Source of the DNA: Burkholderiales bacterium
GTDB lineage: Bacteria; Pseudomonadota; Gammaproteobacteria; Burkholderiales; JAEUOS01
Assembly: GCA_031423955.1 (NCBI GenBank)
Contig: JANPGJ010000547.1
Location: 5,449-69,448, forward strand
Direction of reading: 5' to 3'
DNA: 64,000 nucleotides
Below are positions 1 to 64,000 of the stretch, piece after piece. Numbering within the stretch: the stretch's first letter is position 1; the number at the start of each line of letters is the position of its first letter. The notes beneath the pieces are model-generated. The model was given only the letters and a program-made list of their open reading frames with translations, was not told the origin of the DNA and did no database searches. Made by a program: the position numbers and the translations under genes.

Positions 1-1
1 C

Positions 2-568
2 TTGACGTCGGCTTTTTCCGCCGGTTTTGACCGCCTGTATCCGGTGAGAATTGTGGCCACGGCGGCCGCCTTGTGGTGTTTTCGGGCGACTTACTTGCGC
101 TGGGCCTGGCGTCCATCGTGGCATTCGGCCTGGATCGGCGGCGCGGTGTTCCTCATGTGGGTCCTGCTCGAACCGGTGGACGGCAACACCGGGCTGCGGG
201 AAGCGGTGCAAGCATTGCCGCCATCCGAAGCCGCGATCTGGATCACGGCGCGCATCGTCGGGTCGGCCCTGGTCATCCCGCTGGCCGAGGAATTGGCGTT
301 TCGCGGCTATCTGTTGCGCGCGCTCTCGGGCAGTGATACTGACATGCGGGTACCACCGCGTTTCACGTGGCTGTCGCTGATCCTGACTTCGCTCGCATTC
401 GGCATGCTGCACAGCCGATGGCTCGCCGGCCTGGTCGCCGGGCTGGCGTACGCATGGGCCTACCATCAGCGCGGACGCCTCGAAGATGCAGTGGCGGCCC
501 ACGTGGTGACCAACGCGTTGATCGTCCTCGCGGTACTGGTCGCCGGCAACTGGACGCTTTGGTCCTGA
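2..568 (+). CDS. CPBP family intramembrane metalloprotease (CAAX/Abi type), 5' end outside window
   Basis: The ORF is open at the window edge. It carries the CPBP motif triad EELAFRGYL, FGMLH and HVVTNA, and is hydrophobic throughout. Confidence 0.75.
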   Translation: MTSAFSAGFDRLYPVRIVATAAALWCFRATYLRWAWRPSWHSAWIGGAVFLMWVLLEPVDGNTGLREAVQALPPSEAAIWITARIVGSALVIPLAEELAFRGYLLRALSGSDTDMRVPPRFTWLSLILTSLAFGMLHSRWLAGLVAGLAYAWAYHQRGRLEDAVAAHVVTNALIVLAVLVAGNWTLWS

Positions 569-666
569 CATGCGGGCCTTGATCGGCGTGTTTTCAGAGC
601 CGCGCGCACCGATGCCCGTCGCGGCCTGCGGTCACGGTGGCTGCAGTTGCTTGCGCGGGTGCGGGA

Positions 667-1308
667 CTACGGGCGCGCGTACCAGGGCGCGCGCTGCCCG
701 ACCAGCATTGCGAGGCGTTCGAGTTCGGCATCTTCATGATTCTCGAAGGGCGCTGTAACAATCGCGCGCCCCGCCGCCGGGTTGGCAAGAATGCGCCGCG
801 CCGAATGCCTGGTTGAATTGACCAGTTCGCTCTCGCCGGAGGCAGCGGCCAGGTCGATGCTGCCGAAGCAGGTGCAAAAATAGGTCGACTCGGGGCGTAC
901 CTCGACATAGAACCCGGTGCCGCGGATACCCGCGGTCACCGTCGGCGCGGTGATGTTGCGCGGTTTGGTGCTGCGGCCGAATACGCTTGCCAAGGCACCG
1001 GTGAGCATGCGTGCGCCGTCGGCGATGAATAGCGATGCGCCGCGCGTGATGGTGAGGTCGGTATTGGCGCGCACCAGAAAGGCGTCGCGACCGATGGTGA
1101 AGCCGCAGGTGCTGCCGGGCCCGGATCGCACCCGGTCGCCGGTCTGAATCACGCCGTCCGGCGTCAGCCGGCGGCCGTTGACCAGAACGTCACCGGTCAG
1201 TTCGATCAGGTTGCCGACACCCTGGGCCAGCGCACGCTGCGGATCGAGCCACGAGGCCGCGGTGGCGAAGGCGGCGGTGCTCAGCATGAATTCGCGACGT
1301 GTGGTCAT
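667..1308 (-). CDS. Tat-signal periplasmic protein, FecR-like domain (weak assignment)
   Basis: The N-terminus is a twin-arginine leader (MTTRREFMLSTAAFATAASW...ALAQ). The remainder resembles a FecR-type beta-sandwich. Confidence 0.5.
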   Translation of the reverse strand: MTTRREFMLSTAAFATAASWLDPQRALAQGVGNLIELTGDVLVNGRRLTPDGVIQTGDRVRSGPGSTCGFTIGRDAFLVRANTDLTITRGASLFIADGARMLTGALASVFGRSTKPRNITAPTVTAGIRGTGFYVEVRPESTYFCTCFGSIDLAAASGESELVNSTRHSARRILANPAAGRAIVTAPFENHEDAELERLAMLVGQRAPWYARP

Positions 1309-1493
1309 GTCATTTGTCCTTTGGCGTGCAACAGCGCCGAATGGTGCTGTTGCTGCCTGAAAAGTGCCGCTCGGTTGGCAATGCGTGTCGCACCGCCGTC
1401 GAGCCGATTCTACGCGGGTGCTGCTTCATCCTTGCACCTCTTGTACTGTGCCGGCTCGGCGGCGGATGCAGGATGGACGGTTAAAATTGAACA

Positions 1494-2327
1494 ATGGACA
1501 TCACACTACTGATCAAGGCGGCGATTCTCGGCGCGGTTGAAGGCTTGACCGAGTTTTTGCCAATCTCGTCGACCGGGCACCTGATCCTGGCCGGCCAATT
1601 GCTCGGATTCGTCGGTGAAAAGGCCAAATTGTTCGAGATCGTGATCCAGAGCGGTGCGATTCTGGCGGTCTGCATCGAGTACCGCCAGCGCCTGTGGGGC
1701 GCGATCAAGGGCATCGGTTCTGAAGAACGTGCGCGCCGCTTCTGGATCAACCTGGCGATCGCCTTCATGCCGCTGGCGGTGCTCGGACTGGCCTTCAACA
1801 AGGTGATCAAGGCGCATCTGTTCAACGCCACCACGGTGGCTATCACCTTCATCGTCGGCGGCCTGATCATCCTGTGGGTCGAGCGTGCGCAGCCGGTGGC
1901 GCGCGCGGTGCGGGTCGGTGAAGTCGACGACATGAGTGCGATGGATGCGTTGAAGCTCGGTCTGGCGCAGACCCTGGCGCTGTTGCCGGGCACCAGTCGT
2001 TCCGGCGCTACCATCATCGGCGGCATGTTGTTCGGGCTGTCGCGCAAGGCGGCGACCGAGTTTTCGTTCTTCCTGGCGGTGCCGACCCTGATCGCGGCAT
2101 CGCTGTATTCGCTCTACAAGGAGCGTCACCTGCTGTCGATGGCCGATGCCGGCATGTGGGCGGTCGGATTCATCACCGCCTTCCTGAGTGCTTTTGTATG
2201 CGTGCGCTGGCTGATCCGGTTTGTCTCGACTCACGACTTCCGGCCCTTCGCCTGGTACCGGATCGTGTTTGGCGCGGCCGTGTTGCTGACCGCGCATTTC
2301 GGCTGGGTGTCCTGGCAGGCGGGCTAG
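1494..2327 (+). CDS. uppP: undecaprenyl-diphosphate phosphatase
   Basis: [30 protein letters not shown] and [10 protein letters not shown] are the BacA/UppP signatures. The protein is full length at 277 aa. Confidence 0.95.
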
Positions 2328-2379
2328 AAGAACTGCGCGCGCCGCAAGGCGCGCGCGGCGCGACGTCGCGCCAGAAAGC

Positions 2380-3000
2380 TTATTTTGCCGGTGCAGGGGC
2401 CGGCGCAGGTGCCGGAGGAGCGGCGGCCGGTGGTGTTGCCGTCGCCGGTCCGGCCTCACGTTGCGCCTTCATTGCGGCTTCCTGGCGCGCCAGCATGTTG
2501 GCAGAGCCGTCGATATCAAGCGCCCGCATGGTGGTCATGCGCAGCCGGCAATTGGCATTCTCCAGATTGGCCGGCGGCGGCCCGTTCTCGTCAGCGATCA
2601 GGTTGCACTCGCTGCCGCGAAATCGGCGCCAGTCGGCATTGGCCACATCGAGCCGCTTCCGGCCTTCGGCCGGCATGATCTTGGACAACTTCTGGGTGGC
2701 ACTGGTGAGGCGCGCTTCCTGGCGCTTGAGTTCGCCAGTCAGGCAGCCGAGGATGGCCACCGGGTCATCGGCTTTCTTCTCCTGCATTGCGGCCTGCGCT
2801 TTCTGGATGCATTCGCGAAAATCCCGCGTCAGCGGATCGGTCTGCGGCGGGCCGCCGGGCGGCGCTTCACGCGCCTGATTGGGCGCGGGCGCCGCAAGCG
2901 GGGCCTGCGGCGGTGGCGGCGGCGCCTTCATTTGCGCCAGCGCTGGTGCGGCGGCCAGACAAGCAACGGCCAGAATCGAGAGGATGCGAACGGTGTTCAT
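2380..3000 (-). CDS. DUF1311/LprI-like periplasmic protein with Pro/Ala-rich linkers
   Basis: An internal ATG at 3000 gives the signal peptide MNTVRILSILAVACLAAAPALAQ. A Cys-containing helical core (CIQKAQ...ADWRRFRGSEC) is typical of DUF1311. The upstream 110 codons of the track ORF are Arg/Pro junk. Confidence 0.6.
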   Translation of the reverse strand: MNTVRILSILAVACLAAAPALAQMKAPPPPPQAPLAAPAPNQAREAPPGGPPQTDPLTRDFRECIQKAQAAMQEKKADDPVAILGCLTGELKRQEARLTSATQKLSKIMPAEGRKRLDVANADWRRFRGSECNLIADENGPPPANLENANCRLRMTTMRALDIDGSANMLARQEAAMKAQREAGPATATPPAAAPPAPAPAPAPAK

Positions 3001-3047
3001 GGTGTTGCCTTGTGGTTGTGCCCGGCGTGGGGCGGGCGGAGACTGCC

Positions 3048-3818
3048 TCAAACGGCCAGCCGGCGGAATATTACATCGCGCACACCGTGCCCCAATTTCA
3101 GGCCGCGGTGTTCGAATTTGGTCAGGGGCCGATAGTCCGGCCGGTCCGCGAAGCCTGGTGCGGAATTGGTCAACAAGGGCTCGGCGGACATCACCGCAAG
3201 CATTTGCTGCGCGTAGTCTTCCCAGTCGGTCGCGCAATGCAGGATACCGCCGGGCGCCAGCCGGCTGGCCAACAGCGCGACGAAGGGCGGCGCGATCAGG
3301 CGTCGCTTGTGGTGGCGCGCCTTGGGCCACGGATCGGGAAAGAACACGTGAATCCCGGCCAGGCTGGCCGGCGCGATCATGTGTTGCACCACTTCAACCG
3401 CGTCGTGCCGGATCACGCGCAGGTTGGTCAGTTTTTTCTCATCGACCAGTTTCAGCAGGGCGCCGACACCGGGGGCGTGTACTTCGAGGCCGAGAAAATC
3501 GGTGGCCGGTGTCGCTGCGCCGATATGCGCCGTGGTTTCGCCCATGCCGAAGCCAATCTCCAGCACCAGCGGCGCACGGCGCCCGAAGGCCAGGGCGAAA
3601 TCGAAGACCTGCGCCTGATAGTCAATCCCGAAACGCGGCAGCAACTCGTCGTAGGCGCGGATCTGCGCCGGCGACATGCGCCCCTGGCGCAGCACGAAAC
3701 TGCGAATCGATTGCGCAGTCAGGCGCGCCGGGTCATCGGTGCTGCCCGGTTGCCGCTTGTCCGCCGCTGCCAGGCCGGCGCGTGCCGACGAAACAGAATC
3801 CGGAAGCGCGCGCGTCAC
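3048..3818 (-). CDS. trmB: tRNA (guanine46-N7)-methyltransferase
   Basis: LEIGFGMGE and [16 protein letters not shown] are TrmB motifs. Confidence 0.9.
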
Positions 3819-4624
3819 GCGCCGCGACCGGCGATCATGCCGCCAGTCGGTGATGAGGGTGCGGCCGAATACAGTCTGCGCGGCATGCGCCCGGCCAGAA
3901 AAGCCTCGCGGCCGGCCTGCACCGCCTTGTTCATCGCCGACCCCATCAGCACCGGATCATGCGCTGCAGCGATCGCGGTGTTCATCAGCACGCCGTCGCA
4001 TCCCAGTTCCATCGCGATCGCCGCGTCCGAGGCGGTGCCGACACCGGCATCGACGATCACCGGCACCCGCGCCTTCTCGATGATCAGGGACAGGTTCCAG
4101 GGGTTCAGGATGCCCATCCCGGATCCGATCAGCGAGGCCAGCGGCATCACCGCGACGCAGCCGATTTCCTCGAGCTGTTTGGCCAGGAGCGGGTCGTCGC
4201 TGCAATACACCATGACCGAGAAGCCGTCGGCGACCAGGGTTTTCGCCGCCGCCAGGGTTTCAATCATGTTCGGGTAGAGCGTGTGCGAATCGCCCAGGAC
4301 TTCGAGCTTGACCAGGCTATGGCCGTCGAGCAGTTCGCGCGCCAGGCGCAGCGTGCGTACCGCATCGTCGGCGCTGTAGCAACCGGCGGTATTGGGCAGC
4401 AGGGTGTATTTCGACGGCGGCAGGTAGTCCAGAAGCGACGGGGTGTTCGGGTCCTGGCCGAGATTGGTGCGGCGAATCGCGACCGTGACGATCTGCGCAC
4501 CGGAGGCTTCGATCGCCTCGCGCGTCTGTTCGAAATCGCGGTACTTGCCGGTGCCGACCAGCAGGCGCGAGGCGTACGGTTTGCCGGCGATTTCAAAAGT
4601 CTTGTCCTTGATGCTCATTTCCAT
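3815..4624 (-). CDS. thiG: thiazole synthase
   Basis: [19 protein letters not shown]...[14 protein letters not shown] identifies a full-length ThiG. It overlaps the trmB start by 4 nt. Confidence 0.95.
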
Positions 4625-4639
4625 CCGACCTTCCCGTAC

Positions 4640-4843
4640 TCAGCCGCCACCGACGGCGGCCACGATTTCCAGCGCATCTCCGGCGGCGAGAATGGTGTCG
4701 CTGTGACGACCCTTGGGCACGATTTCGCCGTTCCGTTCCACCGCCACCCGTTTGCCGGCGAGCGACATTTGCGTCAGCAGCGTGGCAACGCTTGCGCCGG
4801 CGGCGATCATGCGGGACTCGCCATTGACCGATATTGGTATCAC
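4640..4843 (-). CDS. thiS: sulfur carrier protein ThiS
   Basis: A 67-aa protein ending in GGG, with the VAVERNGEIVP motif, sits directly upstream of thiG. Confidence 0.85.
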   Translation of the reverse strand: MIPISVNGESRMIAAGASVATLLTQMSLAGKRVAVERNGEIVPKGRHSDTILAAGDALEIVAAVGGG

Positions 4844-4980
4844 TGCAACGACTCTTGATCAACCGAGCCCCGAAGTGTAGCGGAACGCGCCGGCTACAGC
4901 CCACAACCGGTGCTGGTTCAACCGTCCGCTCCTGTGGTCTCGACTATGATTGCCGTTTCGCCAAAACGACCGAATCTGCG

Positions 4981-5589
4981 ATGAGCATTCGAATCAAGCG
5001 TCATTTGCAGGAGCGCTGCCCCGAGCTTGCCGACCTGCTGGCGGAAATGAAGACCGTACCGAAGCTGCGGCGCCGCGACCTGCCTTTGCCCGAAGCCCTG
5101 GTAAGGGTGGTGACCGGCCAGATGTTGTCGGCGCAGGCCGCGCAGACGATTTACGAGCGCATCAGGCTTGCCGCCGAAGCGCGCAAGCTGCAAGGGTCAT
5201 GGCTGCTCGACCATGACAGCCTGCGCGCCTGCGGCCTGAGCGGCGCCAAGGCGCGCACCGTGTGCGAGATCGGCGCGCAGATTGGCGCCTACCCGTGTGC
5301 CCTCGACCACTGGTACGAACTGCCGCCGGAGCGCCTGATCGAAGAGATCCGGCAATATCGTGGCATGGGCGCGTGGACAGCGTCGATCATCGCGCTGTTC
5401 TATGTCGGCCATGAAGACATCTTTCCGGCGGCCGATGGCAGTATTCGACGTGCCGTCGCGCTGATCGAGGGGCGGCAAAAAAAGCGCGGACGCCGCGCCT
5501 TCGATGCTGACCGTGCCGCGCCTTATCGCTCGTATCTGGCGATGTATCTATGGCGCGCGCTTGATACCGGGGTCCTGAAAACGTCGTAA
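4981..5589 (+). CDS. HhH-GPD superfamily DNA glycosylase (AlkA/3-methyladenine glycosylase II-like)
   Basis: The ATG at 4981 is used as the start. VTGQMLSAQAA...YRGMGAWTASIIALF...FPAADGSIRRA follows the helix-hairpin-helix/GPD pattern. Confidence 0.65.
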   Translation: MSIRIKRHLQERCPELADLLAEMKTVPKLRRRDLPLPEALVRVVTGQMLSAQAAQTIYERIRLAAEARKLQGSWLLDHDSLRACGLSGAKARTVCEIGAQIGAYPCALDHWYELPPERLIEEIRQYRGMGAWTASIIALFYVGHEDIFPAADGSIRRAVALIEGRQKKRGRRAFDADRAAPYRSYLAMYLWRALDTGVLKTS

Positions 5590-5616
5590 AATCCGAACTT
5601 GTCGCGGGTGTAGCTC

Positions 5617-5690
5617 GCGGGTGTAGCTCAATGGTAGAGCAGAAGCTTCCCAAGCTTACGACGAGGGTTCGATTCCCTTCACCCGCTCCA
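5617..5690 (+). tRNA. tRNA-Gly (anticodon CCC)
   Basis: GCGGGTG acceptor stem, TAGCTCAATGGTAGAGCA D-arm, anticodon loop CTTCCCAAG, GGTTCGATTCC T-arm, and an encoded CCA. Confidence 0.9.
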
Positions 5691-5887
5691 GTACCGCAGC
5701 ATGTCGCACCTTCCCGGTTTTACCCTGGCGAATCGGCACGCAGGCCGGGGTGGATTCGCCGTCGGGTCAGTCGCGGATCGCAGGCCGCGCAAGTGATCGA
5801 GTTTGCGGCCGATCCGGTTGACTGCCCCGATAATGTCCACTTCAAACGCCCGCCATTGCGGGCCAATCTCATGTCACCAGGACTTAC

Positions 5888-7051
5888 ATGATCGATACGC
5901 AGACCCAGAATTTTCCGGAGATTCGTGAAGCCGTCGGCGCCCTGTGCGCCCAATATGATTCGGCCTACTGGCAAAAGGTCGACGATGCGCGCGCTTACCC
6001 GGAAGCATTTGTCGACGCGCTGACCAGCGCCGGCTGGATGGCCGCCCTGATTCCCGAATCCTATGGCGGTTCCGGCCTGGGCCTGGCCGAAGCCTCGGTG
6101 GTGATGGAGGAAATCAATCGCCGCGGCGGCAACTCCGGCGCCTGCCACGGCCAGATGTACAACATGAATACCCTGCTGCGGCACGGCTCGGAGGCGCAGA
6201 AGCGCCAGTACCTGCCGAAAATCGCATCCGGCGAGTTGCGCCTGCAGTCGATGGGTGTGACCGAGCCCACCACTGGGACAGACACGACCAAGATCAAGAC
6301 GGTGGCCGAGCGAATGGGCGACTAGTACGTGGTCAATGGGCAGTTGGTGTGGATTTCGCGCATCCAGCACTCCGACCTGATGATTCTGCTGGCGCGCACC
6401 ACGGCGCTGGCGGACGTCAAGAAAAAAGCCGATGGCCTGTCGATTTTCTTAGTCGACCTGAAACACGCGGTGGCCAACGGCATGAGCGTGCGGCCGATCC
6501 GCAACATGGTCAATCACGAGACCAACGAGCTGTTCTTCGACAACCTCGAGATTCCGGCCGACAACCTGATCGGCGAAGAGGGCAAGGGCTTTCGTTACAT
6601 TCTTGATGGCCTGAATGCCGAGCGCGCCCTGATCGCCGCCGAATGCATCGGCGACGCCTACTGGTTCATCGATCGCGCCTCGAAATACGCGAGTGAGCGG
6701 ATCGTCTTCGACCGCCCGATCGGCAAGAACCAGGGCGTGCAGTTCCCGATCGCCGAGAGCTACATCGAGACCGAGGCCGCCAACCTGATGCGCTGGAAGG
6801 CCTGCGAACTGTTCGACGCCCACAAGCCCTGTGGCTCCGAGGCCAACATGGCCAAATACCTGTGCGCCAAGGCCTCATGGGAGGCGGCCAATGCCTGCCT
6901 GCAAACCCATGGCGGTTTCGGCTTCGCCTGCGAGTACGACATCGAACGCAAGTTCCGCGAAACCCGCCTGTATCAGGTGGCGCCGATCTCGACCAACCTG
7001 ATTCTCTCGTATGTCGCCGAACACGTACTGGGCATGCCGCGATCCTTTTAA
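5888..7051 (+). pseudogene. acyl-CoA dehydrogenase interrupted by one in-frame TAG (6323-6325)
   Basis: ORFs 5888-6325 and 6329-7051 are in the same frame. Together they give a ~387-aa ACAD (...AERMGD*YVVNGQLVWISR...). Only one stop separates them. Confidence 0.8.
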
Positions 7052-7069
7052 GAGCGGACCAAACAGGAT

Positions 7070-7099
7070 CGGACAAAAGTGAAACCCTACTTTTGTCCG
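7070..7099. repeat. hairpin element CGGACAAAAGT-N8-ACTTTTGTCCG (copy 1 of 2)
   Basis: Perfect 11-bp stem. It lies 19 nt after the ACAD stop. A near-identical copy is at 44477-44506. Confidence 0.7.
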
Positions 7100-7174
7100 G
7101 ATTAGCTTGAATGGAATCGCTGGCGGAGCCAGACGATTCCATTGGCAAACCCTACGAAAAGGCTCGGGCCTGTC

Positions 7175-7948
7175 ATGACTGCGCCATTGCATCGTAAACC
7201 GTCGACCGATGTGCTTGCAGCGCGTGCCAAGGTGGCGGTGGTGGTGCCGGCTACCAACACGATTGTCGAGCCGGAGTTCGAGGCGATGCGGCCGGCCGGG
7301 GTGACCAATCACGTGACGCGGATGTATTTGCCGCCGCGGCCGTATGGCGACATGGAAACCTACCGGCGCGCGCTTGATACCGAGGAAGGCAAACTCGATG
7401 ACGCCCTCGACCTGGTGTTGCCGTGCGAGCCGCATGTGGTGGCGCACGGGCATTCGATCCACTCGTTTCGCGGTGACCGGGCGCGCGCCGAAGCCGAACA
7501 GAAGAAGCTGGAAGACTATTGCGGCCTGCCGTTCGTCACGCCGTCGATCGCGGTGCTGAAAGGCCTGGAGGCGATCGGCAATCCGCGGCGGATCGCGGTG
7601 TTGACGCCTTACTGGCCGCCGGCCGATGCGCTGATCGCGGAATTTTTCGCCGCCTGCGGCTATGAGGTCGTCAACACTCTTGGCCTGAAAGCGACCGGGC
7701 CGACCGCGGTGGCACGCATCACGCTCGACGAAATACGTGCCGGCTTCCGGGCCCTCGATGGTCCGGCGGTCGAGGCGATGGTGCATGTCGGCACCAACCT
7801 GCCGGTATCGGCGATCACCGATGCGATCGAGGTCGCGCACGGCAAGCCGCTGATCGGCGTCAATGTGGCAACCTATTGGCAGGCGCTGCGGCGGGTCGGG
7901 ATTACTGACGCATTACCCGGATTCGGCATGCTGGCGCGCGAGCACTGA
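7175..7948 (+). CDS. Asp/Glu/hydantoin racemase superfamily protein (maleate isomerase / arylmalonate decarboxylase-like)
   Basis: VVVPATNTIVEPEF...HVVAHGHS...VLTPYWP...HVGTNLP pattern. The ATG at 7175 is preferred over the TTG at 7142. Confidence 0.65.
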   Translation: MTAPLHRKPSTDVLAARAKVAVVVPATNTIVEPEFEAMRPAGVTNHVTRMYLPPRPYGDMETYRRALDTEEGKLDDALDLVLPCEPHVVAHGHSIHSFRGDRARAEAEQKKLEDYCGLPFVTPSIAVLKGLEAIGNPRRIAVLTPYWPPADALIAEFFAACGYEVVNTLGLKATGPTAVARITLDEIRAGFRALDGPAVEAMVHVGTNLPVSAITDAIEVAHGKPLIGVNVATYWQALRRVGITDALPGFGMLAREH

Positions 7949-8136
7949 GCTTGGCCAACGACGAGGCGACGTCCATGCGCAAGTGCCCGGTCAACGCGCA
8001 GCGCTGCATTGGCGATCCTGACATTGTGCCGGGTCTGCTGACCACTTGCGATGGTTTGCTGTTCATGCAGGGGCGGAATATCGCCGACCGTTTCAAATCC
8101 GATCACCCCACAACCTGACAACAAAGGAAACCCATC

Positions 8137-8907
8137 ATGGATCTCGGACTCAAGGGCAAGAACGTTCTGATCACCGGCGCATCGAAGGGCATCGGCCTGG
8201 CCTGCGCCAAGGCATTCGCCGCCGAAGGCGCGCGCCTGCACCTGGCTTCGCGCGACGCTGCGCGGCTGGACGAGGCGCGCTTGCAAATCCTGGCCAACAG
8301 CAAGGTCGAGATCACCCTGCATCCGTTGGATTTGTCCAGGCCCGGATCCGCCAAGGCACTGGCGGCTGCCTGCGGCGAGCTCGATGTGCTGGTCAACAAT
8401 GCCGGCGCGATTCCCGGCGGCTCGGTCGAAGCGATCGACGAGGCGCGCTGGCGCGACGCCTGGGACCTGAAAGTGTTCGGCTACATCAACATGACCCGCG
8501 AAGTTCTGCCGCCGATGATGAAGCGCAAGAGCGGTGTGATCGTCAATGTGATCGGCCTGGCCGGCGCCAAGCCCAGCTTCGACTATATCTGCGGCGCCAC
8601 CGGCAATGCTGCACTGATCGCCTTCACCAAGGGCGTCGGCGCCGGCGCCACCAACCACGGCGTGCGGGTGCTTGGCGTCAACCCGACCGCCACGCGCACC
8701 GATCGCATCATCACCTTGACCAAGGCGCGCGCAAAAACCACCTTTGGCGACGAGTCGCGCTGGGAGGAGTTGCTGTCGAACATGCCGTTTGGGCGCATCG
8801 CCGAGACCGAGGAAGTCGCCGATGTGGTGCTGTACTGCGCCTCGGAGCGCGCCTCGTATTTGAGCGGCACGGTGATTGATATCGACGGTGGCCAACTGTA
8901 TCGTTAG
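8137..8907 (+). CDS. SDR family oxidoreductase
   Basis: TGASKGIG Rossmann motif, NNAG, and a classical SDR length. An AAGGAAA RBS lies upstream. Confidence 0.85.
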   Translation: MDLGLKGKNVLITGASKGIGLACAKAFAAEGARLHLASRDAARLDEARLQILANSKVEITLHPLDLSRPGSAKALAAACGELDVLVNNAGAIPGGSVEAIDEARWRDAWDLKVFGYINMTREVLPPMMKRKSGVIVNVIGLAGAKPSFDYICGATGNAALIAFTKGVGAGATNHGVRVLGVNPTATRTDRIITLTKARAKTTFGDESRWEELLSNMPFGRIAETEEVADVVLYCASERASYLSGTVIDIDGGQLYR

Positions 8908-9156
8908 AGGCTGTTCTCAGTGTTGGTGATTCGATTCATAGCGATATTGACAGCACTGAACGTAATTGTAAGCGAGTACTCACAATTATTTGATTTTCCG
9001 GCGCTTGTGAACGAGTGTAAAGGCGGCTTGCGGAACTTCATGGTGCAATGCACAATCCAATGACAAGATGTAGCTGACTTGCTGCATCCAATAGTCTTAA
9101 CCGGCAGCGCTTGATGGCGACCAAAAGCCGCCCCGTCGCTGCCAGGGAGAGTGCTC

Positions 9157-9777
9157 ATGAATACCCCCGTTGTCCGGCACCTGGCCGATTCCGATCGCTG
9201 GCGCCTGCGCCCGCATTACAAGGCCCTTGATCCGGAGGATCGCCGCCTGCGCTTTGGCGTCACCTTGAACGACGATGCACTCGATCGCTATGTTGATCTG
9301 ATCGATTTCGACACCGATGCCGTGCTCGGGGTGGTCGATGCCAGCGACATTCTGGTGGCGGTCGCGCATGTCGCGCCGGTCGGCGAAGGCGCCGAACTGG
9401 GCCTGTCGGTGCATCAGGGTCAGCGCGGCCACGGGCTTGGCGGCGCCCTGTTCGAGCAAGCGGCGACGTGGGCGCGCAATCGCTACCTGCAGCGCATCTT
9501 CATGCATTGCCTGCGCGAAAACCGCGCCATCCTGCACTTGGCTCGCAGCCATGGCATGACCGTCTCGATGGATGGCAGCGACAGCAGCGCGGTGATGCTG
9601 CTGGCGGCGCCGACGTTCGACACCTTGATCAATGAGCAGGCGACGCATTGGTCGGCGGCGGCGGCCGATTTGCGGCAAATCGAAAGCCGCTGGTTCGACT
9701 GTGTGCTGGCCGGCCCGCAGGCGGTGGCCGCGGCATTTGGCGCTGCGCTGCGCGCGGGCAAGCCACTGGCTGGATAG
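9157..9777 (+). CDS. GNAT family N-acetyltransferase (probable)
   Basis: QGQRGHGLGGALFEQA is an acetyl-CoA-binding-like motif. The ATG lies 7 nt after GGGAGA. Confidence 0.55.
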   Translation: MNTPVVRHLADSDRWRLRPHYKALDPEDRRLRFGVTLNDDALDRYVDLIDFDTDAVLGVVDASDILVAVAHVAPVGEGAELGLSVHQGQRGHGLGGALFEQAATWARNRYLQRIFMHCLRENRAILHLARSHGMTVSMDGSDSSAVMLLAAPTFDTLINEQATHWSAAAADLRQIESRWFDCVLAGPQAVAAAFGAALRAGKPLAG

Positions 9778-9864
9778 ACCGCGGCCGCCATCCGGTCCGG
9801 GCGGCCATCTTGAAGCGCAGGAAAAAGCCGGCGCGGCGCGCGCCTGTGGTTTCACTTCGCGACC

Positions 9865-9894
9865 TTGTTTTAACGGTCCGGTTAAAAGTAGAAT
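9865..9894 (+). promoter_or_regulatory. candidate promoter/operator of the TRAP operon
   Basis: TTGTTT (9865-9870), an 18-nt spacer, then TAGAAT (9889-9894). The spacer holds the inverted repeat TTTTAAC-N6-GTTAAAA (9868-9887). Confidence 0.3.
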
Positions 9895-9967
9895 GTGAAG
9901 GTCGAGGTTGGCCGGCGGAAGCAAGCGTCGGGACCCTGATCCAAGCATTCATAACCGAGGAGACCGC

Positions 9968-10963
9968 ATGACCATCAACCGCCGCACTGCCTGCGCACTG
10001 GGCGCAGCCGCACTATTCTCGGCCGCCTGGCCGGCCGCCGCACAGGATGTGATCACGCTGCACGGCGCGGTGCAATTCAACGACGATCACGCGTTCAACA
10101 AGGCGCTGCTCAAGTTCGAGGAACTGGTCAAGAAGTATTACGCCAAGCCGGTCAATTTCGTGCTTCATCGCAACAGTGAACTCGGGCTCGAAAAGGATTA
10201 CTTCGCCTACATGAACCAGGGGAAGGCGGTCGATTACGCCATTGTTTCGCCGGCCCACATGTCGACCTTTTCCAAGGCGGCGCCATTCATCGACGCGCCT
10301 TTCCTGTTCCGCGACCTGGCGCACTGGAACAAGGTGCTCGACCGCGACTTGTTGAAACCGGTGGCCGATGAAGTGGCGAAAAAAGGCGAAGTTATGCTGA
10401 TCGGCTACGCTGGCGGCGGTGTACGCAATATTTTCGCCAACAAGCCGGTGCAGAACCTGGCTGAACTGAAAGGTCTCAAGGTGCGCGTGCAGGGCGCGCC
10501 GATCTGGAGCAAGACCTTCGGCGCGATCGGCATGTCACCCACCGTGATCGCCTACAACGAGATCTACAACGCGATCCAGAACAAGGTGATCGATGCCGGC
10601 GAAAACGAGGCGGCAGGGGTCGAGGCGATGAAATTCAACGAGGTCGCGCCGAACATCAACCTGACGCGCCACGCGATCACCATCCGCCCGATCTGCTTCT
10701 CGTCGAAAACCTTCGCAAAACTGCCCAAGGATCTGCAGGCCGCCGTCATGAAGGCGGGCAAGGAAGCCGGCGCCTATGGCCGCGAGATCGAGTCCTCGGA
10801 AGACCAGAAGAAACTCGACGCGATGGAAAAGGCCGGCAAGTTGAAGCAGGTGCCGTTTGCGGACCGTGCGGCGATGCAAAAGCTGGTCGATCCGGTAATG
10901 GCGGCATATGCCAAGGAAATCGGCGCCGAGCAGATCTACGCCAAGATCAACGCGATCAAGTAA
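9968..10963 (+). CDS. TRAP transporter substrate-binding protein (DctP family)
   Basis: Signal peptide MTINRRTACALGAAALFSAAWPAAAQ. DctP-like body, followed by Q and M subunits. Confidence 0.85.
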   Translation: MTINRRTACALGAAALFSAAWPAAAQDVITLHGAVQFNDDHAFNKALLKFEELVKKYYAKPVNFVLHRNSELGLEKDYFAYMNQGKAVDYAIVSPAHMSTFSKAAPFIDAPFLFRDLAHWNKVLDRDLLKPVADEVAKKGEVMLIGYAGGGVRNIFANKPVQNLAELKGLKVRVQGAPIWSKTFGAIGMSPTVIAYNEIYNAIQNKVIDAGENEAAGVEAMKFNEVAPNINLTRHAITIRPICFSSKTFAKLPKDLQAAVMKAGKEAGAYGREIESSEDQKKLDAMEKAGKLKQVPFADRAAMQKLVDPVMAAYAKEIGAEQIYAKINAIK

Positions 10964-11047
10964 AGCATTGCACCGGGGCGGACGGCGGTCCGCTCCGGGC
11001 CCCGCGTTTCACCCTTACCTGCCACCGGCGTTTGCGCGCCGCGCCCA

Positions 11048-11557
11048 ATGACCAAATTCCTTGACGGCTACCACCGACTGCTGACGTGGGTGCTCGCGTT
11101 CGCGGTCGCCATCCTCATCGTGCCAGTCTCGATCCAGATATTCTCGCGCTTTACCGCGCTGATCCCGGCCTACATCTGGACCGAGGAGATGAGCCGCTTT
11201 TTCTTCATCTGGATGGTGATGATCGGCGCCATCATCGGGGTGCGCGAGCGGCTGCATTTTGACGTCGATATCTGGTCCGACCTGTCGCCGCGCGCCAATG
11301 CCATGCTGCGCATCGTGGCCAACCTGTTTGTGCTGGGCTTCACCGGCGTCATGATCTACTGGGGCATCGAGTTCACCCAGTTCGGCTGGAACCAGACTTC
11401 CGAACTGGCCGACCTGCCAATGTGGCTGATCTTCATTGCCTGGCCGCTGACCGGCATCAGCTGGCTGCTGTTCCTCATCGAGGCGTTCGTGCGGGACGTG
11501 GATCTCTACCGGCGCGGCGAGAACCTGGATGGCAACGCACCGGAGGAGGCGCTGTGA
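11048..11557 (+). CDS. TRAP transporter small permease (DctQ family)
   Basis: A 169-aa protein with four hydrophobic segments, positioned between the P and M subunits. Confidence 0.8.
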   Translation: MTKFLDGYHRLLTWVLAFAVAILIVPVSIQIFSRFTALIPAYIWTEEMSRFFFIWMVMIGAIIGVRERLHFDVDIWSDLSPRANAMLRIVANLFVLGFTGVMIYWGIEFTQFGWNQTSELADLPMWLIFIAWPLTGISWLLFLIEAFVRDVDLYRRGENLDGNAPEEAL

Positions 11558-12873
11558 CCGGCGCCACCCTGTCACCGGCGATGGCGGCGCTGGTCCTGTT
11601 CGGCAGCTTCTTCGCCCTGCTTGCGGTGCGCGTGCCGGTCGCCTTCGCGCTGGGTCTGGCGGCGCTGCCGATACTGGTGGTTGAACCACGCCTGTCACCG
11701 ATGGTGCTGTTCAACGAGATGTTCAAGGCCTACAACTCGTTCATCCTGCTGGCGGTGCCGTTCTTCCTGCTCACCGCCAACCTGATGAACGTGGGCGGCA
11801 TCACCGATCGCCTGATGCGGCTGTCGCGATCGCTGGTGGGCCATTTCCCCGGTGGCCTTGCGCAGATCAACGTGGTGCTGTCGGTATTCTTCGCCGGCAT
11901 CTCGGGTTCTTCCACGGCGGATGCCGCAAGCCAGGGCAAGCTGTTCATCCAGGCGCAGGTCAAGGAGGGCTACGACCTGTCGTTTTCGATCGCCATCACC
12001 GCGGTATCGGCGGTGTTGGCGGTGATCATTCCGCCTTCAATACTGATGGTGGTGTGGGGTGGCGTCATTTCGACCTCGATCGGTGCCATGTATCTGGCGG
12101 GCGTGATTCCGGGCCTGTTGATCGGGCTGGCGCAAATGGCCACCGTGCACGCCTACGCGAAGCGTCGCAACTATCCGGTCTACCCGCGGGCCGGGGCGGG
12201 CGAGGTGCTGCGCTCGGCGCTGACCTCGATTCCGGCGCTGACCACGCCCCTGATCATCGTCGGCGGCATCCTGCTGGGCTGGTTCACCGCCACCGAATCG
12301 GCGGCGGCCGCGGTGCTGTATGCGGCCCTCCTGTCGATCTTCTACTACCGCGAGCTGAGCCTGCGCCAGCTCTACACCGCGATTGTCGACACCGGCAGGC
12401 TGGCCTCGGTCGCGCTGTTCTGCATCGGCACCGCGTCGGTGTTCGGCTGGCTGCTGGCCTATTACCAGATTCCCAAGGCATTGCTGGCCAATGTCACACA
12501 GTGGGGGCTGGGGCCGATCGGCGTCGGCTTCCTGATCGCCGGCGCATTCCTGGTGGTGGGCTGCTTTCTCGACGCCATCCCCGCCATCATCATCGTCGGC
12601 ACCACCCTGCAGCCGCTGGCCGCGTCGGTCGGGCTGCATCCGGTATCGTTCGCCATCATCGGCATCGTCTCGCTGGCCTTCGGCCTGGTGACTCCGCCCT
12701 ATGGCATGTGTCTGATGATTTCCTGCGCGGTGGCGAAGGTGCCGCTCAAGTATGCGCTCAAGGACACCATGATCATGCTCGTTCCAATGCTTCTGGTCCT
12801 GTGCGCCATCATCATCTGGCCCGAGATTCCCCTGCTGCTGCCGCGCTGGGTATCACCGGATCTGCTCAAGTAG
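11554..12873 (+). CDS. TRAP transporter large permease (DctM family)
   Basis: The GTG at 11554 overlaps the dctQ TGA. Polytopic ~439-aa protein with a DctM-like sequence. The upstream part of the track ORF is out-of-context junk. Confidence 0.85.
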   Translation: MTGATLSPAMAALVLFGSFFALLAVRVPVAFALGLAALPILVVEPRLSPMVLFNEMFKAYNSFILLAVPFFLLTANLMNVGGITDRLMRLSRSLVGHFPGGLAQINVVLSVFFAGISGSSTADAASQGKLFIQAQVKEGYDLSFSIAITAVSAVLAVIIPPSILMVVWGGVISTSIGAMYLAGVIPGLLIGLAQMATVHAYAKRRNYPVYPRAGAGEVLRSALTSIPALTTPLIIVGGILLGWFTATESAAAAVLYAALLSIFYYRELSLRQLYTAIVDTGRLASVALFCIGTASVFGWLLAYYQIPKALLANVTQWGLGPIGVGFLIAGAFLVVGCFLDAIPAIIIVGTTLQPLAASVGLHPVSFAIIGIVSLAFGLVTPPYGMCLMISCAVAKVPLKYALKDTMIMLVPMLLVLCAIIIWPEIPLLLPRWVSPDLLK

Positions 12874-12910
12874 CCACCGCGCCGGCGCTTCCTGTCACTG
12901 CGCCCTGACC

Positions 12911-13768
12911 ATGATTTCCATCGAACCGCTTTCCGACGTGTTGGGCGCCCGCATCCTGGGCATCGATCTGTCGCAACCGATGGACGCGGCCGCATTCAAG
13001 GCTGTCGAAGCGGCGCTGCACCGGCACTGTTTCATCATCTTCCCGAAGCAGCAGTTGAGTGCAGCGCAATTCCACGCCTTTTCGCGGCATTGGGGGCGCG
13101 CCGAGCCGCATGTGATCGATACTTTTCACCACCCCGAAATCAGCGACATCCTGGTGCTGTCGAACGTCGAGAAAGACGGCAAGCCGCAGGGCCTGAAAGA
13201 CGCCGGCACCTACTTTCATACCGACTACTCCTATCTCGACGTGCCGGCGCGCTGCACCATGCTCTACGCCTTGCAGATGCCGGATACCGGCAACGGCACC
13301 ACCTTTGCCAACCAGTCGCGGGCGTACGACGATTTGCCCGCCGCCACCAAGGCGCGCCTCGCAGGCCTGGTCGGACGCCACCACTATGGCAATCGCGACG
13401 ATCTGGACGAATCATCGCGCACAGTGGCCTCGGTGTTGAGCGAAGAGCAGAAGAAAAAGGTGCATTGGGTGCGCCACATGATTGCACGGGACCATCCGCA
13501 TGTAGGCCGCAAGTCGCTGTATTCGATTTCCGGCAGCTCGTTCGGTATCGAGGGCATGGACGATGCCGAAGCCGTGGCATTGCTCGACGAATTGAAGGCG
13601 CACGCCACCCAGGCGCGATACCTGTACACGGTGGACTACCGGGTCGGCGACGTGATCGTCTGGGACAACGCCCAGTTGCTGCACGCCGCGCCACTGCCCG
13701 ACCACGACCAGGCGCGCACCTTGTGGCGCATCACCGTCAAGGAAGATCCTTCAGTCGCCCTGTCGTGA
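12911..13768 (+). CDS. TauD/TfdA family Fe(II)/2-oxoglutarate dioxygenase
   Basis: HTDYSY...WDN..LLH...R pattern and the N-terminal LGARILGIDLS are typical of taurine dioxygenase-like enzymes. Confidence 0.85.
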   Translation: MISIEPLSDVLGARILGIDLSQPMDAAAFKAVEAALHRHCFIIFPKQQLSAAQFHAFSRHWGRAEPHVIDTFHHPEISDILVLSNVEKDGKPQGLKDAGTYFHTDYSYLDVPARCTMLYALQMPDTGNGTTFANQSRAYDDLPAATKARLAGLVGRHHYGNRDDLDESSRTVASVLSEEQKKKVHWVRHMIARDHPHVGRKSLYSISGSSFGIEGMDDAEAVALLDELKAHATQARYLYTVDYRVGDVIVWDNAQLLHAAPLPDHDQARTLWRITVKEDPSVALS

Positions 13769-13852
13769 GGCACGGTTCCTGCGTGATACTGCGTCTTTCA
13801 ACAGGTTGGTCCGCAGGCAGGCGCAGTCCCGTACTTGCCAGGATCAACCGCA

Positions 13853-14836
13853 ATGACGGAGTTTTTCATGCGTAATGTCGCAACCTTGCTCGCCGCCTGC
13901 CTGTTGGCGGGCATACCCGATGCCCATGCACAGGCCGATTACCCCAACAAGCCGATCCGCCTGGTGGTTGGCTTTGCCGCCGGCGGCATCTCCGATGTGC
14001 TTGGCCGCGCCGTTGCCGCCAAGCTGGCGGCCAACATCGGGCACAACGTGGTGGTCGAGAACAAGGCCGGCGCCGGCACCACGATTGCCGCCGATTTCAT
14101 CGCCAAGTCGGCGCCGGACGGCTACGCCCTGTTCCTGCAGGACATCACCACCCACGCAATCAACGCCAGCCTGTACCCAAAGCTGCCCTACGACTCGATC
14201 AAGGACTTCACGCCGATCGCACTGGTGGCCTCCACACCGCTGATGCTGGTGGTGCATCCTTCGACCCCGGCAAAAACCGTAAGGGAGCTGGTCGGCATGT
14301 TGAAAGCCAGCCCCGGCAAGTACGCCTACGGGTCGTCGGGCAATGGCACCATCCTGCACCTTGCCAGCGAACTGTTCGCCACGTCACAGGGCCTGACCGT
14401 CACCCATGTTCCGTACAAGGGCAGTTCCCCGGCCACCCAGGCGATCATGGCCAATGAGGTCTCGTTTGTGTTTTCCACCATGCCGCCGGCGATCAGCGCG
14501 GTCAAGGGCGGCAAGCTGCGCGCCCTGGCGGTGACCACCCCGGCGCGGGTCGGCACCGCGCCGGAGGTTCCCACCATGGTCGAGGCCGGCTTGCCCGGCT
14601 TCGAGGTGGTGCTCTATAGCGGCATCCTTGGGCCCAGGGGCATCGACCCCGCGGTGGTGAAAAAGATCAACGCCGAGTTCGCCAAAGTGGTTGCGAGTCC
14701 CGACGTGAAGAAGATTTTCGAGACCCTCGGCGCCGATCCGATCGCCACCGGCAGCGACGAGTTCGGGCGCATGATCGGCCGCGAGATCGGCCTGCTGGCG
14801 CCGCTGGTGAAGGCCTCCGGCGCCAAAGTGGAGTGA
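13853..14836 (+). CDS. Bug family tripartite tricarboxylate transporter substrate-binding protein
   Basis: The signal peptide is followed by DYPNKPIRLVVGFAAGG, the hallmark of Bug/TctC. Confidence 0.85.
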   Translation: MTEFFMRNVATLLAACLLAGIPDAHAQADYPNKPIRLVVGFAAGGISDVLGRAVAAKLAANIGHNVVVENKAGAGTTIAADFIAKSAPDGYALFLQDITTHAINASLYPKLPYDSIKDFTPIALVASTPLMLVVHPSTPAKTVRELVGMLKASPGKYAYGSSGNGTILHLASELFATSQGLTVTHVPYKGSSPATQAIMANEVSFVFSTMPPAISAVKGGKLRALAVTTPARVGTAPEVPTMVEAGLPGFEVVLYSGILGPRGIDPAVVKKINAEFAKVVASPDVKKIFETLGADPIATGSDEFGRMIGREIGLLAPLVKASGAKVE

Positions 14837-14844
14837 CTAGTCCG

Positions 14845-15759
14845 ATGGACGAAAACAAACCGCTGCTGCCGCAGCACGATCGTTACGACTACGTGCCGCT
14901 GCCGGAGCGGCGCGACTACAGTTGGCCGGACGGCAAGCGCCTCGCCTTCACGCTCACCACCAACATCGAATGGTTCGCCTACTGCGCCGGCCTGGGCCAC
15001 GATCCGGCCAAGACCGGGGAGCCGCAGACCCATCGCAACTATGCCTGGCGCGACTATGGCAACCGCATCGGCGTCTGGCGCCTGTTCGGGTTGCTCGACG
15101 AGTTGAAGTTGCCGGCGGGGCACAACTGCAACAGCCTCTTGTACGACTATGCGCCGCAAATCATGGACGCGATCAGGAAGCGCGGCGATGAGGTGGTGGC
15201 GCATGGCCGCAGCAACGCCGAAAACCTGCGTGGACTGTGGCAGCCGGATGAGGAGCGCATCCTGCGTGAAGTCACCGACACCATCACTCGCCACGAAGGC
15301 CGCGCGCCGAGCGGCTGGATGGGTTCCGGCGCTTATGAAACCGGCAACACCCTGGACCTGCTCAAGGAGATCGGTTACCAGTATGTGATGGACTGGCCGA
15401 TGGACGACCAGCCGGTCTGGCTGCGAACCCGCAACGGCCCGATTCTCTCGGTGCCGTATCCGATCGAGCTCAACGACTCACAGGTGGTGATTCACCGCAA
15501 GCAGGACGCCGGCGACTTCTGCGACATGATCGTCGAGCAGTTCGACGAGATGATCGAACAGTCGGTCGCCCACCCGCTGGTGATGAATGTGTCGATCCAC
15601 ACCTATGTGTTCGGCCAGCCGTTCCGCCTGCGCATGATCCGCCGTGCGCTCAGGCATTGCCTGGAGCATCCGCAGGCGAAGCAGGTCTGGTGGGTCAAGC
15701 CGTGCGAGATCGCCGCGCATTGCCTCGCATTGCCGCCTGGCGTCATTCCGGGTTCGTAG
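14845..15759 (+). CDS. polysaccharide deacetylase family protein (PuuE/allantoinase-like)
   Basis: RYDYVPLPERRDYSWPDGKRLAF...NIEWF and the C-terminal HTYVFGQPFR pattern. The alternative GTG at 14833 overlaps the upstream stop. Confidence 0.7.
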   Translation: MDENKPLLPQHDRYDYVPLPERRDYSWPDGKRLAFTLTTNIEWFAYCAGLGHDPAKTGEPQTHRNYAWRDYGNRIGVWRLFGLLDELKLPAGHNCNSLLYDYAPQIMDAIRKRGDEVVAHGRSNAENLRGLWQPDEERILREVTDTITRHEGRAPSGWMGSGAYETGNTLDLLKEIGYQYVMDWPMDDQPVWLRTRNGPILSVPYPIELNDSQVVIHRKQDAGDFCDMIVEQFDEMIEQSVAHPLVMNVSIHTYVFGQPFRLRMIRRALRHCLEHPQAKQVWWVKPCEIAAHCLALPPGVIPGS

Positions 15760-15824
15760 GAAAGTCCCTGACGGGGATTCGAGAATCCCTATACTCGCAC
15801 TGGTTCGAATGATAAGAGGTTGCG

Positions 15825-16367
15825 ATGCCGCGCCGCTGGCTCAAGCGAGTATTGCCCGATGTCGAAAAGTATCGCGATACCCAGGTAGCGCGCATGCTCG
15901 GGCCGCGCTTTTTCCACCCGGCGCTATGGCATCTTAGCCGGCGCAGCGTCGCCGGTGGCGTTGCGATCGGTCTGTTTTGCGGGCTGATTCCGGGGCCTCT
16001 GCAAATGTTGGGCGGCGCCCTGTGCGCGGTCTGGCTCAAGCGCAACCTGCCGATCGCGCTGGTCACCACGCTCTACACCAACCCCTTGACCATCATTCCC
16101 CTCTATCTGCTTGCCTACAAGCTGGGCGCGTTCGTGATCGGCCCGTCGACCGATGCGGTGGCGGTGCCGGTGTTGTCCGGCCTGTCGCCGGCGCAGTGGG
16201 CCGAAGTGATCAGTACGTGGTCGATGTCACTTGGAAAGCCGCTGCTGGTCGGTGTGCCCTTGCTCGGTGCCCTGCTCGCGGTCGCCGGCTATGGCGTCGT
16301 GCATGCAGGCTGGAGCATGTATCTGCGCTGGAAGTGGAGGCAGCGCAAGCGGGCGGCGCGGCGCTGA
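15825..16367 (+). CDS. DUF2062 domain membrane protein
   Basis: HPALWHLSRRSVAGGVAIGLFCGLIP...TNPLTIIPLY is the DUF2062 pattern. Confidence 0.7.
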   Translation: MPRRWLKRVLPDVEKYRDTQVARMLGPRFFHPALWHLSRRSVAGGVAIGLFCGLIPGPLQMLGGALCAVWLKRNLPIALVTTLYTNPLTIIPLYLLAYKLGAFVIGPSTDAVAVPVLSGLSPAQWAEVISTWSMSLGKPLLVGVPLLGALLAVAGYGVVHAGWSMYLRWKWRQRKRAARR

Positions 16368-16421
16368 TGCCGCGCATTTCCGGATAGCTGAGTGAACTGC
16401 AGTGCAAACGCAAGGACCTTC

Positions 16422-17465
16422 ATGAAAACCGCCGTCGTGGTCGGTGCCCTCGGAGTGATGGGCCGCTATATCGTCGACAAACTCGCATCCCTGCCCGACT
16501 GGCAGGTGATCGGCCTGTCGCGCCGCAAGGGTGAAGACCGCGAGCGGGTGCGCTATGTATCGGTAGATCTGCAGAAACCTTTCGAACCCGATTTCGGCCC
16601 GGCCACCCATCTGTTCTACGCCGCGTTCCAGGCCCCCGCCGGCAAGGCCGCCGACTACGCCGCCAACATCGCCCCGAATCGCGACATGCTGGTCAATTCC
16701 GTCTCCGCTGTCGAGCGCAGCTCACCCTCTTTGGAGCGGGTGGTGCTGATCACCGGCACCAAGTATTACGGCTCGCACCTCGGGCCATTCAAGACGCCGG
16801 CACGCGAGACCGACCCGCGCCACGCCGGCGCCAACTATTACTTCGACCAGATCGACTGGCTGACCGACTTCCAGAAAGGCAAGCGCTGGACCTGGGCCGA
16901 ACTGCGCCCGCAAACCCTGTGCGGCTTCGCCCCCGGCACGGCGATGAGCATCCTGCCGGTGATCGCGGTCTACGCCGCCATCATGAAAGAGTTGGGGCGG
17001 CCGATGGCCTGGCCAGGCAAGCCTGGTTCCGGCCGCGCCATCTACCAGGTGACCGACTCCGCGCACTTCGCCAACGCCGCCCTGTGGGCCGCCACCGACC
17101 TGCGCTGCGCCAACCAGGCATACAACCTGACCAACGGCGACTATTTCCGCTGGCAGGACATCTGGCCGCGGCTGGCTGCGGTGTTCGGCACGCAGGCGGG
17201 CGAGCCTATGCCACTCAATCTCACCGAATTCATGGCGGACAAGGCGCCGCTGTGGGATGCGATTGTCAAGAAGCACGGCCTCAAACCCTATCGCTTTGAT
17301 GAAGTGGTGGCCTGGCCGTTCGGCGATTACGTGTTCAACACGTCGTGGGACGTCATGTCATCGGTGACCAAGTCACGTCTGCACGGCTTTCAAGAGGTGG
17401 TCGATAGTGAAGAGATGTTCGTGCGATTGCTACAACGTTTCAGGGCGGAGCGCATCGTCCCTTGA
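16422..17465 (+). CDS. NAD-dependent epimerase/dehydratase-type SDR protein
   Basis: The ATG at 16422 gives MKTAVVVGALGVMGRYIV (Rossmann motif). ~347 aa. Confidence 0.7.
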   Translation: MKTAVVVGALGVMGRYIVDKLASLPDWQVIGLSRRKGEDRERVRYVSVDLQKPFEPDFGPATHLFYAAFQAPAGKAADYAANIAPNRDMLVNSVSAVERSSPSLERVVLITGTKYYGSHLGPFKTPARETDPRHAGANYYFDQIDWLTDFQKGKRWTWAELRPQTLCGFAPGTAMSILPVIAVYAAIMKELGRPMAWPGKPGSGRAIYQVTDSAHFANAALWAATDLRCANQAYNLTNGDYFRWQDIWPRLAAVFGTQAGEPMPLNLTEFMADKAPLWDAIVKKHGLKPYRFDEVVAWPFGDYVFNTSWDVMSSVTKSRLHGFQEVVDSEEMFVRLLQRFRAERIVP

Positions 17466-17528
17466 GAGCGCGGCGCGCGGCCGCATGCCAAGAATTTGGG
17501 TGCGACTGAATCAGCAACCGGCGCTTCA

Positions 17529-18500
17529 CTATGCGGCGATGGCCCGACCCTTGCCGTAGGTGCGCTCAACCATTTCCATCATGTGTTCGATGGCGCTGCA
17601 GGGCGGGTATCGCGGCGGGTTTTGTGCGGTCGAACAAGTTGGCAAGCATTCGATCCGGGTTTGCGGGTCCGGGGCGAAAAAGAAAGCCATCGAATAGCGG
17701 TCAATATCGGTCTGGCGATTGCGCACGCGGTGCGGGCTGGAGCGATAGAAGTCGTTGGTCCAGCGCGCCATGAGATCGCCGATATTGACGATCAGCGCAC
17801 CGGGAATCGGCGTCGCGTCGATCCATTGATCCTCGACCGTGCGTACCTGCAGCCCGCCCGCGCCATCCTGCATGAGCAGCGTCACCGCACCCCAGTCGGT
17901 ATGCATGCTGGCGCCGAACTGGTCGCTCGGCACCGCCGCGGGATGCGGCGGATAGCGCACCAGCCGCAGATGACAGCTGGGTTGCCGGAACATCGGATCG
18001 AAATGCCCGGCGTCAAGGCGCAGTGAGAGCGCGAACAGTCGCACCACCTCGTGGCGCAACGCGGTCACCGCCGCCAGGTAGTCGAGCATCGCGGTGCGGA
18101 AATCGGGCATTCCGGCCGGCCATTGGTTGGCGCCCCATGAACGCATGCCGGCCGCGACATAGGGATGCTGGTCGGGCAGATCGAAGCTGCAATAGAAGCT
18201 TTCCTTCAAGTCGGGAGCCGAGACGCCATCGAGCGACTGTGCGCACAGCGGCTCCCATCCCGCGAGGCTTTTCGATTGCTTGTGGAACACCCGCTGCTTG
18301 ATCGATTCCGGTTGCCGAAAAAAGCCTTGCGACGCGCCGAACGCGGCATCGATTGTGCGCTGGCCGATGCCGTGCCCCACCAGATAGAAGAACCCGGTGT
18401 CGCGGCAGGCGCGCTCGATTTGCGCGGCAACTTCGCTGCGTGCCTCCTGCCGGCCGCCGGCGAGGCGGCTGAAGTCGATGATCGGGAGCTGTGCGGCCAT
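17529..18500 (-). CDS. 2OG-Fe(II) oxygenase (isopenicillin N synthase family)
   Basis: LPIIDFSRL...ACRDTGFFYLVGHGI N-terminus. HTDWGAVTLL...RSSPHRV metal and 2OG motifs. Confidence 0.85.
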   Translation of the reverse strand: MAAQLPIIDFSRLAGGRQEARSEVAAQIERACRDTGFFYLVGHGIGQRTIDAAFGASQGFFRQPESIKQRVFHKQSKSLAGWEPLCAQSLDGVSAPDLKESFYCSFDLPDQHPYVAAGMRSWGANQWPAGMPDFRTAMLDYLAAVTALRHEVVRLFALSLRLDAGHFDPMFRQPSCHLRLVRYPPHPAAVPSDQFGASMHTDWGAVTLLMQDGAGGLQVRTVEDQWIDATPIPGALIVNIGDLMARWTNDFYRSSPHRVRNRQTDIDRYSMAFFFAPDPQTRIECLPTCSTAQNPPRYPPCSAIEHMMEMVERTYGKGRAIAA

Positions 18501-18504
18501 ACGG

Positions 18505-19554
18505 CTACTTCGAAAACACCATACGATCGCTTTTTGCCGGCAGGAATGACGAATTGAACATGGCGTCCACCACCGGGGATGTCTTGAGCGCGAAGGCCGC
18601 GACCACCTCCGCGGTCGAATTCTCCAGGCGAACCTTGTTGACCGCGCCGATGCCGTTGGAAACCGTATTGGCGGTCTTGACCGAGATATCGATCGCCATC
18701 TTCAGTCGGCGGGTTTCAAGCGCCACATCGATCAGCGGATCGCGCGCCTTGACGAATTGAATCGCCGCGTCAGGATTCTGGATCACCTCGCGAACGCCCC
18801 GTACCAGCGCGCGATTGAAGCGCCGGATCGCGTCTGGCTGCTCGGCGATGAACTTCGGGCTGGCCACGATGAAGCTTCCATAGAGCGTAGCGCCGCGGTC
18901 GGAGTACTTGAAGGCAACGATATCCTCTTCCTTGGCGCCGCGCTGCAGCAGGCTGAACCAGTTGGAGAACAGAAAGCCGGTCACCGCATCCACCTCATTG
19001 CGCACCAGCATCGTTTCGCGCAAAGAAGGCTCCATCGTGGTCCACTTGATCTTGCTCATGTCGAGGCCGGTGGCACGAGCGAACAGGGGAAACGCTTTGC
19101 GACCCGCATCCGAGATCGGCGCGCCAATGTTTTTTCCTTCAAAGTCTTTCGGTTTGGTGATGCCAGACTTTTTGAGCGTGACAATCGCCGCCGGCGAGGC
19201 GTCGTAGAGCGTGAAAATTCCCTGCAGTTGCGCTTGCGGCGACGAGGGATTCTGGCCCAGGAATTCGGTGAAAGCGCTCACATCGGCAAGCGCCATGTCA
19301 TGCGAACCGGCCGCCACCCGAGTCAATACGCCAGCCGACCCGTTGCCGGTGTCGATAGTGACATCAAGTCCCTCTTCCTTGAAATAGCCCTTGGCCACGG
19401 GCAGGAGAAAGAATGCGGCCGGGCCCTGGAACAGCCAGTCGAGGCTGACGCGGATCCGGGTCGGGGCCTGCTGCGCTGAGCTCGGGGTGATCATGACAGC
19501 GAACAGCAGTGTTGCTACCAGTGTTTTCCCTGTGCTTTTCATCAACATGGCCAA
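18505..19554 (-). CDS. ABC transporter substrate-binding protein (NMT1/THI5-like, nitrate/sulfonate/bicarbonate class)
   Basis: Signal peptide, then RVSLDWLFQGPAAFF..AKGYFKEEGLDV, which is typical of the family. Confidence 0.7.
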   Translation of the reverse strand: MAMLMKSTGKTLVATLLFAVMITPSSAQQAPTRIRVSLDWLFQGPAAFFLLPVAKGYFKEEGLDVTIDTGNGSAGVLTRVAAGSHDMALADVSAFTEFLGQNPSSPQAQLQGIFTLYDASPAAIVTLKKSGITKPKDFEGKNIGAPISDAGRKAFPLFARATGLDMSKIKWTTMEPSLRETMLVRNEVDAVTGFLFSNWFSLLQRGAKEEDIVAFKYSDRGATLYGSFIVASPKFIAEQPDAIRRFNRALVRGVREVIQNPDAAIQFVKARDPLIDVALETRRLKMAIDISVKTANTVSNGIGAVNKVRLENSTAEVVAAFALKTSPVVDAMFNSSFLPAKSDRMVFSK

Positions 19555-19789
19555 TCTTCCTTTTTCTGTGTGCCTGGGGTCCGCCCTCAGCGGCGTTAGG
19601 GAAACGAGTTGTTAGGGGAAAGACTTGGCAATTGGTATGCCACATGCAAGCGAGTCGGCTTCGAGGATATCTGCCGGCGGCACTGGCCACTCTTGGCAGA
19701 TTGACGCGCGGCGAAGATGCGAAATGGCTGTGGCATGCACCTCTGCCGTGCCCCGCGCGCCCGGATCTTCCTCATGATCGACCACAATG

Positions 19790-20125
19790 CCGCGCTAGCC
19801 CCCCCGGGCTGGTCGCGGCGGTCACCGCCCAGGCCCCTACCGCGGTAGCGCCAGCATCGACTTTGTGGCGACCCGCGAACAGACCTGCCAGCGTGCCGTG
19901 ACCCGGTATCTGTGGGAGCGCCTGCGCTCGCGCATCCTTGGGGTCTTGCCCCCGCCATCCACGTTTTGCCGCGCTCGGATTCGGAGCATCGCCTTCATCG
20001 ACGATGCCGGCACCGTGAATAAGTTTCTCGATCACATCGGCGAACCCACCCAGCCTTCAGGCGCAGCTCCGGTGTGTGGGCCACCGCTGTGGGGGGCGGT
20101 AGCGGTGCAGGTGCAGAACGATTGA
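19790..20125 (+). pseudogene. relic of the C-terminal end of an IS91-family (Y2) transposase
   Basis: ...RYLWERLRSRILGV..CRARIRSIAFIDDAGTVNKFLDHIGEPTQPSGAAPVCGPPLW matches the conserved IS91-type C-terminus. That C-terminus reads ...YLWA.LLARI...C..CGG.MR.IAFI.D...I..IL.HLGEP..PP...PARGPPLW. The Zn-finger cysteines are lost and the upstream part is frame-broken. Confidence 0.5.
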
Positions 20126-20231
20126 AAGTGGGATTCCTCGGCCCGGAGCACGGCGGAGACCGGGTTCGATCAGCGCATCGCCTGGATGCCCGAAAAGCCC
20201 ATTGAACTTCCTGGCCTTCCTTCCAAAACGG

Positions 20232-20906
20232 CTAGTCCAGGCTTCGCTGTCGGGGCGTGAGCAACCAGGCAGGCGCACACTGCATCGCCTTGCACGCTCG
20301 CCGCAGCGCCGCCATCGCGGCACGCGGCACATCCAGATCATCCTCATCCGGATGCCAGGCATGCCCCGACTTATCCGCATACAGATCAGCCAGCGCCCAT
20401 GCAGGCGCGAGCGCGCGCAGGCCGTAGGTCGCGATATTGCCTGGCGCGTTGGTATCTGCCGCCCCCACCCAGGCCACCTGCGCCTGCATGAATTGAAACC
20501 ACGACACAGGGCGGGGAAACAGCGTGGCGCCATCAATCTGGACGTAGCTGCTGCGCGCTTCCACCGCCACGTGCAGGGTCGAGGGGATCTGCGTGGTCCA
20601 GCCGGCGCTATGCAATATCGATGCGCCGCACAGCGTGGCCGAGGGATACTTCATCAACAGCGCTTTTACGCTGTGGGCGCTGTCGCCGTTGCGATCCACA
20701 ACCCGGTTGAAGTAGATGCCGGCGCGCGGCCCCGCGCTCTCGATCATTTTTTTGCCTGCCCAGCGTGTCAGTGCGACTTTGGCGCTCGCGCGGCTCATGC
20801 CGGTGGCGCGCACCAGCGTATTGAGGGAGAACACCGGCGGCAAGTCCTTCAGCCGGTCGTAGCCGGAGACATAGGTGCCCCCTGCCTTGCGCGCGGCGCT
20901 GCTCAT
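20232..20906 (-). CDS. AbiEi-like winged-helix protein (putative antitoxin/transcriptional repressor)
   Basis: N-terminal wHTH-like LNTLVRATGMSRASAKVALTRWAGKKMIE. 224 aa. Its start overlaps the upstream AbiEii stop as ATGA. Confidence 0.5.
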   Translation of the reverse strand: MSSAARKAGGTYVSGYDRLKDLPPVFSLNTLVRATGMSRASAKVALTRWAGKKMIESAGPRAGIYFNRVVDRNGDSAHSVKALLMKYPSATLCGASILHSAGWTTQIPSTLHVAVEARSSYVQIDGATLFPRPVSWFQFMQAQVAWVGAADTNAPGNIATYGLRALAPAWALADLYADKSGHAWHPDEDDLDVPRAAMAALRRACKAMQCAPAWLLTPRQRSLD

Positions 20907-21835
20907 GCGCGGTCTCCAGGCGGAACCGAATGCAGATCGGCGTTCGCTCTATCGCCATGCTCGATATGGGCTGACACGTTTTCGATGGTGTGAAAAACAT
21001 ATTCAACGATCTGACGAATACCCTCCGGCTGCATGCCCGTCCAAAGTGACGCAGGCAGCCAGTTGCGGATGCCGGGGTCGGCGAGTTTCGTAAGTTGGCG
21101 CTTGTCCTGTTTCAGGAACAGCGCGAGCGCCTGCGCTGGCGGCAAATCCTGCAGCGGCGTGTAGGCGCTGATGTTGTGCAAGAACTGTTTGCACAATGGG
21201 TTCATCTTCAAATCGGCACTGGTCTGGGTGCCGATCCACCACAGATCGTAAAGATCGCGCCATTTCAAATAAGGGCGCGTGGCGAATGCGGTGAGTTTGT
21301 CGGCATAGGCGGTCTCCAGCGACGCCGCCGGTACCGGACTGTGTACCAGGGAGTAGAAATCGAGCGATGCGGGTTGCGCCCGCGGCGTGCGCATCTGGGT
21401 GGGATACTTCTTGAGGTAGGCCGGTTTGGTGCGCCAGAACTCGGCTTTGATTTTTGCCATGCCGATATAGCGTGGGTGCGAGACGGTAATCATGTAACTC
21501 GCCATGCGCTGCGCGTCTTTGGTCTTATCGGCAATGGCAATCATGAAATCCGGGTCAACGCGCCGCGCCATTTCCGACATGGTGGCGTGAATGGCATGCA
21601 CGGCGGCATCCAGATTGCGCACGGCCCGCGACAGTAAAAAATCGAGGTCTTCGGAATGGCGCGACGAATTCCATGACAAACGCAAGGAGGTGCCGCCATG
21701 AAACGCCAGCTCGCCGGAAGCCCAGCGGGTCTGATTCATCAGCGCTTCGAGATACAGAGCATGCGCCATCTGCGCCCACTCGGTGGCGAGGGCTGGTGTG
21801 AGCGATTGCCGTTTGGGTGTTTTCAACGAATTCAT
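20903..21835 (-). CDS. nucleotidyltransferase AbiEii/AbiGii toxin family protein
   Basis: FHGGTSLRLSWNSSRHSEDLDFLLS is the DUF1814/AbiEii NTase motif. The ATG at 21835 is preferred over the TTG at 21847. Confidence 0.7.
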   Translation of the reverse strand: MNSLKTPKRQSLTPALATEWAQMAHALYLEALMNQTRWASGELAFHGGTSLRLSWNSSRHSEDLDFLLSRAVRNLDAAVHAIHATMSEMARRVDPDFMIAIADKTKDAQRMASYMITVSHPRYIGMAKIKAEFWRTKPAYLKKYPTQMRTPRAQPASLDFYSLVHSPVPAASLETAYADKLTAFATRPYLKWRDLYDLWWIGTQTSADLKMNPLCKQFLHNISAYTPLQDLPPAQALALFLKQDKRQLTKLADPGIRNWLPASLWTGMQPEGIRQIVEYVFHTIENVSAHIEHGDRANADLHSVPPGDRA

Positions 21836-21840
21836 TTGGA

Positions 21841-21856
21841 TTAACAATGTTGTTAA
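21841..21856. promoter_or_regulatory. palindromic operator candidate TTAACAA-TG-TTGTTAA
   Basis: Perfect 7-bp inverted arms, 6 nt upstream of the AbiEii ATG, inside an AT-rich stretch (21841-21890). Confidence 0.35.
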
Positions 21857-22111
21857 CCTAAATATATTCTATCATTTGCATTCACAGCCGCGATTGGCTG
21901 GTTCCGATGATGCTCGAGGTCATTTATCCGGGCCTTGCCAGGCTCTAGACCTGGCCCGGTTCAAGGCCGCGCCCGGGGAAGCTTTTGAAGCTTCCGACGC
22001 CTGAGGCAGGACGCATTCCGGCGCAAGCAATACCCGGGTTTCAAACAGGCGGGCCGCCTGTGACGTCGAGGTCGCGAAACAGCGACGCTCTGCTCGCCCG
22101 GCGCGGGCGCC

Positions 22112-22849
22112 TCAAAAATCGCCCCAGCGCGCATGAATCGCCGCCAGCGCCGCCAGCGCCGCCGTTTCGGTGCGCATCACGCGCGGCCCCAGCAATATCG
22201 GCGCGAAGCCGGCGGCTTCAGCATGCGATTCTTCGGCATCAGACAAGCCGGCTTCGGGGCCGATCAACAGGGTAATCGGCGTGCCGGGCGTGGGCTCGGG
22301 CAGGCTGGAGAAGCGGGTGGCATGCACCGGTGAGAGCAGCAATTTCAGGCCTGGTTGCAGGCGCATCGCTGCCAGCCAGTGGTCGATTGCCACCACCGGT
22401 GCGATCGCCGGAATGCGGTTGCGGCCGCACTGCTCACAGGCTGATTGGGCTATGGCGCGCCAGTGTTCCAGGCGCTTGGCGGCGCGCTCGGGGTTCAGGC
22501 GCAGCACCGAGCGGGACGCCGCTAGAGGCTGGATTGTGGTTGCCCCCAGCTCAACCGATTTTTCGACCACCCAGTCCATCTTGTCGCCGCCGGCCAAGCC
22601 TTGCGCGATGGTCACGGGGTAGGGTGCTTCGGTCTCGCGTTGATGGAATTCGAGGATGTGGACCGTGACCTGCGTTTTTGTCACGCTTGCGAGGCGGGCG
22701 CGAAATTCGCCGCCCAGGCCGTTGAGCAGGGTGACTTCGTCGCCGACGGTCAGCCGCAGCACATCGCGTGCGTGATGGGCCGGTTTGTCGGGCAGGCCGA
22801 GGGTTTGGCCGGCAGCGATCTCGCCTTGGCAAAACAGGCGCGGAATCAT
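22112..22849 (-). CDS. rsmE: 16S rRNA (uracil1498-N3)-methyltransferase
   Basis: The ATG at 22849 gives MIPRLFCQGEI...HARDVLRL. The C-terminal LLIGPEAGLSDAEE...LGPRVMRTETA is RsmE-specific. Confidence 0.85.
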   Translation of the reverse strand: MIPRLFCQGEIAAGQTLGLPDKPAHHARDVLRLTVGDEVTLLNGLGGEFRARLASVTKTQVTVHILEFHQRETEAPYPVTIAQGLAGGDKMDWVVEKSVELGATTIQPLAASRSVLRLNPERAAKRLEHWRAIAQSACEQCGRNRIPAIAPVVAIDHWLAAMRLQPGLKLLLSPVHATRFSSLPEPTPGTPITLLIGPEAGLSDAEESHAEAAGFAPILLGPRVMRTETAALAALAAIHARWGDF

Positions 22850-23211
22850 CGATCTTCCCCGCGCGCAACGCCTTGCAGCCGGCTGCGCGCCGGATCGAAG
22901 TAGACGAGCAAAACATCGCGCAACGCGCGCGCCTTGGCCGAATTGTCGGCACCGAAGTTGCACACGTAGATGTCGAGGGTGACGCCCATCTTTTCCGGCC
23001 AGGTGTGTACCGCCATGTGCGATTCGGCCAGCAGCACCACGGCGGTGATGCCGGCGCTGCCCGGAAAGGTGTGAAACAGCTCACCCACCGGTGTCAGACC
23101 GGCCTTGCGCACCGCCTGCAGGCAGTGGTCGCGCAGGCCCGCCATGTCGGTCAGGTGCTCGAGCGGGCAGCGGCAATCGAACAGGTCGCCGGTCAGGTGC
23201 AGGCCCTGCAT
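22846..23211 (-). CDS. S-adenosylmethionine decarboxylase family protein (small SpeH-like proenzyme)
   Basis: The ATG at 23211 gives MQGLHLTGDLFDC...VVLLAESHMAVHTWPE, which is the self-processing ES/H..HTWPE motif. Its TGA overlaps the rsmE ATG. Confidence 0.7.
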   Translation of the reverse strand: MQGLHLTGDLFDCRCPLEHLTDMAGLRDHCLQAVRKAGLTPVGELFHTFPGSAGITAVVLLAESHMAVHTWPEKMGVTLDIYVCNFGADNSAKARALRDVLLVYFDPARSRLQGVARGEDR

Positions 23212-23408
23212 TTGGGGGGCTCGATTCCGCGGGGTGGTTGGGCGCCGGTGCGATTCCGCGCTGTGGCAAACGGGGCTGATAGCATGGGATGACCGCGTAT
23301 AATTATAAGTTCTCCGCCTGCCATGACTCCGCCGGCCGCAAGCATCGCGCGGGGAGGGGCGCGGAGTCCTGGCTGCAACGGCTCCACCACCCCTTTCAAG
23401 CCCGATCG

Positions 23409-25421
23409 ATGACTGCCCAAGCTTCACCTGCCACACTGGCAAACGCCATCCGCGCCCTTGCCATGGACGCCGTCCAGCAGGCCAATTCCGGCCATCCGGG
23501 CATGCCGATGGGCATGGCCGATATCGCCGTGGCCCTGTGGAACCGCCATTTGCGCCACAACCCGGCCAACCCGCACTGGGCCGACCGCGATCGTTTCGTG
23601 GTGTCCAATGGTCACGGTTCGATGTTGCTCTATGCTCTCCTGCACCTGACGGGCTACGACCTCCCCATCGAGGAACTGAAGAAGTTCCGCCAGTTGCACT
23701 CGAAAACGCCGGGCCATCCGGAATACGGCATGACGCCAGGCGTCGAGACCACCACCGGACCGTTGGGCCAGGGGCTGACCAATGCGGTCGGCATGGCGTT
23801 GGCGGAAGAACTGATGGCGACCGCGTTCAACCGGCCGGGCCATACCATCGTCGATCATCACACCTACGTTTTCCTCGGCGACGGTTGCCTGATGGAGGGC
23901 ATTTCGCACGAGGCCGCATCGCTGGCAGGCACCTGGGGTCTCTCCAGGCTGGTCGCGCTCTACGACGACAATGGCATTTCGATCGACGGCAAGACCGCCG
24001 GCTGGTTTACCGACGACACGCCGAAGCGCTTCGAGGCCTACGGCTGGAACGTGATTCCGCATGTCGACGGCCACGATGTCGAGGCAGTCGATGCCGCCAT
24101 CAAGGCGGCCAAGGCACAGGACAAGCGCCCGACCCTGATCTGCTGCAAAACCGTGATCGGCCGTGGCGCGCCGACCCGCGCCGGGACTGCCAAGGCGCAT
24201 GGCGAGGCGCTGGGCAAGGAAGAGGTCGCGGCCACCCGCGTGGCACTTGGCTGGCCTGATGAACCCTTCGTGATTCCCGCCGAGGTGTATGCCGGCTGGA
24301 ATGCCCGCGAATGCGGCGGGCTGCTTGAAAAAGTCTGGAACGAAAAGTTCGCCGCCTATGCCGCCGCGCATCCCGACCTGGCCGCAGAGTTCCGGCGCCG
24401 CATGGCAGGTGACTTGCCTGCCAACTGGAATGCGACCGTTGCCGCGTTGATCGATGGTGCCAACACGAAGGCGGAAACCGTGGCCACCCGCAAGGCCTCG
24501 CAGGGGGCGATTTCCGGCATCGCGCCGGTGCTGCCTGAACTCATCGGCGGTTCGGCCGACCTGATGGGCAGCGTGTTTACCAACTGGCCTGGCAGCCAGG
24601 TGGTGGCGCGGGGCGCGGACGGCAAACTTGCCGGCAACATTGTCAATTTCGGCGTGCGTGAATTCGCCATGGCGGCGATCACCAACGGCATGAGCCTGCA
24701 CGGCGGCTTCATTCCGGAGACCGGCACCTTCCTGACCTTCTCCGACTACTCGCGCAATGCCCTGCGCATGGCGTCGCTGATGAAGCTGCGCAATATCTTC
24801 GTCTTCACCCACGACTCCATCGGTGTGGGCGAAGACGGTCCGACCCACCAGCCGATCGAACACGTGTCGAGCCTGCGGCTGATTCCCGGCATGCATGTCT
24901 GGCGCCCTTGCGATACGGTTGAATCGGCCGTGGCGTGGACCCAGGCGGTGGCACATCGCGACGGCCCGGCTTGCCTGATATTCACCCGCCAGAACTCGCA
25001 GTTCCAGGTGCGCTCAGCCGGCACCATCGCCAACATCGCGCGCGGCGGCTACGTGCTGGCCGACGCCACGGCAAAGCCTGCCGCCATCATCATTGCCACC
25101 GGCTCCGAGGTCGAGCTTGCTGTCAAGGCACGCGAACTGCTCGCCGCCGGAGGCGTGCAGGTGCGCGTGGTGTCAATGCCTTGCACCCAGGTGTTCGACG
25201 CCCAGGACGCGGCTTACCGCGAATCGGTGTTGCCGCGCGGCGTGCCGCGCGTGGCCGTGGAGGCGGGCGTGACCGATTTCTGGTGGAAGTATGTGGGGCT
25301 TGAAGGCAGGGTGATCGGCATCGACCGCTTCGGCGAATCGGCGCCGTTCAAGGATTTGTACGCGTTCTTCGGCTTCACAACCGACAAGGTTGCCGCAGCC
25401 GTCAAGAGTGTTTTGAACTGA
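23409..25421 (+). CDS. tkt: transketolase
   Basis: [44 protein letters not shown] and other Tkt motifs. 670 aa from the ATG at 23409. Confidence 0.95.
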
Positions 25422-25425
25422 GTGA

Positions 25426-26436
<1,011 letters not shown>

Positions 26437-26467
26437 TCCAGTTGTAACGCACATACCGGGCAAGCCG

Positions 26468-27649
26468 ATGAAATTCCTCCGCCTCGAAGATCTTGACCTA
26501 CGGGCTAAGCGCGTGTTCATCCGCGCCGATCTCAACGTGCCGCAGGACGATGCCGGCAACATCACCGACGACACGCGCATTCGCGCCTCGCTTCCGGGCA
26601 TCCGCATGGCCGTCCAGGCCGGCGCCGCGGTGATGGTGACCTCCCATCTGGGGCGCCCGACCGAGGGTGAGGTCAAGCCTGCCGATTCACTGGCGCCGAT
26701 CGCCAGGCGCTTGGGCGAACTGCTGGGCCGCGATGTGCCGCTGAAAGCCGGCTGGGTCGATGGTGTCGCGGTGACGCCGGGGCAGGTGGTGCTGCTGGAG
26801 AATTGCCGCTGCAACAAGGGCGAGAAAAAGAACGATGATGCCCTGGCGCGAAAGATGGCCGCGCTTTGCGACATCTATGTCAACGACGCTTTCGGCACCG
26901 CGCACCGTGCCGAAGCCACCACCCACGGCATCGCCAAATACGCGGCCATCGCCTGCGCCGGCCCACTGATGGCGGCTGAACTCGATGCCTTGGGTGCGGC
27001 CCTGCTGGCGCCCAAGCGCCCCTTGCTGGCGATCGTCGCCGGGTCCAAGGTATCGACCAAACTGACGATCCTGAAGGCGTTGGCGGAACGCGTCGATCAC
27101 ATGATCGTCGGTGGCGGCATCGCCAATACCTTCATGCTGGCCGAGGGCTTGCCGATCGGCAAGTCACTGGCCGAGGCCGAGATGGTCGATGAGGCGCGCG
27201 CGGTGATCGCGATGATGAAAGCGAAAAACGGCTCGGTGCCAATTCCGGTCGATGTGGTGACCGGGCGCGCTTTTTCGGCAAGCGAACCGGCCGTCACCAA
27301 GGCGGCCACCGAGGTGGCGCCGGACGACATGATTTTCGATATCGGACCCAAGAGCGCAGAGGCGCTGTCCGGCCTGATCGCCAACGCCGGCACCATCGTA
27401 TGGAACGGGCCGGTCGGCGTCTTCGAATTCGACCAGTTCGGTGGCGGCACGCGTGCGGTAGCCGAGGCGATTGGCGCATCGGCGGCATATTCGATCGCCG
27501 GCGGCGGCGACACGATTGCCGCGATCAACAAATACGGTGTCGCCGATAAAATCAGCTACATCTCCACCGCTGGTGGCGCCTTCCTTGAATTTCTCGAAGG
27601 CAAGACTTTGCCCGCCGTTGACATACTGGTGCAACGCTTCAAAGCCTGA
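26468..27649 (+). CDS. pgk: phosphoglycerate kinase
   Basis: The ATG at 26468 gives [25 protein letters not shown]. The C-terminal [14 protein letters not shown] is also present. Confidence 0.95.
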
Positions 27650-27759
27650 ATCGCGATTGCAATCGAATACGAGGCGATTCGACGCGAATCGCGTTTCACA
27701 AATCCACGCGACCCACTCAACCGTTGGCGCTGCGTTCCACCGCCGCTAAAGGAAACCGC

Positions 27760-29190
27760 ATGTCCCGCTCCACCAAAATAGTTGCCACCTTGGGCCCTGC
27801 CTCAAGCAGTGTGGAGATGCTCGACAAGTTGATCGCCGCCGGCGTCGATGTGGTACGCCTTAATTTTTCGCATGGCACCGCCGCCGATCATATCGAGCGT
27901 GCGCGCGTGGTGCGCGAAGTCGCGGCCAGGCACAAGCGCGGCATCGCCATCCTCGCCGATCTGCAGGGTCCGAAAATCCGCGTCGGCAAATTCAAGGATG
28001 GCAAGGTCACGCTGGTCAATGGCGCTCCGTTCACGCTCGACGCCGACGCCGTTATCGGCGACGAAAAATCGGTCGGCATCGACTACAAGGAACTGCCGCA
28101 AGACGTCAAGCGCGGCGATGTGCTGTTGCTTGACGACGGCAAGATCGTGCTCACGGTTGACAAAGTGCTGGGCAGTCGCGTCTCGACCACCGTCAAGGTG
28201 GGCGGCGTGCTGTCGAACAACAAGGGTATCAACAAGCAGGGCGGCGGCCTCACCGCGCCGCCTTTGACCGCGAAGGACATCGAAGACATCAACACCGTGG
28301 TGGCGATCAAGGCCGACTACCTCGCCATCTCCTTTCCCAAGAGCGGCGCCGACATGTACATGGCGCGCGAACTGATGCGCGCACGCGGTGGAAAATCATT
28401 GCTGATCGCCAAGATCGAACGTGCCGAGGCGATTCCTGCGCTCGAGGAAATCCTGAAAGCCTCGGACGGCATCATGGTCGCGCGCGGCGACCTCGCGGTC
28501 GAAGTCGGCGATGCCGCCGTGCCGGCCCTGCAGAAGCGCATGATCCGCATGGCGCGCGAGATGAACAAGCTCACCATCACCGCGACGCAGATGATGGAGT
28601 CGATGATCACCTCGCCAGTGCCAACCCGCGCCGAGGTGAGCGACTGCGCCAACGCCGTGCTCGACGGCACCGACGCGGTGATGCTGTCGGCCGAATCGGC
28701 CTCGGGCCAGTTCCCGGTCGAGGCGGTCGAAGCGATGGTGCGCATTTGTATCGAGACCGATAAATCGATGGATGCCGACGTGCGGCTCGATCAGGAATTC
28801 ATGAATCGCGTGTTCACGCGCATCGACCAGGCGATTGCCATGAGTGCGCTGTTCACCGCGCATCACCTGAAGGTCAAGGCGCTGGTCGCGCTCACGCAGT
28901 CGGGCTCCACCGCGCTCTGGATGAGCCGCCTCAACTCGGGCGTGCCGATCTATGCGCTCACGCCTGACCCGGAGACCTACACCAAGCTCGCGCTGTTCCG
29001 CGACACGCGTACGTTCCTGATGCCGCAGCACAGCCACGACCGTGACAAGCTGCTGGCCGAGTCGGAAGCGCATCTGGTCAAAGCCGGCGTGGTTGAGGCG
29101 GGCGATCTCATCATCATCACCATTGGCGAGCCGATCGGCAAAACCGGCGGCACCAATACGCTCAAGATCGTGCGGGTTGGCGAGACCTGA
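27760..29190 (+). CDS. pyk: pyruvate kinase
   Basis: TKIVATLGPAS, VARGDLAVE and MLSAESA motifs. 476 aa from the ATG at 27760. Confidence 0.95.
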   Translation: MSRSTKIVATLGPASSSVEMLDKLIAAGVDVVRLNFSHGTAADHIERARVVREVAARHKRGIAILADLQGPKIRVGKFKDGKVTLVNGAPFTLDADAVIGDEKSVGIDYKELPQDVKRGDVLLLDDGKIVLTVDKVLGSRVSTTVKVGGVLSNNKGINKQGGGLTAPPLTAKDIEDINTVVAIKADYLAISFPKSGADMYMARELMRARGGKSLLIAKIERAEAIPALEEILKASDGIMVARGDLAVEVGDAAVPALQKRMIRMAREMNKLTITATQMMESMITSPVPTRAEVSDCANAVLDGTDAVMLSAESASGQFPVEAVEAMVRICIETDKSMDADVRLDQEFMNRVFTRIDQAIAMSALFTAHHLKVKALVALTQSGSTALWMSRLNSGVPIYALTPDPETYTKLALFRDTRTFLMPQHSHDRDKLLAESEAHLVKAGVVEAGDLIIITIGEPIGKTGGTNTLKIVRVGET

Positions 29191-29285
29191 AACCGGTTCT
29201 GACCGCCGGACGCGTCGAGAGAGCCGCATCGAGCTAGCCTGAAACCCTTGGTGCAAGCGACTTCTGCAGAGGGGATGGTTGAAAA

Positions 29286-30569
29286 ATGGACGCGGACTCG
29301 CCTGCTTCGCCATCGGTGGTCCAGCCAACGCGTACGGCTGACGTCGCGGCGGCGATTGATGCGGTCTACCGCGCCGAGTCGCGCCGCGTCTTCGCCACAC
29401 TGATCCGCCTGCTCGGCGATTTTGATCTTGCCGAAGAAGCGCTGCATGAAGCCTTTCGCGCCGCCCTCGAACAGTGGCCCGCCAGCGGCATTCCCGCCAA
29501 CCCGACCGCGTGGCTGGTGTCTGCCGGCCGTTTCAAGGCGATCGACAGCCTGCGTCGCCAAAAGCGTTTTGTCGCCTGGGACGACGCTGCCGCAGAAGCG
29601 GATGCCCCGCCGGATACTGGCACCGCGCTTGGCGAGTCCGAGGAACTCGAAGACGACCGCCTGCGCCTGGTCTTCACCTGCTGCCACCCGAGCCTGGCCG
29701 AAGACGCGCAAATCGCGTTGACGTTACGCGAAGTATGCGGCCTCACCACCGAAGAAATCGCACGCGCCTTTTTGCTGCCCGCGCCCACGCTGGCGCAGCG
29801 CATCGTGCGTGCCAAATCAAAAATTCGCGCAGCGCGGATCCCGTATCAGGTACCCGAACGCGATCAATTGCCGGTACGGCTCACCAGCGTGTTGCGCGTG
29901 ATCTATCTGGTGTTCAACGAAGGCTATTCGGCCTCGTCGGGCGCTGCGTTGACGCGCAACGAACTGAGCGACGAAGCGATCCGCCTCGCGCGCCTGCTGC
30001 ACGGACTGCTGCCCGAGGCCGAGGTGACGGGGCTACTGGCACTGATGCTGCTGCACGAGGCACGCCGTGCCGCGCGCACTGACGCTCATGGCGATCTGGT
30101 GCCGCTGGACGAACAGGATCGCGGTCGATGGAGCACCGCACTCATCACCGAAGGCTGCGTGCTCGCCCTGCAAGCGCTGTCGTCACCACGCTTCGGCTCC
30201 TACGCCTTGCAGGCCGCGATTTCGGCAGTTCACGCCGAAGCGCGCACGGCGGATGCGACCGATTGGCCGCAAATCACCGGGCTGTACGACGCGCTGCTGC
30301 AGCGCGACGCCTCGCCGGTGGTGCAGTTGAATCGCGCAGTCGCGCTCGCCATGCGTGACGGACCGGCGGCAGGTCTGGGGCTTGTCAACGCCTTGCTTGC
30401 CCAGGGCGAATTGAACCAATACCACCTGGCGCACGCCGCGCAGGCAGACATGCTGCGCCGACTCGAGCGCCGCGGCGAGGCGCGCGCAGCATATCAGCGC
30501 GCGCTCGAATTGGCGCAACAGGAGCCGGAAAAGCGCTTTCTGCTCAAGCGTTTGGCCGCGCTGGAGTGA
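29286..30569 (+). CDS. ECF-type RNA polymerase sigma factor with long C-terminal (TPR-like) extension, ECF42-like
   Basis: A sigma2-like region (FATLIRLLGDFDLAEEALHEAF...PTAWL) and a sigma4-like region (ALTLREVCGLTTEEIARAF..PTLAQRIVRAKSKI) are followed by a ~220-aa helical tail. The gene neighbours YciI/DGPF genes. Confidence 0.85.
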   Translation: MDADSPASPSVVQPTRTADVAAAIDAVYRAESRRVFATLIRLLGDFDLAEEALHEAFRAALEQWPASGIPANPTAWLVSAGRFKAIDSLRRQKRFVAWDDAAAEADAPPDTGTALGESEELEDDRLRLVFTCCHPSLAEDAQIALTLREVCGLTTEEIARAFLLPAPTLAQRIVRAKSKIRAARIPYQVPERDQLPVRLTSVLRVIYLVFNEGYSASSGAALTRNELSDEAIRLARLLHGLLPEAEVTGLLALMLLHEARRAARTDAHGDLVPLDEQDRGRWSTALITEGCVLALQALSSPRFGSYALQAAISAVHAEARTADATDWPQITGLYDALLQRDASPVVQLNRAVALAMRDGPAAGLGLVNALLAQGELNQYHLAHAAQADMLRRLERRGEARAAYQRALELAQQEPEKRFLLKRLAALE

Positions 30570-30626
30570 TGGGCGACGCGGCTTCGGGCGGGTAACTTCC
30601 GGACCGTGAGAATATTTTTTCCGGGC

Positions 30627-30653
30627 TGTCGATTTGAGCGTGTGCGGTTCGAC
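30627..30653 (+). promoter_or_regulatory. ECF-type promoter candidate TGTCGA-N16-TCGAC(TA), copy 1
   Basis: TGTCGA 30627-30632 and TCGAC 30649-30653, with a T-run and CCGGGC just upstream. It lies 87 nt before the SRPBCC ATG. Confidence 0.55.
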
Positions 30654-30739
30654 TAGGAAGTACAACAGCGTCCCGCATCTCAAACCTTGAGGCTGTAGTG
30701 GTGATCTGGTTAACAACCCATCGAATTGAGGGAGCCAAC

Positions 30740-31267
30740 ATGCTAAAAATCTTCGCTGCTGTCGTACTTCTGTTGGTCACCGGACTGCTCATTTACGCGG
30801 CGACCAAACCGGACGCATTTCGTATCGAGCGATCCACCACCATCAAGGCACCGCCGGAAAAGGTGTTTGCCTTGATCAATGACTTTCACCAATGGGAGGC
30901 CTGGTCTCCCTGGGAAAAGATCGACCCTTCGATCAAGCGCACCTACAGCGGCCCACGCAGCGGTGTCGGCGCCGTATACGAATGGGCCGGCAACAAAGAC
31001 ATAGGTCAGGGACGGATGGAAATCATCGAGTCAAGTGCGTTGTCCAAGGTTTCCCTCAAACTGGATTTCGTGACACCGTTTGAAGCACATAACTTCGTTG
31101 ACTTTACGCTGTCGCCGCAAGGCGACAGCACGAAGTTGACGCAAGCGATGTACGGTCCGAGCCCGTACGTGTCGAAGTTGATGACGATTTTCTTCAGCAT
31201 GGAGAAGATGGTCGGAAGCAAATATGAAGAGGGGCTGGCCGACCTGAAGAAGCTTGCCGAAAAATAG
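30740..31267 (+). CDS. SRPBCC family protein with N-terminal membrane anchor
   Basis: The ATG at 30740 follows GAGGGAG. MLKIFAAVVLLLVTGLLIYAA is followed by RIERSTTIKAPPEKVFALINDFHQWEAW (polyketide-cyclase/START-like). Confidence 0.7.
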   Translation: MLKIFAAVVLLLVTGLLIYAATKPDAFRIERSTTIKAPPEKVFALINDFHQWEAWSPWEKIDPSIKRTYSGPRSGVGAVYEWAGNKDIGQGRMEIIESSALSKVSLKLDFVTPFEAHNFVDFTLSPQGDSTKLTQAMYGPSPYVSKLMTIFFSMEKMVGSKYEEGLADLKKLAEK

Positions 31268-31293
31268 GCGGTGCTCGAGACGGAGATTTACCG

Positions 31294-31659
31294 ATGAAAT
31301 ATCTTTTGCTCGTACACCACAACGAAGCGGCATTCGATCAAATCAGTGATGCCGCGCGACAACAGTTACTCAGCGAGTCAATCGCCCTGACGCACCAACT
31401 TCATGCCGACAGGCAATACATCAGTGCTTCGCCGCTGCATCCGGTTTCGACTGCCGCCCTGGTGCGGGTACGCAATGGCAAGGCGTTGGTGACCGACGGC
31501 CCATTCATCGAAACCCATGAGCAAATAGCCGGCTATTACCTCATCGACGCGCCTGACAAAAAAGCGGCAGTCGAGATTGCGAAGCGGGTGCCCGGGGCGC
31601 AAATCGGCACGGTCGAGGTGCGGCCCGTGGTTGAACTTGCGGGCTTGCCCGGCGACTGA
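31294..31659 (+). CDS. YciI (DGPF) family protein
   Basis: MKYLLLVHH...VTDGPFIETHEQIAGYYLIDA.DKKAA.EIA..VP is the canonical YCII pattern. Confidence 0.8.
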   Translation: MKYLLLVHHNEAAFDQISDAARQQLLSESIALTHQLHADRQYISASPLHPVSTAALVRVRNGKALVTDGPFIETHEQIAGYYLIDAPDKKAAVEIAKRVPGAQIGTVEVRPVVELAGLPGD

Positions 31660-31735
31660 CCGGCGATGTCGACGGGGTCCGTCATTCTGCTGTCGTGTCC
31701 GTACCCTGTCATGGAACCACTTGGAGAAAAAGCAC

Positions 31736-32383
31736 ATGTCAAGATTGCGCGTTGAGAGCTTTTCGATCTCGGTAGACGGCTTTGGCGCCGGACCGAATCA
31801 GGACCTTGCCAATCCGCTTGGCAGCGGTGGTATGGACTTGCACAAGTGGGCGTTTAGTACCCGGACTTTCCAGAAGAAGGTGTTTGGCAACGAAGGCGGC
31901 GCCACCGGTGTCGACGACGATTACGCGATGCGCGGTTTTCGCAACGTGGGCGCGTGGATTCTCGGGCGCAACATGTTTGGCCCGGTGCGCGGTCCGTGGC
32001 CCGACGATGCATGGAAGGGCTGGTGGGGCGATGAGCCACCGTATCAGGTGCCGGTGTTCGTCTTGACCCATCACGCCCGGTCATCGATCAACATGAAGGG
32101 CGGCACCGTCTTTCATTTCGTCACAGGCGGCATACACGAGGCCCGCAAGCTCGCCATTTCCGCAGCGGGCAGCCAGGACGTGCGCGTCGGTGGCGGAGCC
32201 GCCACCATCCGGCAATACCTGAAGGAAGGGCTGATTGACGAAATGCATGTTGCCGTAGCGCCGGTGCTGCTTGGCGCAGGCGAGGCGCTGTTTGCCGGGC
32301 TCGACCTGCGTGCGCTCGGCTACCAATGCATTGAACACGCAGCCACGTCGCTGGCTACGCATCTGGTCATTGCAAAGACCTGA
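31736..32383 (+). CDS. dihydrofolate reductase family protein (RibD C-terminal domain)
   Basis: The ATG at 31736 is used. SISVDGF..GP...MFGP...VFVLTHH...GG..TIRQYL..GLIDE pattern. Confidence 0.75.
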   Translation: MSRLRVESFSISVDGFGAGPNQDLANPLGSGGMDLHKWAFSTRTFQKKVFGNEGGATGVDDDYAMRGFRNVGAWILGRNMFGPVRGPWPDDAWKGWWGDEPPYQVPVFVLTHHARSSINMKGGTVFHFVTGGIHEARKLAISAAGSQDVRVGGGAATIRQYLKEGLIDEMHVAVAPVLLGAGEALFAGLDLRALGYQCIEHAATSLATHLVIAKT

Positions 32384-32454
32384 TTCCACCAACCAGGCGC
32401 CACCCGTTCCCGCTCGACTGGTCGCGACGGGCTGCATGAATGTTTTTGAAGCCG

Positions 32455-32481
32455 TGTCGAATTGGCGCTGCGCCGTTCGAC
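32455..32481 (+). promoter_or_regulatory. ECF-type promoter candidate TGTCGA-N16-TCGAC(TA), copy 3
   Basis: TGTCGA 32455-32460 and TCGAC 32477-32481, preceded by a TGTTTTTGAAGCCG T-run. It lies 41 nt before the VOC gene ATG. Confidence 0.5.
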
Positions 32482-32521
32482 TACGCCCTGTTAGCCACCC
32501 TTCGCATGGGGAGTCAGTACG

Positions 32522-33019
32522 ATGAAACAAGCAAAAAACACTATTTGCCTTTGGTACGACAGGGCCGCTGAAGAGGCGGCGCACTTTTACGCCGGCACAT
32601 TTCCTGACTCCTCTGTCGACGCGGTCTATCGCGCCCCTGGAGACTTTCCGTCCGGCAAAGAGGGTGACGTGTTGACCGTCATGTTTACTGTCATGGGCAT
32701 CCCCTGCCTCGGAATCAATGGCGGCCCGATGTTCAAGCACAACGAAGCCTTTTCATTCCAGGTCGCCACCATTGACCAGGCGGAAACGGATCGCTACTGG
32801 AACGCTATCGTGGGCAATGGTGGCGAGGAGAGTGAGTGCGGCTGGTGCAAGGACAAGTGGGGTCTCTCATGGCAGATCACCCCAGTGGCCTTGACAGACG
32901 CAATCACCGATGCGGATCCGGCGGCAGCAAAGCGTGCATTTGATGCCATGATGCAAATGAGAAAGATCGACATCGCGGCCATCGAGGCAGCGCGTTACGG
33001 CGGTGGCAAACGGACCTGA
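32522..33019 (+). CDS. VOC family protein (3-demethylubiquinone-9 3-methyltransferase-domain type)
   Basis: ICLWYDRAAEEAAHFY...MFTVMG..CLGINGGP.FKHNEAFSF...CGWCKDKWGLSWQI pattern. Confidence 0.75.
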   Translation: MKQAKNTICLWYDRAAEEAAHFYAGTFPDSSVDAVYRAPGDFPSGKEGDVLTVMFTVMGIPCLGINGGPMFKHNEAFSFQVATIDQAETDRYWNAIVGNGGEESECGWCKDKWGLSWQITPVALTDAITDADPAAAKRAFDAMMQMRKIDIAAIEAARYGGGKRT

Positions 33020-33105
33020 ACAACTACGCAATACACGTTGAAGCCCGCCTTTTTGGCAGCTTTGAAGTCGTGCTTGAAATCTGAGCTCTCATTAAGGAAA
33101 GCCTC

Positions 33106-33447
33106 ATGGCCAAGTACCTAATCTCCTTCCCCAGTGCGGCGATGGTCGTGCGTGATGATGAATTGGAGGCGGCGGGCCGCGACGCGCACGCCGTGATATC
33201 CGAGGCGAAAGCAGCCGGTGTCTACGTCTTCGCCGGCGGCATCGACGCAGCTGTGCCGTCCGCGCTCGTCTCGGCCGACGGGGCGGTCGCTGAGGGAGGC
33301 TACCCGTGGGCGCCCCCGCTTGACGGCGGGTTCACAGTGCTCGAACTGGCCTCGCGCGATGAGGCCGTCGCGTGGGCCGCGCGCATCGCGAAGGCCTGCC
33401 GCTGCGACCAGGAGCTGCGTGTCTTCGGGTTCGACCCGCAGTCCTGA
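33106..33447 (+). CDS. YciI family protein
   Basis: MAKYLISFP...AKAAGVYVFAGGID...GGFTVLELASRDEAVAWAARIA is YCII-like. Confidence 0.7.
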   Translation: MAKYLISFPSAAMVVRDDELEAAGRDAHAVISEAKAAGVYVFAGGIDAAVPSALVSADGAVAEGGYPWAPPLDGGFTVLELASRDEAVAWAARIAKACRCDQELRVFGFDPQS

Positions 33448-33489
33448 AGGCGGTGGCGGCGCGAGCATTCCGCAGGCTGCCACGCTTGC

Positions 33490-33570
33490 CGCTGCCGATC
33501 TGAGAACTGAACTGCCGTTACCGGAGCCGAAAAAGCGCTTTCTGCTCAATCGTTCGGCAGCGCTGATTAG
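33490..33570 (+). pseudogene. relic 3' end of a second ECF42-like sigma factor gene
   Basis: ...LRTELPLPEPKKRFLLNRSAAL aligns with the last codons of the 29286-30569 gene (...ALELAQQEPEKRFLLKRLAALE*). The DNA block 33522-33669 parallels 30521-30669. Confidence 0.6.
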
Positions 33571-33628
33571 ACTCGCATGCCGGGCCCCGGTAGAGTGCTT
33601 GTGGAAACCAAAATTATTTTTTCCGGGC

Positions 33629-33655
33629 TGTCGATTCCGGCAAGCGCCATTCGAC
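33629..33655 (+). promoter_or_regulatory. ECF-type promoter candidate TGTCGA-N16-TCGAC(TA), copy 2
   Basis: TGTCGA 33629-33634 and TCGAC 33651-33655. It has the same T-run+CCGGGC upstream and GAAGTACA downstream context as copy 1. It lies 50 nt before the DUF1428 ATG. Confidence 0.55.
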
Positions 33656-33704
33656 TAAGAAGTACAGCACCCCCCTTTCAGGCGCACTTTCAAGGAGCCA
33701 AACC

Positions 33705-34052
33705 ATGCATTACATCGACGGCTGTGTGATCCCAGTTCCCACTGCAAACAAATAACGGTATCTCGACCATGCCCGGATTGCCGCCGTTGTCTTCAAGGAG
33801 CATGGCGCACTCAATCTGGTTGACTGCTGGGGCGATGACGTGCCTGACGGCAAGGTGACCTCGTTCCCGATGGCAGTCAAGTGCGAGCCGCACGAAACCG
33901 TGGTGTTCTCGTGGATCGTCTGGCCGTCGCGCGAGGTGCGCGATGCCGGCATGGCCAAAGTGATGTCTGATCCGCGCTTGCAGTCCGTTGACATGCCATT
34001 CGACGGCAAGCGCATGATCTTTGGCGGCTTTCAGATGGTGCTCGATGCCTGA
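33705..34052 (+). pseudogene. DUF1428 family protein interrupted by an in-frame TAA at codon 17 (33753-33755)
   Basis: MHYIDGCVIPVPTANK*RYLDHARIAAVVFKEHGALNLVDCWGDDVPDGKVTSFPMAVK...MPFDGKRMIFGGF all reads in one frame. An AAGGAG RBS precedes the ATG at 33705. Confidence 0.75.
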
Positions 34053-34130
34053 ATCGCGTCCCTTCGCCAGCTTGACGTTTCATACCCGGCCTTTTGCGTA
34101 TAAATCTTGTCACTCGATCCAGGAGTCACC

Positions 34131-34553
34131 GTGCCCCACCCCATCGCTTACCTCAGCTTCAACGGCGACTGCGCCGACGCCATGCGCTTTTACGAGACCG
34201 CTCTCGAATCCAAACTCCAGACGCTGATGACCACCGGCGAGTCGCCGATGGCGGCGCATTGCCCGCCGGAAAGCCACAATCACATCCTGCATGCCTGCCT
34301 CGTCCTCCCCGGCGGCGGCATGCTGATGGCGGGCGATTGCCCTGCCACCATGCCGTACGAGGGCATCAAGGGTGTGTCGCTCACGCTCAACTACGACACC
34401 ATCGCCGAGGCCGAGCGGGCGTTCAAGGCGTTGTCCGACGGCGGTAAGATCACGATGCCGATGCAGCCCGCATTCTGGTCCAAAGCCTGGGGAATGCTGA
34501 CCGACAAGTTTGGCACGCCGTGGATTGTCAATGGCGAATTGATTCCGATCTGA
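34131..34553 (+). CDS. VOC family protein (PhnB-like glyoxalase fold)
   Basis: The GTG at 34131 follows AGGAG. AYLSFNGDCADAMRFYE...MPMQPAFWSKAWGMLTDKFGTPWIVN pattern. Confidence 0.75.
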   Translation: MPHPIAYLSFNGDCADAMRFYETALESKLQTLMTTGESPMAAHCPPESHNHILHACLVLPGGGMLMAGDCPATMPYEGIKGVSLTLNYDTIAEAERAFKALSDGGKITMPMQPAFWSKAWGMLTDKFGTPWIVNGELIPI

Positions 34554-34617
34554 TCTGCGTGCCGCCACATTCGCGCCTGCCGTCGCCCACCCACCGCCGC
34601 CACCTCCGGAGCACATA

Positions 34618-34968
34618 GTGAAATATCTTTGCCTGGTCTACCTCTCGAAAGAAGATTGGAACGCCTGTCCCGATGCCAAGTGCTTCAGTTTCGCCGAAGG
34701 CCTGCATCAGAGCGGGCGGCTGCTTGCAGCCGAGCCGCTGCACCCGGTCGAGACCGCCACCACGGTGCGCGTGCGCAATGGCCAGATGACGATGACAGAT
34801 GGCCCTTTCGCCGAGACCAAGGAAATGCTCGCCGGGTTCTATCTGATCGATGCCAAGGATTTGAACGAGGCCGCGCAGGTCGCCGCGCAGATTCCCCCCG
34901 CGCAACACGGCAGCATTGAGGTGCGGCCGGTGCGCGAGCTTGCTGTCGAGACCGCGCGCGGTTTTTGA
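34618..34968 (+). CDS. YciI (DGPF) family protein
   Basis: (V)KYLCLVY...MTDGPFAETKEMLAGFYLIDAKDLNEAAQVAAQIP matches the YCII pattern. Confidence 0.8.
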   Translation: MKYLCLVYLSKEDWNACPDAKCFSFAEGLHQSGRLLAAEPLHPVETATTVRVRNGQMTMTDGPFAETKEMLAGFYLIDAKDLNEAAQVAAQIPPAQHGSIEVRPVRELAVETARGF

Positions 34969-35015
34969 ACCTGGCTGTTTGGAAGAATGTCAACCCGCAC
35001 ACCGAAAGGATCAAC

Positions 35016-35462
35016 ATGACCACAGGCACCGTTCGTCTGCACCGCGTGCTGCGCGCCACGCCGGAGCGCGTCTACCGTGCGTTTCTCGACGCTGACGCCA
35101 TGGCCAAGTGGCTGCCGCCGTATGGCTTTACCTGCAAGGTGCATCACATGGATGCGAAGGTGGGCGGCAGCTTTCGCATGTCGTTCACCAATTTTTCGTC
35201 GGGCCACGGCCACGCCTTCGGCGGTGAATACCGCGAATTGGTGCCGCACTCACGCATTCGCTATTCGGACAAATTCGACGATCCGAATATGCCGGGCGAG
35301 ATGGAGACCACCGTGGTGCTTAAACCGGTGTCTTGCGGCACCGACGTGGACATCGTGCAGACCGGTATTCCGGCCATGATTCCCATCGAGATGTGCTACT
35401 TGGGCTGGCAGGAATCCCTGGCGCAGCTTGCATGTTTGGTAGAGCCTGTGATTCCTGGCTGA
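35016..35462 (+). CDS. SRPBCC domain protein (AHSA1/Aha1-like)
   Basis: The ATG at 35016 is used. RLHRVLRATPERVYRAFLDADAMAKWLPP.GF...GG.FRMSF...G..YRELVP..RI.Y pattern. Confidence 0.75.
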   Translation: MTTGTVRLHRVLRATPERVYRAFLDADAMAKWLPPYGFTCKVHHMDAKVGGSFRMSFTNFSSGHGHAFGGEYRELVPHSRIRYSDKFDDPNMPGEMETTVVLKPVSCGTDVDIVQTGIPAMIPIEMCYLGWQESLAQLACLVEPVIPG

Positions 35463-35588
35463 GCTGCGAATCGGAAATGGCGCGCGAGACGCATCCGTGA
35501 CAGCCGGCTTTGGGCGGCGTTGCGACCGGAGTTCGAACTTCACCGCACCCCAGATTAGCGATGCCTGAAAGCTGAAGGAGCAACCGCG

Positions 35589-35858
35589 ATGGCGCAACTC
35601 TATTTCACCCAGCAGTTGCGACGCTTCGTCGACGCGCCCGCGATGTACACCGGCGCTGCCATGCTGCGCGGTGCGCTTGAAGAAGCATTTACGACAGCAC
35701 CGCAGTTGCGCGGCTATGTCCTTGATGACCAGGGGCACTTGCGCAAGCACTTGATCGTGTTCATCGACGGGCGGCGCGTGCGTGACTACGAGAAACTGGA
35801 TGACGCGTTACTCGCGAGCAGCGAAGTGCATGTGCTGCAAGCACTGACTGGAGGGTAG
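35589..35858 (+). CDS. MoaD/ThiS-like ubiquitin-fold small protein ending in Gly-Gly
   Basis: 89 aa with a C-terminal ...VHVLQALTGG. The IVFIDGRRV...EVHVL beta-grasp pattern is present. Confidence 0.55.
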   Translation: MAQLYFTQQLRRFVDAPAMYTGAAMLRGALEEAFTTAPQLRGYVLDDQGHLRKHLIVFIDGRRVRDYEKLDDALLASSEVHVLQALTGG

Positions 35859-35862
35859 AGAC

Positions 35863-36978
35863 ATGAAGCAAACCAATGCGCAGGTAGCCACTCGCAAAGG
35901 CTTGTTCCAATTTACGCGCGGCGCGGCGGGCTGGGCCATCACCCATGTTGCCTTCCCCGGCGACCCGGTCAATCTCACGCTCAGCGATGCGCGCGACGGC
36001 GCGCTTTACGCCGCGCTCGACCTTGGGCACTTCGGGGTCAAGCTGCACCGGCGCGAGGCGGGCACCGGGACAGGCAACGGCAGCGCGTGGCAAGAGATCA
36101 GCGTGCCGATTTATCCCGCGCAACCGCCGCAGACCGAGGAAAACAAAGGCGAGCCGGCGTGGAAGCTCAATCTGATCTGGTCGCTCGAAACCGGCGGCGC
36201 TAATGAACCCGGCACGCTCTGGTGCGGCACTCTGCCGGGCGGCCTGTTCCGCTCGCGTGATCGCGGCGCTTCGTGGGAATTGATGCGCAGCCTGTGGGAC
36301 AAGCCTGAGCGGCGCGAATGGTTCGGTGGCGGCAAGGACACGCCCGGCATTCACTCGATCTGCGTCGATCCGCGCGACAGCCGCCATCTGCTGGTGGGTG
36401 TGTCATGCGGTGGCGCGTGGACCTCGCACGATGGCGGCGCCAGCTGGCGCCTGAGCGCCCGCGGCATGCGCGCCGCCTACATGCCACCCGGGCAGGTGGA
36501 TTCAGAGCAAACCCAGGACCCGCACCGCATCGTGCGCTGCGCCGGCGCGCCGGACACGCTCTGGTGCCAGCACCACAACGGCATCTGGCGCTCGACCGAT
36601 GGCGGCGCGCTTTGGGTCGAATGCACCAACACCGCGGTCTCGAACTTCGGCTTCGCGGTCGCCGCCCATCCGCATGACGGCAACACGGCGTGGTTCGTGC
36701 CAGCGGTCAAGGATGAGAAGCGCTACCCGGTGGACGGCGCGCTGTGCGTCACGCGCACGCGCGACGGCGGCCGGTCGTTCGAAGTGTTGCGCAAGGGCCT
36801 GCCGCAACGGCATTGCTACGACCTGATTTACCGGCACGGGCTGGCGGTATCCAGCGACGGCAATACGCTGATGATGGGTTCGACCACCGGCGGGCTGTGG
36901 GTGTCGGAAGATGCGGGGGATTCGTGGACGGCGCTGTCGAATACCTTGCCGCCGGTGTATGCGGTGACGTTTGGATGA
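35863..36978 (+). CDS. BNR/Asp-box repeat beta-propeller protein (sialidase/Ycf48-like fold)
   Basis: Repeated S-x-D-x-G-x-S/T-W boxes: SRDRGASWE, SHDGGASWR, STDGGALWV, TRDGGRSFE and SEDAGDSWT. No signal peptide. Confidence 0.65.
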   Translation: MKQTNAQVATRKGLFQFTRGAAGWAITHVAFPGDPVNLTLSDARDGALYAALDLGHFGVKLHRREAGTGTGNGSAWQEISVPIYPAQPPQTEENKGEPAWKLNLIWSLETGGANEPGTLWCGTLPGGLFRSRDRGASWELMRSLWDKPERREWFGGGKDTPGIHSICVDPRDSRHLLVGVSCGGAWTSHDGGASWRLSARGMRAAYMPPGQVDSEQTQDPHRIVRCAGAPDTLWCQHHNGIWRSTDGGALWVECTNTAVSNFGFAVAAHPHDGNTAWFVPAVKDEKRYPVDGALCVTRTRDGGRSFEVLRKGLPQRHCYDLIYRHGLAVSSDGNTLMMGSTTGGLWVSEDAGDSWTALSNTLPPVYAVTFG

Positions 36979-37074
36979 AGGCTTACGCAAGCATGGAATC
37001 GGCGTCCGAATGGTTTCAGGCCGACAGATGTGATCTTATCGGCCAGATTGACAATAGCGCGATTCGAGCGTGCA

Positions 37075-37497
37075 CTAGCGCTGACGTTTCGGGAGTTGCT
37101 TCGGGACAGTTATCTCACGGGACGCTGCCGCTTGCAGGTAGCGGCGGAAGTTGGGGCATTCCATGTGACTTGGGGCCGGGCAAGCAGCAGCCTGCCGCAG
37201 GCTGTCGCGCAGCGCACTTAGTTTTTTCAGCGTCTCGTCTAACTCGTCCGCCTTGGCAGTCAGCATCCGACGGTCGATATGCACTTGCCCGTGCGGCGCG
37301 AGCATGAGCGAAATCTGGGCGAGCGAGAAGCCGGCAGCGCGCCCCAATGCGATCACCGCCAGCCGTTCGAGCACGCCGGGGGAATACTGACGGCGCAAGC
37401 CGCGCCGCCCAATCGATGCGATCAAGCCTTTCTCCTCGTAGAACCGCAACGCCGACGCAGCAACCCCGGCGCGCCGCGCCACCTCAGCAATGTCCAT
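37075..37497 (-). CDS. MerR family transcriptional regulator
   Basis: MDIAEVARRAGVAASALRFYEEKGLI is the N-terminal MerR HTH. A C-terminal Cys pair (AACPAPSHMECPNF) is present. An alternative GTG is at 37506. Confidence 0.8.
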   Translation of the reverse strand: MDIAEVARRAGVAASALRFYEEKGLIASIGRRGLRRQYSPGVLERLAVIALGRAAGFSLAQISLMLAPHGQVHIDRRMLTAKADELDETLKKLSALRDSLRQAAACPAPSHMECPNFRRYLQAAASREITVPKQLPKRQR

Positions 37498-37510
37498 CGG
37501 TCTCACCCGC

Positions 37511-37541
37511 TTGACTTGAAGTCGACTTGAATTGGCATAGT
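37511..37541 (+). promoter_or_regulatory. MerR-type promoter with 19-nt spacer
   Basis: TTGACT (37511-16), a 19-nt spacer, then CATAGT (37536-41). The palindrome GACTT-G-AAGTC overlaps the -35/spacer junction. A GACTTGAA direct repeat is present. Confidence 0.45.
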
Positions 37542-37569
37542 ACGGCGTTTGATCGCGAAGGACAAACCC

Positions 37570-38193
37570 ATGACGCGTCGAACCGGCTCACTGGCCGTTG
37601 CACTTCTGCTCTCCGCCGCGTGCGCAGGTTGCGGTAGCTGGACCGGGTTCGGCTTTCGCGCCGACGGCCCGGAAATGCCGCGCCTCAAGGAGGTGCTTTC
37701 CATGGCACCGGGTAAGGCGGTGGCGGATGTCGGTGCCGGCAAAGGAGAACTCAGCTTTGCCCTGGCGCGGGAGGTCGGGCCGAATGGGCGCGTCTTGTCC
37801 ACCGAAATTGAGCCGGAACGGCGGCGGGCGCTTCGCGAGGCCCTCGCCGCCGCCAAGCTCGATAACGTGACGGTTCTCGAAGCGCATGGCAATGAGGCAG
37901 GATTGCCGCCGAATTGCTGTGACGTGATCGTGCTGCGCCGCGTGTATCACCACCTGACTGACCCAGCGGGCATCAACGCCAGCTTGTTGCGCTCGCTGCG
38001 GCCAGGTGGCTTGCTCGCCGTCATCGATTTCCCGCCGCCCCTGCTATTGGGACGGGGCGATTTCGGGGTTCCCGCGAAGGACGTGATCGCCGAAGTGACC
38101 AGCAGTGGATTCGTGCTGCGTCGGCTGATCGACGACTGGCCGGGCCGCGGGCCGCTCGAGAGCTACTGTGCGGTGTTCCGCAAACCGGCCTGA
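37570..38193 (+). CDS. class I SAM-dependent methyltransferase with lipoprotein-type leader
   Basis: LAVALLLSAACAGCGS is a lipobox. VADVGAGKGELS is SAM-binding motif I. The ATG at 37570 follows GAAGGA. Confidence 0.75.
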   Translation: MTRRTGSLAVALLLSAACAGCGSWTGFGFRADGPEMPRLKEVLSMAPGKAVADVGAGKGELSFALAREVGPNGRVLSTEIEPERRRALREALAAAKLDNVTVLEAHGNEAGLPPNCCDVIVLRRVYHHLTDPAGINASLLRSLRPGGLLAVIDFPPPLLLGRGDFGVPAKDVIAEVTSSGFVLRRLIDDWPGRGPLESYCAVFRKPA

Positions 38194-38466
38194 TCATCGG
38201 ATGGTTCGCGCAACTTCGTAGCTGCCCGCGATGGCACGCACCGCGAGCGCGTCGGCGTCGCTGCAATCCGGATGCATCGCAATGGGCGTGGTGTCAGGTG
38301 ATTGCGACGCGTGAATGACGTATTCGGGAAACTCTTCGGACAACATCAAGGTGGCGTGGTCAAGACCCATCCGGGTTCTCGTTCGCGCGGGAACGGACCA
38401 ATAGGTGTGCTTCAGATCAAGCCGGATTTCCGCGCCTGCGCTTTCGCCGAGGCAGGCGTCTGGCAT
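38194..38466 (-). CDS. hypothetical 90-aa protein
   Basis: The lower part of track ORF 38194-38922 has protein-like composition (MPDACLGESAGAEIRLDLKHTYWS...EEFPEYVIHAS...). No family was recognised and the start is uncertain. Confidence 0.3.
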   Translation of the reverse strand: MPDACLGESAGAEIRLDLKHTYWSVPARTRTRMGLDHATLMLSEEFPEYVIHASQSPDTTPIAMHPDCSDADALAVRAIAGSYEVARTIR

Positions 38467-38523
38467 AAAATAGCCGTCCCGCACCCAAGCTGATTCATTT
38501 CTCGACCGTTTCAGGAGCCTCCC

Positions 38524-39587
38524 ATGCCTCTCGTATCCATGCGCCAACTTCTCGATCACGCGGCTGAAAACGGCTACGGCCTGCCGGCCTTCAACGTCAA
38601 CAACCTGGAGCAGGTGCAGGCCATCATGGAAGCGGCGTCGGAAACCGATTCGCCGGTGATCATGCAGGCCTCGGCCGGCGCCCGCAAATACGCCGGCGAG
38701 ACCTTCCTCAAGTACCTGATCCAGGCCGCGGTCGATACCTACCCGAACATCCCGATCGTGATGCACCAGGACCACGGCCAGTCGCCGGCGGTATGCGAAG
38801 GCGCGATCAAGCTGGGCTTCTCGTCGGTGATGATGGACGGCTCGCTGATGGCCGACGGCAAGACCATCGCCGACTATGAATACAACGTGGATGTCACGCA
38901 AAAAGTGGTCGGCATGGCGCACAAACTGGGCATCACGGTGGAAGGCGAACTCGGCTGCCAGGCTCGCTTGAGACCATGCGCGGCGACAAGGAGGATGGCC
39001 ACGGCACCGATTCGACCATGACCCGGGAGCAATTGCTGACCGACCCCGACCAGGCTGCGGACTTCGTCAAGAAGACCCAGATCGACGCGTTGGCGATCGC
39101 CATCGGCACCTCGCATGGCGCCTACAAGTTCTCGCGCAAGCCCACTGGCGACATCCTGGCGATCGAGCGCATCAAGGAAATCAATCACCGCATCCCGAAC
39201 ACCCATCTGGTGATGCATGGCTCGTCCTCGGTGCCGCAGGACCTGCTGGCGATCATCCGCGAGAATGGCGGCGAGATGAAGGAAACCTACGGCGTGCCGG
39301 TCGAGGAAATCCAGGAAGGCATCAAGCACGGCGTGCGCAAGATCAACATCGATACCGACATTCGGCTGGCGATGACCGCGGCGATCCGCTTGTTTCTGAA
39401 CGAGAATCGCGGCCACTTCGACCCGCGTGACTACCTCAAACCCGCGCGCGCCGCCGCCAAGGCGATCTGCAAGGAGCGCTACCAGCAGTTCAACTGCGCC
39501 GGCCAGGCCTCGAAGATCAAGCCGGTGCCGCTGTCGGACATCGCAGCGGGTTATGTTTCGGGCAAGTTGTCGCAGGTGGTGAACTAA
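38524..39587 (+). pseudogene. fba: class II fructose-bisphosphate aldolase with a 1-nt deletion (frameshift at 38959-38960)
   Basis: Frame A ends ...VEGELGC at 38958. Frame B resumes at 38961 with [15 protein letters not shown]...SHGAYKF... Only 2 nt (CA) occupy the place of the expected Leu codon. Confidence 0.85.
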
Positions 39588-39727
39588 GGTTCGTGCCGCC
39601 GCTGACGGGACCGCGATCACTGCGTGGCGTACAGTCGGGAATTGCCGCGCAACCGCAAACCGACCGGCAACCGGAAACCGACGTCCAATCGCAACTGATT
39701 GCGCATTGCCTGCGTAAATGCTGCTGT

Positions 39728-39790
39728 CGTTCCCGCGCAGGCGGGAGCCCAGCCTCCGCTAAACCCTGGATTCCCGCTTGCGCGGGAACG
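39728..39790. repeat. pair of REP-like GC hairpins (TCCCGC-GCAG-GCGGGA and TTCCCGC-TTGC-GCGGGAA) in inverted orientation
   Basis: CGTTCCCGCGCAGGCGGGA (39728-46) and TCCCGCTTGCGCGGGAACG (39772-90) are reverse complements with one mismatch. Confidence 0.6.
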
Positions 39791-39801
39791 ATAACGCTGC
39801 C

Positions 39802-40695
39802 GTGACCGCACTCTACGAATCAAGCATCAAGAGCCTGCCCTTTGTCTATCGCGGAAAGGTGCGCGACACCTATGCGGTGGGCCCGGACAAGCTGCTGATG
39901 GTGACCACCGATCGCCTGTCGGCCTTCGATGTGGTGATGGCCGAGCCGATCCCGGACAAGGGGCGGGTGCTCAACCAGATGTCGAACTTCTGGTTCGCGC
40001 GGCTGGCACACCTGGTGCCGAATCACCTGACCGGGATTGCCCCCGAATCCGTGGTCGCAGCAGCGGAGATCGGCCAGGTGCGGGGGCGCGCCGTGGTGGC
40101 GAAAAAGCTCAAGGCCCTGCCGGTCGAGGCGGTGGTGCGCGGCTACCTGATCGGTTCGGGCTGGAAGGATTACCAGGCCACAAGCCAGGTGTGCGGCATC
40201 CAGTTGCCGCCCGGTTTGCGCCAGGCGGAGCAACTGGCGCAACCGATTTTCACCCCGGCCAGCAAGGCCGATGCCGGCGAACACGACGAGAATGTGTCCT
40301 TCGCCTACGTCGCCGACCTGCTGGGCGAGGAACTGGCATCACAGGTCAGGAACGTCAGCATCGCGCTCTATGAAGAGGCGGCGCGCTACGCCGCCACTCG
40401 CGGCATCATCATTGCCGATACCAAGTTCGAGTTCGGGCTCGATGACGATGGCGTGCTGACCCTGATGGATGAAGTGCTGACCGCTGATTCTTCCCGTTTC
40501 TGGCCGGCCGACGAATACCGGGTCGGCATCAGCCCGCCTTCGTTTGACAAGCAGTTCGTGCGCGACTACCTGGAAACGCTGTCCTGGAACAAGAAGGCGC
40601 CGGCACCCGCATTGCCGGCACAAGTGGTGGCGCAGACCGCTGCCAAGTATCGCGAGGCCTTGACGCGCCTGACCGGAGAGGAATTGCGCGCATGA
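39802..40695 (+). CDS. purC: phosphoribosylaminoimidazole-succinocarboxamide synthase
   Basis: (V)[25 protein letters not shown]...TDRLSAFD is PurC. The GTG at 39802 is preferred. Confidence 0.9.
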
Positions 40696-41234
40696 ACCCG
40701 CGATCCGCAAAACCCGTGGCCGAAAGGCGTGTCGCCAAGCCGGTCGTCGGCGTGGTGATGGGCAGTTCAAGTGACTGGTCGGTGATGGAAGCGGCCGTCA
40801 AGGTACTGGCCGAATTCGGCGTGCCGCATGAATTCCAGGTGCTGTCGGCACATCGCATGCCCGAAGAAATGTTCGCCTATGCCGACGCCGCCGCCAGGCG
40901 CGGCCTCAAGGCGATCATTGCTGGCGCCGGCGGCGCTGCACATTTGCCGGGCATGCTGGCGGCCAAGACCATCGTGCCGGTATTGGGCGTGCCGGTGCCG
41001 ACTCGCCATCTGGGCGGCCAGGATTCGCTGTATTCGATCGTGCAAATGCCCAAAGGGGTGCCGGTGGCGACCTTCGCCATTGGCGAGGCCGGTGCGGCCA
41101 ATGCGGCGCTGTTCGCGGTGGCCATGCTGGCGCGCGAAGATGCCGCGCTGGCGCGCGCGCTGGAGGCGTTTCGCCGCCGCCAGAACAAGGCGGCACGCGC
41201 CATGACCCTGCCGCTCGCGGTGCCCAAACCGTGA
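40692..41234 (+). CDS. purE: 5-(carboxyamino)imidazole ribonucleotide mutase
   Basis: [11 protein letters not shown]...SAHRMP...[14 protein letters not shown] identifies PurE. Confidence 0.9.
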
Positions 41235-42376
41235 GCCGCAGCATCGCACCCGGCAGCTGGCTGGGCCTGTTAGGCGGTGGCCAATTGGGTCGCATGTTCT
41301 GCATGGCGGCGCAAAGCATGGGCTACCGGGTGGTTGTGCTCGACCCGGGTAGCGAAAGTCCGGCCGGCACGGTGGCCGATCTGCACATCTGTCGCGACTA
41401 TCTCGATCCGCAGGGTCTGGAAGAGCTGGCGCGGCTGGCGCAGGGCGTCACCACCGAATTCGAGAATGTGCCGGCGAAGGCGCTTGAATTTCTTGCCGGC
41501 CATTGCCTGGTAAGCCCGCTGGCCGGTAGCGTCGCCATCGCCCAGGACCGGATTCGCGAGAAACAGTTCGTCAGCGCCGCCGGCATCGGCGTCGCGCCGC
41601 ATCTGGTAGTGCGCAGCCTGGCCGATCTCGAGGCCGTCGATGCGCAGTTGCTGCCGGGCATCCTCAAGGTGGCGCGCATGGGTTACGACGGCAAAGGCCA
41701 GGCGCGGGTCAAGTCGGCCGATGAAGTGCGCAGAGCCTTCACCTCGTTCGGCGAAGTGCCTTGCGTGCTGGAGAAACTGTTGCCCTTGCGCAGCGAGATT
41801 TCGGTGGTGGTCGCGCGCGGCCGCGATGCCAGTGTGGCGACTTACCCGATTTGCGAGAACGAACACAAGGGCGGCATTCTCGACACCAGCATCGTGCCGG
41901 CGCGCATCAGCGCGCAACTGGCCGAAGCGGCACGCGTCGCTGCGTTGCGGCTTGCCGCCGCACTGGACTATGTCGGCGTCCTGTGTGTCGAGTTTTTCGT
42001 GCTTGCCGACGGCAGCCTCTTGGTCAACGAGTTGGCGCCACGGCCGCACAACAGCGGCCACTTTTCGATCGACGCCTGTGTCACCAGCCAGTTCGAGCAG
42101 CAGGCGCGGGTTCTGGCCGGCCTGCCGCTGGGCGATACCCGACAGCATACGCCTGCGGTGATGCTCAATATCCTGGGCGACAGTTGGACCGGGCCGCATG
42201 CCGCCGAGGCGCCCGACTGGGAGCAAGTGCTGGCGCACGGCTCGGCCAAGCTGCACCTGTATGGCAAGTCGCAGGCGCGACCCGGGCGCAAGATGGGTCA
42301 TGTGACGGTGCTCGGCAGCACGCTCGGCGCCGCCCTGACCACTGCGGCGGCGATTCGTGCAACGCTGATGCCGTGA
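41231..42376 (+). CDS. purK: 5-(carboxyamino)imidazole ribonucleotide synthase
   Basis: ATP-grasp protein: [12 protein letters not shown]...GYDGKGQ...[12 protein letters not shown]...RKMGH. Confidence 0.9.
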
Positions 42377-43356
42377 CCCAGGATGCGGCGGTCAGCCAGG
42401 CTGTTGCGGTGCTGGCGCGAGGTGGTTTGCTGGGCCTGCCGACCGAAACCGTGTACGGTCTGGCGGCCGACGCCTCCAATGCCGCCGCAGTCGCGAGGAT
42501 TTTCGCGGCCAAGGGACGCCCTGCCGATCACCCGCTGATCGTGCATCTGGCCGCTGCGGCGCAGATCGACCAGTGGGCGGTCGATATTCCAGCCGCGGCG
42601 CGCCGTTTGGCCGCGGCATTCTGGCCCGGCCCGCTGACCCTGATTCTCAGGCGCGCGCCACATGTGCTCGATGCGGTCACCGGCGGGCAGGACACGGTCG
42701 GCCTGCGGGTGCCGTCACATCCGCTGGCGCGGGCGGTGCTGGCGGCGTTTGCGCAACGGTGCGCCGGGCGACCGGCCGGCGTCGCCGCGCCGTCGGCCAA
42801 CAAATTCGGTCACATCAGCGCCACCACGGCGTCGCATGTGCGCGACGAATTCGGCGATGCCGTCGATCTGGTGCTCGATGGCGGCGCCTGCGCGGTCGGA
42901 ATCGAATCGACCATTGTCGATTGCAGTGCCGGCCAGGTGCGCGTGCTGCGCCCGGGGGGAATCACCCGGGAGGCAGTGCATGCGGTTGCCGGGCAATTGT
43001 TGCCGGCAACGGCAGCCAATCGCGATGTGCCGCGCGTATCGGGCAGCCTTGATGCGCACTACGCTCCGCGAACCCGCACAAAACTTGTACCGGGCGCGGA
43101 GTTGCGCGCGACCATCGCGCGCCATGCAGGCGCACGGGTGGCCCTGTTCGCATTCGACCCTGGCTGCGTTGCGGTGGCAATCGCGCGCGTCGCACCGCGC
43201 GATGCGCAGGCTTACGCGCATGCGCTGTACGCCGCCCTGCGCGAACTCGATGCCGCGGCTTGCGATGTATTGCTGATTGAACGCCCGCCTGCCGATGCCC
43301 AATGGGAAGGGATCAACGATCGTCTGCGGCGCGCCGCGTTCGGGTCGGGCCAATGA
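42373..43356 (+). CDS. tsaC: L-threonylcarbamoyladenylate synthase (YrdC domain + Sua5 C-terminal domain)
   Basis: The GTG at 42373 overlaps the pur[19 protein letters not shown]...[12 protein letters not shown]...WPGPLTLIL...VGLRVPSHP is present. Confidence 0.85.
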
Positions 43357-43408
43357 TCTTGTGCCGTTGCAATCGCCGCATGCGGATGCGCCGGCACGGG
43401 ATTGCGGG

Positions 43409-43663
43409 CTAGCCGAAGCGGATCTTCATCGCCAGAATGCAAAGCGCCAGCACCAGCGTGATGCCATTGGCGGCAATCACGGGCACGCTGCCGATCCCGA
43501 TGCCGTACGCCAGCCAGAGGGCGGTGCCGGCGGTGAACACCGCATACATGCCCAACGAAACCCCGGCGGCGCGCCGGGTTCGCCAGGTGAGGACCACCTG
43601 CGGCAAGAACGCGATGGTGGTGAGAATGCCGGCGGAAAATCCGATCAGGTCAATCGTGCGCAT
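43409..43663 (-). CDS. SemiSWEET family transporter (PQ-loop, 3 TM)
   Basis: 84 aa with three hydrophobic helices and the LPQ motif (TTIAFLPQVVLTWRTR). Confidence 0.7.
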   Translation of the reverse strand: MRTIDLIGFSAGILTTIAFLPQVVLTWRTRRAAGVSLGMYAVFTAGTALWLAYGIGIGSVPVIAANGITLVLALCILAMKIRFG

Positions 43664-43670
43664 GCCGGGG

Positions 43671-44468
43671 TCAGCCTTTGCGGATTTCAGGCAAGGTCGC
43701 GAGGAACGACTGCACCGCGCCGAGCACGATATCCGGATGGTCGCGATGCGGCGAGTGGCCGCATTTCGGGATCTTGAACAGGCGTGTCCGCGGATTGCGG
43801 CGCGCGATTTCCTCGATCTGGTAGAGCGTGCCGTACTGATCGTCCTCGCCCTGGATCGCCAGGATCGGCGCCTTGATCAGCGGCAGTTCGGCTTCGATGC
43901 GCCAGTTGCGAAAGGCCGGCGACAGCCAGATATCGCTCCAGCCGCGGAACGCGCCTTCGGCATCGTCGTGATATTTCGCCAGCTTGTGGCGCAGGTCGCC
44001 GCCCTCCCAGGCGTCACGCGCTTCGGCGATGCTGGCGATCGAGATGTCTTCAACCTTCACATGCGGCGCCATCGCGATCACCCCGGTGGCTGCGTGCCGG
44101 CTGGCATGCAGCAGGGCGATCGAACTGCCATCGGAATGCCCGAACAGCGCCGGGCGCTCGATGCCGAGCGCGCGCAAGAGCGCCGGCAGCACCTCGAAGG
44201 CTTCGCGTTCCATGAAGTCCGCTGCGCGCAGGTTGCGGCGCGGTCCGAGCGCATCGCCGCTGTCGGGCAGGGCTTCAGATCCGCCATAGCCCGGTCGCGA
44301 ATACACCAGCACGGTATGCGCGGTGGTGGCGGCGACGCGTGCCGGAAAATCGCGCCACATCGCCACCGAGCCCAGGCCTTCATGCAGCATGACCACGGTG
44401 GCGCGGTTGCCGGCGCCCGGAAAGCGCTCGTATTCGATGGCGTTGCCTTGGATGTCGATGAAGGGCAT
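43671..44468 (-). CDS. alpha/beta hydrolase
   Basis: VVMLHEGLGS oxyanion region and GHSDGS nucleophile elbow. The ATG at 44468 is preferred over the TTG at 44483. Confidence 0.75.
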   Translation of the reverse strand: MPFIDIQGNAIEYERFPGAGNRATVVMLHEGLGSVAMWRDFPARVAATTAHTVLVYSRPGYGGSEALPDSGDALGPRRNLRAADFMEREAFEVLPALLRALGIERPALFGHSDGSSIALLHASRHAATGVIAMAPHVKVEDISIASIAEARDAWEGGDLRHKLAKYHDDAEGAFRGWSDIWLSPAFRNWRIEAELPLIKAPILAIQGEDDQYGTLYQIEEIARRNPRTRLFKIPKCGHSPHRDHPDIVLGAVQSFLATLPEIRKG

Positions 44469-44476
44469 ATATGGGG

Positions 44477-44506
44477 CGGACAAAAGTGAACCCCTACTTT
44501 TGTCCG
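44477..44506. repeat. hairpin element CGGACAAAAGT-N8-ACTTTTGTCCG (copy 2 of 2)
   Basis: It has the same 11-bp stem as 7070-7099, and the loop differs by one base. It lies between the ligase stop (44590) and the hydrolase start. Confidence 0.7.
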
Positions 44507-44589
44507 GCTTGTCTGGTTGCGATTCGCAGGCGAAGCCCGACGAATCGCAATCCGAAGGGCAACGGAAAAACCTGGTCCGCGCGGTTGGG

Positions 44590-46167
44590 CTATTTCTGCT
44601 TCTGGCGCAGCTTGAAGCGCTGGATTTTACCGGTCGCCGTCTTCGGCAGTTCGGCGATGATCTCGATCCAGCGCGGGTATTTGTAGGGCGCCAGTTGCGC
44701 CTTCACGTGGGCCTTGAGATCTTCGCCGCTGGCGTGCATGCCCTGCTTGAACACCACAAAGGCCTTCGGCTTGACCAGATGTTCGTCATCCAGGCCGGCC
44801 ACCACCGCGGCTTCCAGCACGGCCGGATGGGTTTGCAGCGCCGCTTCGACCTCGAATGGCGAGACATAGATGCCGCCGACCTTGAGCATGTCGTCGTTGC
44901 GGCCACAGTAGGTGTAGTAGCCGTCGGCATCGCACAGATACTTGTCGCCGGAGCGGGTCCAGGGACCGAGAAAAGTGTTCTTGGTTTTTTCGCGATTGTT
45001 CCAGTACATCAGCGCCGAGGTCGGGCCGCTGACCTGCATTTCACCGATCTCGCCGATGGGTACCGGCGCGCCGGCGTCGTCCAGCAGGCGAATTTGATAA
45101 CCCGGGACCGGGCGGCCGGTGGTGCCGTAGCGCACCTCGCCCGGACGGTTGGAGATGAAAATGTGCAGCATTTCGGTGGAGCCGATGCCGTCCAAAATCT
45201 CGACACCGTATTTTTCATTGAAGCGGCGGCCGATGTCGGCCGGCAATGCTTCGCCGGCCGAAGTGCAGACGCGCAGGTTGAGTTGCTCGCGCCCCGGCGC
45301 CTGTGGCGCGGCCAGCATTGCCGCGTAGAGTGTCGGCACGCCGTAGAAGATGGTGGGTTGGTGTCTGACCAGCAGATCGAACACCGCGTCCGGCGTTGGA
45401 CGCGCGTCGAGCAGCACGGTGGTCGCCCCCACGCTCATCGGAAAGGTCAGGGCGTTGCCCAGGCCATAGGCGAAAAACAGCTTGGCCGCCGAGAACACGA
45501 TGTCGTCTTCGCGAATCCCCAGAATCGGCCGCGCATACAGTTCGGCGGTCAACAACAGGTGTGAATGCAGATGCACTGTGCCCTTCGGGGCGCCGGTCGA
45601 GCCGCTTGAATAAAGCCAGAAGCAGGGATCATCGGCGGCGGTATCGGCCACCGGCGCCGCGTCCCCGGCGGCCGCGAGCAAGGGTTCGAGGGCCGGATGC
45701 GGATGCCCGCTGTCGCCGCCGGCGACGATCACATGCCTGAGCGCGGGAAGCTTGCCGAGAATCGGCGTGAACGCCGGCAGCAAGGCCGCCGATACCACCA
45801 GCGCCTTGGCGCGCGAGTCGCGCAGCATGAATTCGAAATCGGCGGTGGTCAGCAGGGTGTTGGCGGCCACCGGTACGATGCCGCCGCGAATCGCTCCCAG
45901 AAACACCGCCGGAAAATCGACTGTATCGAGGAGCGCCAGCATGATCCGGTCCTCGCGGCCGAGCCCGAGCGCAGCCAGCGCGTTCTGGACGCGCCTGGCG
46001 CGCTCGTAAAGCTTGCCGTAGGTTTGGCTGCCGTCGGCATCGATGTAGGCGATCTTGGCGGCGCGCCCCGCGTTGCGTTCGAGCAGGTCGTGCGCCGCGT
46101 TGTAGTCGCGCGGGAAGTCCACGCGCGGTGGATCAACCGTGTGGTCAGCGTTGGACAGGCTCGCCAT
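44590..46167 (-). CDS. benzoate-CoA ligase family protein (AMP-forming)
   Basis: AMP-binding motifs YSSGSTGAPKG, GEIG...GYW-like and KxPR...LPKTATGKIQR. It neighbours the box genes. Confidence 0.8.
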   Translation of the reverse strand: MASLSNADHTVDPPRVDFPRDYNAAHDLLERNAGRAAKIAYIDADGSQTYGKLYERARRVQNALAALGLGREDRIMLALLDTVDFPAVFLGAIRGGIVPVAANTLLTTADFEFMLRDSRAKALVVSAALLPAFTPILGKLPALRHVIVAGGDSGHPHPALEPLLAAAGDAAPVADTAADDPCFWLYSSGSTGAPKGTVHLHSHLLLTAELYARPILGIREDDIVFSAAKLFFAYGLGNALTFPMSVGATTVLLDARPTPDAVFDLLVRHQPTIFYGVPTLYAAMLAAPQAPGREQLNLRVCTSAGEALPADIGRRFNEKYGVEILDGIGSTEMLHIFISNRPGEVRYGTTGRPVPGYQIRLLDDAGAPVPIGEIGEMQVSGPTSALMYWNNREKTKNTFLGPWTRSGDKYLCDADGYYTYCGRNDDMLKVGGIYVSPFEVEAALQTHPAVLEAAVVAGLDDEHLVKPKAFVVFKQGMHASGEDLKAHVKAQLAPYKYPRWIEIIAELPKTATGKIQRFKLRQKQK

Positions 46168-46359
46168 CTTGCGTCTCCTCCATGATCATTTGTGTCTGGT
46201 CCGCCAACGCCGCACCGCCATGTCGGGGCATCGAGAGGGCGTCGTGTGCTGCGCAGGTAACGGCACGCCGGTGTCGCAGGCAGGCTGCGGTGCGACTTGC
46301 AGGCGGCAGTATTGCGTATTCGGGCGCGCAGATGTCTTTGCCGGGTACTGCTCGCGCGC

Positions 46360-46833
46360 TCAGGCCGCTGCCATCTCGCTGCGCGCCTGCTCAATCCATT
46401 GCTGCGCCCATTCGACACACACCTCCTCGGGCAGCGTGCCGGCGCTGGCATCATGCAGGCAGACCTCGCCAATCCGCTGCGCGCCCAGTTCGGCGAACAG
46501 CGCGTCGAACTTCTTGCCGCCATAGCAGAAGGTTTGCAGGTAGGTGCGGTCACCCAGCGCGATCACGCCATAGTGGACCCGGCTCATGTCGGGGCGAACG
46601 GTGCCGAGGGACTCGTAGAAGTCGCGTGCGTTGTCGGGCACGTCTCCTTGCCCATAAGTCGAGGTGCACACCAGATAAAGCTGACCGGGCCTGATCGCGC
46701 TGGCATCCAGGCCATCCATGTACTGGACCTTGATTTGCGTGTCGTCGTCGCCCATCGACAGTTCGATTTCCTGCGCAACAAGTTGCGCAGTATTGGTCAT
46801 GGTGCCGACCAGGATAGTGACCTCAAGAGGCAT
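46360..46833 (-). CDS. flavodoxin-like FMN-binding protein
   Basis: The ATG at 46833 is used. ILVGTMTNTAQ..A......LYLVCTSTYGQGDVPDN...GVIALGDRTY is a flavodoxin/CysJ-FMN-domain pattern. Confidence 0.7.
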   Translation of the reverse strand: MPLEVTILVGTMTNTAQLVAQEIELSMGDDDTQIKVQYMDGLDASAIRPGQLYLVCTSTYGQGDVPDNARDFYESLGTVRPDMSRVHYGVIALGDRTYLQTFCYGGKKFDALFAELGAQRIGEVCLHDASAGTLPEEVCVEWAQQWIEQARSEMAAA

Positions 46834-46894
46834 CGGACGCTCCGTTGGAAAGTTCTTGACAGTGGATTGATTGCGCTGATAATATGAATTATAT

Positions 46895-46928
46895 TGCATT
46901 TATCGACAAGTGCAAGAATTATAATGCA
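46895..46928. promoter_or_regulatory. AT-rich divergent promoter region with three TGCA boxes (candidate BoxR/BzdR-type operator)
   Basis: TGCA at 46895, 46911 and 46925, between the flavodoxin/ligase operon and boxR. TTGACA-like TTGACAG at 46855-61. Confidence 0.3.
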
Positions 46929-46933
46929 GATTA

Positions 46934-47872
46934 ATGAATTCTGAAGCGAATCCTGAAGCGGCCACCTCGATGTCCCCCGAAATCGATGAGAGTAGTGCGG
47001 AGTCGGCCGAAGGTGCGGCCGGCCTGTTGACCGCCTTGGGTGAACGGGTGCGCGATTTACGGTCCCAGCGCGGCATGTCGCGCAAGATTCTGGCACGTGA
47101 TTCGGGCGTTTCCGAGCGCTACCTGGCGCAACTCGAAACCGGCATCGGCAACGGCTCGATACTCCTTCTGGCCAAGGTCGCGGCTGCGCTCAGCGTGCCG
47201 GTTACTGCCCTCTTGCATGCCGAGCGGCGTGCCGCACCCGAATTCGAGGAACTGCAACACCTTTTGCGGCGGCTGTCGCCGCTGCAGTTGAAGGCCGCAC
47301 GCGATTTGCTGGCGCGCGAATTCGATGCCGAAGTCAAGGCGCGCATGCGACGCATCGCGCTGGTGGGCTTGCGCGGCGCAGGCAAGTCGTCGCTGGGCTT
47401 GGCGCTGGCCCGGCGCATCAAGGTGCCGTTCATCGAACTCGATCGCGAAGTCGAGCGCGAGGCCGACACCTCGCTCAACGAGATTTTCATGCTCTACGGG
47501 CAGGCCGGCTATCGCCGCCACGAGCGCGCCGCGCTTGCGCGTGTGCTGCACCTGCATGAGCGTGCGGTGATCGCCACCGGCGGCTCGATCGTCTCCGAAC
47601 CGGAGACCTACGACCTGCTGCTCGGCAACTGCTTTACTGTATGGCTCAAGGCGCAACCGGAAGAGCACATGGCGCGGGTGGTGGCGCAGGGTGACACGCG
47701 GCCGATGAAGGGCAATCGCGAGGCGATGGAAGACCTGCGCCGCATCTTGCTGACCCGCGCGCCGCTGTACGGCCGCGCCGATGCGGTGGTGGATACCTCC
47801 GGCCGCGTGTTGGACGCGAGCCTCGAGGAACTGGCTTCGCTGGCGAAGCCGCAAATGGAGATAAACCGATGA
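46934..47872 (+). CDS. boxR: BoxR/BzdR-type regulator (XRE HTH domain fused to shikimate-kinase-like domain)
   Basis: LRSQRGMSRKILARDSGVSERYLAQLETG (HTH_XRE) is followed by IALVGLRGAGKSSLG (P-loop) and the rest of a shikimate-kinase fold. Confidence 0.75.
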   Translation: MNSEANPEAATSMSPEIDESSAESAEGAAGLLTALGERVRDLRSQRGMSRKILARDSGVSERYLAQLETGIGNGSILLLAKVAAALSVPVTALLHAERRAAPEFEELQHLLRRLSPLQLKAARDLLAREFDAEVKARMRRIALVGLRGAGKSSLGLALARRIKVPFIELDREVEREADTSLNEIFMLYGQAGYRRHERAALARVLHLHERAVIATGGSIVSEPETYDLLLGNCFTVWLKAQPEEHMARVVAQGDTRPMKGNREAMEDLRRILLTRAPLYGRADAVVDTSGRVLDASLEELASLAKPQMEINR

Positions 47873-49545
47873 ACGCAGTGTTGCAACCCGCTGCCGGCGA
47901 CATGCCGGTCAGTTTCGAGACCGATCCGTCGCGCTACCGCCACTGGAAGCTTGCAGCCGAAGGCGAGATCGCCCGCCTGACGCTGGACATTCGCGAAGAT
48001 GGCGGCATTCGCCCCGGCTACCAGTTGAAGCTCAATTCCTATGACCTCGGGGTCGACATTGAGTTGAACGATGCCTTGAACCGCATCCGTTTCGAGTATC
48101 CGAACGTCAAGACCGTGATCCTCGGGTCTGCCAAAGACCGCATTTTCTGCTCCGGCGCCAACATCTACATGCTGGGCCTGTCGACCCACCAGTGGAAAGT
48201 GAACTTCTGCAAGTTCACCAACGAGACCCGCAACGGCATGGAAGACTCGTCACAGCATGACGGCCTGAAGTTCATCGCGGCGGTCAATGGCGCCTGCGCC
48301 GGCGGCGGCTACGAGGTGGCGCTGGCCTGTGACCGCATCTATCTGGTCGACGACCGTTCTTCCACCGTCTCGTTGCCGGAGGTGCCGCTCCTGGGCGTGC
48401 TGCCCGGCACCGGCGGCCTGACCCGCCTGATCGACAAGCGTCGCGTGCGGCGCGACCTGGCAGATATTTTCTGCACCACCTCCGAAGGCGTGCGCGCCGA
48501 CCGCGCGTTGAAATGGAAGTTGATCGACGGCCATGCCAAACCGGCGCAGTTCGCCGACTACATCAACGCCCGCGCGGCTGAACTGGCACAGGGCAGCCGG
48601 CGCGCCAGCGGCGCCACCGGCATCGCCCTGACCCCGCTCAACAAGACCATCGATGGCGCCGGTTATCACTATGAAACGGTGGCTGTGGTGATCGACCGCG
48701 ACGCCCGGGTCGCCACCCTGACCGTGACGGCGCCGGCGCAGGCGCCGGAGGCCGACCCGGCGGCGATCCACGCCGCCGGTGCGAACTGGTGGCCGTTGAA
48801 ATTCGCGCGCGAACTCGACGATGCAATCCTGATGCTGCGTACCGCCGACCTCGAGATCGGCACCTGGGTTCTCAAGACCCGCGGCCCGGCCGCCGGCATT
48901 CTGGCGATGGATACGGTACTGCAGGCGCAGGGCGCACACTGGCTGGTGCGTGAAACCGTCGGTCTCCTGCGGCGCACGCTGGCGCGCCTGGATGTGACCT
49001 CGCGCAGCCTGATCGCGGTGATCGACGAAGGCTCGTGCTTCGCCGGCACGCTGCTCGAACTGGCGCTGGCCGCCGATCGCAGCTACATGCTTGACCTGGC
49101 CGACGGCGACGGCTCGCCGGCGATCGAGTTGTCGCCGCAGAATTTCGGCGCCGACCCGATGGTCAATGGCCTGACCCGCATCGAAACCCGCTTTGCCGGC
49201 GACGCGCATGAGATTGCGGTGGTCAAGTCCCTGCAGGGCCAGGCGATCTTCGCGCGCGCCGCCGCCGACGCCGGCCTGATCACCGTGGCGCCGGACGACA
49301 TCGACTGGGCCGACGAGATCCGCATGGTGATCGAGGAGCGTGCATCGCTGTCGCCGGATGCGCTCACCGGGATGGAGGCCAGCCTTCGCTTCGGTGGCCC
49401 GGAGACCATGGAAACCCGGATTTTCAGCCGCTTGTCCGCCTGGCAAAACTGGATTTTCCAGCGCCCCAACGCGGTCGGCAGCGATGGCGCGCTCAAGGTT
49501 TTCGGCAGCGGGCGCAAGGCGAAGTTCGACTGGCAACGCGTTTGA
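47869..49545 (+). CDS. boxC: 2,3-epoxybenzoyl-CoA dihydrolase (benzoyl-CoA-dihydrodiol lyase)
   Basis: 558 aa with a crotonase-like N-terminus (YRHWKL...LKLNSYDLGVDIELNDA...FCSGANI). It lies immediately before boxB. Confidence 0.85.
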   Translation: MNAVLQPAAGDMPVSFETDPSRYRHWKLAAEGEIARLTLDIREDGGIRPGYQLKLNSYDLGVDIELNDALNRIRFEYPNVKTVILGSAKDRIFCSGANIYMLGLSTHQWKVNFCKFTNETRNGMEDSSQHDGLKFIAAVNGACAGGGYEVALACDRIYLVDDRSSTVSLPEVPLLGVLPGTGGLTRLIDKRRVRRDLADIFCTTSEGVRADRALKWKLIDGHAKPAQFADYINARAAELAQGSRRASGATGIALTPLNKTIDGAGYHYETVAVVIDRDARVATLTVTAPAQAPEADPAAIHAAGANWWPLKFARELDDAILMLRTADLEIGTWVLKTRGPAAGILAMDTVLQAQGAHWLVRETVGLLRRTLARLDVTSRSLIAVIDEGSCFAGTLLELALAADRSYMLDLADGDGSPAIELSPQNFGADPMVNGLTRIETRFAGDAHEIAVVKSLQGQAIFARAAADAGLITVAPDDIDWADEIRMVIEERASLSPDALTGMEASLRFGGPETMETRIFSRLSAWQNWIFQRPNAVGSDGALKVFGSGRKAKFDWQRV

Positions 49546-49564
49546 ACCATTTGAAGGAATTTCC

Positions 49565-50992
49565 ATGAGCACGATCGACCTGAACGCACGCATTCCCAAC
49601 AACGTCAACCTGGTGGCCGATCGCACGCTGCAGCGCGCGCTGGAACATTGGCAACCCGCTTTTCTCGACTGGTGGAAGGATATGGGGCCGACCGATTTTC
49701 TCTCTTCCGACGTGTACCTGCGCACCGCCACCGGGGTCGACGCCGCCGGCTGGGCCACCTACGGCACCTGCAAGATGCCGGACTACCGCTGGGGCATCTT
49801 CCTGGCCGACCCGGAAGCCAACCGCAGCATCGGCTTTGGCGACCACATCGGTGAACCGGTGTGGCAACAGGTTCCGGGTGAATATCGCTCGACGTTTCGG
49901 CGCCTGATCGTAACGCAAGGCGATACCGAACCAGCGTCGGTCGAGCAGCAGCGCCTGCTCGGCCACTCCTGCCCGTCGTTGTACGACCTGCGTAACCTGT
50001 TTCAGGTCAATGTCGAGGAAGGCCGCCACTTGTGGGCCATGGTCTACCTGTTGCATGCCTACTTCGGCCGCGACGGCCGCGAGGAAGCCGAAGAATTGCT
50101 GATGCGTCATTCCGGCGATGCCGACAAGCCGCGCATCCTCGGCACCTTCAATGAACCGATCGATGACTGGCTGTCGTTTTTCATGTTCACCTACTTCACC
50201 GATCGCGACGGCAAATACCAGCTGAAGAGCCTGGCCGAATCGGCCTTCGATCCGCTGGCGCGCACCACCCGCTTCATGCTGACCGAAGAGGCGCACCACA
50301 TGTTCGTCGGCGAAACCGGCATCGGTCGGGTGGTACGGCGCGCGCTGGAAGTGATGAAGGAACTCGGCAGCGACGACCCGGCCGCGGTGCGCCGCGCCGG
50401 CGCGATCGACCTGCCGACGGTGCAGAAGTACATGAATTTCTGGTTTTCCTCGGCGCTCGACCTGTTCGGCTCGGAGTCCTCGTCGAATGCCGGTTCGTAC
50501 TTCGCCAACGGCATCAAGGGCCGCCCGGACGAGGCGAAATTCGCTGACCATCGCGAGATCGATACGGTCTACACCTTCCAGGCGCCGGATGGCGCGGGCG
50601 GCGTGAAAAGCGAGGAAATCGCCATGCGCAACGCGATGAACGCGGTGACGCGCGGCGAATATGTCAAGGATTGCGAAATCGGATTCAAGCGCTGGAACAA
50701 GCTGATCGAACGCGCCGGTTTCAGCTTCGAGCTCAAGCTGCCTTCCGACCGCTTCCATCGCACCATCGGCGCCTGGGCCGGCATCGCCACCGACCTGGCC
50801 GGCAACCCGATTGCCAAGGAGGCTTACGCGGCGGTGTGCAATTCAGCGCTACCGTCGGAAGACGACCGGCGCTTTGTCAAGAGCCTGCAGCAGCGGGTGG
50901 TTGAGCCGGGCAAGATGGCGGCCTGGATCGCACCGCCGGATCGCGGCATCAATAACCTGCCGGTGGATTACGAATACGTGCGACTGAACTGA
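49565..50992 (+). CDS. boxB: benzoyl-CoA 2,3-epoxidase subunit BoxB (di-iron oxygenase)
   Basis: The ATG at 49565 gives MSTIDLNARIPNNVNL...WQPAFLDWWKDMGP. EEGRHLW and EEAHHMF are the di-iron ligand motifs. Confidence 0.9.
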   Translation: MSTIDLNARIPNNVNLVADRTLQRALEHWQPAFLDWWKDMGPTDFLSSDVYLRTATGVDAAGWATYGTCKMPDYRWGIFLADPEANRSIGFGDHIGEPVWQQVPGEYRSTFRRLIVTQGDTEPASVEQQRLLGHSCPSLYDLRNLFQVNVEEGRHLWAMVYLLHAYFGRDGREEAEELLMRHSGDADKPRILGTFNEPIDDWLSFFMFTYFTDRDGKYQLKSLAESAFDPLARTTRFMLTEEAHHMFVGETGIGRVVRRALEVMKELGSDDPAAVRRAGAIDLPTVQKYMNFWFSSALDLFGSESSSNAGSYFANGIKGRPDEAKFADHREIDTVYTFQAPDGAGGVKSEEIAMRNAMNAVTRGEYVKDCEIGFKRWNKLIERAGFSFELKLPSDRFHRTIGAWAGIATDLAGNPIAKEAYAAVCNSALPSEDDRRFVKSLQQRVVEPGKMAAWIAPPDRGINNLPVDYEYVRLN

Positions 50993-51261
50993 GATATTGC
51001 CAAAATCGCACTGAAACGGTGTGCTTGGCCGGGAATCAGGCCATGACAACGTTGGTCGAGGGCCGCACAAACCAGCGCTGGCGATGGAAGGAGAAGAATT
51101 CGCGGGCGCTCGGCCACCGTAGCCACCAGTTGGCCGACCAGGGCGTGGCTGCGTGCGGTGGGGCTTTGGACTGCGTTCGTCAGTCCGATCGATTGGAGCG
51201 CGTTGCTGTCGCGTGGCGCCACGATGCGGATCGACCAGCCTACCCGGGTTGGCGGCGGCCG

Positions 51262-51801
51262 CTAGGAAGTCGAGTCACCGGCATCAACCGGTGCCTGTGG
51301 CGCCGCCTGGCCGTTTTTGCGCAGCAGCACCCGCGTCGAATACTCCAGTACGGTGACCGCATGCTGGTTGATCACCCTGATGCCCAGGGTGAGCACGCCG
51401 CGCAACCCGTCCGAGGTTTCCTTTGCGGCAATGACGCTGACCTCGGAGCCGAGCGTATCGCCCGGCCGCACCGGCGCGTGAAAGCGAAACCCGTCCATCG
51501 CCAAGCCGGCGATCGTGTTGGCCCCCAGCACGCTCTCAAGCATGCCGGCCGACACGCTGCACACCAGAAATCCGGGCGCGATGCGTCCGCCATGCGGTGA
51601 TTCGCGCCTGGCCCAGTCGTCATCCACGAAGATCGGCAGGCGCAACCCGGCGAACTGGGTGAAACTGACCAAGTCTGCCTCGGTGACGGTACGGCGATAG
51701 GTGGTGAATACCTCGCCGACGACGAAGTCCTCGAAGCCCGGGGCATGGACGGCGGATTTCAATTGACCCCCAAGCCAAGCGATTTCACCAACGTCGACCA
51801 T
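51262..51801 (-). CDS. MaoC family (R)-specific enoyl-CoA hydratase/dehydratase
   Basis: Hot-dog fold pattern: TVTEADLVSFTQFAGL..PIFVDDDWA......GRIAPG.L. Confidence 0.8.
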   Translation of the reverse strand: MVDVGEIAWLGGQLKSAVHAPGFEDFVVGEVFTTYRRTVTEADLVSFTQFAGLRLPIFVDDDWARRESPHGGRIAPGFLVCSVSAGMLESVLGANTIAGLAMDGFRFHAPVRPGDTLGSEVSVIAAKETSDGLRGVLTLGIRVINQHAVTVLEYSTRVLLRKNGQAAPQAPVDAGDSTS

Positions 51802-51881
51802 TTGTCGCTCTCGCGCCGAACTTGCGCGGCAAACGCATCGGGGCCGGCAGGGTCTATTTCGGTGCCGCTTTTTTCAACCCG
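51755..51881. repeat. 127-bp direct repeat, left copy (bug 3' end + maoC 5' end)
   Basis: It aligns base for base with 59438-59564. Identity is highest from GACCATTTGTCG to TTTTTTCAACCCG. Confidence 0.75.
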
Positions 51882-52748
51882 CTCGCGCACCGGCGCATGC
51901 TCGAGGGCACGAACCACCGCATCCGCCAGGCGGGTCAGGATCTCGCGCGGTGTGCCGGCGGGAGCGACGAAGCCGTACCAGACACTGGCTTCGTAACCTG
52001 GTTGCCCAAGCGCTTCAGCCAGGGTTGGAATTTCCGGTGCCTGCGGCAGGCGGCGCGGGCTGCCGATGCCGAGAATGCGCAGCTTGGCCGCGCGCATTTG
52101 CACCAGCGCCGGCGGCAGGGTCGAAAAGTACAAGGCGACCTGGCCGCCGATGGTGTCGGTCATCGCCTGCGCCGTGCTCTTGTAGGGAATGTCCTGCAGC
52201 TTCAAGCCGGCGCTTTGCGCAATCAGTTCCATTTCGAGGTGACTGGGTGTGCCCTTGCCGGACGAGGCGTAATTGAGGCGGCCCGGGTTCGCGCGCGCGA
52301 ACGCGATCATCTCGCCGACGCTGGCAAAGGGTGCGGCCGGGCCGGTGACCAATGCCATCGGCAACACGCCGATTCTGGCGATCGGTGCGAAATCGCGCAC
52401 AGCGTCGTAAGGCGGCGCGGCCTGCAACAACGGCGCGACCACCAAGGGGTTGGCGGCCATCATCAGTGTGTATCCGTCAGCCGCGCTCCTGGCCGTGGCG
52501 GTCGCGCCGAGCAGACCGCCGGCGCCTTCGCGATTCTCGACCACCACGCCGACCCCGAGTTGCTCGCCGATCCGCTCGCCGACCACCCGCGCCAGGATGT
52601 CAGTGCCGGTGCCTGGCCCGAAGGGCACGATGATGCGGATCGGTTTCGACGGGTATGGCTGCGCGACCGCAGGCGCACTACCCACAGCAGCCAGCGCAGC
52701 CAGTGTCGCCAGTGTCGACCAGACGGTCATGCCGATGCGGCATTTCAT
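51759..52748 (-). CDS. Bug family tripartite tricarboxylate transporter substrate-binding protein
   Basis: The signal peptide is followed by PYPSKPIRIIVPFGPGTG. 329 aa. Confidence 0.85.
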   Translation of the reverse strand: MKCRIGMTVWSTLATLAALAAVGSAPAVAQPYPSKPIRIIVPFGPGTGTDILARVVGERIGEQLGVGVVVENREGAGGLLGATATARSAADGYTLMMAANPLVVAPLLQAAPPYDAVRDFAPIARIGVLPMALVTGPAAPFASVGEMIAFARANPGRLNYASSGKGTPSHLEMELIAQSAGLKLQDIPYKSTAQAMTDTIGGQVALYFSTLPPALVQMRAAKLRILGIGSPRRLPQAPEIPTLAEALGQPGYEASVWYGFVAPAGTPREILTRLADAVVRALEHAPVRERVEKSGTEIDPAGPDAFAAQVRRESDKWSTLVKSLGLGVN

Positions 52749-52903
52749 TTCAGGCGCCGTTCGCGCTGCGGGTAGTTGTAGGCACTTTTCCCAGACGTAT
52801 CGACAGCTTAAGCGGCGAAGACAAAGGCGGCACCCCGTGTTCAGTTACAAATTTCCGTAGAGGCACATTTTCTGCGGTGCTCCTGAAGAAATCAATTCGA
52901 TCC

Positions 52904-52931
52904 CGCCCCCTTTTTTTCGCCCCCTTTTTTT
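52904..52931. repeat. tandem 14-mer CGCCCCCTTTTTTT x2
   Basis: Two perfect adjacent copies in the AT-rich spacer at the low-coordinate edge of the Rhs island. Confidence 0.8.
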
Positions 52932-53028
52932 GCTCGTTAGGAGTGCGAAAGTCAATGCGCGCGCCTTTCCCGTCCTTATTGTCGCGCCACTAATGTCGAA
53001 ATATAAGAAGTTGCTACTCGTGCGCGTT

Positions 53029-53709
53029 TCAAGTCGGGAGGCCCAATTTACTCCGCCAAATCAAAATGACTAAATCATAGAGTGTGTGAGCGATGATTAT
53101 TGGCCAAAGATTGCGCAGTAGCACATACATCACCGCCGCAGAGCAGCCGAAAAAAAGCAGTGTAAAGATATCGGCAATATTGGAAATACTATGGATGCCA
53201 AGGAATGCGAAGGACGACACGGACACATAGAGGCCGACATCAATCACCCGACGTTTCTTGAGGAAAACCACTCCGAGAACACCGCGAAAAAATATCTCTT
53301 CAAATACACCAGCGGACAAAGCATGATAAATAACGGCTGCTAGTCCTCCACCCCGAGCGAGTGCATTCGCTTGGCTCCTTGTCATCTGACCCGCTTCAGG
53401 CACGTAATTTTCGACAATGTTGAAAACTATAACTGACGCAAGAAAAACAAGCGTGCAGATAAAGCTGATCGAGACGAATTCCCCCCACGTATATCCACCT
53501 CGAGTAAACCTGAGGCCGTACATCTCCGGACTTACCCCAATCCGGTAGAGCAGCAGAAGGCATAAGATGGGAACAATGACTTTCAGGAAAACATCAACAA
53601 TCCAATAAACGAGATCAATCGTCGGCGGTAGAAATTCTCGAGCAATGACCGGTAGTAGCAATGCTGGCAATGCCGTGCCAAGAACAGTCAATCTTAAGGG
53701 GAGCGACAC
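53029..53709 (-). CDS. CPBP family intramembrane glutamic endopeptidase (Abi/CAAX-protease type); candidate Rhs immunity protein
   Basis: VFEEIFFRG, FLGIH and AHTLYD form an intact CPBP motif triad. ~6-7 TM segments. The gene is AT-rich, and its start overlaps the Rhs 3' end by 16 nt. Confidence 0.8.
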   Translation of the reverse strand: MSLPLRLTVLGTALPALLLPVIAREFLPPTIDLVYWIVDVFLKVIVPILCLLLLYRIGVSPEMYGLRFTRGGYTWGEFVSISFICTLVFLASVIVFNIVENYVPEAGQMTRSQANALARGGGLAAVIYHALSAGVFEEIFFRGVLGVVFLKKRRVIDVGLYVSVSSFAFLGIHSISNIADIFTLLFFGCSAAVMYVLLRNLWPIIIAHTLYDLVILIWRSKLGLPT

Positions 53710-56700
53710 TCGTCAACTCCTCTCCTGAGTGGAAGACTTGCTCGACGCCCCGAACTTGTTGAACCTTTGGCAGGCTGTGGAGGATTCAGACGGTCAAGGA
53801 TCCTTTGGGCCTGACGCAGCGGATCTCCCAACATACTATCGGGGCTGCCCGTTGCACCATCTGGCAGTGGAATTAGCGGCAGTCGAGGCTCTGGAACGTT
53901 CGGTAGAGGAGGATCGTAGTCACGTCCAACCTTGTTTACTGCATCCTGGTCACGCTTCATCTGCCGTTCGTATTTATCCACTTCAGCTTCACAAGCGGGA
54001 TCGCCTTGGTCTTGCGCGCAACGCGGATACGGCACAAAGTGGTACGGCCCGAGGCGCGGGCTATCGAGTCCCCGTGGATCGATTCTCGATAGCGGATTTG
54101 CCATGACATAGGTGTATGTATTGATCCCGCCCGCCAACCCGATGGGATCAGATTGCACATACCGCCCCGTCCTCGGATCGTAATCCCGGAAGTAGTTGTA
54201 ATGAAGTCCAGTCTCCGCATCAAAGTACTGTCCCGGGAACCGCAATGGAAAACTAAAGCGCAGTCCGTTGCCGTCAGGATCATCATTTGGCGGCAGGTCT
54301 CCAAACGGGTCAGAATCCCACCGCCAAATCGTCGTGCCTGCTTGGCTACGCACCGCTCTTGGAGTATTCAAATGGTCCGTATCAATCGTATAAACAGAAC
54401 TTGCATCTGCCGGTAGAAATTTGACGGCGTCCGCAACGACAACCCCATCTGCGCTATCCGTAAGCGTTACTTTATGGCCCGCCCCGCTGATGAGCGTAAA
54501 ACTTCCGAGAAACACCCACTGGCCGCTTCGCTGTTTTTGGTTTACAACGACGCTTGTGACGCCACCCAAATGAGAAACTTGGTACGTGGCGTTCGTCGCA
54601 CGGTCGGTGTTCGAAACCCAACGAGCGTAGACGTTGTAGCCCCCACTGGGAAGGCTGGATGGGGCCCAAGTTGCCGAATTCGCGCCTGTACCGGCGGCCC
54701 GGTACAAATATCCTCCACCAAGCGCGTCACTCCCTGTTGTGGACGACCATGTTCCTGCCACGCTAAAGCCAGTACCGCCGTTGTCGATGACCGAGGGATT
54801 GTCTGCAAGCACGGCAATCGGAATGTCACCCAGATAAACATACTCACGAATGGCTGAACTACCCTGATAGTCGCCAATCAAGCGTCCTTGTTCATCATAG
54901 GCGTAGTCCGTGTTGGCATAGTTATTGGAGTACCCGCCGATCTTGTTTACACGCTGGCCCAAGCCATTAAATTGGATCTCCTTGATATAGTTGCTTGGAT
55001 ACGATGTGAACATCGTGTCGACAAACGTTGAAATCCGGCCGCTATCGTCATACGTAAACGTACGCCCTCCCAGATTGACAGCATTTCCTGCAGCGTCATA
55101 AGCAAACGTGCTCGCCGGTACCGGACCGGCGCTGCTCAACAATCGATTGCTGTTGGCAGCAGTGGTGTAGTTGTAGCTATTTACCCCGATCGATAGGTTA
55201 GTCCGATTGCCATTCGCGTCGTAGGTATAAGCACGCGACGTGTTGCTTGCAACGAAGCCTGTGACTCGATCAAGGTCGTCGTAAGAAAATATCTGAATCG
55301 AATTGACCGGGCCATCATTAATCTGTGTAATGCGATCCGCATTGTCATAAGTGACAGTGCGTGTGGCGCCACCAACCGGATGAGTGCGCATTCTGCCGTC
55401 AGCATCAAAGGTTCGCGATGCAACAGTTGAATTTCCCCAGACCCAAGCCTTTGGCTGGCCAAACGGGTGCCATGTAATGCCACTCACAATCGAGGTGTTG
55501 TCAATACTCAATGCGGATACGCGGCCCGCGAGATCATAGGTATATCTTGCTGTTCGGCCAGACGGGTAGACCATTGATACAAGTCGGCCAGCCGCGTCGT
55601 AGCCGTAAGTCGTGACAAGCAACCCACCACCGTAGGCCTTCGTTTGCCTCCTGCTGGTGACACGCCCCTGAAGGTCGTATGTCCATGCAGTCGTCCCGCT
55701 GGAATCGACCAGGGTCGTCAGGCGACCTTTGCCGTTTGCCCCTTCGTCATACCGAAACGTGTCGATCTTCGTACCGCTGGCCCCGCCGTAACGCTTGGTC
55801 AAAACGCGATTCAACGCGTCATACGTATAGATCGTTGTCTTTCCGCGAGCGTCGGTGCTGGTTGCCACGTTTCCAGCGGCATCGAATGTGCGCGCAGTTG
55901 TCCCGGTATCCGGACTGACTTGTAGGGTGGCGTCACCCAGGCCGGTCATGGTGTAGTTGGTGACAAGATTGCGCGGATCGGTGACGCGGGTTAGCTGATC
56001 CTGCCCGTCATAGCCATAGCTGATCACCGGATTCGGCTGATTGGCGCCGGGACTGGGCTGCGTGACCGCGACGAGTCTGTTTAGAGCGTCGTAGGCGTTG
56101 GTGGTCATGCGGTTGAGCGGATCGTTGACCATGATCAGGTTGCCCTGGGGGTCATACGTGTAGCTGGTCGTCTGATTCTGCGCACCGATGCTCTGGACCA
56201 TGCGATTGAGCGCGTCGTACACGCGGCTACGGGTTTGCGCCAGCGCGTTGGCTGGGTCGAATACCTCTTCCTTGGTACGGTTGCCGCGCAAATCGAGCGT
56301 GTAAACGATGCGATTGCCGAGGTTGTCGCCAATGCTCGTCATCCGGTGTGCCGCGTCATAGCCGTAAGTGACAAAGGAATTGTCGGGTAGCGTGGCCTTG
56401 ATGAGTTGGCCGACAGGGTCGTAGTCGTAAACCGTGACTTCGCCGCCGACATTGCGACTCTTCAGGCGTTGGCGGCTGTCATAGGTCAACTGCGTGGTGA
56501 GCCCGTTCGGATCGACGACGGTGAGTGGCTGACCGTGCGGGTTGCACGACGTGATCTGAGTGACGTGACCAAGCGCGTTGGTGACCGACGCAACATTCCC
56601 GCGCCGGCCGATTTCGCTGTCGGTGCTTGGGTAATAGGCATAGGTCGTGATGTCGGCCACGTCTGTGCGCGGTCCATTTGCGCTCAGAACCTGGCCAACG

Positions 56701-58973
56701 GTATCGTAGGTATAGGTCCAGGTACGCGCGGTACCCGTTGGCGGCGCTGCCAATCCCAGAGCGCCGGTGGCATCGGTAGTGGCCTGGATGGTCTTGGTGA
56801 GGACGTTGCCGCGATCGCCGGGGTTGCTTGCGGTAGGGGGGCCATACGTGTAAGTTGTGACCCGCAATGGTTCCGCCACCTTGGTCGGTTGCCGCCAATC
56901 CGCTGACCATTCGGTGCTGATCATTCGCGCAGGCGCAGCAAGCACAGGGGTTCCAGCAATCATCGACGCACAATCGGTCGATCCAGACAGGCCTTCGATT
57001 CGGCGCGTTTCTAGCTTGCGATTCAGGTCGTTCGCGTAACACGTCTTGTAGCCGTTCCAGTTAACTCGACTGGCGACATTGCCGCCGGAATCATAGGTTG
57101 TGGCGCTGTTGGCGCCACAACCCAGGCACGGCGCCGAAATACCGGTCAACCGCACCATTCCAAGCTGGACCGCAAACCCGAACGTGCGAGTCGTCGTTGT
57201 AGGCGCAGTCGAAGCCCCTTGGGTGTACGTTACGCTGGTTTGTCCTGCAGCAGGCGAGTCGTAAGCGAAGGCGATTTTGTCGACCCCTCCGGCATGCTCG
57301 GTTGACGTTGCGCGCCCTTGGCAATCGTACTTGTAGGTTGAGTACCGCTGCCCGTTCTCGTCGGTGATCCCGGTCAGGTGATTGACGAGATGCCAATTTG
57401 TCAGGCCATACGCGGATATACCGGGGCAGGCAGCGCCATTATTGATGTTGGCAACTTCGTTGTAGTGATAGATGCGGGATTGCCCATCTGGAAATGTCAC
57501 TCTGGTGAGATTCTCCGCGTCACAAAAGTACCTGGATGCGCCTGTGGTGCAGCCGCCGGAAGGCCCGTTATGTTCGTATGTGAAAACACCTGCGGCCGCA
57601 TCAGCGATCTTTATCACACGAAACGCGGCGTCATACTGCAGATTTATCTGCCGACCAAACGGGTCAGACACGCACATCAACTGCGGACGGTTTGGCGGCA
57701 CAATAGCTTGACCTGTCGCATCCAATTGATGCGCCCAGGCGTTCGGACCCACACATTGAGGGGGTACATATTCGGGCGGATGCGGGACCCCGACCGTAGT
57801 GGGAGACGCGCTGGAGTAGTACATTTGCCCCGCGCCGTCTGAATAACCGAGGCGCGTCACCAACCCTTGACGATCGCTGATCTGCAGCAATGAGCCATAG
57901 AGATCGTAGAGCTCTACCGTCTCGCCATCTTCTGCAATGAGCTTCCACCCCTGGACCGTGTTGCCCGACACCACGCCAACCAACTTGTCGGCGATATCCG
58001 AATCAGGTACCCACGGTCCGGCCAAGTTGCCCTGCGCGGCAATCGACAAGAAAAAACGAATGATCCTGCCGTCCGGCCTGCTCGCCGTCATCGTGCTGCT
58101 ACCCTGAAATTGATCCAAATCGATTCGTCTCTCAAAATCGAACACCCATTTGGACCTGCGGATGGAAGGCGCGCTCGAGTTGTAGGTTCGTCGAATCGCC
58201 AGTCCTGTTGCGTTCACCGGAGCGGCATCGGTTTCGATTTGGTACTTGTTTCCGGTACCTGAGTTGACCGGATTGCCCTGCCCTTGGCATGGAGCGCCTG
58301 GTGGGCAGGGACCACCATTCTTGCCAGGATCTGGCACGTTCGAAGCGCAGAAAAAATTCCCGTTCACGTCGAATGAGGGGTACGTTCCCTGGTCGCAACG
58401 CCGAGCGGTAATTCCGATCAAGCCCGAGGAAAAACCATCCCAAGTTGATGCGGGATCATGGCTAATTCTGCATTGCGTGGCGTTTTCGTATATCGGGTAG
58501 TACGTCGCGACCCCCGAACTGCTCAATATTCCTCTGCCACCAGTTGGATACAACTGCCAAAACCCGCTAGTGCAAGCGGTCGAGGGCGAGCCGTAGATGT
58601 AAGGCCAGCCAAATTTATCCGGATAACCCCCAGGCGCGAAACTGAATATGTCGTAGCCCACGACGTAGGCTGGGGCATTTGCAGAAAACGCTGAACCAAA
58701 CACCACGCACAGGAATGCGCAGTAGCGGATGCCTCGCAGACGAATCTGGCGATTCGATTGGATGAATACCCGCTCAACAATCAGCCTCAATAGCGATAGG
58801 AACGTGGGTCGGCTACGATCGGCAGGGGAACGCCTTTCGGTCGCCGTTGAACCGCCAACCCCTCTTCCCATTTGAAAGAAGTTCGACGAAGTTCTCAGTC
58901 GCACGCTTTCTGACATAACGGCCTCAAGGCAAAGCGCACGCCGCTGGCGTTGGAGCAAACCCGCGTCGAACAC
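53694..58973 (-). CDS. RHS/YD-repeat polymorphic toxin (1759 aa from GTG; real start uncertain)
   Basis: Dozens of YD repeats (YxYDxxGR/N). Entry motif [17 protein letters not shown]. Core end [33 protein letters not shown], followed by a 123-aa tail. Signal-like segment [19 protein letters not shown]. Confidence 0.9.
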   Translation of the reverse strand: [1759 protein letters not shown]

Positions 58974-59226
58974 CCGTGACCCGGCTAAGTCCGTCGCGAA
59001 ATTGGCAACGGCAATATGCGTCGACGTCGCAATATCGCCATCAGTTCAATGCAGGGCACGCGTGATTCTTGTTAAGGGAAGATCACTCGATAATTTTTTT
59101 CTAAAATCCGCTGCCTGTCAATCGATATCTTGATTGGGACAAGTTTTCCGGATAAGCCACGGGCAACCCGACTTTGCTCCAGTGCCAAGACTACGCAGCA
59201 AGTATTGGCAGTAGAGATCAAGCGCG

Positions 59227-59313
59227 TGGTGCCCGGGGCCGGAATCGAACCGGCATGGCCTTGCGGCCGGCAGATTTTGAGTCTGCTGCATTTACCTATT
59301 TCGCCACCCGGGC
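59227..59313 (-). tRNA. tRNA-Leu (anticodon CAA)
   Basis: The reverse complement reads GCCCGGGTGGCGAAATAGGTAAATGCAGCAGACTCAAAATCTGC CGGCCGCAAGGCCATGCC GGTTCGATTCCGG CCCCGGGCACCA. It has a long variable arm and a 7-bp acceptor stem. Confidence 0.9.
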
Positions 59314-59437
59314 TGCAGGTTTTCGCCGCTGTCCCAGGGCGAAAACGAGGTCGAATGAAAGCGCGAAGCTTCAATGCTTAGCCGATGCCAAGCAACCCTT
59401 TAGTTTTCCCCGAACCGTCGCATCTTGGTAGATGCCA

Positions 59438-59564
59438 GATTTCAATTGGCCTCCAAACGGTGCGCGCTGACCAAGGTTGACCATTTGTCGATCTCGCGCC
59501 GGATTGGCGCGGCAAACGCATTGAGGCCGGCGGGGTCTGTTTCGGTGCCGCTTTTTTCAACCCG
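59438..59564. repeat. 127-bp direct repeat, right copy (bug relic 3' end + first ~16 codons of a maoC-like gene)
   Basis: The minus strand reads MVNLGQRAPFGGQLKS..., versus MVDVGEIAWLGGQLKS in the intact maoC. Similarity stops at 59438. Confidence 0.75.
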
Positions 59565-59687
59565 TCCAAGTGTGTCGGCCAGGGCTGCAACCTCCGATGC
59601 TTGCGACAGGGCCGAAAAATGCAAGACAAGCTGAGCGCCCGATGCCGCCAATCCATGCCGGAGTGCAACACCGATGCGAAATTTCAT
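59442..59687 (-). pseudogene. Bug family receptor relic with large internal deletion
   Basis: The 81-aa ORF joins a Bug-like N-terminus (MKFRIG...) directly to a Bug C-terminus. That C-terminus is RVEKSGTETDPAGLNAFAAPIRREIDKWSTLV, versus RVEKSGTEIDPAGPDAFAAQVRRESDKWSTLV in the intact gene. Its start overlaps the CoA-transferase stop. Confidence 0.65.
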
Positions 59688-60910
59688 TCCGCTGTGTTTT
59701 GGTAAGACGATGCCAGCACGCCGTCCGCACGCAACTGCGCGATCTCTTCCTCGCTCATGCCCAGCATGTCAGTAAGAATGTCGGTGCCTTGCTCGCCGAT
59801 CCCCGGCCAATGCATGCGCGGATCGCCGGGTGCCGGTACGAGCGCACCCGGTATCGTGACCCACGGCACCGGGTTGAGGCCGTCCGGCGCCGCTTCCGCC
59901 ACGATCCCGGCTGCCCGCACCTGCGGATCATCAGGCCATGAGCGGAAATCGTGGATGCGGCTGGCGAGCACATCGGCCGCCTGAAAGATTGCCAGCCATT
60001 GCGTGGTGCTGCGGGTCAGTAGCGGGGCCTGGAGCAGCGGCAGCAGGGCTGCGAGATTGGCCGCGCGCTGCGCGAAATCGCTGAAGCGCGCATCCAGCGC
60101 GAGCGCCGGTACCCCGAGCGCGTTGCAGATGGTCGCGAAATGCGCTTCCTTGGTCAGCGTGATCGCGATCCAGCCGTCGGCGGTGCGATAGCTGCCGGCC
60201 GGCGCATTGAGTTTGGGTGCCGGGCCGCCTTCGAGCCGTTCTTCGATAAATTTCATCGCCATCAACGCGCCGGTCGCATGCATCAGCGAAACGTCGATAT
60301 GCCGCCCTTCATTCTCGAACGGCCGCGCGGCCAACGCCGCCGCCAGCGCCTGGAACGCATAGAGCGCGGTGGTGTAGTCGGCCGACAGAAAGCCGGTCGG
60401 TCGCGGCGTTCCGGCGCTGTCGCGATTGGCCATCATCATTCCGGAAAAGGCCTGCGCGACGGTGTCGGAGGCAGGCAGTTCGCGCGCCGGACCGGTCTGG
60501 CCGAAGCCACTGACCGACAGGTACAGCACTTTCGGGTTGCCGGCGCGCACCGCGCCATAGCCGACGCCCAGGCGGTCCATCACGCCGGGGCGGAAATTTT
60601 CGATCAGCACGTCGCAACAGGCGGCCATGCGCGCCAGCAGCGCGCGGCCGGTCGCCGGCTTCAGGTCGAGCGCGATCGACCGCTTGCCGCGGTTGGCGGT
60701 GAGATCGAGCGAGTTGTGCGAACCGATGCGCTTGCCCAGCGCGCGCCCCCAGTCGCCGGTGAACGGTTCGACCTTGGTGACGTCGGCGCCGTACTGGGCG
60801 AGCAGCATGGCGCAGTATGGGCCGGCGATGCCCTGGGATACGTCGAGCACGCGCAGGCCGGCATAGGGGCGCGCATAGGTCGGACTTGCCGCGTTGTGCA
60901 GGGTGGTCAC
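59684..60910 (-). CDS. CaiB/BaiF family (class III) CoA transferase
   Basis: GLRVLDVSQGIAGPYCAMLLAQYGADVTKVEP...ENFRPG matches the family. Confidence 0.85.
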   Translation of the reverse strand: MTTLHNAASPTYARPYAGLRVLDVSQGIAGPYCAMLLAQYGADVTKVEPFTGDWGRALGKRIGSHNSLDLTANRGKRSIALDLKPATGRALLARMAACCDVLIENFRPGVMDRLGVGYGAVRAGNPKVLYLSVSGFGQTGPARELPASDTVAQAFSGMMMANRDSAGTPRPTGFLSADYTTALYAFQALAAALAARPFENEGRHIDVSLMHATGALMAMKFIEERLEGGPAPKLNAPAGSYRTADGWIAITLTKEAHFATICNALGVPALALDARFSDFAQRAANLAALLPLLQAPLLTRSTTQWLAIFQAADVLASRIHDFRSWPDDPQVRAAGIVAEAAPDGLNPVPWVTIPGALVPAPGDPRMHWPGIGEQGTDILTDMLGMSEEEIAQLRADGVLASSYQNTAE

Positions 60911-61082
60911 GGGTCTGGCTCGAAAATGGGAAGAGCCAGTCTACCAACTGGCCATCACGCGCGCTGACGCGCTGCCGCACGGCAACGACCTTCGACAAAC
61001 GTGACGGCGCCTGCAAGTCGCGCGCCGCCGATTCCCGCGCGGCGCTAATATGCGCGTTCGCAACCCAACCGAGGGATTATCC

Positions 61083-61481
61083 ATGACCATACAAGCAATC
61101 AACCCTGCGGCCTTGTCCAAGCCGACCGGCTATTCCCACGTGACCATCGTGTCTGCCGGTCGTCAGGTGTACGTCGCCGGCCAGGTGGCCTTGAATGCAC
61201 AAGGTCAGTTGGTCGGCAAGGGCGACCTCGCCGCCCAGGCGGAGCAGGTCTATGCCAACCTGGCTGCGGCGCTGGGCGCGGCAGGCGCCAGGTTCGCCAA
61301 CGTCTTCAAGATGGTGACCTACGTGGTCGACCTGACGCCGGACAAGGCGGCAGCGGTGCGTGGCGTGCGCAATCGCAATTTCGGCGACGGCCCCTATCCG
61401 GCATCGACCATGGTGGGTGTGACCTCGCTGGTCAGCCCCGACATGCTGATCGAAGTCGAGGTCATTGCCACACTCGATTGA
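61083..61481 (+). CDS. RidA (YjgF/TdcF) family protein
   Basis: The ATG at 61083 is used. GYSHV...VYVAGQVA....G.LVG.GD..AQ..QVY.NL...L.AAG.....V.K...Y pattern. Confidence 0.85.
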   Translation: MTIQAINPAALSKPTGYSHVTIVSAGRQVYVAGQVALNAQGQLVGKGDLAAQAEQVYANLAAALGAAGARFANVFKMVTYVVDLTPDKAAAVRGVRNRNFGDGPYPASTMVGVTSLVSPDMLIEVEVIATLD

Positions 61482-61643
61482 TCAGGGCCGACGAGGCCAT
61501 TCGGGTCGCGGCCCGGGTCTCTTGCCCGGACCGGCTCGATGGCTCGGGCCGGGCGGCGCGAAAACCCGGAATCGTATGCGTGAACGGGCCGGATTGCTGA
61601 TCACGCGTGATGGGGCGAGGCCGCGGCCACTTACCGGGACGAC

Positions 61644-62603
61644 ATGAAATCGATCATCGCAATTCTGATCTGTACCCTGATGCTGGGCAGCGGGCAAGCA
61701 TCGGCCCAGGCCTACCCGAACAAGCCGATCCGCATGCTGGTGGGCTATGCCGCTGGTGGTGGCGCCGACGCACTGGCGCGCCTGACTGCGACTCACCTGG
61801 CCGAAGCGCTTGGCCAGCAGGTGCTGGTGGAAAACCGCGCCGGTGCCGGCGCTACGCTGGCCGCCGACGCGGTGGCCAAGGCGCCGGCCGATGGCTACAC
61901 CCTGTTGTTCGGCGAAACCGGTTTGCTGATCGCGCCGGCCGTGTATGCCTCGGTGCCGTTTGATCCGATCAAGAGCTTCGCGCCGGTAGGTTCGGTATGC
62001 GCGCTGCCGCTGGTGGTGGTGGCCAATCCATCGGTGCCGGCGAAGAACACCGCGGAATTGGTGGCCTTGCTCAAGGCCAACCCCGGCAAGTACAGCTATG
62101 CCTCACCCGGCGTGGGCACGGTGCATCACCTGGCGATGGAGTTGTTCCGGAAGCAGGGCGGTTTTGATGTCGTGCATGTGCCCTACAAGGGCGCGGCGCC
62201 GATCATTCCCGATCTGATCGGTGGCCAGATTCCACTGGCGATTTTGTCCGCGCCACCGGCGCTGGCGCAGGCCCGTGCCGGCAAGCTCAAGGCAATCGCG
62301 CTGACCAGCCCGGTCAAGCTTGCCGGCGCGCCGGACTGGCCGGCACTGGCCGATACCTTTCCGGGCTTCGACGCATCGCCGCGCTTGTTCGTTCTGGCCC
62401 CGGCCGGCACACCGCCGGCGATCATCGCGCGGCTCGACGCCGCGCTCAAGGCCATGCTGGCCAAACCAGTGGTGCAGGAGACACTGGTGGCGCAAGGGGC
62501 GACCGCCGTGTCGGCAAGCGCCGAGGAACTCGGCGCGTTCATGGCGGCAGAGGTGCGCAAATGGAGTGTGGTCGCGCGTGAATCGGGTGCGAAGGCCCAG
62601 TAA
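61644..62603 (+). CDS. Bug family tripartite tricarboxylate transporter substrate-binding protein
   Basis: The signal peptide is followed by AYPNKPIRMLVGYAAGGGAD. Confidence 0.85.
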   Translation: MKSIIAILICTLMLGSGQASAQAYPNKPIRMLVGYAAGGGADALARLTATHLAEALGQQVLVENRAGAGATLAADAVAKAPADGYTLLFGETGLLIAPAVYASVPFDPIKSFAPVGSVCALPLVVVANPSVPAKNTAELVALLKANPGKYSYASPGVGTVHHLAMELFRKQGGFDVVHVPYKGAAPIIPDLIGGQIPLAILSAPPALAQARAGKLKAIALTSPVKLAGAPDWPALADTFPGFDASPRLFVLAPAGTPPAIIARLDAALKAMLAKPVVQETLVAQGATAVSASAEELGAFMAAEVRKWSVVARESGAKAQ

Positions 62604-62665
62604 GCCTGGGCAGCGCGTCTGAAGCGCCGTGGCATCCGGGAAGGCGCCTGGCGCCCGCAGGCGGC

Positions 62666-63730
62666 CTACAGCCCGGCCATGCCCCTTTCAACAAAGCTCA
62701 AATCCCAGGCGTCGTCAAAGCGGAATCCGCCCGGCACGCCGGGCTGATTGAGCAGTTTCAGTTCCGCATCGAGAAATTCCACATTGCGCTGGAACTGCGG
62801 TCGGGTCGGCACCGGAGTCTTCATGTACATCGCGGCGTTGTTGGCGAAGGCGCGTTCGAACAGGTCGTCTTCGAGGTCCTTGAAATACTCGCGCGCCCAC
62901 TTGCGAAACGCGGCGCGGTCGCCGTGGATCGCCTTCAACGCCAGCGCGATGCCGCGGCAGTAGGCGATCAGTTCCTTCGGCTTTTCCTTGATCGTCTTCT
63001 CGGTCACCGAGGCTGTGATGTAGAGATAGTCGGCCAAGTCCGGTGGCGGGTTGTTGACCATGTTGAACAGATAGGTGCCGCCGAACTTCGACACCGCCAC
63101 ATCCGAGGTGGGGGAGGATAGGCAGAAGCCATCGATCTGACCACGATCGAACGCCGCAATCATCGCCGCCGGCCCGCCCTGGATCGGCACCAGTTGCGCC
63201 TCGCGGTCGGGGTTGATCTTGGCGATGTTCATCATGTAGCGGGTGAGCTGGTCGGGGCCGGCGCCGGGGCCGGTGGTGCCGATCTTCAGTCCCTTGAGTA
63301 CCGCTGCCTTGGCTGCGACCGGAGAGGCCTCGGTGACACCGGCCTTGTCGGCGAAGTTTTTCTTCACCACGATGTTCGAGGCGTACTTGTTGACAAAGCC
63401 GCAGATCATTTTCACCGGTTGCTTGCGCATCTGCACCCGCATGTTCTGCGTCGGAGCGCCGAGCAGGATGTCGGCGGCACCGGACAACAGCGCATCCTGG
63501 TTGACACCGCGATTGGTCGCCGCCAGCTCGACGGCAAGGCCGGCACGGTCGTACAGGCCGGTCTTGCTGGCATAGTCTTCCGGGCTCCACAGCCACGAGC
63601 GCGCGGTCGAACGGATCGAGGTCAGTTTCGGTTTCGCCGCGGCTTGCGCGAATGCGCGTGGCGCCGCGCCCAGCATGGCTGCGCTGGCGATTCCCTTGAG
63701 GATCAGGCGACGTTCAAGATCACGGTTCAT
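62666..63730 (-). CDS. ABC transporter substrate-binding protein (NMT1-like) with Tat leader
   Basis: MNRDLERRLILKGIASAAMLGAAPRAFAQ. The body resembles nitrate/sulfonate/taurine-class binding proteins. Confidence 0.7.
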   Translation of the reverse strand: MNRDLERRLILKGIASAAMLGAAPRAFAQAAAKPKLTSIRSTARSWLWSPEDYASKTGLYDRAGLAVELAATNRGVNQDALLSGAADILLGAPTQNMRVQMRKQPVKMICGFVNKYASNIVVKKNFADKAGVTEASPVAAKAAVLKGLKIGTTGPGAGPDQLTRYMMNIAKINPDREAQLVPIQGGPAAMIAAFDRGQIDGFCLSSPTSDVAVSKFGGTYLFNMVNNPPPDLADYLYITASVTEKTIKEKPKELIAYCRGIALALKAIHGDRAAFRKWAREYFKDLEDDLFERAFANNAAMYMKTPVPTRPQFQRNVEFLDAELKLLNQPGVPGGFRFDDAWDLSFVERGMAGL

Positions 63731-63813
63731 CGGTGGTTCTCCGCTTTATTGACACCGTGGCCCCGGGCAAGGGAAAACGGCTGGGGTGAATTGAAAGTGG
63801 TGGATCGATTGAA

Positions 63814-64000
63814 TCAGCAGCCCGCGGCCTGGCGCGCCGCACCGTTGCGCAACAGCCTGCCCGGGTATGCCTGGCCGGCGGGCCATGCCACGCCCGGCGC
63901 CGGCAACAGGGTGCCGTTGACCACAACCGCATCGATACCGCGCGGTTTCGAAATCAGCCGGTCGGCGCCGGCCGGCAAGTCATGCACCCGTTCCAGCGGC
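63814..64000 (-). CDS. C-terminal fragment of an amidohydrolase (N-acyl-D-amino-acid deacylase-like); continues beyond window
   Basis: A hand translation of the minus strand gives ...PLERVHDLPAGADRLISKPRGIDAVVVNGTLLPAPG...GRLLRNGAARQAAGC*, with the stop at 63814-63816. It is not in the ORF track because it has no start within the window. Confidence 0.45.
   Translation of the reverse strand, partial: PLERVHDLPAGADRLISKPRGIDAVVVNGTLLPAPGVAWPAGQAYPGRLLRNGAARQAAGC

Follow-up and report, generated by a model that had tools for sequence, protein, structure and literature searches.

A Sec-type Rhs gene with an orphan tail and an overlapping CPBP membrane protease gene: a candidate toxin/protection pair on an acquired two-gene island

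In T6SS Rhs effectors such as Tse5/Tsi5, the Rhs cage delivers a short cargo, and the gene just downstream encodes an inner-membrane protein that neutralises it. A Sec/T2SS class of polymorphic Rhs toxins has been catalogued by Zhang et al. 2012 (PMC3482391, Table 1), so a Sec-leader Rhs is not novel in itself. Abi/CPBP proteins have been proposed as self-immunity factors for bacteriocins (Kjos et al. 2010, as cited in PMC3578759), SilX, a CPBP of a bacteriocin locus, is a processing enzyme and not an immunity factor (PMC9298176), and PrsW is fused N-terminally to toxins as a proposed export and release device (PMC3482391). Processing or maturation is an equally conventional job for the CPBP family (PMC11980579, PMC9298176, PMC3482391). 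No description of an Rhs tail paired with a CPBP was found in the literature.

Here we describe such an arrangement in a window of 64,000 nucleotides (the whole stretch of DNA analysed) from a Burkholderiales bacterium (Table 1). Like the Sec/T2SS-class Rhs and the WapA-type Rhs of Gram-positive bacteria, the locus encodes an RHS/YD shell behind a signal peptide, with DPxGL closing a conserved core ahead of a variable tail; a gene follows immediately downstream, relatives have orphan cassettes (L034) and no T6SS genes are nearby. Unlike them, it has an orphan, apparently largely unstructured and non-enzymatic-looking tail, Golvesin_C inserted in the shell, and a catalytic-type intramembrane protease downstream instead of a small binding protein. 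The likeness to Tse5/Tsi5 lies in the Rhs cage, the short cargo and the inner-membrane protein candidate encoded just downstream, but PAAR, VgrG and chaperone are lacking, the cargo is neither Gly-zipper nor hydrophobic, and the immunity candidate comes from an enzyme family. With the Abi/CPBP proteins of Gram-positive class II bacteriocin loci the downstream protein shares PF02517, intact EExxxR, FxxxH and HxxxN/D motifs, a position beside a toxin gene and a proposed role in producer protection, whereas the TctC/Bug and TRAP-transporter genes point to a high-GC Gram-negative host, and the putative toxin, a hydrophilic Rhs cargo of 123 aa, differs from the small hydrophobic GxxxG-type peptides of those loci. 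Myxosortase MrtX and the sorting proteases MrtS and MrtJ (PMC11980579) are likewise Gram-negative CPBPs, with the C-terminus of a Sec-exported protein as substrate and an invariant Cys near that end; unlike their substrates, the tail lacks both a TM helix and an Arg-rich end and has only three residues past the Cys. Those systems have a single protease gene per genome for dozens of substrates, here each substrate has its own, and the NCBIfam scores are far under the equivalog cut-offs. PrsW-linked polymorphic toxins likewise go together with a membrane-embedded peptidase, one of the same superfamily, but here the CPBP is a separate gene downstream, and signal peptide and autoprotease belong to the Rhs itself.

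Table 1 Features of the Rhs/CPBP locus, in window positions
Feature	Position	Strand	Evidence
Distal edge of shared cassette	52893..52931	.	97% homology with L001/L002 ends at 52893
CPBP/Rce1-like polytopic membrane protease gene, 226 aa	53029..53709	-	PF02517, 4.8e-13
Rhs/YD-repeat gene, intact	53694..58973	-	Longest ORF, 1759 aa from first GTG
Orphan tail, 123 aa, Pro-rich	53697..54065	-	Starts right after DPRGL
Most conserved tail block, 19 residues, ending in GRRASLPLR[RK]GVDEC	53706..53762	-	Window vs L003
Shine-Dalgarno-like AGGAGAGGAG, 7 nt 5' of CPBP GTG	53717..53726	-	Read from sequence
Rhs-associated core with autoproteolysis-type motif	54066..54416	-	NCBIfam TIGR03696 (Rhs_assc_core), 3e-23, residues 1556-1636
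Golvesin_C, residues 1395-1519, inserted in shell just before core	54417..54791	-	Pfam PF25275, 4.1e-32
YD-repeat shell	54792..58052	-	Pfam RHS_repeat, 1.4e-70, 15 stretches; TIGR01643, 9 stretches
DUF6531, residues 233-307	58053..58277	-	Pfam PF20148, 3.4e-09
Cys-rich N-terminal domain, leader to DUF6531	58278..58682	-	N-terminal segments from clade alignment compared
Hydrophobic core of signal-like leader, 13 residues	58686..58724	-	Read from sequence
Sigma-70-like promoter candidate TTGACA-17-AAAAAT, 5' of Rhs	59093..59121	-	Consensus scan, 10/12 matches; consensus match only
tRNA-Leu(CAA), 3' border of insert	59227..59313	-	ARAGORN; Rfam RF00005, 57.3 bits

The Rhs gene proposed in the initial annotation is real, being an intact ORF with Pfam and NCBIfam domains. 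Its start candidates are GTG 58973, ATG 58916 (GAGG 5 nt upstream) and TTG 58790; of two public gene callers, one starts it at ATG 58916, the probable start, which a Logan gene call of 1740 aa matches, and the other at an internal ATG. The hydrophobic core of the leader (best 12-residue hydropathy window, 2.33) is followed by SANA, with cleavage-type sites AFS/AN or ANA/PA, in line with the signal-like N-terminus noted initially; most of the 17 aligned relatives likewise have an N-terminal h-region and an AxA-type site. The Cys-rich N-terminal domain is hypervariable among these proteins, and Golvesin_C is also present in P0007, the nearest relative. The core end agrees with the clade consensus and, as first read, terminates in DPRGL, with its last codon CTC at 54066-54068. 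Within the Rhs protein, PAAR, VgrG, Hcp and Tc domains are all absent, and the window's ten largest otherwise unassigned ORFs are metabolic, regulatory or without Pfam match, which upholds for this protein and these ORFs the initial statement that T6SS and Tc genes are lacking.

Family comparison places this Rhs in a clade of stand-alone proteins that have polymorphic tails and Sec signal peptides, the tails after the conserved DPxGL differing in every one of the 17 relatives. Six relatives (P0007, P0008, P0012, P0014, P0015 and P0023) are stand-alone Rhs genes with neither vgrG nor other T6SS genes beside them, and behind each lies a different small gene, overlapping by up to 8 nt or separated by up to 12 nt. 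The downstream products are extracytoplasmic in four of the six: those of P0007 and P0014 carry a signal peptide, that of P0008 is a polytopic membrane protein and that of P0023 has 2 TM segments. The CPBP gene thus holds the same position as the putative immunity genes of these relatives, in keeping with the initial view of it as a candidate immunity gene, and the shared leader and stand-alone setting also agree with its view of a Sec-type Rhs not linked to T6SS. The clade further includes a Tlde1 orphan cassette, membrane or periplasmic immunity-like genes and orphan tips; no CPBP-type protease occurs in the other clade members examined.

The extent of the 123-aa tail was confirmed from the sequence. 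It is hydrophilic, with 20 Pro, 14 Arg, 8 Ser and a net charge of 0. Searches of Pfam, NCBIfam, PADLOC, PDB sequences and plasmids gave no match to a known toxin family or anything else, so the tail, initially called unassignable, is an orphan family. Only one relative, a diverged one (P0005/L003), was found in ~15 billion proteins, and it too is followed by a CPBP, again with a 16-nt overlap. Two helices and otherwise coil are predicted, the AF2 model (pLDDT 61.6, pTM 0.25) gives no confident fold, and the tail is probably mostly disordered. No hydrophobic or membrane-type amphipathic segment was detected by composition and hydropathy. A hydrophilic, Pro-rich tail without a confident fold seems unlike a pore-former, and one without a hydrophobic segment also looks unlike the membrane-active peptides tied to Abi proteins and would not obviously be within reach of an intramembrane active site; the same lack of a hydrophobic or amphipathic segment and of a confident fold weakens, for this tail, the initial idea of a target in the membrane. 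Between the window and L003, the last 18 non-overlapped codons (the conserved block minus its final Cys) carry 10 synonymous and 2 non-synonymous differences (pN 0.052, pS 0.63), which indicates conservation at the protein level. The two tail variants end in CRSP and CAYP; the Cys four residues from the C-terminus is dictated by the overlapping GTG start (GAG TGY), and its conservation is therefore not independent evidence.

The downstream protein scores 49.7 bits for PF02517 (cut-off 22.4), and its hydropathy profile has multiple TM segments. The catalytic motifs reported initially (EEIFFRG, FLGIH and AHTLYD) are intact: every homologue keeps E137/E138/R142, H173 and H208, and EExxxR, FxxxH and HxxxD/N are unchanged in 4/4 aligned CPBPs. 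Its gene overlaps the Rhs gene by exactly 16 nt (53694-53709), as first described. Its NCBIfam scores for MrtS and MrtJ lie far under the cut-offs (32 vs 130 and 20.6 vs 75, respectively), and the AF2 model (pLDDT 44) is too poor for any structural argument.

Only three clusters of CPBP homologues, with identities of 98%, 61% and about 42-45%, were found in 5.8 billion proteins. All three lie directly after Rhs core ends, so the adjacency is not due to chance; the sample comprises three lineages, all on short metagenomic contigs except the window locus. The next-closest CPBPs, at 30% identity, sit in nadA/NUDIX/SCP2 housekeeping contexts, and Rhs linkage holds throughout the close clade. Between the window and L003, the tail has a pN of 0.257, the CPBP one of 0.228 and the adjacent Rhs core one of 0.308, with saturated synonymous sites (pS 0.68-0.75; tail pS 0.684), and the 16-nt overlap and gene order are kept despite this saturation. 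At a pN/pS of ~0.38, with pS saturated, the tail is evidently under purifying selection, and, judged from these comparisons, tail and CPBP are linked, conserved and co-diverging to an equal extent. In L005, an Rhs core fragment is interrupted by an in-frame TAA and reads DVDGL instead of DPxGL, while the CPBP (~42% identical) is intact with all motifs and follows a Gly-rich tail unrelated to that of the window, a variant nearer to the bacteriocin case. The expected co-variation of tail type and CPBP therefore stands for the most part: the sole diverged tail homologue has a CPBP, but one CPBP of the clade lies behind an unrelated tail, so there is not strictly one tail type per CPBP.

Given these features, the most likely reading, which we hold tentatively, is that the two genes form a candidate cognate toxin/protection pair in which the CPBP would confer immunity. 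By comparison with its family, the Rhs belongs to a non-T6SS clade of Sec-type polymorphic toxins and would be exported to the periplasm by its signal peptide. The YD-repeat cage would form and the tail would be released inside it by autoproteolysis, for which the motif is present; after release, the hypervariable Cys-rich domain and the shell-displayed Golvesin_C would probably engage the target cell. For an orphan, hydrophilic, Pro-rich and largely unstructured tail with a strongly conserved 19-residue C-terminal block, an enzymatic or pore-forming action is less likely than that of a binding- or inhibitor-type toxin. The CPBP, translationally coupled to the Rhs, would be an inner-membrane glutamic-type protease and the cognate protection factor, which would cut or trim an incoming tail where it meets the membrane surface, in functional analogy to the Abi/CPBP proteins of Gram-positive bacteriocin loci; since all catalytic residues are kept over ~40-60% sequence divergence, we infer that protection is enzymatic.

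The main rival, which we consider unlikely though still deserving of weight, is that the CPBP matures, processes or releases the tail by recognising GRRASLPLR[RK]GVDEC-xxP, with Rce1 CaaX processing, myxosortase MYXO-CTERM cleavage, SilX peptide-pheromone processing and the proposed PrsW release of polymorphic toxin domains as analogues. Bacterial CPBPs of known role are mostly processing enzymes (PMC11980579, PMC9298176), and a part in releasing polymorphic toxins has been proposed for PrsW-type relatives (PMC3482391). The conserved catalytic motifs, the translational coupling to the Rhs and the best conservation of the tail at its extreme C-terminus, with Cys at -4 in both variants, point the same way, but that Cys is forced by the overlapping start codon, the MrtS and MrtJ scores are poor, and the tail, lacking both a TM helix and an Arg-rich end, does not qualify as a CTERM-type sorting tag. 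Rhs and Tc structures lead one to expect the tail to be enclosed in the cage and thus inaccessible to a membrane protease. The remaining clade members examined have no such protease, and the intact CPBP of L005 beside a decayed Rhs fragment, whose unrelated tail lacks the conserved block, fits an orphan toxin-tip/immunity cassette and not a dedicated maturation enzyme.

It is improbable that the tail is just a remnant, decayed or non-toxic, beside which the CPBP hitch-hikes in the island as an unrelated passenger. In favour of this are the extreme rarity of the module, the lack of a recognisable toxin fold or family for the tail and the absence of other accessory genes from the island, but purifying selection acts on the tail and most clearly on its C-terminal block, overlap and gene order persist across saturated synonymous divergence, and all close CPBP homologues are Rhs-linked. 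Very improbable, in our view, is an Rhs aimed at eukaryotic cells, whose disordered tail acts via short linear motifs (PxxP-rich stretches, RRASLP of PKA/14-3-3 type and a CaaX-position Cys) and whose CPBP is not an immunity factor. Sec-type Rhs/YD proteins do occur in symbionts and pathogens of eukaryotes, the tail is Pro-rich without a confident fold, and RRASLP and the Cys at -4 are kept in both variants. A canonical CaaX for prenyltransferases, however, has aliphatic a1/a2 and an X other than Pro, whereas a1 and a2 of CRSP and CAYP are non-aliphatic and X is Pro, and with 14 Arg and 8 Ser an RRxS would arise by chance in about 1/10 of cases (a rough composition estimate). The classically antibacterial features of the clade (Tlde1 orphan cassette, immunity-like genes, orphan tips) also speak against it, and it leaves a tightly coupled, co-evolving CPBP without a role.

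The two-gene operon lies on a low-GC insert of ~6.3 kb adjoining tRNA-Leu and is horizontally acquired. GC is 0.47-0.58 across the Rhs and CPBP genes against 0.62-0.68 in the flanks, and GC3 is 0.61 for the Rhs and 0.49 for the CPBP against 0.75-0.86 for host genes, consistent with the initial observation that both are AT-richer than their surroundings. Neither an integrase gene nor an att-like direct repeat was found for the insert beside tRNA-Leu. The island carries no accessory genes besides the Rhs and CPBP. At the distal edge of the cassette, a perfect tandem 14-mer, CGCCCCCTTTTTTT, occurs twice at 52904-52931.

The window Rhs gene is a single uninterrupted ORF encoding 1759 aa, and when its ORF, domains, overlap and composition were re-checked, the sequence-level claims of the initial annotation on the Rhs/tail/CPBP locus proved accurate. 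Profile searches of the protein identified RHS_repeat PF05593 (Pfam, 1.4e-70, 15 stretches), TIGR01643 YD repeats (NCBIfam, 9.3e-55), DUF6531 (Pfam, residues 233-307) and the Rhs-associated core TIGR03696 (NCBIfam, 3e-23, residues 1556-1636). The core ends with DPRGL (Leu codon 54066-54068), which matches the clade consensus, and is thus closed by a PxxxxDPxGL-type autoproteolysis motif at which cleavage is predicted. The Golvesin_C domain inserted in the shell may be exposed at the surface and serve to bind targets. For lectin-like inserts in RHS arrays, a contribution to target contact has been proposed (PMC3482391), and by analogy the Golvesin_C insert may be of this kind. The same insert is present in the nearest Rhs relative, P0007, whereas the insert that the L003 locus (61% CPBP identity) carries there is a different one. 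The Cys-rich N-terminal region could not be aligned across the Sec-Rhs clade, which indicates that this family is polymorphic at both ends rather than in the tail alone; it also precluded modelling the N-terminal domain from an MSA.

Features of the Rhs/CPBP cassette, its borders and related loci (window positions unless a locus is named)
Feature	Position	Strand	Remarks
CPBP gene	53029-53709	-	
Rhs gene	53694-58973	-	
123-aa tail	53697-54065	-	C-terminal part of Rhs after DPRGL
Golvesin_C PF25275	54417-54791	-	Pfam 4.1e-32, residues 1395-1519; inserted in shell directly before core
Cys-rich N-terminal region	58278-58682	-	between signal peptide and DUF6531; hypervariable
Candidate promoter	59093-59121	-	sigma-70-like hexamer pair, consensus match
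tRNA-Leu(CAA)	59227-59313	-	borders low-GC insert 52893-59226
L005 Rhs core fragment	1-485		...DPIGLRGGLNTYAYVR, in-frame TAA, then KPLTFVDVDGLW; DVDGL replaces DPxGL
P0007, P0014 (Rhs relatives)			downstream gene: signal-peptide protein
P0008 (Rhs relative)			downstream gene: 131-aa polytopic membrane protein
P0023 (Rhs relative)			downstream gene: 86-aa 2-TM protein, then Tlde1 orphan cassette and orphan Rhs tip
P0012, P0015 (Rhs relatives)			downstream gene: soluble protein

The Sec-like leader predicted for the window Rhs was borne out. Its N-terminus contains a 13-residue h-region followed by SANA, with candidate AxA-type cleavage sites (hyphen) at AFS-AN or ANA-PA; Pro at +1 disfavours the latter, and the start codon is uncertain. 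Public gene calls start either at ATG 58916 (GAGG 5 nt upstream, 1740 aa) or at an internal ATG that removes DUF6531. Most of the 17 aligned Rhs relatives likewise possess a classical N-terminal signal peptide, with sites such as AAAYA-VD, LSFA-VT and FVNA-DT. By its predicted architecture, the window Rhs falls among the polymorphic toxins that Zhang et al. list as T2SS/Sec-dependent (PMC3482391, Table 1). Since that class is already described, the leader is real yet not new, and a Sec-type polymorphic Rhs toxin is of a known kind.

No PAAR domain was detected in the window Rhs with Pfam, and none of the window's ten largest ORFs left without an assignment is a T6SS or Tc component; their products are transporters, enzymes of CoA pathways, a sigma factor and the like, or have no Pfam match. 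The earlier claim that T6SS and Tc genes are missing thus holds for the Rhs protein and these ten ORFs. A T6SS-delivered Rhs effector was rejected, as PAAR/prePAAR, vgrG, chaperone and T6SS genes were found neither in the window Rhs and these ten ORFs nor near six relatives, and a TcB-TcC type Tc toxin was rejected because Pfam found no SpvB/TcdB mid domains and the window contains no large TcA-type neighbour.

Relatives found in a full-length search share 35-45% identity with the window Rhs, and every one of them combines DUF6531, RHS and TEN_YD-shell. After the conserved NPxxxxDPxGL, the tails of all 17 aligned relatives are mutually unrelated. The six relatives whose neighbourhoods were examined all stand alone, with neither vgrG nor T6SS genes nearby, and each is followed by a different small gene that overlaps it by at most 8 nt or begins at most 12 nt after it. 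In L034 (7598-10153), P0023 is followed first by a pair of small polytopic membrane proteins, next by an orphan toxin with a Tlde1 domain together with its lipoprotein-like partner, and last by another orphan Rhs tip, an orphan-cassette array of the classical kind within the Sec-Rhs clade.

In the window, the corresponding position is occupied by the CPBP gene, whose first 16 nt are shared with the end of the Rhs ORF. Its start codon is GTG, and AGGAGAGGAG lies 7 nt upstream of this codon. The protein matches PF02517 at 49.7 bits (cut-off 22.4, E 4.8e-13) and carries EEIFFRG, FLGIH and AHTLYD as the three catalytic motifs (EExxxR, FxxxH and HxxxN/D) of the family. Its assignment to CPBP, its intact motifs and the 16-nt overlap, on re-reading, are therefore confirmed. 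Hydropathy indicates multiple TM segments. An alignment of the four close CPBPs shows no variation at E137, E138, R142, F169, H173 or H208, and either D or N four positions beyond H208. A profile search found no PDB sequence match, and no close relative was found in GTDB genomes or plasmids; the AF2 model built from the 4-sequence alignment (pLDDT 44.1) is too low in confidence for structural use. A 32-nt duplication joining Rhs and CPBP, considered because of the similar peptides SLPLRR and SLPLRL, was ascribed to chance, as the codons differ (AGT CTT CCA CTC AGG versus TCG CTC CCC TTA AGA). A -1 ribosomal frameshift from Rhs into CPBP at C-CCU/C-UAA is considered unlikely, given the conserved GTG and strong SD with which CPBP is itself equipped, and given that a polytopic membrane protein would be implausible as cage cargo.

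The initial annotation could not match the 123-aa tail to a familiar nuclease, deaminase, ADP-ribosyltransferase or pore-forming toxin family, and searches of Pfam (with all three tail variants), NCBIfam, PADLOC, PDB sequences and plasmids, including one with a three-sequence profile, agreed with this in yielding no family match. A word-indexed protein search gave no homologue. An exhaustive HMMER search of 1.84 billion cluster representatives returned the same protein, P0005 (the L003 variant, 64% identity) and one spurious repetitive protein, and the tail shares no similarity with the tails of L005 and P0015. It contains 20 Pro in 123 residues, has a net charge of 0 and has no hydrophobic window. 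A single-sequence AF2 model, of low confidence (pLDDT 61.6, pTM 0.25), places helices at 23-48 and 81-93, with the rest as coil. With these features, the tail resembles neither an enzyme nor a pore-former.

When the tail was compared with the L003 variant, pS was 0.68 (saturated) and pN was 0.257. The last 18 non-overlapped codons, forming a block that ends in [RK]GVDE, contain 10 synonymous and 2 non-synonymous differences (pN 0.052). Judged by these substitution counts, the tail is not junk and is under purifying selection. Nucleotide-level constraint on this C-terminal block, through an RBS or RNA structure, was rejected in view of the synonymous differences and of the SD-like sequence, which is not kept in L003 (AGAAAAGGGG); the block therefore appears to be constrained as protein. 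The tail also has a Cys at -4, ending in CRSP in the window and CAYP in the L003 variant, neither of which is a canonical CaaX box. The codon of this Cys is forced by the overlapping GTG start (GAG TGY). Given these endings, the forced codon and the lack of any other gene in the island, the tail was rejected as a CaaX processing substrate, which would call for a Cys-aliphatic-aliphatic-X box at the C-terminus and for a prenyltransferase.

Only three clusters of CPBP homologues were recovered from 5.8 billion proteins, at 98%, 61% and ~42-45% identity. At L001 and L002, the CPBP (98%) is preceded by the same tail as in the window, while at L003 and L004 (61%) it is preceded by a diverged tail with the 16-nt overlap kept. 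At L005 (42%), it comes after a fragment of an Rhs core with a Gly-rich tail of unrelated sequence. The co-variation of tail and CPBP, which the initial annotation had put forward as a check of its proposed pairing, was mostly borne out: the diverged tail again occurs with a CPBP at L003 and L004, but the CPBP of L005 follows a tail of another type. From its sequence, L005 looks like a decaying orphan cassette with an intact CPBP. Its Gly-rich tail ORF extends 104 nt beyond the likely CPBP start (ATG 382). The next-closest CPBPs (30% identity) have no Rhs gene nearby; they lie close to nadA, flanked by NUDIX and SCP2 genes. Between the window and L003, CPBP has a pN of 0.228, the tail one of 0.257 and the end of the Rhs core one of 0.308, which indicates long-standing joint divergence of the unit.

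Genes downstream of the CPBP differ between loci. At L003 (1504-1641) and L004 (1133-1270), a partial gene (46 aa seen, with a TM segment) overlaps the CPBP stop by 4 nt and is absent from the window. In a related strain (L001, 1041-3253), the genes behind the 98% CPBP are one resembling an ORF6N antirepressor, a fragment with Rhs repeats and a PIN-domain toxin preceded by a small partner gene. The region downstream of the cassette is thus variable.

Immunity in Rhs, CDI and other polymorphic toxins is almost always provided by a small protein that binds the toxin one-to-one. On comparative evidence, the reading that we favour, at somewhat below an even chance, is that the Rhs and CPBP genes form a polymorphic toxin/protection cassette, with CPBP acting as cognate immunity factor. 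This is suggested by the location of CPBP in the immunity slot of the Rhs clade, by its co-evolution with the tail, by its travelling with Rhs tips and by its persistence intact beside the decayed Rhs fragment of L005, like orphan immunity genes. The toxicity of the tail and its neutralisation by the downstream gene product are putative, on positional and co-evolution grounds. As its catalytic motifs are conserved, CPBP would presumably protect by enzymatic means: an active intramembrane CPBP would destroy or trim the incoming tail by proteolysis instead of binding it stoichiometrically. That an active CPBP confers immunity to a disordered, non-enzymatic Rhs cargo in this proteolytic manner is a more doubtful proposal, which we rate as rather unlikely.

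The main rival holds that CPBP is a processing or maturation protease. Such a role is usual for characterised bacterial CPBPs (MrtX, PMC11980579; SilX, PMC9298176; PrsW-linked toxins, PMC3482391), and the strong conservation of the tail's C-terminal block keeps it alive; however, the other examined clade members have no such protease, the CPBP of L005 has been retained beside a decayed Rhs, and the tail lacks the tripartite tag of sorting systems, so that we consider this explanation improbable. In MrtX/MrtS/MrtJ-type systems, that tag consists of a Cys motif, a TM helix and an Arg-rich end (PMC11980579), whereas the window tail has only three residues after its Cys and no TM segment. The window CPBP also differs from the MrtS and MrtJ equivalogs, scoring 32 bits against a cut-off of 130 and 20.6 against 75, respectively. 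In PrsW-linked polymorphic toxins PrsW is fused N-terminally, whereas the window CPBP is separate, downstream and of PF02517. Two further readings are possible but weak. One takes the tail as a eukaryote-directed short-linear-motif effector, and its C-terminal block does contain RRASLP, a motif of PKA/14-3-3 type; the other takes CPBP as a passenger gene.

For CPBP as an immunity factor, a known counterpart is the bacteriocin self-immunity role proposed for Abi/CPBP proteins (Kjos 2010, as cited in PMC3578759). As there, the CPBP gene adjoins the toxin gene, and the overlap is kept in L003/L004; unlike there, the window tail is not a small membrane-active hydrophobic or GxxxG peptide. The L005 tail is Gly-rich, but differs in sequence. 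Putative Abi-like protection by the window CPBP, dependent on its catalytic motifs, would parallel that role. In the literature searched on CPBP/CAAX with Rhs, polymorphic toxins, T6SS and immunity, no CPBP was described as Rhs or polymorphic-toxin immunity, nor was proteolytic immunity described for either; the sole related item found was a 2026 survey listing CPBP genes as "miscellaneous" in a table of T6SS effector/immunity proteins of Morganella. What appears new is the orphan, largely disordered cargo and the predicted intramembrane protease at the immunity position. If the proposal is true, self-protection by an enzyme in the immunity slot would follow another principle, all the more so with an intramembrane protease that keeps its catalytic residues while the rest of it diverges. 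It would also tie proteobacterial Rhs systems mechanistically to Gram-positive Abi-type bacteriocin immunity, and provide a tractable Gram-negative model in which to address a long-standing question, the way in which Abi/CPBP proteins confer protection from bacteriocins. The tail is unusual in itself, as an orphan, largely unstructured polypeptide under apparent purifying selection, a character that would suit a toxin acting by binding or inhibition better than an enzyme. With three cassette lineages in ~15 billion proteins, the module is extremely rare, and its importance is therefore mechanistic, not ecological.

The cassette lies in a compositionally distinct segment. GC is 0.47-0.58 in Rhs and CPBP compared with 0.62-0.68 in the flanks, and GC3 is 0.61 and 0.49, respectively, compared with 0.75-0.86 in neighbouring genes, in keeping with the AT-richness first noted for both genes. 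The match to the near-identical metagenomic contigs L001/L002 ends at 52893, which delimits a foreign segment of ~6.3 kb with the Rhs and CPBP genes only. Neither an integrase nor an att-like direct repeat was found at the island, and an att-type repeat of the tRNA 3' end was absent from its far border. Where the homology ends, a 14-mer (CGCCCCCTTTTTTT) is repeated twice in perfect tandem (52904-52931). Elsewhere in the window, a 550-aa ORF (49340-50992, +) with good coding bias and no Pfam match at 1e-5 lies in CoA-ligase/enoyl-CoA hydratase surroundings. The GAPDH gene (25438-26433, +) is a singleton at 90% identity in the 15-billion-protein collection and has no close locus in GTDB species representatives, which indicates that the window comes from a poorly sampled lineage. 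Beside the tRNA, an 81-aa ORF (59442-59687, -) resembles the C-terminus of a TctC/Bug periplasmic binding protein, of which an intact example is encoded at 51759-52748 (-), and looks like a gene remnant.
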